Below, in pieces: positions 1-64,000 of a stretch of 64,000 bases of DNA (the stretch's first letter is position 1; each line of letters opens with the position of its first letter). The DNA comes from Octopus vulgaris (Eukaryota). The position numbers and the translations under genes are program-made. The DNA lies in the NCBI GenBank assembly GCA_951406725.2, contig OX597814.1:136338001-136402000 (forward strand), in the 5' to 3' direction. The notes beneath the pieces are model-generated. The model was not told the origin of the DNA. It was given only the letters and a program-made list of their open reading frames with translations, and searched no databases.

Positions 1-516
1 TAACATCTATAACACTTCTGACACCCAAAAATACAGAATCTGTTATTTTGAAATAAATTCGGAAATTCAGTAACATAAAAGAAACCTTCACAATTAAAAG
101 TGATGTTTATCGGAGTCGGTGACAGTAACGTATGAAAGAGATTCTGCGCAAACTAAGATTGCGTCTAAAGTAATTTCCAGTGGTTGCATGTTTCACGTCA
201 TTTAGAAAGGTATAATGGTAATATTCCACTCCCCTTGTTTGTGGGATTTGAAAGAAATTATTATATTGATGATTTTATGGATGTTCTCTTCTAAATCAAA
301 TCCACCAGCTCGCTCTTCTTAAGCGTCTTTCCACTTTCTGTAACCCTTTCACTCAAAAGCGTTTTACTAAAGACCCCTTTGCATGTTTTGTAAACTTCCC
401 AACAGACTATTTTAATCAGAAGGAAACCAATTTTGCGTTCTGTTGTTGCATGAACTTGTTCCACCTATGTTATATTTTTGAGGATAATACTAATGATAGC
501 AAGAACTTCTTATATA

Positions 517-680
517 AAGGTTTCACATTTTGGTATAGGGCCAGTAGGTTTTGAGGCAAGGGGGAAATCGATTACATCGACACCAGTACATGACTGATAC
601 TTGTTTTATCAACCCCTCAAAGGATGAAAGGCAAACTCGGCAGAATTCGAACTCAGAACGTAAAGACAGACGAAATGCAG
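517..680 (-). mobile_element. tRNA-derived SINE family A, 5'-truncated
   Basis: Matches the window consensus (gtcgattacatcgac...aaaggatgaaaggcaaa...gaactcagaacgta); B-box GAGTTCRAAT on minus strand. Confidence 0.8.
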
Positions 681-2454
681 CTTCTTATATAATGAAATTA
701 TATTAGACTTATTTGCATCATCAGTCCCGCTTTCTGCTCACTTTGCTTCTCATTTTCTGATCTTGGTAAATATTATTTTTGGAAACGTATTTAAAGTACA
801 TTTTATCTGGCTTAAATATTTTACTTCTAAGAAAAATCGTGACCCACATCACTACATACTAAACACTCAGCACTCTCATGATATTTGCTCTTCCCCTTAT
901 GAGCTCACAACGACAACAAAAGTGGTGGGGTACAGCCCAGGTTATGAACCAATGCTATTTAATTTAAAATATCTGTCAATATCTGTCGCCAATCGACATT
1001 GATAAACAGAATAAACATATGTTCCTCTAGCTCTTAACTTAATTAACAATTCCAATAAGAATTTTTCTTCTCTTTTTAGTATTTGTTTTCTGTATCATTT
1101 GTCTTCTCTGACAACCATATTGCCATTCTTATCGAACATTTTTTAAATACCTCCTACTGAACTAAAGTTTCTTCCTTTAGCAGTTGTACTATTTTTGACA
1201 AATTTTGTGACTGTAAAATTGTTTTATCTGTTGAGACAATTATTTTTACCGAGCCATGCCAGAGGTAATCTCTTATGGCAAGAATGTATCATCAAAATAG
1301 CATTTCTATGGCCTTTTATCCTTGTCTGTCTCCAAATAGCATTATACTGATAACATCTCAAATTTGCGTTTCTCTGATTAATATCCCAGTGCTTATATTT
1401 TCATACAGCCTCACTAATTGAAGCAATTAATCTTCCAGTATGACACATGAAGAACACTGGACTTCTAGATACTTCTAACCACTGGTAAAAATCCAAGATG
1501 ATTCAAAACAGAGAGACAGTATTTCGTATTGACAACATACTCCCAAGTACATGACACATAACATGATTAAGATATTGTCGAACATTCGACAAAGTTGAGT
1601 CGTTAAAAGTGGGTTAGATTTTAATTGGCTATGTCTATCAAAATATGTTGCAGGAGTGCCACACGTCTGGCGTCCGATGTCTGCATTCGATGCTTAGGAC
1701 AGGAACACAATTGTAAGCATTTGAAAAGTCTGACATAACTATCCCTTATGCTATTTACAAAACTATTTGCACAGCCCATCCTCCCTGTCTATTCTTACAT
1801 CGTTTCCATTTATAGAATATTAAATTACTTGTATATTTGTATTCATATTTAAATGAAACATTTGATAACCGACAGTCTGTGAATGCATTTTCACTAGGTT
1901 TCATTTAGCCATTCTGAATACAGTTTATTATGTCATAAATGTGCTAATCTACTGAATAAAGGTTGTCTTTATTGAAGAACAAACAACACACTTTTCTGTG
2001 ATAACTCTTAATAACTTTCACTGAAGTGCATAAAATATATATAACGATGGAACCTCTTTTTGTGAAAATTTAGCATTAGTCAAACATTCTATATTTTAAT
2101 ATATGCTTTAAAAAAATTTTCGTCTGGTCTATTGTTTTTAATAGAAATCTTTAACATGACAAATTACAACTGTCATACATATTCTCAGTTCGTAATGTTT
2201 CCTCATCTATACTGGCATTTCCCTTGTGAATATTTTCCAAATATTTGATCACTCCTGTAATAAACTACTGCTACCCGACTTAAATACCATCGCAGCCTTT
2301 TAGACTATAAACGTTTCATAGGAACAGCGTATAGTAGAGCACCAGTACAGTGTCTACTAGTTCTCGTATCGTACCTGGCTCCTAATAAAAAGTAGTAAAA
2401 GTCGAAACTGATACCAAAGGCACTAAGCTTCTTTATCGACTCTTTATTATCTAA

Positions 2455-2661
2455 TATCTTTTATCTTTTGCTTGTGTTAGTCATTAGACTGCAACCATGC
2501 TGGTGTACCACTTTGAAGAATTTTTAGTCGAATTAATCGACTCTAGTACTTTTTTTCTATAATAATTCTATCGGGTTCTTTTGCCGAACCGCTAATTTAC
2601 AGGAACGTAAGCACGCTAATACAGGATTTCAAGTGGTGGTGGAGACAAACACAAACACAAT

Positions 2662-2741
<80 letters not shown>

Positions 2742-2920
2742 CATTTATATATGTATATATGTATATACGACGTCTTCTTTCAGTTTCCGTTCCTCAAATC
2801 CATTTACAAGGCTTTGGTCAGCCCGTGGCTTATTATAGCTGAAGACACTTGTCCAAGTTGCCACGCAGTGGGACTGAATTTGGAACCATGTGGTTGGGAA
2901 GCAAGCTTCTTACCACACAG
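2455..2920 (-). mobile_element. tRNA-derived SINE family B (CORE-like) with internal (CA)n/(TA)n
   Basis: Same layout as 8945-9345 and 16139-16628: tRNA-like head, ttgggcaagtgtcttc segment resembling the CORE domain, internal microsatellite, 3' gactgaaacaagtaaaaga-type tail. Confidence 0.8.
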
Positions 2921-3011
2921 CAAAAGAAACTTTAATCAACATACGCAGACTAAGTGTACCCCACTTACTATAATCTAATCTTTATTTGATAAAGTAATTT
3001 AGTGTATCTAA

Positions 3012-3095
3012 TTTGGGTAAGTGCTTTTTACTATAGTCTCGGGCCAACCAAAACCTTGTGTGTGGATTTGGTAGACGGAGACTGAAAGAAGCCTG

Positions 3096-3147
<52 letters not shown>

Positions 3148-3768
3148 AATATAAAATCCGTTCCGTCTGTCTGTGTGTGTATGTCTTCTAGGATCTCGGG
3201 CAATCTCCATCCGATTGCGCTCAAATTTGATATGTAGGTACCGACGGTATCAGGGCGAGTATAAGTCTTGAAAAAATTACAAAAATCGATTCCAGGTGAG
3301 AATGCGATCGATAAAACCGTGGGAACGTGCATTTGTACGCGCAAGTACATCAGCTGTTGCGATCGATACTACGCGTACGCGAGAAAAATGCCCGTGCAGT
3401 TTGCGCAAAAAAAGCCGGCTGGCTTGAAATAATGCCACAACATGGGACGGTCGGACAAGTTGTTTTGAGAAAATTTGGTTTAAATGTTTGACAACTCAGC
3501 ACCGTCCATTGGACGGGGTACGTTTTGCTCGTAAACATATATATATATATATATATTTATATACATCTTTGAGTGTCTGTGTTTGTCCTCCCAGCATAGC
3601 TTGACGACCGATGCTGGTGTGTTTACGCCCCGTAACGTAGCGGTTCGGCAAGAGCGACCGATAGAATAAGTACTAGGCTTACAAAGAATAAGTCCTGGAG
3701 TCGATTTGCTCGACTAAAGGCGTTGCTCCAGCATGGCTGCAGTCAAATGACTGAAACAGATAAAAGAA
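3012..3768 (+). mobile_element. SINE family B, interrupted by a Helitron-like insertion
   Basis: 5' part 3012-3097 and 3' part ~3570-3768 are colinear with the family B consensus. Confidence 0.8.
3145..3532 (+). mobile_element. Non-autonomous Helitron-like element
   Basis: 5' TATAATATAAAA followed by gtctgtctgt; 3' hairpin ccgtccattggacgg (3502-3516) about 11 nt before terminal CTCGT (CTAGT-like); sits in the (TA)n tract of a SINE. Confidence 0.65.
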
Positions 3769-4257
3769 TATAATGAAAAGAAGAGAAATTATTTATTCTA
3801 TTGGATTTAACTTACCAGAGATAGCGCATATCCTAACAAATATTCAATTCCATGTTGAGATTATGTGAATTTAGGATCTTATAATTTAGAATCTGAAGAA
3901 TTTCCACTTCAGAGGTGATTTGCAGCTGAACCAGCTTTCGATAAATTTTATTTCGATGAAGTGTTTTCGATCAACGGTTCTCATATCTCTAAGTATATGT
4001 TTTGAAGATGAGACCTTTAAATTAATTCACGTAAAATATATTACTGCATGGTTGGTTACACAAGTCTCTTCTTTTACTTTTGTGTCATCCCTTCAATGGG
4101 GTCTGCTTTTAGGAAGAAAGAAAGAGAGAGAGACAGAGAAAGACAGAGTGAGAGAGAGAAAGAGCGTGTGTATGTGTGAGAGAGAACGATAGTGTGTCTT
4201 TGTATGAGTGAGGGTATGACAGAGTGTGTGCGTGGGTATGTCTGAAATAATGAGAGC

Positions 4258-4310
<53 letters not shown>

Positions 4311-4479
4311 TGTGCGCGTGCAGTTGTGCACGCGTGTGTGTTTTGTGTTGGCAGTAATATAAGGTGTTACGGACAAATGATATTGATATGACAACAATGT
4401 ACGCCAACTATCGTCGGAACTAGGCGAGGATTCGGGTTGTAGTGTAGTAATGTAGCCTATTGCATACCGACACAAAGAG

Positions 4480-4712
4480 GCACTCGGTTGGACAAGCACA
4501 GTCACACAAACACACACACACACACACACACATACATATATGTATTCATATATACGACAGGCTTCTTTCAGTTTCTGTCTACCAAATCCACTCACAAGGC
4601 TTTGGTCGGCCCGAGGCTATAGAAGAAGACACTTGCCCAAGGTGCCACGCGGTGGGACTGAACCCGGAACCATGTGGTTCGTAAGCAAGCTACTTACCAC
4701 ACAGCCACTCCT
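4480..4712 (-). mobile_element. SINE family B, 5' half
   Basis: Head ggagtggctgtgtggtaag...ggttcagtccc on minus strand, close to the other copies. Confidence 0.85.
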
Positions 4713-5195
4713 ATGTCTATCCTTTACTATCCTGTCTGTTTTCCTTGTTTTGCCGAACGTAGTGTATTCTAGGATTACAATATGTTGTCATCCACTTTTC
4801 ATGGTAGACGGAAACTGGAAGAAGCCCGTCGTATTTACACTTTTCATGATGAAAGGGTATGGTTTGAAGATGGTTTAGCAGCTATTTCTAGCAGGCTCAA
4901 CGGCTATGTAGAGACCTCTTTGTTGGCTCATCGCTGGATATTTTATTTACATCAGCAACATATCCAGAAAAAAACTATTCCAAATTTGTGAAACCCGTAA
5001 AGCTCAACCTAATACCAGTTTCCGTATAATTAAACGGATAACAAAACCACATTCACTTCAACAGGATACCAGACTACTGCAGCTTTTTTACTCACAGACC
5101 ATTCCGGATGAACTGGATATCAGGCTATGAGTAACGAATATACTATGAAGTGAATCTCCCATTTCTCCTTTGTGATTAGCTGACACTGTCTTTTT

Positions 5196-5242
<47 letters not shown>

Positions 5243-5302
5243 GCATGTACAGAAGTTTCAAAAGTTTATTGCATGTTCCGAAAACCAACATTTCCAACAA
5301 AA

Positions 5303-5520
5303 TATTGATTTCAAATTTTGGCACAAGACCAGCAAGTTCGAGATAGGTGGGAAAGTCGATTACACCGACCTCAGTGCTCAAATGGTACTTATCTTATCAG
5401 TCAAAAAGGATGAAAGGCTCAGTCGACCTCGGTGCTATTGGAACTCAGATCGTAGAGACAGACGAAATACGCTAAGCATTTTTGCCCGGCATTCTAACGA
5501 TCCTGCCAGCTCGCTGCCTT
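5303..5520 (-). mobile_element. SINE family A, near full length
   Basis: A-box-like tggcag...gtt head and B-box on minus strand; family A body and tail. Confidence 0.85.
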
Positions 5521-7149
5521 TCCATCAAAATATTGCCACGTCTTAACTGACGGGCGCGCTCACCACCGTTTGAAACATTGATCCTGTAGGTATTTAAACT
5601 GCAGAGTCGTTACAAAGGGACATTTTAAAGTACTAATCTCTGCATTTAGATAAGCTTCCTATAAAGAACATTATTTATACTTGAATATAAACGTATACAT
5701 CACCTCAGCCTTTAATCTCTTTTTTTCCTTCATTTTACTCAGTAAAAAATACAGTAATAAAATATATTTTCTGCTTAAGTGACAAGCCTTTCATTGTCTG
5801 AATGTATCTATTTCCGGTTCTGAAATGGCGTTCTGCAGACTGGGGTGACATGTCCTTTTATATTCGTTCCTTTGCAGTCAAATAAAATCGTGATTTAAAG
5901 ATCTCCAAGTACCTCATAATGGGATGAACGTTTTCAATGTTTCATCCCATATTTATCTACTTTCTTATTTTTGGAAGAATATTTTCACATTACTGGATAG
6001 TAATGTTGATCAAGTCAATTTAGTTAGTTGCGTCCAGAAGTTATACTTTTTCTAGGACAAAATATTTAAAATCATACACACATAAAATAAAATGAAATAC
6101 AACTCAATTAGAAAGGTTGAAGTAAGAGATGTCTACACGAACGATATGGTTTAACTAAATATCAATGAGGGTGGTGGGTGGCAGATTCCGCAATGGACAA
6201 AATATCTTCTGATATCTAGTTACGTCCTTTTACATTCTAAGTTCAAATTTTGCCAGAATCGACTTTGGTTTTCATCCTATTATAGGTCTATGTGTACAGA
6301 AATAGTTAAGTATCGTGACAAAGTCTAACGATTTAAATCCCATTGAAAATTATATATTGTTGTCAATAAATAGATAAATAAATAAAATTACATTACATTA
6401 AATTAAATCAAGCGTCGTGGTTTCGGAAAAATTTCCTTTACATTTTTCTCTACTTCAAAAGAGAAATTGTCTTAATATTCCATGTCGAAAAATGGTTAAT
6501 CAAAAATGGCAAAACCGAGCTTTTAACAATGTCATATAACATAAAGATCAAATTGGCAAAAAAAAATAAAGAAAAAAAAAATTAGAGAAAATAAATAAAT
6601 AAAAATAGATCAATATGTTATTTCTAGTTTTATCCCTTATCAACAGAATTCCGAGGGAAAAGCAAAAGAATAAAAAAAAAAGGGAAAAGTAAAAAAAATA
6701 AGAAACAGAAAAGAAAAATATAACAAAAGCACAAAGCTTAATTGATAAACACTTTCTAAGAGTTGGACATCTCTAATTCAAACGCATCGGCCAAGTTTTC
6801 TATTATTTGCCAAGGTTTTCTGGGGAAAATAGATTTCTGGACATTTCTAAATAGAGTTTACAAGTACATTTTCGTGCCGAACAAATACGAATATTCCTAT
6901 AAAATAGCTACGCATATTCTGTACATTGAAATACATTGAAAACGTTTTATCACATTAGTATGGACCAGCAAATCTTTGTAAATTCTGATTCTATTTTCAC
7001 TGTAGTGGTTTCCCTAGAAATTGATTCATATGTTTCATTCATTCTTTAACTTTCACGGTATGTCAGCAATTTTCTACTTTCGAAGTTGTTATCTATCAAA
7101 CTTTGCATTATAGTTTCCACCATTGCTTAAAAATCATTCTATAGTAGTT

Positions 7150-7425
7150 CCTCGTGCAGTTAGACATAGCAGACAAATCTCACTCAAATTGCACCCCATT
7201 GTCTTAAAAACGTAAGAATACATTGAATAATGTATTAGATACACAAAAAGACTTTCTAAGTTATCTACCACTCTTTGCATTACAGATTTCACCATTTCGT
7301 GGAAAGCTCTCTGTAGGTACTTGCACTGCTAGAAACAGCAGACAAACCTCATTCAATTTGCTCCCAACTGTCTTAAAACGTAAGAAAAGATTAAATAATA
7401 TGATGTAGATATACTAGAAGATTTC
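7150..7425 (+). repeat. Two tandem copies of a short dispersed repeat (family E, tgctagaaayagcagmcaaa...gtcttaaaa)
   Basis: 7155-7250 and 7323-7420 align; related pieces near 4855-4900, 8735-8770, 18070-18180, 30430-30475, 31040-31075 and 43920-43990. Confidence 0.55.
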
Positions 7426-7689
7426 AGAGTGGTTAACTTTCAATGTTGAGAAATATCGAGACCTAGCCAAAGTAATAACGAATTTGTAGAATACAAAGGG
7501 GACAAATGTTTCAATGGTAATTGGTGCACAAAGCAAAAAATCTCAAAGAAGTTAGAGAATACAGAAACTGAGACAAGCATTATCGGCCACCAGGAAAGTG
7601 CCATCTAAAGATTGTTGAAATTCGAAGAGACTTGTTGTCAACAAACCGCAGGATAAGATATATACCAATTAAATTAGCATGCAATAGGT

Positions 7690-7763
<74 letters not shown>

Positions 7764-7794
7764 ATAATAATAATAATAATACTGATAATAATAA

Positions 7795-8350
7795 ATGCCC
7801 TGATGCAGTACCAGGCACTGGCCTTCATGGTTTCTCATCTTAACTGATTGGAAGTGTTATCGTGTATATTGTTTTGTCATGGTATTAAAGATGGGCTACA
7901 GCAAATTTTCTGCTCAGTACCACAGATTTTCTTGTCGGTTGTTTGACCTTAACCAGTTGAGCATGTCCCTTAGTGGCTGACGATATGTGCATCTCTGATC
8001 GCGAGCAGAAGTAGTGGGGGAGCATCATAGCCATGTGTTGAGAGGGATTCTTTGGGGTTTGAATAATTCACCTCTGGAAACATGGGTGTTTCGTTCGACA
8101 GCCTTAAACAACCCTTATTCAGGGACCTTTTGAGCGGGATGGGCTACTCAACCTGAAGAAAATTCTAACTGGGCCCCACCTGCATGGTCATGCGCTGTTA
8201 ATCTTGATATGAAATCACCTTGTCGCGCACATATGGTTGTGATGCATGTGCCTGGTGTACCCTTATCAGACGGGTAGTTATGATGGGTATACTGAGCTTC
8301 GTATATTTTAACCCGGTGTCGATTTGATGGCACGCACTGCTCTCTCAATA
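7795..8350 (+). mobile_element. Unclassified ~560-bp interspersed repeat (family D) embedded in (TAA)n
   Basis: Reverse-complement copy at 42790-43231 and fragment at 52345-52512; both long copies abut TAA/TAC repeats. Confidence 0.75.
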
Positions 8351-8360
8351 ACAATAATAA

Positions 8361-8520
8361 TCCTTTTTGCTATAGGCACAAGGCCTAAAATTTGAGGGAG
8401 AGGAATAAACGATTACGTTCACCCCAGAGTTTCACTGGTACTTAATTTATCGACCTCGAAAGGAAGCAAGGCAAAGTCGACCTCGCCCGGCGTGCTAACG
8501 ATTCTGCTAGCTCACCGACT
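8361..8520 (-). mobile_element. SINE family A, internally deleted
   Basis: Family A tail and head present, B-box segment missing. Confidence 0.75.
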
Positions 8521-8944
8521 TAATAATAATGGTGATGATGATGATAATAATAATAATAACAATAATAATAATAACAACAACAACAACAACAACAACAATA
8601 ATAATAATAATAAATGACAGAAGAAATTTAATGATTTTATCAAGAGGTTAGCATGAAATAAATGAAACCATAAAGGCTACAATTTATACTAATTTATAAT
8701 TATATGGAAGGGTGCATATAAACGCCACTAACACGCTAGAAATAGACGTCAAATGGCTCTAAAAACCACATGCACACTCCGTTAGCACAGGTTGTAAACA
8801 GGCAGATGGATGAATAATTTTTTTAAAAAATTGATTAATTGCAGATCGATTTCTGGCTTACGATTGTAAAACTCTTTGCTTTCTTCAGTAGAATGGTGTC
8901 TATTTCTAGCGTGTTAGTGGGATTTATCTACACCCTTCGATATA

Positions 8945-9345
8945 CTCTTTTACTCTTTTACTTGTTTCAGTCATTTGACTGCGGCCATGCTGGAGCACTG
9001 CCTTTAGTCGAGCAAATCGACCCCGGGACTTATTCTTTGTAAGCCCAGTACTTATTCTATCGGTGACTTTTGCCGAACCGCTAAGTTACGAGGACGTAAA
9101 CACACCACCATCGGTTGTCAAGCAATGCTAGGGGGGCAAACACAGACACACAAACACATACACACACACACACATATATATATACATATATACGGCAGGC
9201 TTCTTTCAGTTTCCGTCTACCGAATCCACTCACAAGGCATTGGTCGGCCCGGGGCTATAGCACTTGCCCAAGATGCCACGCAGTGGAACTGAACCCGGAA
9301 CCATGTGGTTGGTTAGCAAGCTACTTACCACACAGCCACTCCTGC
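8945..9345 (-). mobile_element. SINE family B, full length
   Basis: Nearly identical to 16139-16628. Confidence 0.9.
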
Positions 9346-9435
9346 ACCTATGATTATATTATACTTATGCTATATATATATTTATATATATAATGAGCTA
9401 AACGGAAAGTGGAGTTCACGAGAATCAGTATTCAT

Positions 9436-9538
9436 CACAACGATCGTTTCGACCCATCTTGCGACGGTTCTTTGCGCGTGGGATACTGTACAACTGGCTA
9501 TGTTGCATTCTCTGGTGTAGATGCATCTCATCAGGTGT
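9436..9538 (-). ncRNA. Type I hammerhead-like ribozyme with long stem II
   Basis: acac-CUGAUGA-gaugcauc...gauggguc-GAAAC-gauc-GUU-gug; palindromic stem III ACGAUCGU. Confidence 0.65.
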
Positions 9539-9772
9539 CTTGATTTAAAGAAGATATATCGCTAGATATATTCGGTTCCGCTTGGTATGTTATTCTTGCC
9601 AGTAGGTTATTGGCTATAAGGCCAATAAGAAGGAAAACTGTATATATGTATATATACGTGTGTATATAATGTATGTGTCTTATCAAGTGCCTTATAGCCA
9701 ATAACCTACTGGCAACAATAACATACCAAGCGGAACCGAGTATATTTAGAGAAGTATCTTCTTTAAAACAAG

Positions 9773-9871
9773 ACACCTGATGAGATGCATCTACACCAGC
9801 GGATGCAACCAAATATACAGTATCCCACGTGCAAGAGACCGATGCAAGATGGGTCGAAACAATCGTTGTGT
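9773..9871 (+). ncRNA. Type I hammerhead-like ribozyme with long stem II
   Basis: ACAC(9773)-CTGATGA(9777-9783)-~72 nt closed by gatgcatc/gatgggtc-GAAAC(9856)-aatc-GTT-GTGT. Confidence 0.65.
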
Positions 9872-10075
9872 GAATAAAGATTCTCGTAAACACCATTTTC
9901 AGTTTCCCTCATTCATCATAAACTCAACGAATACGGTGGAATTCCTGAAGTAGAACCAGTGATACTTATATCAAATTTGATGATGACATCAGGTAGCCTA
10001 AACAGTGAAAGTGCTCTAATTGGCATACTACTAACCGTACACTCAAAGTCCAAATAATTATATATATACCCACAT

Positions 10076-10410
10076 ATATATATAAGATGGAGGTTTTTCG
10101 ATGTATCTCATCTTATCAAATATCAGTAATAATTTATAAAAATTTGAAGTAAAAACAGTTTATATTTTGTCTGGGGGTTAAGAACATGTCCTTGTCCCCA
10201 AGAACATGTTCTTGACCCCAGGTAGGAGATAAAATGTTTTTACTTCAAATTTTTATAAATTTTTACAGATATTTGATAAGATGATATACATCGAAGACCG
10301 GTAATATTTTCTTTATATAATCTTTTAAATCATTTTTATTAAATTCCCTCTTAAATTGAAATGTCTTAGACTTACTTCTGTACTATTTCCACCTCCATCT
10401 TTTATATATA
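10076..10410. repeat. Palindromic fold-back (MITE-like) element
   Basis: ~95-bp arms 10098-10190 and 10200-10294, plus outer IR tatataagatggaggt / acctccatcttttata. Confidence 0.7.
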
Positions 10411-10469
10411 AAAATTTGATTTGCATAGATTTCTAATCTTTTTTTCAACCTATGTATATATATATCTAT

Positions 10470-10615
<146 letters not shown>

Positions 10616-10999
10616 ATATATGCGTATGTATGTATATATATGTATGTATATATGCATGTATGTATGTGTGGGGGTGGGGGTATATATATGTGTATATATG
10701 TGTGTGTGTATGTATGCATGTATCTATTTATGCATGCATATACGTAATATATCTTTTGACTTACACATCAGAGATGTAAGCATAATTACAGAAAATGAAA
10801 CTTCAGTGGGCTTTTCGAAAGAGGTTTTTTGCTTGTGATAGTTGTTCTACACTGGGTTACAGACACTCCCTTGTCACCCTCACAGTCAAGAATATATTAA
10901 TCTAGTGATTATTTCTTTCGAAACCTCTAGTTTTCACGACTCTACATTTCACGAAATGTGGTCTAAAATGAAAAGGGAAATATATTGTTTCTAGTTACT

Positions 11000-11380
11000 C
11001 AGTGTTAGACCAAACGAAGTATATAATCATGCACGTTAAAATTAGAGAGTTCATACTCTGGAAATCATGCCAGAATTATCAAGAATATGCAGAGAGAAGT
11101 GTACAAACACACAGCACAGTCTTAGATGATGTTCGTACAACACTCTAGGACATGCCGATTCTTGCGGACAGACATTAAGGAAAAATAGTCCAGATATTAT
11201 TATCAAAAACTAGCAGAAAAACAAATGTATCCTATCTGTTATAGAATTCCAAGCGGGGATATTTTATCTCTGAAGGATATGAAGAAAGTATCCAAATGTA
11301 CAGACCTGGAAATACAGATAACCAGAAGGCTTGGATTCAATGCAGAAATATTTCCCATGATAACACATACTTCGAAAATG
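11000..11380 (+). pseudogene. Decayed restriction-like endonuclease region of an R4/Dong-type non-LTR retrotransposon
   Basis: Frameshifted translation L*DMPILADR...PDIIIK...KKVSKCTDLEIQITRRLG resembles the WD.PI.TDR...RPD...KY.DLEIEI pattern. Confidence 0.6.
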
Positions 11381-11581
11381 AAAAGAGAGAAAAATAGATA
11401 AAGACAAATATATAACCTGCTTCGCTACAAATTACACAATACAACAAATAGTACCATTCAGCACTGCATACACAATACGCACAATATTTTCCTTGCGGAA
11501 AGAAGAAAGAAATGGGGGAACACGGAGCTGTAATGGGGAAGGATGCACAGAACTAAAATAGACTATTGAAATAATAATAAC

Positions 11582-11645
<64 letters not shown>

Positions 11646-11647
<2 letters not shown>

Positions 11648-11860
11648 CCTTTCTACTATAGGCACAAGGCCTGTAATATGGGAAGGGGAACTAGTCGATT
11701 ACATCGGCCTCAGTGCTTCACTGGTACTTAATTTATCGACCCCGAAAGGATGAATGACAAAGTCGAACTCGGCAGAATATGAACTCAGAACGTAGCGACG
11801 GGCGAAATACCCCTAAGCATTTCGTCCAGCGTGCCAACGATTCTGCCATTTCGCTTCTTT
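11646..11860 (-). mobile_element. SINE family A with (TAA)n tail
   Basis: Family consensus match; (AAT)n at 11570-11647. Confidence 0.85.
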
Positions 11861-11928
11861 AATAAAAAATAGTAATTCTTTCCATTGAAACCTCAAGGCC
11901 TGAAATTTGGTTGGAGGGAATGAGTCGA

Positions 11929-11972
<44 letters not shown>

Positions 11973-12198
11973 CAATAATAATAAAGAGGTAAGATGAATT
12001 AATTTTATTATTATTGAAATATAATTTACTCCCTGATCGAAAACTGCAGTTTCTGCGGGATTGCTCGTAGCACAAACGTGGGTATTGAGGATAAATATGT
12101 GTTCACATTCGGCTGTATATTTTTGGAAGTGTTCGTTGAATATCGGTTATGCGATGACGCTTGATCGCGTACATCTTTAAATTTATATTTCGAAATGT

Positions 12199-12262
12199 TG
12201 CACTGAAGATGAGAAATAATTAAGTAAATATAACTTTACTTTAATCTCGAAACGCGTATGTA
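12199..12262 (+). ncRNA. Minimal type I hammerhead ribozyme
   Basis: ugca-CUGAAGA-u-gaga...ucuc-GAAAC-gc-GUA-ugua; AU-rich extended stem II; palindromic stem III ACGCGU. Confidence 0.7.
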
Positions 12263-12456
12263 GCTAATCTGAGTCGTGTGGATTCGTTATTTTTTCTTTT
12301 TGCCTACGTAAATAAGAGTGTTACTGTCTGGAAGATCTTTATGGTGGTAGAAAAGGCATTTTAACTCCTATTTCTAAATTCGGTGCGTAGCGTAGCAATT
12401 AGATGACCCCTGATTATAATTATGTTCATAATCATAGAATATTTGCATGTATATAT

Positions 12457-12526
<70 letters not shown>

Positions 12527-12627
12527 GAGATGGGCTTCCTTTAGTTTTCATCTGCTAAATTCACTCACAAGGCTTTGGTCGGCTCGTGGCTATTGTAGAA
12601 GACACCTACCAAAGGTACCAATATACG

Positions 12628-12905
12628 TGAGGGCATATGCCCTCGAAGTTAGGGTGTCGCAATCACGATCGCGAAATCGTGACTTTACTTCCGGTACTGC
12701 GTGGTGCGTTGTGTTCTTGAACAAAGCATTTCATCTCACATTGATCTTTGATCATTTCCACACCTTACGTGCTGGTACATCGACGTGTTCGGTCAATGTT
12801 GATTTGATGGAGGGTGTGAGCTTATTTGCAGCACACACGTTTGATTAAATCATGAGTGCAAGTTATTCAAATAAAAAAAAAAATGAACGCTCATACGTCA
12901 TCTTC
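12628..12905 (+). mobile_element. tRNA-derived SINE family C, diverged
   Basis: gcgttgtgttcttgarcaa...catttcat motif shared with 29700-29915 and 45305-45630. Confidence 0.6.
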
Positions 12906-13100
12906 AACGGGAAATTTGGGGGGGAGGGAGGAAAAGTCGATTATATCGACCCCATTGTTCAACTGGTACTTATCTAATTGACCCCGAAAGGATGAAAGGT
13001 GAAGTCGACCACGGCGAAATTTGAACTCAGATTCTGTCAGTTTGCTGCTCTACTACTACTACTATTACTACTACTACTACTGCTACTACTACTACTACTG

Positions 13101-13136
<36 letters not shown>

Positions 13137-13859
13137 ATAATAATAATAATAATAATAATAATGATGATGATGAGAAGAAGAAGAAGAAGAAGAAGAAGAA
13201 GAAGAAGAAGAAGAAGAAGAAGAAGAAGAAAAAGAAGTAGAAGAAGAAGGAAAATAGTAATAAGAAGTGTTTTCACAACTTTTACTTTAGTAGTGTAGAT
13301 GTTTGACATGTCTTCTGTAGCATTGCAAAATAAGACTTCTTGTGTAGAGCGTTGTTTTTTATTTTAGTAGATTTCTTGTACCACAGTCTCTGGAATTTAA
13401 GTTTGTAACATTCCAGTTCATATATTATTGCTGGTACAGCAAACGTAATAATGGCACAGTTTGTATTCTTGCTCTTGAAAGGAATATTTTACAGTTTCTT
13501 TAAAATCAGTAACTGTCAAAATATTCATTTTTAAAACTCTTGTTCGCAAAACTGCAACGCAGACAGTTTTACTATTATTTGCTCTCTTTAGTAAAAACGA
13601 AAGATTTTTCCGCGCAAAGACTCAAGCATTTGTAGAAAGCGGAATTGATGGTTCTTTGATGGCTCCTTACCAAGGAACATGCTCGTTTATTATCGCTGCC
13701 ATCGCCATAAATAAACAGCAGATTGAAAGTTTTTCTCAGTATTGCAAAGCAAGTTATCAAGGACATTAAAAAGTTTGGGGGCTGGAAAAAAAATGCAGTA
13801 AAGTGATAATAAAACCAGGCAGACTTGGAAGTCGGGCACATAATTTAAAGATCCAAGTA

Positions 13860-14050
13860 AAGCAGCAAGCTGGCAGAATCGTCGGCATCCGGACAAAATG
13901 CCGCTAAGCTATTTGTCCGTTTTTATTTTCTGAATTTAAATTCCGCGGGGTCAACTTTGCTTTTCATTCTTTCGGGGTTGCTAAAATAAATACTGACTTT
14001 CTCCCTCCCCTAAAATTGCTGGCCTTGTGCCAAAATTTGAAATCAATATA
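13860..14050 (+). mobile_element. SINE family A
   Basis: gctggcagaatcgt head and ggccttgtgccaaaatttgaa tail. Confidence 0.8.
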
Positions 14051-14379
14051 GAGATCCAAGTAGGTGAGATAATGCAGGATTGGCGAGAGCTGGCAAAGAA
14101 TTCTTTAAAATAATTTAAAAAGTAAAAAAACAAAACAAAAACGGTTCAAGCCTTTTTGATATAATTTTTGCGTAATTCTTGTGTTGGAGTACGAACAAAT
14201 TGATGAATAGTTGCATTTTTATAACCTTAAATTAACATTTAGCATCTCATTTCGTATTTTTATTAAAGATTTTAAATTACTAGCTTAAAGAGTACCAAAA
14301 TAACCTTTTCATAATGGCTTCTACTTAAAATTTAAAAAAATGGTTGCCGGCAAATGTTCTTTTATTTTATGTAAATAGG

Positions 14380-15230
14380 TATTGATTTCAAATTTTGGCA
14401 CAAGACCAGCAGTTTTTGGGAAAGGGTAAGACAATTACATCCATTCCTGTGTTTAACTGGTACTTATTTTATCGACTTCAAAAACATGGAAGGCAAAGTC
14501 AATATCGGCGGAATTTGGACTTCGGACGTGAGAGCGGACGAAATGTCGCTAAGCATTTTGTCCGGTGTGATAACAAAGTAAAGAGAAAATATTACTCATC
14601 ACTTTTGTGTTTGTGAGTATGCATGTGTGCTTGTGAGTGTGCACACGTGTATGTGGAGGCACAAGGCCTCAAAATTGATGGGAGGGGATTAGTCGATTGC
14701 ATCGACCCCAGTGTTTCACAGGTACTTAATTTATCGACCCCGAAAAGATGAAAGGCAAACTTGATCTCGGTGGAATTTGAACTCAGAACGTAGCGACAGG
14801 CGAAATACCTATTTCTATTTCTTTACTACCCACAAGGGGCTAAACACGGAGGACAAACAAGGACAGACAAACAGATTAAGTCGATTATATCGACCCCAGT
14901 GCATAACTGGTACTTATTTAATCGATCCCGAAAGGATGAAAGGCAAAGTCGACCTCGGCAGAATTTGAACTCAGAACGTAACGGCAGACGAAATACCTAT
15001 TTCTTTACTACCCACTAGGGGCTAAACACAGAGTGGACAAACAAGGACAGACAAACGGATTAAGTCGATTATATCGACCCCAGTGCATAACTGGTACTTA
15101 TTTAATCGACTCCGAAAGGATGAAAGGCAAAGTCGACCTCGGCGGAATTTGAACTCAGAACGTAAAGACCGATGAAATACCTCTAAGCGTTTTGCCCGGA
15201 GTGGTGACGATTCTGCTACCACGCTGCCCT
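14380..15230 (-). mobile_element. SINE family A cluster: one copy (14380-14575) plus a three-unit concatemer (14657-15230)
   Basis: Repeated family A bodies joined at gaaatacc|tatttc junctions (~14809, ~14997). Confidence 0.85.
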
Positions 15231-15638
15231 GAATCCTATAATAGATATTGGTTTCAGCAGAAGTTGAACTCAGAATGTAAAAACGCTTGGCATTTTTGCC
15301 CGGATTCTGCCACCTTGCTGCATTCAATCCCATGTATTTATTGAAGGATATTTACTTTTGGAGTACTGAAAAAACGCATCGTCGTTTCCTATGAAATGAA
15401 TATGTTTCTTTTTTTTTTTTTTATCAACAACTGACATATGCAACAACTACATGCACACCACGAGGTTAATAATTCTGCAAAGCAAATAAGAATTACCGCA
15501 TCATCAATCACATCCGATACGTCTGAACTTTCAAAAACAAGCAAAGCAGAACCAATCATCTCAACGAAATAGAAATTAAGAAATTTCGGAATTTCATTCA
15601 ATTTAATAGCTTACACTTGCACATTTTAACATTTCGGT

Positions 15639-15639
<1 letters not shown>

Positions 15640-15675
<36 letters not shown>

Positions 15676-15701
15676 TGCATACACACGCACACATACATAC
15701 A

Positions 15702-15732
<31 letters not shown>

Positions 15733-15853
15733 GTACGTACATACATACGTACATACATACATACATACGCATACATACATACATACATACATACATACAT
15801 ACATACATACATACATACATACATACATACATACATACATACATACATACATA
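15640..15853. repeat. (CA)n/(ACAT)n compound microsatellite
   Basis: Direct reading. Confidence 0.95.
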
Positions 15854-15894
15854 CTTCGCCATTAATATTGTATTATATTATATTCTGTCGTAAA

Positions 15895-16110
15895 TCAGCG
15901 AGCTGGCAGAATCGCTAGCACACTGGTAAAAATGTTTAGCAGCATTTCGTCCGTCTTCACATTCTGAGTTCAAATTCTATCAAGATCGACTTTGCCTATT
16001 ATCCTTTTGAGGTCGATAAAATAAGTACCAAGAGAGTACTGAAGTCGATGCAATCGACTTACCCGCTTCCCCGAAAATGCTGGCCTGGTGCCAAAATTTG
16101 AAATCAACAT
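15895..16110 (+). mobile_element. SINE family A, full length
   Basis: gcgagctggcagaatcgctagc head, gagttcaaattc B-box, standard tail. Confidence 0.85.
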
Positions 16111-16138
16111 TTTAAAAATATTGTACGTATTATCATAT

Positions 16139-16371
16139 TCTTTTACTTGTTTCAGTCATTTGACTGCGGCCATGCTGGAGAACGGCCTTTAGTCGAGCAA
16201 ATCGACCCCGGGACTTATTCTTTGTAAGCCCAGTACTTATTCTATCGGTCTCCTTTTGCCGAACCGCTAAGTGACGGGGACGTAAACACACCAGCATCTG
16301 TTGTCAAGCAATGCTAGAGGGACAAACACAGACACACAAACATATACACACACACACACATACATACATAC

Positions 16372-16416
<45 letters not shown>

Positions 16417-16422
16417 TATTTA

Positions 16423-16462
<40 letters not shown>

Positions 16463-16628
16463 TACGACATGCTTCTTTTCAGTTTCTGTCTACCAAATCC
16501 ACTCACAAGGCATTGGTCGGCCCGAGGCTATAGCAGAAGACACTTGCCCAAGATGCCACGCAGTGGGACTGAACCCGGAACCGTGTGGCTGGTTAGCAAG
16601 CTGCTTACCACACACCCACTCCTGCGCC
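16139..16628 (-). mobile_element. SINE family B, full length
   Basis: Head, CORE-like segment, internal microsatellite and tail all present. Confidence 0.9.
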
Positions 16629-16688
16629 TACATATATACAAAATACATGCATACATACAATCTGTGTGTGTGCATGTATATATGTCTG

Positions 16689-16775
<87 letters not shown>

Positions 16776-17171
16776 CTTCACACACACACGCACACACAGA
16801 CATATATACATACATGGCATTGTAACTAACTGGTTATTTAGATTATAACATTTTAATAATTACCAAGTGTGATCATGTATATAACTCTGAATAAGTAAAA
16901 TAAAGATAACTTTTTTCTTAGTACAGATGCACTACTCTTCTGAAGGTTCTTATGCACTTGCAATTCGCTTGTAAAGTAAGGAAGGAAACAGTAAATATAC
17001 TATGCGCTATTTTATTTTTCAAAAAATGATGCAATGATAGTAGGCGTGGTCGGTCTAGCTATCAAATGGTTCTCCGTCGCTTTCGGCGATGAGGATTCAG
17101 TTGTTCGCATAATTGAATTCCCCGCCCATTCAATTGGCTTGTAAGTGGCTGAGTATTCCACAGGCACGTAT

Positions 17172-17404
17172 ATCTTTTTCTTTACTACCCACAAGGGGTT
17201 AAACACAGAGAGGACAAACAAGGACAGACAAACGGATTAAGTCGATTATATCGACCCCAGTGCGTAACTGGTACTTATTTAATCGACCCCGAAAGGATGA
17301 AAGGCAAAGTCGACCTCGGCGGAATTTGAACTCAGAACGTAACAGCAGACGAAATACCGCTAAGCATTTCGCCCGGCTTGCTAACGTTTCTGCCAGCTCG
17401 CCGC
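17172..17404 (-). mobile_element. SINE family A, young variant with the long tail (A2)
   Basis: Near-consensus copy; tail ...ccccttgtgggtagtaaagaaa; flanked by the short direct repeat gcacgtata (17164 and 17403). Confidence 0.9.
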
Positions 17405-19239
17405 ACGTATACCATTAATGTAATCTTTGAATAAACCAGAGTGGAATTATGCATGAGAAGGATACTTATTTGAATTACGCGTACAATTCAACAAATGGGC
17501 TTTTGAATAGTTTCAGTCCATGCAATTTCTCTCACAAAGCTTGGTCAACTCGAAACAATGATAAAAAGACACCTATCTAAGATGCCACGCAGCGGGATCG
17601 AACACAATAATTCGTGATTGTGAAGCAAACTTCTTAACCATTCGGCCAAGCATTGGCTGCTAATTATAGTTACGTTGGAACTGAACGCCGTCTTTAATTA
17701 GATTATAGTCATCTGGACGATGGAAAAAAGGAGGTTAGAGCAAAATAGATTCACAGAGAAGGCAACAATAATATGGAGAAGCGAGATTCCTGAAAAAATG
17801 CAATTTTAAATAAACCTATTTAACAAATTTAATGTATAAAATATGTTAACTCTAACTCAACATACGCGGAAATGCTTTCAAGTTAAGTGAAAAATTCATA
17901 AGTGCAGATGCACTCATAGATGAAACAGAGAGGAAGCTTATCAAATTAGTTGAACCATATGAAAGTACAGCTGTTGTAACTGGGCAGGTGAACCCCAGCC
18001 GAACAGACCTATAACCAAAATAGTTCCATTCGTGGCCATCATGTGCTTTATAAAAATATTATTTAACGTGACTGAAGGAAAATCTGGCTGCTACTTCTAG
18101 AGAAGTCTGCGTTATCTAACGTGCTTTTTATGTAAGTAGGTAGGATGTGAAGGAAGAATTGGCTGCTATCTCTAGAGAATTCTTCTTTAGATCTCAGAAA
18201 CGATGTGACAATGCCCGCATGTTCGGTACGATAAACATTTGTGGTTTAGCAGTGGATCAAGTGCAAATATCAACTTGGTGCCTTGTGCCGTCAAAAATTG
18301 CAATATGAAACGGGTTAGAGGGAACAGCCATACTACACTGTCCGTCGCGTAGGTTGACAAGGAATGCGTCGGAAAATATACTGTTGTTTCTACCCAGTGC
18401 TAGTATAGTCAGTAATAATCCTGCAACTTGTTCTGTGTGGCATGGTTGTAGGCACAAAGCAGGCATGTCCCAGGACCCCGAAGAAGGTGCAATTTGTTAA
18501 ATAGGTTTACTTAAAATTGCATCTTTTTTCAAGAAACTTACTTCTCCACATTATCGTTACTTTTTGCTCTAACCTCTTTTCTTCCATCATTCAGATGACT
18601 ATTCTCTAATTAAATGCGATGTTTAGTTCCAAGGTAACCATAATTAGTGGCCGACGCATGGACGAATGGATAAGAAGTTTGATTCAAAATCATGAAGTAT
18701 CGCTTTCGGTCCTGCTGCGTGACATCTTAGATAGTTGCTTTTTTTATCATTGCTCGAGTTGACCAAGCCTTGTAAGAGAAAGTAATAATCCTGCAACTTG
18801 TTCTGCGAGGCATGGCTGAGAGCATAAAGGATGCGTGTCCCAGGGCCCGGATGCAGGTCCAGTTAGAGAGGAGCCTATGCAAGTGGTGTTTAGGGAGTCA
18901 ACCCCTATTACGCTCTCAGGAATTGTGGGCGGAAAAGGTGGCTGGCAGGCTGGATAATGATTTATATGTAGGGCATCTATCGGTCAAGGATTAACATGCA
19001 TCTGAACATATTATGAACAGGTCTGAGCGAGATTATCTTCTTTTTAAAGAAGAATAGCAAGTGCCCATGCAAGTCTCCCTTCTCCATACCTCCTATGTTT
19101 AACTAAACAAAAGGCTACTACATGGACTAATACTACTTAGTTCTGGTGTCGTCGCAGGAGTCGTTTCAGAGCGCAAAGGCCCAGCACAGTACTGCGTCTG
19201 ACACTCTAAGAGAGAGTCTCACCAATCCTCTGCCTCAGA

Positions 19240-20012
19240 TTGGCAAGCTTTTATTGATCTCGAAAGGGTGAAAAGAAAACCTGACTTAGATAGGAGTTGA
19301 ACTCAGTGTATAGACTGGAAACAAATTCCACGAAGCATTCTAACCAGCACCTTAATGATTCGGCCATATTACAGCCTGAGACAATGCTCTCAAATTTTGG
19401 CACTAGGTTAGCAATTTTACGTGAGATGTAAGTCAATTACATCGATCCATCGGTCAACTGGTATGCATTTTATTGACCCAGGAAAGGTTGAAATGCAGAG
19501 CCAACCACAGCGACATTTAAACTGAGGACATGAAGAGCCGGATGAAATGCCGCTAAGCAATTTGTCCTCAACAAAATCGTATGCATTGACAAGGAGGGAT
19601 ATTGGCTTCAAATTTTGGCACAAGTCCAGCAATTTTAGGGTAAGAATAAGTCGATTACATCAACCCCAGTATCAGCCCCAAAAGGATGAAAAGCAAAGTC
19701 GACCTCGGCTCAGTTTGAACTTAGAACTTAAAAACGATCGAAATACCACTAAACATTTTGTCCGGCACGGTATCAATTCTGCTAGCTCACCGCCTAGATG
19801 AAAAAGAAATATTGGTTTCTAATGTTGGCGCAGGCCAGCAAGTTCGGGGTGGGGTAACTCAATTATATCGACCACGATGCTCAACTGGTACTTATTTCAG
19901 CGACCCCGAAAAGAAGAGATGCAAAGTCGACCTCAGCGGAATTTGAACTCAGGCGAAATCCTACTAAGCATTTTGCCCGGAGTGCTAACGACTCTGCCAG
20001 TTCGCCGCCTTA
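19240..20012 (-). mobile_element. Four older SINE family A copies in head-to-tail array
   Basis: Units at ~19240-19375, 19385-19570, 19598-19797 and 19808-20012, all on minus strand. Confidence 0.75.
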
Positions 20013-20514
20013 ATGAGTGGGAAATATCAAAAATGAAAATTAAACGAAAGCTATAATAGACTAAAAGGTTAGCGACAAGTTTGCAAATAAAATATATAGA
20101 TGATGAAATCTATATATGAAACCACACATACTCGAGAAACAATTTGAAACCGTGGATGATTTTAAGGCTTACGAACTGGAATCTATCAACTTGTATAGAT
20201 TAACAAATAAATGAGATAGACAAATTAAGATGTAGTAAAATAGCAATTGAAGCGTAATAGCCAAAGACAACAAAATAAGGAAAATTCTTTATTTACATAA
20301 ACAGGAAGTGGTTTGTACTGCAAAATGAATAATATCAAGCACTTAAGTGGTTCAAGATCAAACATAGATAAAGTTAGTAAGATTTTGAACTGACATATGG
20401 TAGAATAAAATTGCAGAGAATAGCAACATTGCCATAGAAGGTCGGGTTATCTGAAATATTGAGAAAGAAGGAAAAGGAAAATAAAGATGTTAAATATAAA
20501 GAAGATATTTTTTC

Positions 20515-20875
20515 TTCTTTTACTCGTTTCAATCATTGGATTGCGGCCATGCTGGACTACCACCTTGAAGGGTTTAATCGAACTAATGGAGGCCAGTACA
20601 TAGTTTTTAAAGTCTAATGTCTATCATATCAGTCTCGTAAACAAATCGACAAGAGATGGTGGGAGGGGCAAACACAAGCACAAATAACATACACACACAT
20701 ACACACAAACACACACACATATATACAACGGGCTTCTACACCTATCTCTGTCTATCAAATCCACTCACAAGACTTTAGTCGGGCAGAGGCTTAGTAGAAA
20801 ACACTTGCCCAAGGTGTCACAGAGTGGGACTGAACCCGAACTGTCGTTGAGAAGGAAAGCTCTAACCACACAGGA
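20515..20875 (-). mobile_element. SINE family B, diverged
   Basis: Family consensus match. Confidence 0.75.
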
Positions 20876-20929
20876 AGTATTACAAAATGAAAAAAAAAAA
20901 ACCCAGACAAATATTTACTATACTAGAGA

Positions 20930-21510
20930 TGGACAATATTCATCTTTACTGGAAACCAATAAATCATTCAATATAATGATGAGTACGTAATTCAGGCTGA
21001 ATTGGAAAGCAATGAGCCAGTGATCTATGAGAGTACCCCATACGCGATTTTCACTAGAGTTTAGCTAATTGGAATATCATGCCGAATGAGATAATACGTA
21101 GTATGAAACCAAATGCATATTTGATAAAGCCGACCAATTATAAAGGAGAAAATGCATCACACACTGGAATTAGAGTTCACCAACGAAACTGGCTATAGGT
21201 TTTGATGATTATCAGAAATCCGATGACGTGGTATCAAGATTGAAAAAAAAAATGAGTTTATGAGTGAATACCTTTACCGAGGTATGTGTGGTTTTATAAA
21301 ATGAATTATTGGCAGATGCTGAATAAGAAGTATGGTTGCTAGTGAGAAGAAAACAAGCTTCTGAATCTCAGTTTGATAAAGAAGGTTCTGTAAGGAAATA
21401 ATTAGCCAATAGTATGGATTTAGATCAGTGCTCAGTCTGTTTGGTTTTGGAGCACACTGGAAGTCAAACACAAAATTGCCGGCGTAATTCGTATGGAAAC
21501 TTTTTGAAAT
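20930..21510 (+). pseudogene. Highly decayed LINE reverse transcriptase fragment
   Basis: KLAIGFDDYQKSDDVVSR (~21190-21240) resembles FIDY.KAFD.V; GFRSVLSLFGF (~21415-21450) resembles GL.QGSVLSP.LF. Confidence 0.45.
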
Positions 21511-21589
21511 TAAAGAATTACAAAAAGCATAAACAAGGAAAATATCAAAAAAATTATTGCTTGCTACGCTTTATTAATCATACATGAAT

Positions 21590-22035
21590 AGTGGTGGCTG
21601 TGTGGTCAAGAAGTTTACTTCCCAACCACGTGGTTCCAGGATCAATCCCAATGTGCAATACCTTGAGTAAGTGTCTTCTACAGTAGCCTCGGACCTACCA
21701 AAGTCTTGTGCTTGGATTTGGTAGACTGAAATAGAAAGAACCCTGTCCTTTATTTATAAATATGTGTGTATGTGCGTACAAACACGCGCGCGTGCAACAC
21801 ACACACACACAAAATATATGTTTGCCTGTTTGTATGTGTATGCTTGTTTGTCTTTGTGTTTGTTTCCAACCACTGCTTGATAACCGGTGCTGGTTTATTT
21901 ACACCGTCCCTGTAATCCAGCGGTTCATCTAAGAGAAAGCGACATGTACCACACTTAAAAGAAGAAAAAAAAAACATAAGCCCAGGGGAGAATTTGTTCG
22001 ACTAAATCCTTCGCTGACTGAAACAAGTAAGAGAT
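21590..22035 (+). mobile_element. SINE family B, diverged
   Basis: gtggctgtgtggtcaag head; ccttgagtaagtgtcttc; gactgaaacaagtaaga tail. Confidence 0.8.
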
Positions 22036-22612
22036 AGAAGAAAAGCTAGTAAAATAATAATTAAAATACCTCAGAATGCCTAACTATTAATAAAGCCTTA
22101 AATTATCTATCTAAAGCCTTAAATTATATATTCAAAATCTACAACGCAACAGTGCGTCGTCACGTACCCTTTAAAGAACACTGAATTATAAAATTCAGTA
22201 GGTGGGGATTTATTATATGACACACGCAAAAGAATTCTTCATTGATTAGGTCTAATAAGTTCGAAATACTCCCGTACCAGTTACCTTATTTACATACAAA
22301 CAATAATCATATTTTCCCCCTTAGCATGAAAATTCAATTTTTCTGTGAAAAAAATTGTTTGGTTTCTTGAAATTATTCCTCCTCGTTTTTAAAAGCCGCC
22401 AAGTCTTTTGCTTTCTGTCTCCAATAAAGAGGCATATTTCAAAGCATTTTTCATTTTGTTGCTTTTGTCATTTAGTACATTACCGCCTACCTGTACTGCA
22501 TATATACTATATTCCTGGTCGGCTGCGAAACGACCCTCTTATGTATGAATAAGAGATAATCTTCATTGAAATACAAAGTTTAATACCATGTTGACATTAA
22601 CTTTTCACTTGG

Positions 22613-24213
<1,601 letters not shown>

Positions 24214-24310
24214 CGGGAAGCTTTATGAAAATAGACAAAAGACGAAGGCAGGTGGGAAACAAACAAACAATTGTATTAGTATGGCGCTCAGGAAATATAA
24301 ATAAAACAAG

Positions 24311-24348
24311 TCTTTAACGTTTCGAGCCTACGCTCTTCAACAGAAAGA
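24311..24348 (-). ncRNA. Minimal hammerhead variant in the Penelope 3' end
   Basis: ucuuu-CUGUUGA-a-gagc-guag-gcuc-GAAAC-GUU-aaaga; one core substitution relative to CUGANGA. Confidence 0.6.
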
Positions 24349-24514
24349 TACACAGAGAGAAAAAAAACACAGAAAGAAGGAGAGAAAAAAATGCGTGCAG
24401 TAACTAACGAATCAACATGGCGATGTGATTTCGGCCAGAGGTCAAAGATCAAACATGAGACGCGAGAGCGAAATAAGGGGAGATAATAGGGTTGATAATA
24501 GGGTTGAATGACCA

Positions 24515-24865
24515 GCTATTAGTGCGTAGGAGAGGTCTGGACGTGTGTATGTATAGGGTTGGTGTATGTATTAGTATGTATTAGTATGTATAAGGGTGTG
24601 TGTGTGTGTGTGTGTATGAGAGAGTATTAGTGCGTATGATAGGTCTGGACGTGCGTATGTATGGGGTTGGTGTATGTATTAGTATGTATTAGTATGTATT
24701 AGTACGTATTAGTATGTATAAGTGTGTGTGTGTGTGTATGAGAGAGTATAAGTGCGTATGAGGGGTCTGGACGTGTGTATGTATAGGGTTGGTGTATGTA
24801 TTAGTATGTATTAGTATGTATTAGTACGTATTAGTATGTATTAGTTGGTGTATGTATTAGTATGG
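24515..24865. repeat. Three ~110-125-bp tandem units inside the Penelope 3' region
   Basis: agtgcgtatga..ggtctggacgtg..tatgtat.gggttggtgtatgtattag recurs near 24520, 24628 and 24750. Confidence 0.85.
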
Positions 24866-25139
24866 CACATTATATAGGATGTGATGTGTAAAGTCGTGTG
24901 GTGTAGTGTGGAGAGAGGAGTGGGGAGGGGAGGGGGAGGGGAGGGGAGGAAAGGAGGGGGAGAGGGGGAGAGAGAAGGGGAGTGAGGGAGCAGAGGGAAG
25001 GGGAAGAGGGAAGGAGGGAGGGAGAAAGAGGGAAGAAGGGAAGGGGAGTAGGGGTGAAAGGATGAAGGACTGAAGAAGTAGGGGTCGGGGCGAAGGATAG
25101 GTGAGGAGGGGGAGAGGGGGGTAGATGAGGAGGGGGGGA

Positions 25140-25916
25140 GAGTTGAGACCAAATGGCGTATAAGAGCGAAGAGAGAAGATTAATTCCTGTTCACGGCGCA
25201 AACGGGAATCCGGATGGCCTCTGTGTAAGGACAAACCGAACACAGATAGGTGTTGCAAGGAGTGACCGGTGGAGCGGAAATGGCGTGAGACCGGTGTGTC
25301 GTTCGCAAGGTGGATGTCACGAAGGTGTTCCGCGAAACGGTCAGCCAAGCGGCGTCCCGTTTGTCCGATGTACAAGGAATGGCAGAGAGAGCAAGAGACG
25401 CAATAGATAATATTGCTGGAGGTGCAGGTGAAGGAGTGGATGATGGGATAGGGTCGATGGTGGGTGCTAGTGGGGAGGGTGGTGTTGGAGAGGTAAGGGC
25501 AAGTGCGGCAACGTGGGCGGGAGCAGGGGAACGAGCCGGGTTGGGAGGTAGGGTCAGAGAAGGAGCTATGGACCAAAAGGTCTCGAAGGTTGTGGGCTCG
25601 TTTGAAAGAGGGGAGGGGTCGGTTAGTGAAGAGGTGTGAAGTGGACGGGTCGGACTGGAGATGACGGAAAGCTCGAAGAATGGTGCGTTGGAGACGTAGG
25701 GTCGTGGGGTGGTAAGTGAGGGGAAAAGGGAGGCGGGAGACTACAGGGCGGGTTCGGGGAGAGAGAGCAGATACACGGTCCACGGACCGTGCTCTGGCAA
25801 GGGCGGTGTGGATAGTGGTGAGGGGGTATCCACGTAGGGTGAAGTGGTGAGCCATACGTTGAGACTGAGTCTCAAAGTCATGGTCGTCACTACAGAGCCT
25901 ACGTAGACGGAGGAAA
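25140..25916 (-). pseudogene. Penelope ORF fragment: RT C-terminus, Cys-rich linker, GIY-YIG endonuclease (uninterrupted frame)
   Basis: FLRLRRLCS...RGYP, PLTYHP, CSRPRCRTC, IIYCVSCSLCHSLYIGQT...RFAEH, GLN, all within ORF 24857-25969; the first ~17 residues of that ORF come from flanking DNA. Confidence 0.92.
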
Positions 25917-25926
25917 TATATATATA

Positions 25927-26490
25927 TGCCGATTAAAGCACATACACCGTTTAGGTTACCAGATGTCATCTATGGTTATGATATAATTGTCACTGGATCT
26001 ACGTCAGGAATTTCGCGGTGTTCGTTGAGTTTATAGTGAATGAGGGAAACGGAAAATGGAGCGGGCGTGGGATACGTCGATATATATATGTCAACACGTG
26101 TGGACCTAGCTTTCTTCATTTTATCTTTTAATTCGGATCCTTTGTCATGTTTTATCCTTCCATTACTTGAATTTATGTTTATGTTATGTATTCATTGTGT
26201 ATTCTAGCCAGATCCATCTACCGGTTATGACCCGGAAATGTTTTCCATCCATTGTCAGCATAACCAATATCCTACAGGCAACCACAACATGCAAAACGAA
26301 ACTCAGTATATGTAACGGAGTATCTTATTTATAGCCTGACACCTGACACGATGGAACCTGCAAATATTGATGGAACACAACTAGCTGTGCAATATCCCGC
26401 CGATAAAGGACAAATGCAGGATGTGTCGAAACGATCGTTGTTTTGAATAATGGTTCTTGCTAACTCCATTTTCCGTTTCCCTATTCATTA
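25927..26490. mobile_element. Second member of the 9.4-10 kb fold-back family, with a decayed hammerhead
   Basis: 25927-26061 is the reverse complement of ~9893-10027; 26250-26490 matches the right arm; GAAAC-gatc-GTT at 26428-26439 but the CUGAUGA core is partly deleted. Confidence 0.7.
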
Positions 26491-26517
26491 TATATATATA
26501 TATATATATAACACGAA

Positions 26518-26698
26518 GTTAAATATATGTCCGGTCATAGAGTGACCAATAGTTTCGCAATCATAAAACACTTAAGCTTTATGGAGTTTGAAGTGAATTC
26601 ATATGCGCGCGGCCATTGGAGTCTGACGTGTCGTTTATAAAGCTAAGCGCTTTATGAATGCGACCATTGGTCAATCTATGACCGGACATATATTTAAC
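26518..26698. repeat. Inverted repeat with ~62-bp arms
   Basis: gttaaatatatgtccggtcatagagtgaccaat... / ...attggtcaatctatgaccggacatatatttaac. Confidence 0.85.
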
Positions 26699-26999
26699 CC
26701 CATGTAAATACATTATTGCTCTAACTTTTAGAGTGCTCTTCTTTTTCGGATAAATGAACCACTGACGAACTATATATATATAGTGTAAATAGAGTTACTG
26801 ATTATAATGACTAAAGGATAAAATATCTATCCGTATGTACTGGTATCCGTTGCCCGTGTTATCACCGGGCATTGGTGCGCAGGCACATTATGCACATAGA
26901 GTGCAGATAACAAAAGGATAAACAAGAGTTTATCAGGAAACAAATAGAAATAATGAGACGGAGAAAACCTCAGATTAACAACTACATCGATTGGACCAC

Positions 27000-28500
27000 A
27001 TTTTTAGCTTATTTTTAGTACAAAGCATGACATTAAAAAATAGGTGATGTAACAAATCTTACGGCCGTTTCCGCATCCGTTGCCAAGCGTTGTCTATAAA
27101 TAATTGCGAAATTAGAAATCTTCATCTTCATAGGACATTCGAATTAAGGCACGGAGCTTTATCGGAGTAAAAAAACAAGATCATCCAAAGGGAAGAAGGA
27201 ACAGGAAAGAAAACATGGCCTGGGAATGAAGTCTAGAAACCTAATACATTAAAAGCATATAACCTACCATTCTTGGGGCTACAAGGTCCGTAGTTGAAAA
27301 AGCGAGCTAGTAATGGTCTAGGGAGTACTAAAATCTATTTATAGGTAGTTTCAATTTAAGGGTGGGGCCAAGATTTTTTAAAATTTATGGAAAGAAGTTA
27401 TCGTAAAAATAATAATACAAGGAAACTTTCAAAATAATAATAAAGGAAACTTTCAAAGGGCATTGCCTATGCTAATGAAATAAACTCAAGTTAAAATGTA
27501 TCCAAAACATTACCGTAGGTACTTAAGAAAGTGTCTTGCAGAAGTATTACCAAGAATCTCAACTATGGTCCACAATGAGGCAAGTCTAAGTCCAACGGTC
27601 TCTACAATTGGTCAGTTATAATTTGAACCGAGATCGCAGGTTAAAACAGTTACCATGGATATGTCAATAAAAACAAATAAGAAAAAATAAAGGGTTCTGG
27701 TGAGAAGACAATGATATATGTGGCCGCTTATGTCCTTCAGCAGCTTAACGTTATAACATACATGAGAGAACGGTCAGAGTGAGTAGCCTCGGGTTATAGT
27801 TAAGGGGAGGCAACTAGTACAGGTAATTCAGTGACTCTTTAAGACTGCTAGGAAATGAATCTCGACTTAACCTCATACATAGCAAATTATGGTAATAATC
27901 AGATATATACAGGTACGCAAGAAAAAAACCATCTTATAGGTACACTACAATGCACAATTAAAAAGCCACTTACAATTAGGCAGTTAATATTTAAGACGAA
28001 ATCACATGTTAATTATTATCAATTAATAAAACTCACAAGTTGCCACAGTATACTAAATATGGTTAATAAGCATTACATAATCGTTAAAGTTATATAGTTC
28101 CTATCATAATATAAACAATTAAAAAGAATATATTGGCACTATATGGATACAGTAAACACTGGGTCCACTGGCAAATTAGTTTTATAAGTAAAGTTTTCTT
28201 AATTCAAATAATTTACTAAACATACTTAAAAAGCAATTAAAAATACCCGAACATTAGAATGTTAATACTAATTAAATCTAATAATAATAAAAAATAATAA
28301 ACTAAAGATATATTAACTCAAATTGGGTGCAGAAAATAGTATTACAATCAACAGGCTGTGCTTATATTACATTACCCTAAAATTTTATTTTCATAATTAT
28401 TTATAGACAGCGTTTGGCAACGAATGCGGAAACGGCCGTAAGAATTGTTGCGTCACCTATTTGTTATGTCATGATTTGTATTAAAGAGTAAACTATAAGT
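27000..28500. mobile_element. ~1.5-kb element with ~110-bp terminal inverted repeats containing hammerhead half-sites
   Basis: 27005-27118 and 28380-28497 are inverted copies; each has GAAAC-ggcc-GTA. Confidence 0.6.
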
Positions 28501-28574
28501 GTGCTCTGAGGTAAGCTATAAAGAAGCTATAAATGTGCATGGCTCTGTGATAAGTAGTTTGCTTCCCAGCCACA

Positions 28575-29030
28575 TAGTTTCACATTTTGGCACAAGGCTA
28601 GTAATACTGGGAGAAGGGCTGAGTCGATTACATCCATCTAAGTGCTCGACTGGTACTTATTTTATGGACCCCGAAAGGATGAAAGGCAAAGTCGACCTTG
28701 GTGGAATTTGAACTCAGAATGTGCGGACAGACAAAATTCTTAGCAGCATTTTGTCTGGCACGCTAACGATTTTGCCAGCTCGCTGTCTTAAAAGCCATTG
28801 ATATTAAGAGTTTAAAAGGTGGCAAGCGAGTAAAATTGTTACCGCACCGGACAAAATGCTTAGCGCATTCCTTAGTCTTTGCGTTGTGTGTTCAAATACT
28901 GCCGAGATGACTTTGTCGTTCATCCTTTCTGGGTCGTTAAAATAAGTTCCCATTGTACACTGTAATCGATGTATTCGATTAGCTCCCTCACCCCTAGATT
29001 TCAGGCCTTGTGACTATCGTACGAAGAAAT
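28575..29030. mobile_element. Head-to-head pair of SINE family A copies
   Basis: 28575-28790 on minus strand, 28815-29030 on plus strand. Confidence 0.8.
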
Positions 29031-29699
29031 AGAGTTTAAGTGAACTGGATAAACCAATTTGCTTACAGTGGGTAGCTTGATTGAACATCAAATTACTGGT
29101 GTGATAACGTTTCGTTTCCTTGCAGTAATATACAATACAAAATATTCATAGGATTATTAACCAATATCGAGCGTTACAAAGATTAGAGAAATTATAAATA
29201 CTACATTTAAACAAAATATTTGAGGACAGAAAAATTCAACAAAGACGAAATGTTAACTAAAAATAGCAGAGCCGTTAATTATATGTCTTTGCAGTACGTT
29301 GTTCGTATTGTTTTAACATACTGAGTTCATATCCCGCGGAGGTCTGCTCTACTTTTCATTCCTAAAATCTTATTAAACCAAGTACTAATGATACATTCAA
29401 GTCAATTAAACCAGGCATAATCAATTTTGTTCTCTAATTAATACAAGATCTGGTGACTTGCAGCCTCTGTGATGTTAGTTAATGTTCTTAATTTCAAGAG
29501 GCTACAAAGAAATGTAGATTTTAAGTAGAAACTAAGGTTATTAACCTTCTTGGAAGAGGTTAAATCTCACAGTCTGTGTTATCCATCCATGGGCTAAAAG
29601 AAGAATGTTGTTGCTGTTTAACCCAGGGTCAAACTTGGTCAAAGACATCACAACGGTAATCCTCTCTCATTTTTTTCTAACAATAGTATATACTGAGTG

Positions 29700-29915
29700 G
29701 AAGTACGTGGCTTAGTGTTTAGGGTGTTGAACTCATGGTCGTAAGATTGCGGTTTCGATTCCTGGATCGGGCGACGCGTTGCGTTCTTGAGCAAAACATT
29801 TCATTTAGCGTTGCTCCAGTTCACTCAGCTGGCAAATCCTGCCATGGACTGGCATCTTGTCCAGGTGGAGAAAAGATATACGCCATGGAAACCGGGAAAC
29901 CGACCCTATGAGTCT
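29700..29915 (+). mobile_element. SINE family C
   Basis: gtggcttagtgtttag A-box-like, ggtttcgattcc B-box-like, gttgctccagttcactcagctg body. Confidence 0.75.
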
Positions 29916-29987
29916 GTATGACTTTTACTTTTTTTTTTAGTATATCCAGAACGATATCATCCAATATATACATCCATATTTTAAGAT

Positions 29988-30200
29988 AAAGGCGGTGAGC
30001 TAACATAATCGTTAGCACGCCGGGCAAAATGCTTAGCGGCATTTCGTCCGTCTTCATGTTCTGAGTTCAAATTCTGCCGAGGTCGACTTTGCATTTCATC
30101 CTTTCCGGATCGATAAAATAAATACCAGTTGAATACTTGAGTGGATGTGACCGACTTACCCCTCCTCTAAAACTGTTGTTCTAAAATTTGAAATTAATAT
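29988..30200 (+). mobile_element. SINE family A
   Basis: Family consensus match. Confidence 0.85.
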
Positions 30201-30639
30201 GTGCATTCATGTTGAAGGAAAATGCTGAACGGCATTTTTTTCGGCTCTTCACGTCTGGTAATACATAAAATATATTACCAGTCACCTGCCTTCAAAATTA
30301 CTGGCCTTGAACCTTTCAACGGACCAGCGTCCTCTTCCAGGGAATATTGTGATCGCAGTCATTTATATGCATTGGAAACCGGGTATCTGACTCTTTGATT
30401 CCTTGGGCATCAAATTAAGATTGCCAGGTGGTTTGATTTTAGGGAAATTTGGTTGTTATTTCTCATCGGTTGAACAACTACGTACCGACTCTCTGTTTAT
30501 TGTATAGATCCCGACTGATATTCACCAAACTTTCTTTTAAATCTCTTTTTATAGATTTATATCTTCACTTTTCATTTGAAGTCAATGCATTTCTACAACG
30601 CATTGCACAGCTCGTCATCTCCAGTATCATTCATTTGAT

Positions 30640-30912
30640 TCAGTTATATGACCATGAGATTGTACCTAGTAGAAGTCCGGGCAAGGTTGTTTATGGAAGA
30701 TTAGCAGTGGCCCATGGAAGACCAGCAGTCGCCCAGCCTCCCCTCTCCACGCCACTGTTGTTATCCAAGTGAAAGCCAAAAGCCCAAACAGCTTGGCACC
30801 AGTGATGTTGCAACTCATTTCTACAGCTGAAACACAACACAACCTGGTCTTGGAATCGAACTCACTACATCATGATTGTGAGCCCGATGCTCTAACTACC
30901 GAGCCATGCAAC
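30640..30912 (-). mobile_element. SINE family C
   Basis: Reverse complement aligns with 45305-45600. Confidence 0.7.
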
Positions 30913-31838
30913 TTCGAAAACCAATGATCAAAAACGTTCAAACCATAGCCATCCATCGTTCTTTTTCAGACGCAATTTGTCTCAGACGACATAATCAAGT
31001 ACATGTTTCACCATTTTTTTAATGGCACCAGAATCTGTTTTGAAGGGGGTTTAACATCTATTTCTAACCAGCAGTAGCACTTGATAAAAAATCAATCAAA
31101 ATTCAAAATCAAAGAAGAATCTCCTCTCAGCAATGCATTTGATAATACTCCACAGTTTCCGTTGTGTTGCTGGATGAAATTAAATGAGAATAAACGTTTC
31201 TACGAGTCACGTATGGCTCATAAAGTGGTAAATACACAAGAGACTAATCAATCCTCCATACACTTCTAGTAACATCACCAGAAGACCTAATACGTATTCC
31301 CGACTGATTTGTAACCAGAAGCACAGAGAATTGTGTGTTCCGCCTACAGACATAACAAACAACAACAACAACACACCTGTTGTTGATTTTGAACTCGAAG
31401 CTCAGAAACGAGTAAACGGATAGCTTAACAAGTTGATCACTTCCTCTCTGGGTTTATACATGGATTCACAATTTGTCAACGTAATCAATTAAAAAAACAA
31501 TTCTAAAGAGTATAAAACTAATTCAGAAGCAATTAGTCAAGGATTTTTTTCATATTTATATAATATTTTAAGAGCTAATAGAAATTAAACTTATAAGGTT
31601 TATTGCTATTAAAATGTGCTTATGTCATTAAATGTCTAATGTTTAAAACTATAGAATTTAATTACATGTATTCGCAGCTGCGAATATGTTAGAAAAGCCT
31701 CTTGGTTCACATAAAAAAAGGAAGGGAAGAAAAACCAAATAACTTCTCTGATAGGTCTGTGTGATTTAAGAAGTTCGCCTTTCTTCACAACTATGAGGTT
31801 CCGGATTCAGTCCCAGCGGGACTTATTCATTGCAGGAC

Positions 31839-32450
31839 TTATTCATTGCAACCAGTCCTATGTGCACCTCTCCACTTGATCCGATTTAGAGCATCATTTT
31901 CCCAATCACATATTTTCATATCTAGTTTCTTCAGGTTTCCCTTCACACAGTCTTTATACCTTTTCCTCGGATTATGTTGTGGTCGCTTACCAGAGTTGAG
32001 GTCACCATAAAAAAGGCGCTTTGGCAAACGCTCGTCTTTCATTCTAATAACATGTCCAGTCCATCTCATTTGGGCCAAGATAATATTTTGTTTAATTGAG
32101 CTGCAACATGCAATGCGCAAAACCTCTGTATCTGGTATGAAATATTCCCACTTGACTCCTGAAATACATCTGAGGCACTTTTGATGAAATCTCTCCAGCA
32201 TTTTTATGTGACGCTTGTAAGTGGTCCATGTCTCACTTGAATAAAGAGGTGTAGACAATACACACACTTTATAGACATTGATTTTTGTCTGCAGGGGAAT
32301 ACCTCTATCCGCCCATACTCGTTTTTCGAGCTTTCCAAATGCAACACTTCCCTTCCCTATTCGATTGTATACCTCTGCATCAAGACTACCATCTCTTGAC
32401 AGTGTGCTTTCTAGGTAAACAAAGGTGTTCCATTCACAAAAAGTTGTACA
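31839..32450 (-). pseudogene. RTE-clade LINE, RT C-terminal region
   Basis: YLESTLS...AFGKLEKRVW...LYSSETWT...RWTGHVIRMKDERLPKRLFYG...RKRYKD motifs typical of RTE/BovB-like elements. Confidence 0.92.
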
Positions 32451-33050
32451 AGTCTCAGAAAGAAGACTTGCAAAAATAACTCAGGAGTCTTAAAGACACT
32501 TGGTGGAGAAATTTGTCAAAGGAAGTACAGGCAGCCTATGACAGGAAAGATATTAATAGTTTCTATATTTTATTGCAGCAAGCTTTTGAACCGCAATCTT
32601 CATCATTATATGTTCCCTTGAGGTCGATAGATGGAAATGAGGTTATTAAAGATCCTCCTAGAATAATGAATAGATGGAGAGAACACTTTGCAGATCTTTC
32701 CTACAATCCGTCTCTAGTGAACTTGGATATCATAAACAACATTCTGCAAAGAGAGATAGTGCAACACATGGATGATACACCTTCAATTGAAGAAGAAAAT
32801 CTGACATTATGTAAACTGAGATCAGGTAAAGCTCCTGGATTGGATGGTATTACAGTTGAAATTCTGAAAGCAGGAGGGGATGATATTTCATCTGAAATTC
32901 ATAACCTGGTAACTCGAGTTTGGAATGAATTTTCTGTGCAATAAAAATGGATAAATGGCATTCTGATCTCTGTATACAAGGGTAAGCGCCCGAAAGCAGT
33001 GCGTGATAATTCTAGAGGGATAACTCTTTTGGCACATACCGGGAAGATAC
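32450..33050 (+). pseudogene. RTE-clade LINE, EN-RT linker and RT start (inverted relative to the neighbouring piece)
   Basis: RWREHF, GKAPGLDGITVEILKAGG, VYKGK...NSRGITLL; internal stops. Confidence 0.92.
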
Positions 33051-33639
33051 ATTATGTCAGGTCGCTCTTGAGCGCTACTGGTAACATGTAACCCAGTACA
33101 ACGTGTCGGGTCGTCGGCGACTAAACTGGCAACCCCACCAAACTTACTTGGCAAGGAGGGTGATTGTTGGACACTCTGCAGACCTGTCAGAGGGCGGAAG
33201 GACTCATGTGTCAACGGCCATACAGCATTATGTGTACATGAGTGTGTGTGTGTGTTTATGCGTGCATGCGTGCGTGTATATTTGTATATATATATCAAAA
33301 TAAGCAACAAGGATATCCAGAGGTAATGCAGTATGATCGTTTCATGCGACTCCATTTAAATGAACAATGTATACATTATATCAATTTAAAATGTAGAGCA
33401 ATCTTCATTTGCATAAAAATATAGAATTTAGTTAAATTCGAACGATTCATTTGTATAATTTTCTTTTTATCCCAAATCACCAAGACGATAAGTAGATAGA
33501 CAAAGAACAAGTTTTATCAACAACATCACAGACAAAGAACCTTTTTTATCAACATCACAACTGATATATTTACCAAATTTTAACAGATATATTTACCAAA
33601 ATTACATTAAAATATCTTGAAATACTAAACAGTAAATTT

Positions 33640-33720
33640 ATTCAATAAAATCGCCATTGGCTTCAACCACGGCCTCCAGACGACTTTGGAATCTCCTGCA
33701 ACTCTTCTGCAACTCTTCTG
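33640..33720 (-). pseudogene. Tc1/mariner (maT/DD37D-like) transposase C-terminal fragment
   Basis: Minus strand reads QKSCRRFQSRLEAVVEANGDFIE*. Confidence 0.7.
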
Positions 33721-33983
33721 CAACTCTTCCGATTCCTCTGCACTACCCTCATGTTGACACCCAAACAATCTAAAATGTTATTGGAGCTTCGGGCCCGAAT
33801 ACCAAATTGTAAAACATGTCTCTTCCAAATTTCTGGCAGAGTGAATTACGTCATGGTGCTATTTTTCTCGCAGATAGTGCCCAGCTGACCCTACTATACT
33901 GTATAGTCGACAAAAGGAAAAACAAACAATGCGCATACCCGAAATTAAAAATATAAAATGGACACAATTTACCCATCGCACCC

Positions 33984-34062
<79 letters not shown>

Positions 34063-34091
34063 GTCTGTCTGTCAGTCTCTATATATATATG

Positions 34092-34123
<32 letters not shown>

Positions 34124-34153
34124 TGTATGTATGTATGTATGTATGTATGTATG

Positions 34154-34206
<53 letters not shown>

Positions 34207-34209
34207 ATA

Positions 34210-34244
<35 letters not shown>

Positions 34245-34651
34245 ACACACACACACGTATATATATATATTTGTGTGTGAGTATTTCTTTGTGCTTGTCC
34301 TCTCCTCACTATACAACCGGTGTTGGTTTCACTTTACGTTCCCTGTTAGCTAGCGGTTCGGCCACAGGGTTAGATAAAATATGTACCAGACTTTCAAAAT
34401 GTAAGTATTGACTTCGATTTGTTCGATGAGACCCTTCAATGCGGTGCCTCAGCCTGGCTGCTCTCCAAAGAATGATTCAAATAAAGTATGAGGTATAATA
34501 ATTATTATAAAGCAAGATGTGAGTTAAGACTGCGACTCGGGTTCAATCCTCAGTTACAGCAATTACAATCCAATAACAAGACACAAAAGACACACCACCC
34601 ATTTCTCCTATCGCACACACACACACGCACAATATTATATATGTTTACAGT

Positions 34652-35045
34652 GTGGTGACCTGGCAGAAACGTTAGCACGCCGGGCGAAATGCTTAGCGGT
34701 ATTTCGTCTGCGTTACGTTGTGAGTTCGAATTCCGCCGAGGTCGACTTTGCCTTTCATCCTTTCGGGGTCGATAAATTAAGTACCAGTTGCACACTGGGG
34801 TCGATATAATCGACTTAATACCTATGTCTGTCCTTGTTTGTCCCCTCTGTGTTTAGCCCCTTGTGGGTAATAAAGAAATAGGTAGTTTGTCTGTCTTTAT
34901 ATTCTGGGTTTGAACGCCGCCGCGTTCGACTTTGCCTTTCATCGTTTGGAGGTCGATAAAACAAGCACCAGTCGAGCATTGTGGTCGATGAATGGACTTA
35001 TCCTCTCCTTTGTAACTGCTGGCGCAGTGCCAAAATTTAAAATGT
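34652..35045 (+). mobile_element. SINE family A dimer (A2 joined to a headless A copy)
   Basis: Junction aaagaaata|ggta at ~34880. Confidence 0.85.
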
Positions 35046-35139
35046 ATATTATATATGTACAAATTCCTGTGTATGTGTGTATATTCATTACGCACACACA
35101 CTCACGCACACACACATATGTATATATTAACACACGCAC

Positions 35140-35170
<31 letters not shown>

Positions 35171-35176
35171 CATACA

Positions 35177-35210
<34 letters not shown>

Positions 35211-35824
35211 CATACATATACACACACATATTTGTGCAACATCGAAAGAAAACTTTTATTTTTTGTTATTTTCAATAAAAAAATAATTCACTTAATCTTT
35301 ATAATGTAATTGTATTTTTGTAGATGGATTTCAAAAAAAAAATCTATTTGCAAATATGAAAAATCGTTTGTCATTTACAACAGCACCATAAATTGTCAAA
35401 AAGCAGAAAGAAATTTATCACTGTCACGATTCGATGTTTGTCTGTATGTATTACAACTCTCTTTTACTGTCAGAGAAACTGTCACATACTTTTTTTGTAA
35501 CGATGTAGTTTGAAGAATTATTGGGAAAATGAACATAGCCAGAAATTTATAAGAAATAACGAAAACTTACGATGTTGAAAGAAATGAGTAAAAAAGATCA
35601 CGAGGTGTTATGTTTTTATATGCCTCGAAGAAGGAGAGGGATTTGGATGTTTCGGAATACGGTTGGCAGATCAATTTGTAGAAAGTAGCACAAAATTTTC
35701 AAAAATCTCGAAGTTAGTCAATACATCCCTTGAAAAAAAAAAATAATAGATATGTACTCCATTAAAGGGTATTAAGTTAATTTTCAATTTACTGTAAATT
35801 GTTATCATATATAACTTCACATAA

Positions 35825-35889
<65 letters not shown>

Positions 35890-35891
<2 letters not shown>

Positions 35892-36480
35892 CATGCGCAT
35901 ACACATTAAATACAGGACACACCACGTAAACCACGGAAAACACATAAACATACGTCTAACTCTTCCTCAGTTGTCGACTGCTTATTACTCCCTATTTCGA
36001 GCATTCAACAACAAGATAGGAAAACTTCATAACACAGCAGCATCCAGAAATTTTTAAAATATAAAATTTGTGGAGAGTTAGGGCTTCGAACGAACAAACA
36101 GCAACAGAGTGGACGTACAGAGTAAACACTCAACAAAGACAAGCATTAAGGACCGTTAGACCAAGTCGTATTATAATGGGTAACGCCTGGGAGAAATTTT
36201 GAATAAAGAGAAGAGAAAAAAATGTCGAGAAGCGAGGGAAATAACGTCCAGCTGGATGGACGTCTCGTCCAGAAAAGACAGAGATGAGAGAAATGAACAA
36301 GCAGGCAGAGGGGAAAGGGGATAAGAGAGAGGATGAAGGAAAGAAATAAAGGGAGTGAGGAGATGGAAGATAGTAGGGAGTGGAAGAAAGAGAGGGGACA
36401 GCAAAGAACGAGGGGAGAAACGGAAAATAAAGAGGATTATTGAGGGATAGTAATTCTATATTATTACTATATCTATCCTA
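35890..36480 (-). mobile_element. Non-coding retroelement-like fragment with permuted hammerhead and pyrimidine-rich tract
   Basis: Layout parallels 23331-24158 (purine-rich plus strand, motif near one end, microsatellite flanks). Confidence 0.45.
35959..36022 (-). ncRNA. Non-circularly permuted hammerhead-like motif, core intact
   Basis: uuccu-AUC-uuguug-uugaau-gcuc-GAAAU-aggga-12 nt-cgacaa-CUGAGGA-a-gagu; P1, P2 and P3 all pair. Confidence 0.7.
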
Positions 36481-36618
36481 CGTTATATCTGCACAGCTCG
36501 GTGCGGCCCCAAAATCTGGTATTGCCAGTTGGTATCTTTAAGCTGTAACCGGCATAATAAAATAGGAGCTTTTATATGAGTATTCAAAGCGTTTCCTGTT
36601 AACGAACTTAAAAGGTAA

Positions 36619-36676
<58 letters not shown>

Positions 36677-36793
36677 ACACACACACACACATATATTATA
36701 TATACATTATATATATATATATTTCCTCAGCTTGGCCGCAGTCTAATGACAGAAACAAATACAATATAAAAGATATATATATATTTACATACT

Positions 36794-36867
<74 letters not shown>

Positions 36868-37249
36868 TACGCGTACCTACACATATATTGGTTTCAAATT
36901 TCGACACAAGGCCACCAATTTCGGATGAAGGGCCATCACTAGTTTCATGGGATTCTTCTGATTCACTTAGAATTTTCAATCAGTTACTCTAGTAAGGCTA
37001 TGTATTGGAGACGTTTTCTTTGCATCTACGTTTGCTCGGTTTCAGGCTCACTTCACATCAAATGGGACCAAATGTTTTTAACTACTCATTTTGTTATTCA
37101 AACTTGATGCATTTCAGAACAAACTACTTCTTAACTATATATATGTAATATACCCTTTTACGGCACAGATTTTGAGCTTATTGATTTATTGATTTATTGT
37201 AAAAGCTTATAGTAAAAGCTTTTCTTTGTTTTTAAAATAAATTGTTTTA

Positions 37250-38060
37250 AGCAGTCCAATTAAACATAAGGGGACAAGTTAAATTCTGGTGACTCTAAAG
37301 GTCAAAATAGAATTCGGAGCGGAAGGAACAGATGGCAACATCAACCAATAAATAATTTGGTCAGGGGACGCTCAAAGAACATACAACTCAACATTGGTTC
37401 AAATATTTTGTCGTAGCGACGAGTGTATTGAAAATGAAGAAGGTTGCTAAAAACCTGCGATTACCATCGACAAGTTGGGGGACAACCACGAAGCAAACCT
37501 ACATAAAACAAACTGAGAGATTGTAGAAAGAAATAAACGTTAATCATTTGTTCATTTGCATCGCAGTGGAATATGAAAATAGCTCGACAAATGGGTGCCA
37601 TATGTGCTGTATGAAAAATATTTAAAAAATCGGTTTTATGGCGGCGCTTCTTTTGTGCAACAGAAACGATCCAGTTCTTGACCGTATTGTGACACGTGTC
37701 AAAAAATAGATGCTACACGACAATCGATGGTCTCTCGTGCAGTGATTAGACCAAAGTGAAGCACTAAAACACTTTCCCAAATCTAAGCCGCACCCAAAAA
37801 CGATTATAAGCACTGTTTGGTGGTCGGCAAGTCGAATCATTTACCACCATTTTTTTAATCCTGTAGAAACCGTAGCAGTAGATACCTATTGGAGGGAAAT
37901 CGAAAAAATGCACCAAGAGCTTTAACGTTTACGTGGAAGCATTGCTCAATCGTAAAGAACGAATTCTTCTCCACGACTACACATGTCCCCCAAGTTTTGT
38001 TACAGAAATTGAAAGAACTTGGCTACAGAATTATACCTTCTCACATCTAACTCTGCAGTA
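37250..38060 (+). pseudogene. Decayed mariner (DD34D) transposase
   Basis: FGQGTLKEHTTQHWFK, LDRIVTRVKK*MLHDNR, KHFPKSKPHPKTIISTVWWS, RILLHD, LQKLKELGY. Confidence 0.85.
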
Positions 38061-38119
38061 TAGATTCATTCTAAATTATTATTATTTCTATTAATAACAT
38101 TTATTCTGATCAAAGAATA

Positions 38120-38531
38120 AATATTGATTTCAAATTTTGGTACAAGGACAGCAATTTTCGGGGGAGAGTGGTCAACTGATACTTATTTTATCGAACTCGA
38201 AAGGATCAAGGGCAAAGTCGACTTCGGCGGAATTTGAACTCAAAACGTAAAGGTGGATGAAATACCAATTTCTTTGCTACCCACAAGGGGCTAAACACAG
38301 AAGGGACAAACAAGGACAGACAAACGGATTAAGTCGGTTATATCGACCCCAGTGCGTAACTGGTACTTATTTAATCGACCCCAGTGCGTAACTGGTACTT
38401 ATTTAATCGACCCCGAAAGGATGAAAGGCGAAGTCGACCTCGGAGGAATTTGGACTCAGAACGTAGCGGCAGACGAAATACCGCTAAGCATTTCGCCTGG
38501 CGTGCTAACGTTTCTGCCAGCTCGCCGCCTT
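38120..38531 (-). mobile_element. SINE family A dimer with an internal 31-bp tandem duplication
   Basis: Junction gaaatacc|aatttc at ~38266; atcgaccccagtgcgtaactggtacttattta occurs twice. Confidence 0.9.
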
Positions 38532-39153
38532 ATGAGAGAATAAATATCGCTTTAAAGTTTATGGTTGAATTATTGTTTGCACCATTTTGACTCATCTTTG
38601 GATCGACCGAGGGTCTCTAAATGAAATTTGGTTGACAAAAACAATGTGGAGGCTTATCCTTGAGTAGTAGATTTAATCTTTTGCCACCACATATCACTTA
38701 ATTGCCTTTAGTGGGGACCACACTGTTGCTGGTTTCGGGCCTGATATCAGGTCTGAGGATAACTTCTTTATTTTTTCCCTACCAGCCTTGGACACTACCG
38801 AAAAGGTTCGTAGGTGCTATTCTTCTGTGACTAACTCGTCAGCTCTTCTCTAAGTTTGTTTAAAAATCATGCAGCGACCTTTAAAATGACTTTATCAAGA
38901 AGATTGATATTACTTTTCACAGGGCCAATTTCTTTCGTGAGGATATATAATGAATCGAATTTATATCTAACCGAAACATTTTCCATTTTCGTGGTGGTAG
39001 TATGAAAGCGTTTCATTGTTAACAATTACTGTTATTACAGGAGCTTTCTTGTATAAAGAAATTTCCAAATGAAGAGAAAATATGTTTTAGCTTATAGAAA
39101 TAACGCAATTTCATAATTTATAATCAGTTGTTTGAAATGAATACTATTTGGAT

Positions 39154-41359
39154 CAGTGTCGTAAACCGGGGTCCATACGGTCCCTGAGGGTACATATAAG
39201 ATTTTGTGGGGTCCATGCAACAAAATAGTAAGTTAGAGATCCACAAAAAATTTGCTTTAGATGTACGTATTGGTAGGTATTGCAAGAAATAGCTAGGTTT
39301 GTTTCTCTAATATTTTACATAGTTCAATCTACACAAGTTAATGTGTGAAAAACAAAGTAGTAATTTGGAAAAAAAAGTTTCTATAAAACTAGTTTTCATA
39401 CATCGAATGGCTATAGAGGTCAATATAAGATTTTTGTGGTCCACGCAACAAAATAGAAAATTGGGAATCCACAATGATATTTTAAGGGTCCCTGAAGAAA
39501 ATTTGTTTTAGATATATGTATTTGTATGTATTGCGAGAAGCAGCCTGGTTTCTTTCTCTAACATTTTATAAAGTAGGAACTTGGGAAGAATCTTTTATAA
39601 AACTAGTTTTTAAACATCGAATGGCCTTTTTATAAAACTAGTTTTTAAACATCGAATGACCTTTTTGTAAAACTAGTTTTTAAACATCGAATGGCCTTTT
39701 TATAAATCTAGTTTTTAAACATCGAATAGCCTTTTTATAAATCTAGTTTTTAAACATCGAATGGCCTTTTTAATAAATCTAGTTTTTAAACATCGAATGG
39801 CCTTTTTATAAATCTAGTTTTAAACATCGAATGGCCTTTTTATAAATCTAGTTTTTAAACATCGAATGGCCTTTTTATAAATCTAGTTTTTAAACAGCGA
39901 ATGACCTTTTTATAAAACTAGTTTTTAAACATCGAATGGCCTCTTTATAAAACTAGTTTTTAAACATCGAATGGCCTTTTTATAAAACTAGTTTTTAAAC
40001 ATCGAATAGCCTTTTTATAAATCTAGTTTTTAAACATCGAATGGCCTTTTTATAAAACTAGTTTTTAAACATCGAATGGCCTTTTTATAAATCTAGTTTT
40101 AAACATCGAATGGCCTTTTTATAAAACTAGTTTTTAAACATCGAATGGCCTTTTTATAAAACTAGTTTTTAAACATCGAATAGCCTTTTTATAAATCTAG
40201 TTTTTAAACATCGAATGGCCTTTTTATAAAACTAGTTTTTAAACATCGAATAGCCTTTTTATAAAACTAGTTTTTAAACATCGAATAGCCTTTTTATAAA
40301 TCTAGTTTTAAACATAGAATGGCCTTTTTATAAAACTAGTTTTTAAACATCGAATGGCCTTTTTATAAAACTAGTTTTTAAACATCGAATAGCCTTTTTA
40401 TAAATCTAGTTTTTAAACATCGAATAGCCTTCTTATAAATCTAGTTTTTAAACATCGAATGACCTTTTTGTAAAACTAGTTTTTAAACATCGAATAGGCC
40501 TTTTTATAAATCTAGTTTTTAAACATCGAATAGCCTTTTTATAAATCTAGTTTTTAAACATCGAATGGCCTTTTTATAAATCTAGTTTTTAAACATCGAA
40601 TAGCCTTTTTATAAATCTAGTTTTTAAACATCGAATGGCCTTTTTATAAAACTAGTTTTTAAACATCGAATGGCCTTTTTATAAAACTAGTTTTTAAACA
40701 TCGAATAGCCTTTTTATAAATCTAGTTTTTAAACATCGAATAGCCTTTTTATAAAACTAGTTTTTAAACATCGAATAGCTTTTTTATAAATCTAGTTTTT
40801 AAACATCGAATGGCCTTTTTATAAATCTAGTTTTTAAACATCGAATGGCCTTTTTATAAAACTAGTTTTTAAACATCGAATGGCCTTTTTATAAAACTAG
40901 TTTTTAAACATCGAATGGCCTTTTTATAAAACTAGTTTTTAAACATCGAATAGCCTTTTTATAAATCTAGTTTTTAAACATCGAATGGCCTTTTTATAAA
41001 ACTAGTTTTTAAACATCGAATGGCCTTTTTATAAAACTAGTTTTTAAACATCGAATGGCCTTTTTATAAAACTAGTTTTTAAACATCGAATAGCCTTTTT
41101 ATAAATCTAGTTTTTAAACATCGAATGGCCTTTTCATAAAACTAGTTTTTAAACATCGAATGACCTTTTTATAAAACTAGTTTTTAAACATCGAATAGCC
41201 TTTTTATAAATCTAGTTTTTAAACATCGAATGGCCTTTTTATAAAACTAGTTTTTAAACATCGAATGGCCTTTTTATAAAACTAGTTTTTAAACATCGAA
41301 TGCCCTTTGATCATTAATCAAAGGGGTTTATAAATAAAAAAAATGGTTGAGAACTCCTG
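39154..41359. mobile_element. hAT (Charlie-like) MITE expanded by an internal minisatellite
   Basis: Ends cagtgtcgtaaacc / ggttgagaactcctg; 8-bp flanks atttggat / ctttagat (6 of 8 match); related to 62837-63425. Confidence 0.7.
39592..41305. repeat. 35-bp minisatellite, roughly 49 copies
   Basis: Unit tttttataaa(a/t)ctagtttttaaacatcgaat(g/a)gcc; copy number estimated as length/35. Confidence 0.95.
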
Positions 41360-41818
41360 CTTTAGATTATGGTATAAAATGTGAACTGTTTGTGTTAGAG
41401 TATAGTATCGAATTAATTTGACTAGGTACCACACAGTTTTTTTTTTTGTGTGCGGGTGCGATATAATGAAAATTGAGCATCATAATGGTAGTTTGCGTAG
41501 CCATAATTTTGGTGATTAGCCGAATTGACCTCGGAGAAGAGGAAACATGGAGGTTGTGATGTTTATGGCTTTACCATAGTCATCAGGGAGTTATTAATAA
41601 TAACAGAGTAATATCGCAAAGAAAAATAATGATAAATAATAAAAAAAAGTTCGGTCGTTGCATTCGCTTGTGGCACATTTCTGCTAATTTCTTCCAGATT
41701 TTTGCCTTGTTATATAAGTCTCTCTGTGTGTGTTTGCATGTGCGTGCATGCGTGTGCTTTCGTGAGCGAATGTCTGCGTGTATGTGTTCGTGCGCGTGCG
41801 TGTGAGTGTTCGGGTGTA

Positions 41819-41866
<48 letters not shown>

Positions 41867-41935
41867 CGTGCGTTAGCCTGTCTCAATAAAAACGGAGGAA
41901 ATAAAATATCCTTCTCTGGCCGAATATGAAGCGTT

Positions 41936-41979
<44 letters not shown>

Positions 41980-42048
41980 TATGTGTGTGTGCTTACGTAT
42001 ATTCATCTATTAATATGCACACATATATACATAAATAATATGTATATA

Positions 42049-42092
<44 letters not shown>

Positions 42093-42614
42093 CATATATT
42101 TACATATATATATATATATATGTGCATGCATATAATTACATATATATATGAGTGTATGTGTGTGTGTGTTTGTGCGTGTATGTTTGTATATTATGCATAA
42201 AGATATACAAACATATATGAAAGTATGAGTGTATGTGTATATACATACATGCATGTAGACAGGTCGGAGAGAGAGAGAGAGAGGGGGGAGAGAAAGACGA
42301 GACGAGACGACGGTTTGATGTTTGACGGAAGGGTGACAATCGTCTGGTTTGAAGAGGAATCCCGTTACTGCGAAATCTCGGCTGTGTACATTTCTTCTAA
42401 TTTCTGTTTTTTTTTTTTATTTTCTGTTCTCGCTCCAGACGTTTCTTTTCATTTACGTGAAGCTGTTTTCTACCGCTGACATGTTAACTGAGTGCTTTAG
42501 TACAAATTTACAGCTTTGTGCAAAACCGTATCTCCACTTTGCAGATAGTTTGGAAATTACATTAATTATTTCAAATAAATTCGTTTGAAATAACACCAAC
42601 TACAACCGACAGCT

Positions 42615-42657
<43 letters not shown>

Positions 42658-42666
42658 GCGATAGCG

Positions 42667-42699
<33 letters not shown>

Positions 42700-42789
42700 G
42701 CGATAACAATAATAATAATAATAATAATAATTACAACTGCAAGCGTTATTTTCATTATTTATAATATCATTGCAGTTGTAATTATTATT

Positions 42790-43229
42790 GTTATTGAGTG
42801 CTTGCCATCAAAGTGACATTAGAGTAAAATATATGAAGCCCATTATACCCATCATGACTACCCGTCTGATATGGGTACACTAGGCACTTGCATCAGAATC
42901 ATATGTGCGCGACGTGGTGATCTCATATCAAGATAAACATCGCATGACCTTGCAGGTGGGGCCCAGTTAGAATTTTCTTCTGGTCGAGTACCCATCCTGC
43001 TCAAAAGGTCCCTGAATAAGGGTTGTTTAAGGCTGTCGAACGAAACACCCATGTTTCCAAAAGGTGAATTATTCAAACCCCTAAGAATTCCTTTCAACAT
43101 ATGGCTACTCCTGCTCGTGATCAGAGATGCACATATCGTCAGCCACTAAGGGACATGCTCAACTGGTTAAGGTCAAACAACTGACAAACAGATCTGCGGT
43201 ATTGAGCAGAATATTTGCTGTAGCCCATC

Positions 43230-43231
<2 letters not shown>
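42790..43231 (-). mobile_element. Family D repeat
   Basis: Reverse complement of ~7888-8350; flanked by (TTA)n. Confidence 0.85.
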
Positions 43232-43282
<51 letters not shown>

Positions 43283-43373
43283 TTATTATTATTACTATTA
43301 TTAATATTATAATTATTATTTTCTTCTTCTTCTTCTTCTTCTTCTTCTTCTTCTTCTTCTTCTTCTTCTTCTT

Positions 43374-43445
<72 letters not shown>

Positions 43446-43989
43446 TTTAACACTATATGGTCGTACGCTTTCGTTTGATGCAATTCACTAGACATGTTAA
43501 TATTCTCGGCATGATTGCAATGCATTGAGAAAAAAAAGCAAAAACACTTTTAAAATGTCCATGTAACGGAATATAAAATCTACAATTGCCACAAACCAAA
43601 GAAACCTTTTTCTTGGAAAGAAAAAAACATAGTACTCAGGGACAAAATAGATAAATAAATAAATAAAATACAATAAAAAAAGACACGCCTTTTGACTTAA
43701 ATGCTTATTTACTTCTCATTTTGTTTGTTTATATATTATTTTATTTCAGTATTGTTTCAACAGTGAAGTAAATAATATTGCATTTCACTACAGTTATGTC
43801 TGTATAATACTCAAGGAAGAATATGGACGTTAGAATATAGAGATTCAGTTGTGAATAGTTAAAATTAGTTAAAAGCAAATCTCTGCGAGCTAGCGAGTGA
43901 GCTTTTCTCTTGGTCGCTCTCCCTGCTAGAAATAACTACTAAGTTTCTTCAAATCACAGCCCATTGCCTTAAGTAAAGAACAAGAGACA

Positions 43990-44370
43990 CATTGGACAAT
44001 GTAACCCCCGACATTTAATGTGCTTAAGGTGCTGTTGTACTCCGTCTCTGAATACAGGTGTCGATCTCTCATCAAGTGGTGAAGTAGCTCTCTTGGTGTT
44101 TCGGCTCCTTCCGATGCGACACCAGAACTGCTTGGGGGTCACCCTCCGATTCAGGCAACAAAACTCCCACACAGCAACACAAGCTTTGTGTGAGACAGAT
44201 GTTGAGACTCTGAGCCAGATGTTTCTATCATTCTCAAAGCTCGTTCATTCTGCGCCGCTTGTCCTCTCATTTGATCCAAACGTAACGGCTCGTTTTCTCA
44301 TCGGCTTCCGACGATTTTCCGGCAACATTTTTTTTTGTCCTCTTCGCAACTGGTCCAAAAAGACAGGATG
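43990..44370 (-). mobile_element. 3' end of a HERO-like RLE retrotransposon
   Basis: Minus strand KSSEADEKTSRYVWIK* resembles the C-terminus at 54220-54300 (TAAETSSSCLWLR); shares the 3' UTR motif. Confidence 0.5.
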
Positions 44371-45304
44371 ATCACGGCTGTAACGACTTTGACCTTATGC
44401 TTGCTCGATCACAACAGATCAATATGAAGAAGAACAACAGCTAAACAATAGCAACAACAGCTTTTAAACAAGGAAAGGGTGCAGTATTTAATATAGTCCC
44501 ACATATCCCTAAAACGACTGGATGGTCACGGGTAGAATGCGTTTCATCATTGTTGTGCTTGAAAAGGTTTGATATGAGACTAAACAGAACAAATACAAAG
44601 CCTTGAGTGTGCAAATAGTAAGGTCCTGACAAGATAGTCTCAAATTCAGAATGAAACCATATTATCTTCTTAATGTCTTTGGAAGAGGCATGAACTCTAA
44701 TACCTATTGCTTTATTTGTTCTAGTGTTTGAACAGCGGCCATACTGTAGCATTGCAACATTGCGCTTTGGTAGTTTATCGATCTAGTAACGGATGAAAGG
44801 GATATAACTCGAATGAGCTAAATAATGTGAGGGATTTTTTTTCTCCGACTAATTGATTCTTTTTTGTTCATCGCATGTCTAATATATTACGCCAGTACTT
44901 TGTCTGGTACTTATTTTATCGATCTTCGAGGAGGAGCACAGACAAAATTATCCGTGGTGTCCAGAGATATAAATCGGAGTGAATTAGACACTGTACAACA
45001 CATTTGTTCAATGCTCAACAGATTTTTGTTCATCGGATATCTGAATATCCAGTCAATTCCGCACAGTTCGTGGCTACCAGATTTCACTACCAAAGCTTTA
45101 GTTGATGGAGCACAGAACCACATGGTTGCAAAGCTAGCTTCCTAAGCACAGACGCCATTTGTCGAACAAGACCACAATTCTTTGGATCGAATTGCAATAA
45201 AATGTAGTGGAACAAAACCCAGAAATATATAGTTGGAAGTGAATTTCTTAACCATGCGGTAATGTCTGTGCCATATCCTGGTATAATGTAAGTAGGTATG
45301 TGAA

Positions 45305-45905
45305 GGCGCATGGCTCAGTGGTTAGAGTGTTGGGCTCGCAATTATGAGGTTGTGAGTTTGATTCCTGGACCAGGCTGTGTGTTGTGTTCTTGATCAAGAC
45401 ACTTTATTTCACATTACTTCAGTTCACTCAGCTGTAGAAATGAGTTGCGATGTCGCTAGTGCCAAGCTGTATTGGCTTTTGTCTTTCTCTTGAATAACAT
45501 CAGCGGCGTGGAGAGGGGAGGATGGTAGGCATGGGTGACTGCTGGTCTTTCATAAACAACTCTTCCCGGACTTGTGCCTTTTGGGGAATTTCTAAGTGTA
45601 ATCCCATGGTCATTCATGCCCGAACGGAGTCTTTGCCTTGTTTTTGTCTGTCTGTCTGTCTGTCTGTCTGTATGTATGTATGTATGTACGTATGCATATG
45701 TGTCTCGTCTTTGTGTTGTGTCTATTCTCCAACCACCACTTGATAAGTGGTCTTGGTTTCTTTACGTCCACGTATCTTAGTATTTCGGCAAAAGAAGCTG
45801 TTGGACTAAGTATCAGCCCTGGAGTCGATTTGTTTGACTAAAATACTTCAAGGCGGTACTCCAGCATGGTCGCAGTCCAATGACTGAAACAAAACAATAA
45901 AAGAA
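45305..45905 (+). mobile_element. SINE family C joined to a family B 3' half
   Basis: tggctcagtggttagag A-box and gagtttgattcc B-box head; family B tail from ~45700. Confidence 0.75.
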
Positions 45906-46144
45906 TACTACACCGTTGAAAGCAATTCTATATCTTAAAGGAGTCGTGGGCAAACTGCAACCAGTGGGATTTTCTGCGTTACACTACCAACCAAAAAATT
46001 ACTTTCAATCTTTTTTTAGTTAGGATAGCCCGCCCCATGATGATGATCCATATCTCAAGCGGCCCGCTTCTCGAAAAAAAAAAAACGTCAACCCAAACCA
46101 AAAAATTCAATCGCTTCACAGTATCATTTACCACAGTTCCAGCG

Positions 46145-46219
46145 CACCACCACCACCACCACCATACTACCACCACCAACGCCGCCGCCGCCGTTGCCAC
46201 CACCATCACCACCACCACT

Positions 46220-46250
<31 letters not shown>

Positions 46251-46380
46251 CTACCACCTCCACCACCACCACCACCACCACCACCACCACCACCATCACC
46301 ACCACCACCACCACCACCACCACCACCACCATACCACCACCAAAAACCACCACCAACAACAACATCACCACGGCTAACAA
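46145..46380. repeat. Imperfect (CAC)n microsatellite
   Basis: Direct reading. Confidence 0.9.
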
Positions 46381-46738
46381 CTCTATAACTGCCACCATCT
46401 CTATCACCGCATAATAAAACCACACCCTGCGATATCATTGCATACCATAACATCCTGCTATTCAATATTACCAAACACGAATGACTTACTACACGAGACC
46501 ATATTACTACTCCTTCACTTCACAGTCAAAAATATCCACCTCTCATATCCACCTCTAATATCATCCCACAATATCTTGGTATTTCTGAATAACAGTATAG
46601 TCTCTTGCTTTTGGCTCGCAGTGGTAAATGGGCTAACCGGATGCCATAAATACACATGCAATATGCATACATTCATAAATACGTAAGCGCGCGCACAGAC
46701 GCTTAGACACACGTGTGTGTATATATATATAAATACAA

Positions 46739-46822
<84 letters not shown>

Positions 46823-47312
46823 TATATATAAATGCAAATACATATATATATATATATATAAATATATATATATACATGTATATATTCACATACATATTTA
46901 TGTATGTATATATGTCTGTTCAGTAATACACACGCAGAGACACAGACACATGCGCAAATATGTAGACAACACATACACACATACCCCATATACATTCAGA
47001 AAGTTCTACTTCTTGTTTACCATTACAAACTGGCAGCTGCTGCACTGCGCAGTTTGCCAGCTAAAATGAGTTAATATGTTGAAGAATACCAGTGAAATAG
47101 TGGCCTAGGATCTTAGCAGGAATCTAGGTCTAATAACTATAGATATTCACATTCCAGGCTTATGTGCTATTTATGTTTATTCATTGCATTCACGAAACAA
47201 GACCGAATCAGATGCATGTTACAGGCCATTAACACCGAAAATCTTCCGGACCGATTTAAAATCTCTTACTCTAACAAACTTACACACAATTACATATATA
47301 ATCTTAATGAAC

Positions 47313-47359
<47 letters not shown>

Positions 47360-47399
47360 CATGCATAAACTGAGATACATATATATGTATCTCGGTCTA

Positions 47400-47453
<54 letters not shown>

Positions 47454-47472
47454 ATATATATATATGTATATA

Positions 47473-47519
<47 letters not shown>

Positions 47520-47698
47520 CCACATACATATATGTACATATACATAATTTATACATATATATGTATGTATATCCATATGTGTGTGAATATATCTTATATA
47601 TGCGTGTATATGTATGTGTATGTTTTACGTAAACAAGTCAAAACGCTTTTGACTTGAATTCCTATTCTATGAACTGCAGGCTTTATGTTTCATGTACA

Positions 47699-47787
<89 letters not shown>

Positions 47788-48038
47788 ACACACAAAGACA
47801 CACACACAGACACACACACACATACACACACACACACACACATTGTAATGCTGATACAAGTCTAAAGTTGAATTTTTCAGGTTTCTACGTGTAAAGATTT
47901 TGCGTTTGTTTTGTTAATAATTTGAATTTTTGCGAGACATTAGAAAATTTAGGCTTTATGTCGCTCTCTCTCTCCCTCTCTTCACACACACACACACACA
48001 CACACACACATAAACGTATATATGTATATATACAGACA

Positions 48039-48080
<42 letters not shown>

Positions 48081-48174
48081 AATAAATCTCTGAACGAGGT
48101 ATAGACAGTAACTGCACGACAATGTGAGGTATATTTGCCATCTCAATACGGCTAACCACTAAGGGTGGATATTA

Positions 48175-48247
<73 letters not shown>

Positions 48248-48649
48248 TGTGTTTGTATGTGTGTGTGTATATAGAGGTTTTCGACTAAGGGACGAACATA
48301 ACATAAGAAATAGAATTATACACATACAATGGACAAAGGCCTTTCGGCCATACAACAAAAGTTAATCGAAATAGAGTCTTTCGACTATCAGACACTATAG
48401 TAAGCTAACGCAAGGAAAAAAGGAAATGGAAAAAATCTTGTGGCGAGACAGAACAAAACTGATGCGACTGACCAAAAAGAACGACAATGCATAAACCGGA
48501 CAGCGATCACATGGTACAGGAGGGGAGGAGTTGAAGAAGGCAGAGGGACTAAGGAATAGGAGAGAGGGGAAAGAAATTAGAGGGATCAAATAATGAAAGG
48601 AGGGATCATATGTATACACACACACATACACACACTCAGATATATATAT

Positions 48650-49420
48650 ACACTCTCTTCCCCTCTCCTCTCTTTCTCTCACACTTACTTCCTCCCACCC
48701 ACCTCTCCTCTCTTGCTCCGACACCTGCTTCTCTTCACTCCAACCCACCTTCTCTCTTCATCGTCACCCCTCCCTCGTAATCCCACTCCTATACAATCAA
48801 ACTCCACCTTCCCTATCCATCCCATGACACCCACCCCATCCTTTACACCCACTCCCATATACCCCACCCTTGCTTTCCCCACTCTCGCCTTCCCTACACC
48901 CCAACACACCACACCACACACACCACACCACACCCCATCACACACCAGCACACCACACACCACCACACCATACACCACCATACTACACCTCACCACATCA
49001 CATCACACCACCACGCACACACAAGCACTGACCACTTCCCAGCCCCACACTATCATCCACACACCAACACATGCACACACGCGCACGCACACGTCAAGGT
49101 CACCAGCCCTCTTCCACACGCACATAATGCTCTCTTATAGACACGCACGCACACCTTCGTTTTGGGATCCACACTACTTTATTATCTCCCATTCTTCCTA
49201 GCTCTTCTGTGTGACCCTTCTGTTGGGTATTCACCATGATAGATCGCTAGCTACTACACATTCTTTATTTTCTCTCCTTGTTTCTTTCTGTGGAAGAGCA
49301 TACGTTTGAAACGTTAAAGACTTTTTCACTTCCCGAGCGTTAAGCTAATACATCTGTTTGTTGTCTACACCACCTGTCTTCGTCTTTTATTACTTTTTTT
49401 TGTGAATTCACCCTTTATAT
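48650..49420 (+). mobile_element. 3' end of a Penelope-like element related to 24211-25140
   Basis: C/T- and CA-rich tract, then a terminal segment matching 24211-24400 in reverse (cacctgtcttcgtctttt; gaaacgttaaagactt). Confidence 0.7.
49283..49320 (+). ncRNA. Minimal hammerhead variant, probably decayed
   Basis: ucuuu-CUGUGGA-a-gagc-auac-guuu-GAAAC-GUU-aaaga. Confidence 0.5.
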
Positions 49421-49629
49421 ATGCACACATATATGTATTTATATAAATGATTGTTTTTATGTTTAGTTATAATAAAAGCAATTTTACATTAATCTCAAGG
49501 GTTACTTCAGATTTTTGTAGATTACAACTGTATTATTCTTTAACAAAAAATAGTATTGAAAGTGACTTCGAAGTGTCTACAAGCTAATCCATCATCGGAC
49601 TGTGATGCATGTGATGTATGAAGTTAATC

Positions 49630-49722
<93 letters not shown>

Positions 49723-49973
49723 CCTATCCATCTACCTATCTATCTACATACGCACACACACACATAAATTAACAGAATGAGATAAAAAATCCAAGGCTGT
49801 GAGTAATTTTTAGAACGTTTATAAATATATATCTATACATATATACTACACAAACACACACACAAACACACACACACATACGCACACACACACACACACA
49901 CACACACATATTGTTTCAATTCTACATTTGTATACAATACATAAAACAGAAGCTATTCTATCATCTGTGTATT

Positions 49974-50620
49974 TTAATTAGCAATAGCTCTCATGTAGGC
50001 AATATTCTTTCCCCTATGATTAGTATTCTGAAACTGTCTGCTCGGGCCGACATTTGAGCATGGAGCATAGTACTGATCTAGTTGACACAATCGTTTCAGT
50101 ACAAATCCAACAAACATGAAGTACTGTGCCAGAGACTTGCTGTCCTTCATAGGACAACACTTTGTCCGTAGAAACTGCTGGCATTTGAACCGACATGATA
50201 TATCTAATGGCATGAGGAGAATACATGGAATGAAAACATCTTTCCATTTGCTACCAGTCATAATAGCAGCTTTGAATACGTGGAGCATAAAAGTTTCGAC
50301 AACTAGACCTGTTCTGTTACAGAGTTTTGGTGCAGCACAATGCGTGTTCCTACTCTCACTTGTCGATTGTGAGGATGGACAACAATGGACAAGAGACCTG
50401 GAAAAAATACATCAGCACCGTTAACTACAGTGTGAAGTAATTCATAACATTTTGATTGGATTGGTGCTTGTTGACCAATGAAATTGGGATGCTGAGATAT
50501 CTATATTAAATACAACACGCATATCAGTAGAAAGACGAAGTTTTTAATTTTGTCTCCAAGTATAGCATTCTTTGAGGCATTCTTTCAGTTCATCAAACTG
50601 ACTAGCATAGTGTAACTGAA
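49974..50620 (-). pseudogene. Decayed Helitron Pif1-like helicase C-terminus
   Basis: APKLCNRTGLVV, VFIPCILLMP...FKCQQF, MKDSKSLAQ, QYYAPCSNV correspond to LCNGTRL, VFIPRI.L.P, MTINKSQGQ, QLYVACSRV. Confidence 0.8.
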
Positions 50621-50768
50621 ATCACAGGAGTGCAAGATTAAGTCTCCATATATGAATTTAATATTACCCTTAAGATATTGTAAAGTATGATCAAGTGCTT
50701 CAAATGTTAATCTACAAGACATTGTGTGTTCGCCTCATTCTTTCAGTCTCGCCTGCCTTAGATACTTT

Positions 50769-50819
<51 letters not shown>

Positions 50820-50985
50820 ATGTAGGATAAAATTTTTTCGAAAAAATTTTTATCAATGGCCAGCATATTAAAAAATACCTTTAAAGGTTAAATTTATAAA
50901 CAATTTATAAATAAGGGCAAACGAAAACATTTTCTAATGCCAAATGTGCCAAAATTAGACACCTTGTCCATATTTATAAATTGTT

Positions 50986-51037
<52 letters not shown>

Positions 51038-52049
51038 GCAGTATTAATGACAAAAAGTAGTACTTATCCCCACTTAAAAGTGGATATGTTTTAGGACGTA
51101 GGAACATAGGATACAGCGATATTTATCATGAGATAACCTCCGTTATGGACTTTCCGGTGCATTTAAGCATTCGTTTACATCGATAGCAGGAGATAAATAA
51201 CCCGCCATCGTCACAGCCAAGAATACGGCCAATATCATGTGACTTCGGCCTTTCCTGGCCTTGACTGCCGGAAATAGCAAGTATTAATTTTCATTTCTAT
51301 CTAGAAATAACAAGAGAGTTAAAGCCAATCTTTGTACAAGGATAAGTTATCGTAAATTACAACAGGAAGCTTGAAAAATATACAAAAATTTCACGCGTTA
51401 CTATGTACCTATGCGATAATGATGAAATACAACCAATTCTGTACAACCAAGTCCAGTACTGGACTGGTATTTTATTTCTCGATTACCAAATGAAATAAAT
51501 AAATAAAAGCAAAGATGGTATCGCCGGAAATCGAACTCACTGGAGGGAAAAAAAAAGAGGAAAATTATTCCAGCCCATGTTGTAACGACTCTGCCAGTTC
51601 ACCTACTTTCTAATTTTACGTCAGAATCAGCAATGGCATACCATTTGAAAAATTTTCTCTTCACCTCTCTCAATTGTCTAACTGACGCTACAAATCAAAT
51701 TCTTACGGATAATATATAATTCATTGATTGCTTGCATTCAATTAGTTCATATATTTATCTTACTGAATTGCAATTTTTACTTGAATAATGCCAGGTAGAA
51801 TTAGGAAATTCTACAACCACGTACGCAGCTTATTCGGCCGCGGAAATTGCACTAATTCACCTGTTGAAATCCAGAAAAATAACCCAGCTGTAATATATGT
51901 TAACAGTAGAAATACGTTCTACCTCCCAGACAAAGATAATTTTCAATATCGTATAAAAAATATCAAAAGCGATGCTTTCGTGAAAAGTATTCGTTGGGGA
52001 AACGGGCATGAGAAAGTGGTAAGTATTTTGAGCATATGCTATTTAGACT

Positions 52050-52995
52050 AAAAAACACGAGCGCATAAAATGTGTGCAAGGTATATTGGTAATATTACGG
52101 AGAAAAATTTTAGCAATACATATAAGAATAACACAGGGTAACAAATTTTTTAATTTTATTCTTTTGTCTTTGGTCAGTAAGTGTTATTTCCTACTTGGTT
52201 TTATCAAGAAATCAAAAAGAAATGACTATTATTTTCTTCAAAGTTTGCTTTTGTGACCTGGATATCAATGTTTTGAAACTGACTTATTTTCCATTACATT
52301 TTAGACATATTCAGTGATGATATGCTGAAGCAGAAATATCGTTATAGCAAATATTCTGCTCAATACCGCAGATTTGCTTGTCAGTTGCTTGAACATAACC
52401 AATTGAGCGTGTCGCTTAGTGGCTGACAATATGTGCATCTCTGGTCATAGGCAGGAGTAGTGAGGGAGCATCATAGCCATGTATCGAGAGGGATTTTTTG
52501 GGGTTTGAATAAATATAACAAAAGCTAAGTTTGAAGGAATTATTAGCTGTTTTTCATACTCTCTAGGAGTAAGCAAATAGAAAATAACAGTTGCTAACCA
52601 AGGATAAAAATCGTGTTACACAGTGTTATAGATACAATGAAATGACAAAAGAAACAGCCATTATTATATAAACGGCTGATAGGGAGAAAACATATAGCAG
52701 CAGTAAAGAAGCATGCAAATGTGAGATGAGAGGATAAGACTGACGCATTATACGAATTTAGTGTGAACGATAAGAACATTTATAATCCGTTGATTATTTA
52801 GTTTCTTAGAACATGAGTACCAGAATTTCAATTCAAATGTAAAATGTATTTCTCGGCCAAAGAGAAAAGATATTTTCTTTTCCAGTCCTGAAATAGAGAT
52901 GGAAATCTGGAAATGATGACAGCGTGAGCAAAACTGCGAAAAATAATAAAACTGCTGCATTTCTGTCTTGAATAATGAATTAGACATGGTGGAGT
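52050..52995 (-). pseudogene. Possible decayed rhodopsin-class GPCR, copy 1
   Basis: ccaccATG at 52987; hydrophobic stretches; GCFFCHF; gagag-tatgaa (frameshifted ERY) near 52560; homologous to copy 2. Confidence 0.3.
52345..52512 (+). mobile_element. Family D fragment
   Basis: Matches ~7898-8066. Confidence 0.8.
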
Positions 52996-53076
52996 TAACG
53001 TGCAGTATTTATATTAATTACATTACAACAACCGGACACAAACAAAGACCGCATATTACAGATTCACAACACACGT

Positions 53077-53153
<77 letters not shown>

Positions 53154-53389
53154 ATAAAACAACAAGAATACCGGGCAGTATTAGACATACAATTTTCAGA
53201 TTTTCTATCGAGAAAATTAGGAGAAATAAGTAATTAACCATTGAAGAAAGATTCATTCGATCGGTACTATAAAGGATTTTCTAGTAACTGTCATCCGGAA
53301 TTTGTAAGAATATTCCGGAATGAGGTATCGCGTTTACGGTGTCTGATGACTGGCACGCCACCTCTACGCTACCGTCTTTTCGCCTATTA

Positions 53390-54440
53390 AGATATGGAAA
53401 AGTACCAATACCAGGGGCAGGCGAGCTCACAGTACAAAGTATTCAACTGAGGGGGATCACTGAGTGAAGGCAGTAGGGCTTGCCCACTAGGGTCAATAGG
53501 TGCCGTGGACACTTGAACGTGCATTGAAGACTTGACCAGGGAAGATTGTTCTTCTTTCTTTGTGCTGTCACTAACCTCTTGCCAACTCCAAGCACCCTTA
53601 ACATATGGAGTAAAGAACAAGACCCTTCCTACAAGTGCGGAGCAACTATTCCCACCCTGAATCATATTTTTACCGGATACACTAGGATACTGGGAGAATG
53701 CTGATACAAGAAGAAATATGATAAGGCTCTTTCTAGAAATTACCTTGTGGACAAATATGCAAAGGATTAAGGTTAATAAACACCAGCCACCACCACCACC
53801 ACCACCACCACCACCACCACCACCACCACCACCACCACCACCACCACCACCACTGCTAAGGAATACCAAATTCCCAGAAGAAGGTGACAGAGCTCCCAAG
53901 GTGAAAGCAATGAAAGGGGACTCAATTTATATTTTGCGTCCTGTTTTAGACTGGGAGGTGCAAGTGGACCTAAGAAGCAGACTTGTCTTCCCAGAAAGGA
54001 TAATTATAACATCACTCCGACCAGACATATTCCTGCTATTCCGGAATACAAAAACAATGATCGGGGTTGAATTTGCAGTACCCTGAGAGAAAAAGGCTGG
54101 ATACTTCGCACGAGATAAAGAAATCGAAATATCAGGAATTAGTCGACGAAGCCTTTGTCAAGTTTTGGCTTAATTATTTCCTGCAGAAGATAGATCGGGA
54201 TCCTAGACAACTGAAGAAATCCTTCAAGGAAGTAGGCACAGCCGCTGAAACTAGCTCAAGTTGCCTATGGTTGAGGGAAAGAGCAAGTGGAACCTTTCCG
54301 TAGTTGAAGATTAACTCAATCCTTCATGTCCCACACAGGTAAAGCGTATAGACTAAGGGGCGAAACGCTTGTGACCCTGAGATACCTGCTGACAATACGG
54401 AAAAGTTTCCAGGATAGCACTGGAATTAAATCTTGCAAAA
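53390..54440 (+). mobile_element. HERO/NeSL-like RLE non-LTR retrotransposon, 3' part, interrupted by (CCA)n
   Basis: LLPTPSTLNIWSK...KCG...LNHIFTG (decayed zinc knuckle); DWEVQVDL...LRPDIFL...VEFAVP...HEIKKSKYQELV (PD-(D/E)xK nuclease). Confidence 0.8.
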
Positions 54441-54989
54441 CCTCTGAGTAGCTCCTGCAGTTTCTGCGTGGGGCAAAACATCTTTGATGTTTAATTCACC
54501 GAATCGCCAGTGATCCCTTTGTAGGATTTTTTTGAGGAATCTCAGATTTTGCCGTAAATATTAAAATTTGATTGGATTGTAATGTTTATAATGGGGCTTC
54601 ATGTTGTTGATGGTGCTCTCTAAATATCAGAAACTAGTGGAGCAGTTCAGAGACAAGCGGATGGACTAGCTGCTAACCAGTGTGGGCTTCTGAAAGCTGA
54701 TAAGAATGGGATTCTCATTCTCCAAAGTTACGATTGGTTTAGAATCCACTAGTGGGGTAAATTGTAGAAGAAGCTATTATATGATTATATTAGATCAAGA
54801 AGGAACATCCATGACTTGTTGTTGATAAGATGCAAACCGTGACTGTCAAATATACCTGGATCAACTGGACGAAGTTATCTGATGTTGAAAGAACTGAAAT
54901 CGTCTACGATTTTCAAGAACATCATGCAGGGTGGATTTCAGCACAGTCAAATGATACGTTGAAACGTTGAGGGAATATAATTTTCATTC

Positions 54990-55765
54990 AACTTTAATAA
55001 ATGTTTACAAATACAAAAGATGAAAGAAAATTGTTCCAGTTATAGAATACAGGAGGTTTAATGCAATAAAACACTTGATATCTATTATATATAAAACTGA
55101 ATGTGTAAAAGCTGACAGCAATTATAAGAAAAAAGTAGCAATGACATAAAACGATAACAGGTGAATGAACTCTCAAGTAAATTCAGATGACAATTGTAAT
55201 AATAATAATATAATAGTAATAATAATAATAATAATAATGATAATAATAATAATAACTTAGAGATGAAATACGAGAGAAATATTGGAATAAAAGCATTGTT
55301 ATACTAGTTAAACAGGTATTGATATTATAACAATTAAAATTTTATTTTTTTAACTACAGAGTGAATTTATGAGAATCTACTTTTAAATATAAGGAGCGAC
55401 TTCATATCTCTCAGTTCTTATAAAAATACAACAAAGAATACGTCTTTAATACATAACTCCTATCAAATTTATAACAAGGCATCTATTTATAACGTATGGG
55501 ATATATTCCTGAAATAGCAACGTACTTTATTCCCATTCAGTACCTTGTAATCTTCATATCACAGTGTTAAAAGCATTTGTTAGCTAAATATAAAATAATA
55601 TTTTGTTTTAGTCTTTGAAAAATTTCTTTTAATTGAACATGATTCAAACTCTACCTTATTGACAGATAGAGCCCAAAGAATAATGACAGCGTGAACAAGG
55701 CTGAGAATATAGTACTATTTCTGCCTTGGCGCTCGCAATACATATTCATTTGACATGGCGGAAAT
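54990..55765 (-). pseudogene. Possible decayed rhodopsin-class GPCR, copy 2
   Basis: ccgccATG at 55756; YYILSLVHAVIILWALSVN...KTKTKYYFIFS; TERYEV at 55401-55412; PVIVLCHCYFFL. Confidence 0.35.
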
Positions 55766-55932
55766 GATGTATAATTTATTATATATTATTTATATGACAA
55801 TCCCATACACGCACAAATTCCAATCACAATTCTATAAAAATAACAAAAAAAAGAAAAAAACGCACACACGCAAACATGAAAAACAAGTGGTTTAACAAAT
55901 CTAAAACATTTATAGGAATTTAAATCTTAAAT

Positions 55933-56482
55933 CTCTCTCTATATAAAATTCTTTGTCTGTCTGTCTGTTTGTTCCCTATGCCTTCTCAAACGGCTCCACC
56001 AAATCAAGTCAAACTTTACAAGGTAATAATATTACACCCCGCGAATGTCATCATGTAATTTGTATTTTCACTTGGAGTGAAACTATATAACATTTTCCCG
56101 AAAATAATCTTTCTATAATCATCTATAGTAACGGACGTTTTATACGACAACGACGAGGACGACGACGTCACATTTTGTATATGGGTGTGTATGTATCTGT
56201 GAATGTGTGTGTTGGCGGGTTCGTTACGTACGAGATAGTAAAGAACATTTTATATCACGACGATGACATCACATCTCTATCATTCTCTCTGCATTCTGTC
56301 AACCATTCTGTCTAGCGTTTACCGTTGTAATGATGTCTGGTACCAAAAAAATTATTACAACTACTTTCATTGTTTACAATCTTCTATACGGGTGTATTTG
56401 TGTACACCAACATATAAGCAAAATGTTATACAGGCTGAAGGGTCAAGCAAAAACCGCTGTACCGGTGTATTTGTGTATCAGT
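55933..56482 (+). mobile_element. Non-autonomous Helitron-like element
   Basis: 5' TCTATATAAAA plus (gtct)n, similar to 3145-3532; weak 3' hairpin and terminal cagt. Confidence 0.5.
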
Positions 56483-58485
56483 AAATAACCATGTTGTAAC
56501 TATTTCTGATAACAACAAAAGAAAAATTATATAATAGCTATTAAGACAAATGAAAAATATACGCTGGGCTCATCAAATTCTTTTGATTTCCATTTACACG
56601 ACAATATGTGACGATTACCATCACACAGTATTATGCTCACTGGCCATGATGTTAAACAAAGTTTGAAATACAAAAGAAAGTAGATGAGAAAAAATTAAAA
56701 TGACGCTCAAAATTGACAAATTTAAAGTTTATACAATTATAACTGAAAGAACAACAGCGGAGTAAATATATACTAAAAATAAATGATAACAGAGAACACT
56801 TATACCAATGATGAAACATGTAGACTGATACAAGATAGGTATCTATAATAAACATACCCAACAACTGTTAAATATATAATCGAATTGTTGTAAAATTCAA
56901 ACACCTTATGTTATATATAACTAATAGTAATTTAATAATATCTAATTCTGATTATATGCAGCAAAGCTGGTGATGCATAACAAGTAACTGCTCTTAAATA
57001 TAACAACGAGTAAACTTATAAACATTTAAGGTCATTGCATTTGTGGTATAAATTCACAATAACTTTTGATAATGTTATATCCTAGTTGTAGTTTTTTTGA
57101 TATTTACCCAATGAAAAGTGACAATGTTAAATAGAAAACTAAAACATAAGCTCTATTATACAAATAATGAAGACAGATATACTACTTAATAAGTCTGGTA
57201 CCTTTGTGTAAACAGCACTGAAACAATATCATACTAGTGCTAATATAACCATGTACAGTAGTATCAGTACATGTTCACCTATTGTATTACAAGTAACAAA
57301 CTGTTAAAACGGGGTATACAGTTTTATGAAGTGGTGAGTATGAAGAACCATCTTAAAGTTATCAAGATATCGCTTCATCGGAGATACATAAAATGGCCAC
57401 TAGCGTTGCAGGATCAATAGAGAACTGTACGTTGGAGGAACGATATAGAGACAAAATCTCTTATATAACAACATTCCTAACATCTAAATAGGAAGATCTC
57501 ATTGAGTAGTGTAATCTGGCGTCCAATGAAGGGCTTCGTGTGGCTGGAATGCCTTTAATTATAGGCAGGTCTACATGGGATAAGGATTGATTTCGGGATT
57601 ATACAACGCCAACACTCAAGTAGTATGACTAACACACTAAATCCCCATCTTCCACAACTCGTAGTATCACTAACATCACTAACGTCCCTACTAAACCACA
57701 AACAGACCTCCCCCATTATACTATCAACATTACCACCATTACTAACAGTACCGCTTGATGTTGTACTTGTTTGGTAGGGATCAGTTCTATCACATGTTGG
57801 CAGACCATGATCAAAGCTGTTCCACTCTCATTTATCCCGACATTACATGTCTGCCTGGCAGCATAAGTTTTCAATGCTTGGACAAAGTACAACTTCTTAT
57901 ATCTAAATTAACAGAGGAACACGCTGTAACACCTTGCTCCTCTCAAATATAAAGAAGAGTATGCATAACACCAAGTACCTATTGAACATCACAAGGAATA
58001 GACCAATTATATAACATAACACTCCTAGCTCAGCTAGAAGCAATATTACGAATACCAACAGCCAGTAATTGCATATAATAAAATTGAGAAAATAACATCC
58101 GACTCCTGAAAACAATGACTTGGAGGTAACTTCCAACGGTGACCACTTGTTAAAAAACAAAATTGAGAAAATAGTTTGACCAACAACCCAGCAGTTGGAA
58201 AATATAGCACCAGGCACCTGTAAACATTACCTTAGGGACAACTTTTAACAAAGAGCAATTGTCAACAACAGCATGTAATGTTCTTGTAATAGCCAGCTGC
58301 TGTTAACTAAAGTGTGGAACAGTATTTCGGACACCATCACCCATCAGCTGCTAACAATAACATATGAGGAATTTAACAATTAACACATTAAGAGTTCTTC
58401 TAGTAATCAGCTTTTGTTTATGATAACACTGAACAAGCACCCAGCACTTAGTAACACGAAATGGAGAATACATCAACAGAACACA

Positions 58486-58638
58486 ATGAACATTATTTAC
58501 ATTATTTAAATTTGACGGATATTTGTTCTCATCTTGTTTATTGTTAACACAACGTTTCGGCTGATATACTCTCCAGCCTTCATCAGGTGTCTCGGGGAAA
58601 TTTCGAAACTGGGTTCTCAATCCTAAGGTATTTTTCGA

Positions 58639-58643
<5 letters not shown>
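58486..58643 (-). mobile_element. Short hammerhead-bearing Penelope pLTR-like unit
   Basis: Inverted copy of 59351-59480; begins at (TAA)n. Confidence 0.75.
58547..58590 (-). ncRNA. Minimal type I hammerhead ribozyme
   Basis: acac-CUGAUGA-a-ggcug...cagcc-GAAAC-GUU-gugu. Confidence 0.8.
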
Positions 58644-58693
<50 letters not shown>

Positions 58694-58716
58694 GTTATTG
58701 TTGTTGTTGTTGTTGA

Positions 58717-58750
<34 letters not shown>

Positions 58751-58774
58751 ATTGTTGTTATTGTTGTTGTTGTT

Positions 58775-59097
58775 GCCTTTGCACAGCTTCTAATGCTGGA
58801 CATGTACTACATTGTCAGCTGCTCACTACCAGGGAACTAAGGTAACACCTCTTATTTTTCGAGCACCTTCCGGAGTATTTGAGCGGTTCCAAGCAGTGCT
58901 GTTTTCTCCAAGTACTCCACCTTTATTGCAGCCCCTATTTGTTCCACGTACTTCTCGAGAATTTTGCTCACTGTTCCTAGAGCACCAACAATTATTGGTA
59001 CTACTGCTACCTTTTTCATCGACCACAACTGCTTAACCTCCCAAGCTAACCTGTCATATCTCTCGACTTTTCTTTCTTCCTTATCGCATATTATTAT
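58775..59097 (-). mobile_element. 5'-truncated R4/Dong-type retrotransposon (RLE C-terminus plus 3' UTR) in (TAA)n
   Basis: Minus strand reads EERKVERYDRLAWEVKQLWSMKKVAVVPIIVGALGTVSKILEKYV...TALLGTAQILRKVLEK*; TAA repeats on both sides, as expected for Dong. Confidence 0.85.
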
Positions 59098-59103
59098 ATG
59101 CGA

Positions 59104-59160
<57 letters not shown>

Positions 59161-59210
59161 CTATAACCCAAAGATTCCGAGTTCGATTCCAGGCAGTGAC
59201 CTGAATAATG

Positions 59211-59512
<302 letters not shown>

Positions 59513-60589
59513 GTAGAACAAAATGAATACACAAATTCATATCAACTTAATATAACAGAATGTTTTATTACCAATCACATCGTGTATATTATTCATCTAA
59601 CTCTATCGGTAGCTAACAAATTGTCGGTATATAATGAATACATATATAAGCAATTGGTTTGTGCTCTAAAAGAACTTCACTGATAATACAGTTCCACAAA
59701 TTGCTTTTACATTAATATGGAGGCTGTATATAACAGCTCTATTGTACTGAAGATCAGATGTACAAAACTTACATCTATTCTTGGTTTATATACCGTATAT
59801 ATAACATCGGCCTTTTGCTAAAATTAACTTAGCTACAACGAAACATTGCTACTGTTATCAATAACATCAAGACTACAAATAATACAACCTGCTGTTGCTC
59901 ACAATAACATGGACATTCCAATTCTAATACTCAACACTTATTAGCAACAACATGAAAACTACTCACGCTCAGCATTGTTCACAATGACATTGAGAATATA
60001 GTAACAATATCGCCCAGCTACTCTTGTCAATGGTGAAGACAATATTACTTACACCGCCCAGTTGTATGTTATAATGACATGGAGACAACAAACACTCAGC
60101 TTCCGCAGTGATTATGCAGAACTGCCAATGTCTCTGAATAATAACATTGACTCATTTCATAAACAGCTAGCGTCAGATAAATATAACATGGTGATCTGTC
60201 ATAAACGATGATCTTTTCTAAAATATTATTTCATAGCATTTTCAACACCGATCTACTCCAGGATGCGGTCACTATATGAACCAGCTGCTAAGGAATATCT
60301 TGGAACTGTTTTGAAATATCTCATGCCTCTTAATGACAAAATTTACATATTTGAAGAACCAGAATTGGGCTACCAACATCATGATGACATTTTATGAAAC
60401 CAGCTTCCATCTACAACGACAGAAACAATATATAACTACCATGTGTAAGAAAAAACATTTCTACTGCTACTCTATTATATCCAGCTCATTCTCCAACTAA
60501 CATCAACACGCTGGGTCAGCGATCTTAACCTCAATATCGCACTTGAGTTAATAGCAACTACGTCTTCATATTAATATACAGTAAAGATA

Positions 60590-61460
60590 CTAGCAACCGA
60601 GCCCAGATCTCAGTTTTAAAGTAGAGATAACATCAACGAAGCCCAGATCTGTTTTGCAGTAGAGACAATAACAGGAATCTCCTGAACTCAGTATTGCAGT
60701 AGAGACTATATACGAACTAGATCTTGATCACAACAAAACACAGTATACACTGTAACAACCAGCCTGCAACCATAAGTACACTGTGAAGAGTAAAACTTCC
60801 ATTTTGCGGCCATAAAACATTGTGGTTACAATACCATTCATCACATAATCATCACGTTAAATTGTAGTCTATAGCATACATCACGTGACTAGAATTACAT
60901 TATAGAGACTATAACGTCTTTCGTGATCATAACTGCATTGTAGGGACAGTAACATCTTTCGTGATCAGAACTACATTGCAGAAACTATAACATCTTCCGT
61001 GATCACTGCTACATTGTAGAAACTATAACATCTAATGAACGATCATGATTATATTGCTGAGACTATAACATAATTTCGTGGTAATTACCATATTCTAGAA
61101 TCTATTTCATAAGGGTAACCACACTGTAACGACTATAACATCCATTACTGGATAATAACTATATTGCAGAAACTATAGCACGCTTTTCCCGATCATATGT
61201 ACACTGTAGGGTCTGTAACATCTATTTTGTGATCATAGCTACACTGTAAAAACTGTAACATCATTTCGGAATCATTACTGCGTTGTAGAGACTATAACAA
61301 AATTCGGTGATCTTAACTACAGTGTACAGCCATTAACATCGTTTCGTGATCATAATTATATTTGGTGAACCTTTACCACCCTTCTAATCTTAACTACACT
61401 GTAGTGACTATAAGATCTGTCTAGTGATCATTCATACATTGTGGAAATTCTAACATGGCC
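60590..61460. repeat. Old degenerate ~38-41-bp tandem repeat
   Basis: Consensus gtagagactataacatctttcgtgatcataactacatt, clearest at 60860-61460. Confidence 0.8.
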
Positions 61461-62618
61461 ATAACAACATTATGATTACAGAAACCTAGTAGACATTGTA
61501 ATATCAATCTCCTGCAATACATGTACATAATTGTATATACGTTTGTTATTTGCTGAGTTACATAAACAATATTGTTACTCGTTTCGTTTTTTTAGTTTCT
61601 TTTACAAAATTGTTCCTCATTTGTAACCCCTAGTTACTATTTTCAAAATTGTTCTTTATTCTTGTTCTTAATTAAAAACTACTTTTATAAATTTTTAGTT
61701 TTGAGATAATATTTTTTTGTAATGAAATTCTGTTTCTTTTTCTTTCTTTTTTTTTGTAAAATGTCAGTGCTATATGTGTTATATGCGATCCACGGCAGGA
61801 TAATTTCTAAGGTTTTGATTCTTAACAAATTATGAAGAGACTGCGGCCGTCTTCACTTATTTTATCATTTCACTTGATATTTGATAACTAAGGTATTTAT
61901 TAAACAGTTACAGTCATTTATTTATTCATCTAAAGACACGTGTATGTTTTTGTAGCAGGCGGGTATCTATATGCATGGGTAATTCAATTGAAAGATTATT
62001 CATTTTTATAAATGTATGTGTGTATGTATAACTGAAAAGAATTGGAGTCAACAAGAAGGAGTACGGTTGGACATTTATTTTCAACCACTACAATTATTTC
62101 TACGCAACGCAGTTTACCAGGCGTGCAGGTTCTTGATTATGCAACCGTTTCCCAAAATTATTAGATCTGGTTGTGTTTCCTCAGGCGATATGTAAATATT
62201 GACTCCGTAAGTTCAAATTCTCGGCTTCAAGAGCATCCTCTCTGTCTGTCGTGGCCTGAATCACAGTAGCAGAATCACCATGCCACTGCATCTACACATT
62301 CAAAGCAGTTTGTTATCTTGACATGGCTCGAGAAGGAAATATTATTTCTTTTTTTTTTACTCAAACATGCACACATGTACCTTTCTCTCTGCCCCATATA
62401 TAGGGACAGGAAGAAAGATCTACACAATTAATAAAACCTTTCCTTTTCTGTCCTACATGTCCACTCGTAGAGCAATACAAACTTGCATATTTCTTTCTTC
62501 CTTTCCCTGTTTGTTTGTTTGTTTCTTTCTTTCTTTTATCTCTTTCCCTATCTCCATCTCTAAAAATAAACAAGAAACAGCTGACGTTGCATATGTGTGT
62601 GTGTAAGTGTGTGTTTGA

Positions 62619-62657
<39 letters not shown>

Positions 62658-62836
62658 TGTGTATGTGTGTGTGTGTGTGTGTCTACTTGTCCTTGTGTTT
62701 GTACTCCACCACCAGTTGACAACCGGTGTTGGATTGTTTACGTCCCCGTAACCTAGCGGCTCGGCAAAGGAAAGCAATAGAATAAGTACTAAACGTTAAA
62801 ATGAATTAGCACTGGGATCGACTTCTGTGACAAAAC

Positions 62837-63425
62837 CAGAGGTTCTCAACCATTTTTTACTTATGGACTCCTTTGATTCCTGTTTTACGCGGGTGGACCC
62901 TCCTGGCCATTCGATGTTTTAAAAAAAATCCTATTATATTTTTAGAATCAAATATTAAGAATTGTAGTAACGCAACGAGCTGGCAGAATCGTTAATCCCT
63001 TTGTCTGTCCTTGTTTGTCCCCTCTATGTTTAGCCCCTTGTGGGCAATTAAGAAACAAGGAATAAGAATCGTTTGCACACTGGACAAAATGCTTAGCGGT
63101 ATTTCGCCCGTCGCTATGTTCTGAATTCAAATTCCGCCGAGGTCGACTTTGCCTTTCATCCTTTCGGGGTCGATAAATTAAGTACCAGGGAAACACTGGG
63201 GCCGACGTAATCGACTCGTGCCGTCCCCACAAATTTGATGCCTTGTGCCTCTAGTAGACTGGATTATTAACGATTGCAGTAAAAAGAATTGTTAAAATAT
63301 TATAGATATTGTGGAAGTATAACCAATTTATTGAGGATTACTTTTAACAACAAAATCTTTTATGGGGCTCCCAAGGTTAATATGGACTCCTAAAGGGTCA
63401 TTTGGAACCCGGTTGAGAACCACTG
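62837..63425. mobile_element. hAT (Charlie-like) MITE
   Basis: TIRs CAGAGGTTCTCAACC / GGTTGAGAACCACTG; 8-bp flanks gacaaaac / gattcaac. Confidence 0.8.
62975..63270 (+). mobile_element. SINE family A inside the MITE, itself carrying an A2 tail insertion
   Basis: Head agaatcgtt duplicated around an A2 tail fragment (62985 and 63065). Confidence 0.85.
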
Positions 63426-64000
63426 GATTCAACTTTTCAAGACGGTACGCCACCATGGCATCAGTACACTGACTGAAAGAGTTAAAAGATTAAAGATACA
63501 TACAACTAGATCAAGTCAGGCAGATATAAATGGATGGAGACAGGTAGATTAATTGACATATGCTAAAGATAATCCCAAGTATACGTATTTATTACCCCTT
63601 GGGGTGCTTTATATATTTTTTATTGTTCATGTGATAGCTCTGCGTAGATAGAAAACGAGATAATTTAGGAAAAAATTAAGAAAATGTCTGCTAAGTTTGC
63701 TCGTTGAGTCATAAACATGTCAAAACACTCATGCTTTGGCATCCACCTATACTATGCACATAATGATATATATGTATGTATGCATATATATATATATATA
63801 TATATATATACTTATACATATATATTTTTATATATATATAGATATATACTTATACATATATATTTTTATATATCATGTAGATATATACTTATACATATAT
63901 ATTTTTATATATCATGTAGATGAATGCATCTTTGTATGTATTTTGTATACCATGGAGAATTTCGTTAATATGGATTGAATGACTATATACATCGACTTTC

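Follow-up and report, generated by a model that had tools for sequence, protein, structure and literature searches.

The window analyzed here is a 64,000-nt stretch of the Octopus vulgaris genome. Its minus strand carries, at 36023–35959, the hammerhead core CUGANGA, GAAA and NUH, flanked by stems I and III that covary among genomic copies (Table 1). All the hammerhead elements that a sequence-only reading of this DNA had claimed are present, with their positions confirmed. As that reading stated, their order lies outside the circular types I–III: a descriptor covering six permutations reads the site as SGC, i.e. S-G-C, and gives 0 matches in 60 dinucleotide shuffles of the window. Standard models had been expected to miss such a motif, and the Rfam 15 models give no match in the whole window at the gathering score. 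Non-circularly permuted hammerheads, which the same reading took to be already reported, are indeed found in Eckert 2023 (PMC10085705), where this order is type SGC.

In the window copy, P3 is 8 bp long with wobbles and P1 is 6 bp including one G-U pair, while a possible downstream P2 of 4 bp follows CUGAGGA after one inserted base. The 12 nt that had been described as a spacer actually pair with an upstream strand to form a fourth helix, helix I. The earlier description was thus incomplete, and the context of a Penelope-like element (PLE) and the link to Naiads were also absent from it. Compared with the majority of its subfamily A, the window copy has five private changes within the motif (36033, 36010, 36003, 35981 and 35963). 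Its best knot-free fold (−22.9 kcal/mol, z −0.81) is no better than those of shuffles and pairs the P3 strand with the core, which is then buried in a rival helix. The copy is 5'-truncated and single, and it is not among the matches of a strict descriptor for the full four-block form described below. It is probably an inactive fossil.

Table 1 Features of the window at and beside the hammerhead-type motif
Feature	Positions	Strand	Basis or remark
(AC)n microsatellite adjoining the element's 3' end, likely insertion target	35832..35890	.	
5'-truncated non-coding repeat of PLE type (subfamily A); comprises CT-rich tract, ribozyme motif and short, internally deleted tail, ends at (TG)n	about 35891..36450	-	73–79% identity to other copies over about 35900–36450
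P2a, upstream P2 partner strand (GAUGCU)	36039..36044	-	
Helix I 5' strand (fourth helix)	36029..36037	-	
P3 5' strand, ends in U16.1	36016..36023	-	sequence and covariation
C17 of the AUC triplet; predicted cut 36015/36014	36015	-	sequence; position by analogy to hammerheads
P1 5' strand; one G-U via private C-to-U at 36010	36009..36014	-	sequence and covariation
P2b (GCUC) 5' of GAAA, ends in C11.1	35999..36002	-	sequence
GAAA core (35998–35995) and P3 3' strand	35988..35998	-	sequence and covariation
Helix I 3' strand; 0–1 nt short of P1 3' strand	35978..35985	-	
P1 3' strand (35976–35971) and CUGAGGA core (35970–35964)	35964..35976	-	sequence and covariation
Inserted A (35963) and downstream P2 candidate GAGU (35962–35959), the P2 partner of the sequence-only reading	35959..35963	-	

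The repeat that hosts the motif near its 3' end has a unit of about 700–850 nt. The unit opens with a short conserved start that includes a splice-donor-like motif, and continues with a CT-rich tract, the ribozyme motif and a tail. The splice-donor-like motif of the unit start has 2,185 matches in the genome versus 1 for the control. At six loci (L003, L009, L028, L098, L118 and L121) the unit begins with a short ATG-like start, after which come a strong splice-donor-like motif and an extended pyrimidine tract, a layout that is possibly a retained PLE intron. No ORF was found in the units or loci of the window family. A microsatellite lies 60–420 nt past the motif in 48 of 60 loci, versus 49 of 177 background bins. 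Tandem repeats are present in 7 of the 60 loci and inverted pieces in 12, although these 12 include some neighbours or double counts of one locus. L327 has two motifs 752 nt apart with a short terminal repeat of the unit start, and six tandem pairs of family E are spaced 699–855 nt apart. Tandem units that each carry a hammerhead, as in retrozymes, occur at L003, L028, L327 and L329/L330, a minority of loci. Two motif pairs are spaced more closely as a result of local rearrangement: an inverted pair 72 nt apart at L266, and C1:88838402 and 88838530, 128 nt apart. Partial tandem and inverted insertions, a short tail, 5' truncation and microsatellite targets are the marks of a non-autonomous PLE, and the microsatellite, tandem and inverted-insertion features are among those that the accessible part of Craig 2021 (PMC8557442) gives for PLEs. 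The window repeat is likely a non-autonomous PLE.

No coding parent of A–E was identified. Neptune and Naiad protein queries returned nothing contiguous in 60–61 loci, six long regions and 15 family-E loci, which is a small sample, and six regions with the 5' motif and the ribozyme at suggestive distances contained no PLE ORF. The window family therefore resembles PLEs only in its architecture and Naiads only in the layout of its ribozyme. Several candidate parents were rejected. The segment at 36460–36620 (−), upstream of the element, is no end of a PLE ORF and belongs to a separate repeat family; this fragment has 447 candidates and lies next to (TA)n, and other copies of it are arranged as inverted repeats. 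The young Neptune-like PLE at 24857–25969 (−) ends in an ordinary minimal hammerhead, and a second Neptune-like family, found beside L006, has the motif in the 3' region of 0 of 25 loci. L199, where a Naiad reverse transcriptase (RT) lies near a fragment of the family, is a chance neighbourhood with unrelated DNA between the two.

A pattern search of the 2.8-Gb octopus genome, which had been proposed as a check, found the G-then-C core pattern at 2,702 places versus 3 for the reversed pattern. The pattern of family E occurs at 6,924 places versus 0 for the control; many of these motifs are identical (L322:4083–4174 (+), L328–L342), and this family is the best object for activity tests. For the window repeat, a first look at the genome gave 1,184 candidates, 40 of which were scored. 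Of 112 anchored copies, 91 came from the G-then-C core pattern and 21 from the 31 subfamily-A loci; the alignment holds 91 of the 112, with 21 truncated or gapped rows omitted. Since its rows were selected by core patterns and the shuffle controls ignore relatedness, the figures that follow are to be read within those limits. P1 and P3 are paired in 89.3% of cells, compared with 33–55% for slid controls, and 9 of the 15 pairs have changed on both sides; the aligner misplaced subfamily C1 in P3, which depresses the count for the two stems. The majorities of six subfamilies preserve 65 of the 66 Watson-Crick pairs of P1 and P3, which only 1 of 720 strand permutations reaches; this 1/720 is not a p-value, since the subfamilies share ancestry and these stems helped to define them. 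Some of the P1 changes could be CpG decay, which cannot explain the P3 transversions or the G-C to C-G change of subfamily D. In the 13 rows of family E, 94.3% of cells are paired and 11 of 26 pairs have changed on both sides.

All seven majorities tested retain the catalytic residues, the U16.1-A15.1 pair and a non-G at position 17 while their stems differ. The cleavage triplets across groups are AUC, GUC, AUA and GUA, and an inserted base followed by G is retained after the core in A–D and in Naiad. Reading the same copies as GCS was rejected, with P3 of only 3–4 bp. We have little doubt that the motif is a selected hammerhead-type structure. The family pattern has no match in the metagenome and viral contigs searched. 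Related copies are present in four sets of putative-RNA contigs, and these count neither way on expression because the contigs are unstranded and their ends are not visible.

When the apical loop is constrained to stay open, S and G together fold as a rod of median 12–17 bp; in the majority of copies from all eight groups, this rod ends no more than about 1 nt from the 3' strand of P1. Its lower part is helix I, which shows two-sided changes at 5 of 9 pairs in family E and corresponds to the helix marked 'I' in Eckert 2023 (PMC10085705). Of the three stems described in the sequence-only reading, P1 and P3 pair and covary, but the P2 formed with the strand after CUGAGGA does not hold as the general fold of the family, for across 89 rows just 2 cells show a two-sided change. 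A strand upstream of the motif, P2a, pairs better in B, C, D, E and Naiad and covaries, providing 5–6 Watson-Crick pairs including G10.1-C11.1. The upstream strand beats the downstream one in 35/41, 12/13, 7/8, 5/5, 13/13 and 15/16 copies of the six non-A groups (B, C, D, E, Naiad), i.e. in 87 of 96 non-A copies; the search window was 22 nt upstream versus 13 nt downstream, and control windows of the same length paired much more weakly. In subfamily A the two strands are about equal, the upstream one being better in only 9 of 20 copies (and in 4 of 5 copies of A2).

Of 78 rows, 49 have A-U and 20 have U-A as the distal pair of P2a. The strand is wholly different in sequence between B–D, E and Naiad, yet 5–6 Watson-Crick pairs form in each; within family E it is invariant, which proves nothing alone. 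In 32 of the 78 rows, including subfamily A, the 10.1–11.1 pair is absent in register from the upstream strand. P2a forms all of P2 in B–E and Naiad, but in subfamily A it pairs in register at the distal positions alone, with three such pairs kept, and the proximal pairs can come from the downstream strand. P2 may therefore be mixed in this subfamily, which may have moved part of the stem to the strand after the core, and the GAGU candidate of Table 1 is believable mainly within it. Stem II with G10.1-C11.1 would be formed by the upstream strand in B–E and Naiad, and by a downstream or mixed strand in A, where the partner is ambiguous.

In most subfamilies the partner of P2 precedes the entire motif, so the core is split at A9/G10.1 and the blocks follow the order P2a, I, S, G, I', P1'-CUGANGA. 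In full, sequence and covariation give P2a, helix I, P3, NUH, P1, linker, P2b, GAAA, P3', helix I', P1' and CUGANGA. With this order, helix I and P3 make one long rod that holds the cut site in its apical loop, and P2a and P1'-CUGANGA exit at the rod base. A strict four-block descriptor has 23 distinct matches in 1.04 Mb of sampled genomic DNA versus 0 in 3 shuffles. The form of the helix I–P3 joint varies, being about 7 × 7 with an AGUA/GAA pattern, a candidate loop E, in B–D, 2 × 5 in E and 3 × 6 in Naiad. In several published Naiads, read by eye, one side of the joint has 0–1 nt. We consider the split core very probably the main form outside subfamily A. The six types of Eckert 2023 (PMC10085705), as set out in the accessible part of that paper, assume that block C is never interrupted, and the split core lies outside all six permutations. 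The uninterrupted block C that marks type SGC, P1'-CUGANGA-P2 with no more than 1–2 inserted nt, is lacking in B–E and Naiad and possibly present in subfamily A. Because the split core breaks the six-permutation assumption, current descriptors miss the motif.

The octopus genome links this layout to Naiads. The four-block motif lies downstream of a Naiad RT on the same strand at 8 of the 30 top loci and 5 of 40 weaker loci, and an autonomous octopus Naiad PLE carries it in the 3' UTR. Short motifs taken from published octopus Naiad sequences have 386 exact matches in the genome versus 0 for the control, and a degenerate RT pattern for the squid-type Naiad lineage has none. In the portions of Craig 2021 (PMC8557442) available to us, Naiads are described as being without canonical hammerheads; some families are marked only 'HHR_core' or 'HHR_half_core', Naiad_Ovul being marked 'HHR_half_core'. 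We inspected the consensus sequences of that paper by eye, covering 60 of 62 CTGATGA places, 23 of 23 CTGACGA, 30 of 43 CTGAAGA, 25 of 25 CTGAGGA and 30 of 87 CCGAAA, and the four-block form was seen in about 10 of 54 records. Seven are named by their headers (Obim, Ovul, Amil, Aacu, Anas, Movir-2 and Plae) and three are known by position only, probably Bfor (P1 of 2–3 bp), a Clytia family and EuTe. In Esco the order is S-G-C, and P1, P3 and the 18-nt spacing from U16.1 to GAAA found in A–C are present, but no clear P2. Seven nematode Naiad records, also read by eye, have the CSG order in clean form together with helix I (Nbra-2, Nbra-3 and Hcon identified by header, the other four by position). 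In the bivalve records the motif was not seen by eye, a reading in which matches spanning line ends would be missed. Several arthropod Naiads in supplement S5 of PMC8557442 have a C-run before CUGANGA and flanking helices that fit neither form, possibly further variants.

We infer that a single ring of blocks, opened at three different points, underlies SGC, CSG and the split form. Since the nematode CSG would be the same ring opened elsewhere, the seemingly ribozyme-less Naiad clade would have carried non-circular hammerheads from early on. As a possible but tentative synthesis, we suggest that Naiads across animal phyla, together with about ten thousand non-autonomous copies in the octopus genome, may carry a seventh kind of hammerhead, made of four blocks with the core broken at A9/G10.1, which may act as a head-to-tail, strand-swapped pair that counts tandem copies, and that Naiads may have had non-circular hammerheads since early in their history.

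Comparison with known systems places the motif close to several of them. Type SGC (HRIMA-1 and its variants in the accessible part of PMC10085705) shares the S-G-CUGANGA order, the pseudoknotted P1 and P2, the short P1-P2 linker and an additional helix that links stems I and II at their far sides. It differs in its continuous block C, whereas the P2 strand of the window family is mostly detached at the 5' end; a further difference is that helix I of the window family is tied to P3 on both strands. Type CSG of the same paper has the same ring of blocks and the same helix I, opened elsewhere, but its two metagenomic sequences have a continuous block C, and the window motif is not CSG. The minimal type I hammerheads of animal PLEs and non-LTR retrozymes (PMC4209133; bioRxiv 10.64898/2026.07.22.740005), in what these sources were seen to describe, resemble the motif in lying in a PLE-type 3' repeat, in a base inserted after A9, in tandem units of several hundred bases and in a proposed need for two copies. 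They are circular, with a vestigial P3 through which they pair (PMC4209133), whereas the window motif is non-circular with a long P3, and it is not the type I hammerhead of non-LTR retrozymes. The Naiad clade (PMC8557442) shares with the window family a preference for (TA)n, tandem and inverted insertions and a 30–40 bp tail. Unlike Naiads, the window family has no ORF, and the Naiad arrangement of N-terminal GIY-YIG, CxC motif and C-terminal RT is missing from it; no sequence homology to Naiads was found beyond the layout of the motif. A search of the literature, mostly outside subscription journals, found no non-circular or split-core hammerhead described in an animal genome or in Naiads, and a motif with a scrambled, split core is apparently undescribed.

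How such a motif might work is suggested by its geometry. Helix I starts 0–2 nt from P2a and P1' and hence likely stacks above both, and short links connect its far end with that of P3. Rules of thumb are 2.8 Å per bp and 6.5 Å per nt. By this rough estimate a monomer with helix I stacked above P2 must span 56–67 Å, while the shorter link reaches 20–26 Å in the window copy, E and Naiad, and the 7-nt links of B and D about 52 Å. With helix I folded back by about 180 degrees, the distance is only 17–28 Å and a monomer is borderline possible. On this estimate the monomer fold appears strained.

We therefore tentatively favour, at close to an even chance, that the motif cuts the RNA of the element by two tandem units pairing with each other. 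The base strands of one unit would pair into the apical loop of the second, giving a complete, normal hammerhead active site, while self-capping would be strained, given how short the links from helix I to P3 are. Within a tandem transcript arranged head to tail, each unit would cut the other to release unit-length RNA of about 700–850 nt, and a lone copy would stay uncut. A PLE protein, likely that of a Naiad, would then copy the unit RNA into microsatellites. The pairing logic is the same as for the dimeric minimal hammerheads of other animal PLEs, where dimer dependence was proposed and the part of PMC4209133 consulted gives weak cleavage in dimeric constructs and none in the monomer.

Several observations count against this explanation. 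Single-unit SGC and CSG RNAs were cleaved during transcription (PMC10085705), and only 7 of 60 loci are tandem, both of which speak against pairing between units. According to the accessible part of PMC11167929, cleavage by an Anolis PLE ribozyme needed protein and the ribozyme was dispensable for insertion in vitro, which argues against a simple role for cleavage. The knot-free fold that buries the core of the window copy, and a rival hairpin of P2b with the bases after P3 that recurs in subfamilies A–D, likewise count against it. So do the 10.1–11.1 pair missing in 32 of 78 rows, the failure of the window copy to match the strict four-block descriptor, the short fold-back distance with the longer links of B and D, and the lack of a coding parent in the loci sampled.

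The same four-block, split-core ribozyme might instead act as a monomer, helix I bending back along P2/P3 through a bulge or internal loop to close a cage. We regard this as rather unlikely. All the structural evidence for four helices applies to it equally, most copies are single, and the fold-back distance is near or within linker reach; moreover, SGC examples in Eckert 2023 (PMC10085705) have 0 nt between helix I and P3 and cleave as constructs of monomer length. What argues against it is that the helix I–P3 joint has no common form, so that a straight rod fits better than a conserved hinge. The fold of the sequence-only reading, an ordinary SGC monomer as in Eckert's types with P2 from the strand right after CUGANGA, appears improbable for the family. 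It draws support from subfamily A, where the downstream strand gives 4–5 bp including G10.1-C11.1 at an equal duplex energy (−3.1 versus −3.2, downstream versus upstream), and from the inserted base and G kept after the core. Yet two-sided change in the downstream P2 is almost nil, this stem is only 2 bp in Naiad and is offset by 5 nt in E, and the non-A copies prefer the upstream strand, in windows of unequal length.

A conserved structure that does not cleave in vivo, and that the PLE protein uses for recognition or assembly, we hold to be decidedly improbable. Low or protein-dependent activity has been given for animal PLE hammerheads (PMC11167929, PMC4209133), no RNA-seq ends were found at the cut site in Anolis according to the part of PMC11167929 available, and the rival folds bury the core. 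Against it, the catalytic residues, U16.1-A15.1 and a non-G at position 17 persist in every majority tested despite changing stems. Finally, a chance arrangement in one passively amplified repeat can hardly be entertained, for although high copy number alone is no proof of selection and CpG decay can mimic some P1 compensations, transversion compensations occur in P3 and P1 between subfamilies, E and Naiad keep all four helices despite wholly different stem sequences, and the descriptors give 0 matches in shuffles.

Non-circular hammerheads have so far come from metatranscriptomes and metagenomes, with one weak bacterial case only in the genomes of known organisms, and type SGC from metatranscriptomes alone (both from the accessible part of PMC10085705); here they are abundant in an animal genome. 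The absence of hammerheads from Naiads has served as an argument that PLEs can dispense with them, and the motif offers a direct answer to why Naiad PLEs seemed ribozyme-less. The role of the tandem pLTRs becomes testable with 80-nt RNAs. If true, a natural strand-swapped hammerhead would also be a new scaffold for trans-acting ribozymes.

Other elements were noted in the window and in the genome. The Neptune-like PLE at 24857–25969 (−), with RT thumb and GIY-YIG, belongs to a young family of 19,484 candidates, many 97% identical, with open frames of up to 1,214 aa and a U3-variant minimal hammerhead at 24318–24340 (−). A second young Neptune-like family (L237–L261; 14,676 candidates, 811-aa frames) has no clear hammerhead in the 3' region scanned. 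Ordinary minimal type I hammerheads are present in inverted copies of another repeat at 59394–59427 (+) and 58553–58586 (−), and a minimal type I hammerhead-like motif with a long loop 2 lies at about 12200–12260 (+); a GCS reading that the descriptor gives at 12188 is really an ordinary type I motif. LINE reverse-transcriptase ORF fragments, presumably RTE-like by their motifs, occupy 31839–32944 (−). Copies of an abundant SINE-like repeat lie at 14686–15182 and 34660–34830, one of them as a 184-bp tandem, and 39593–41308 is a 35-bp satellite of 49 copies with 95% matches.
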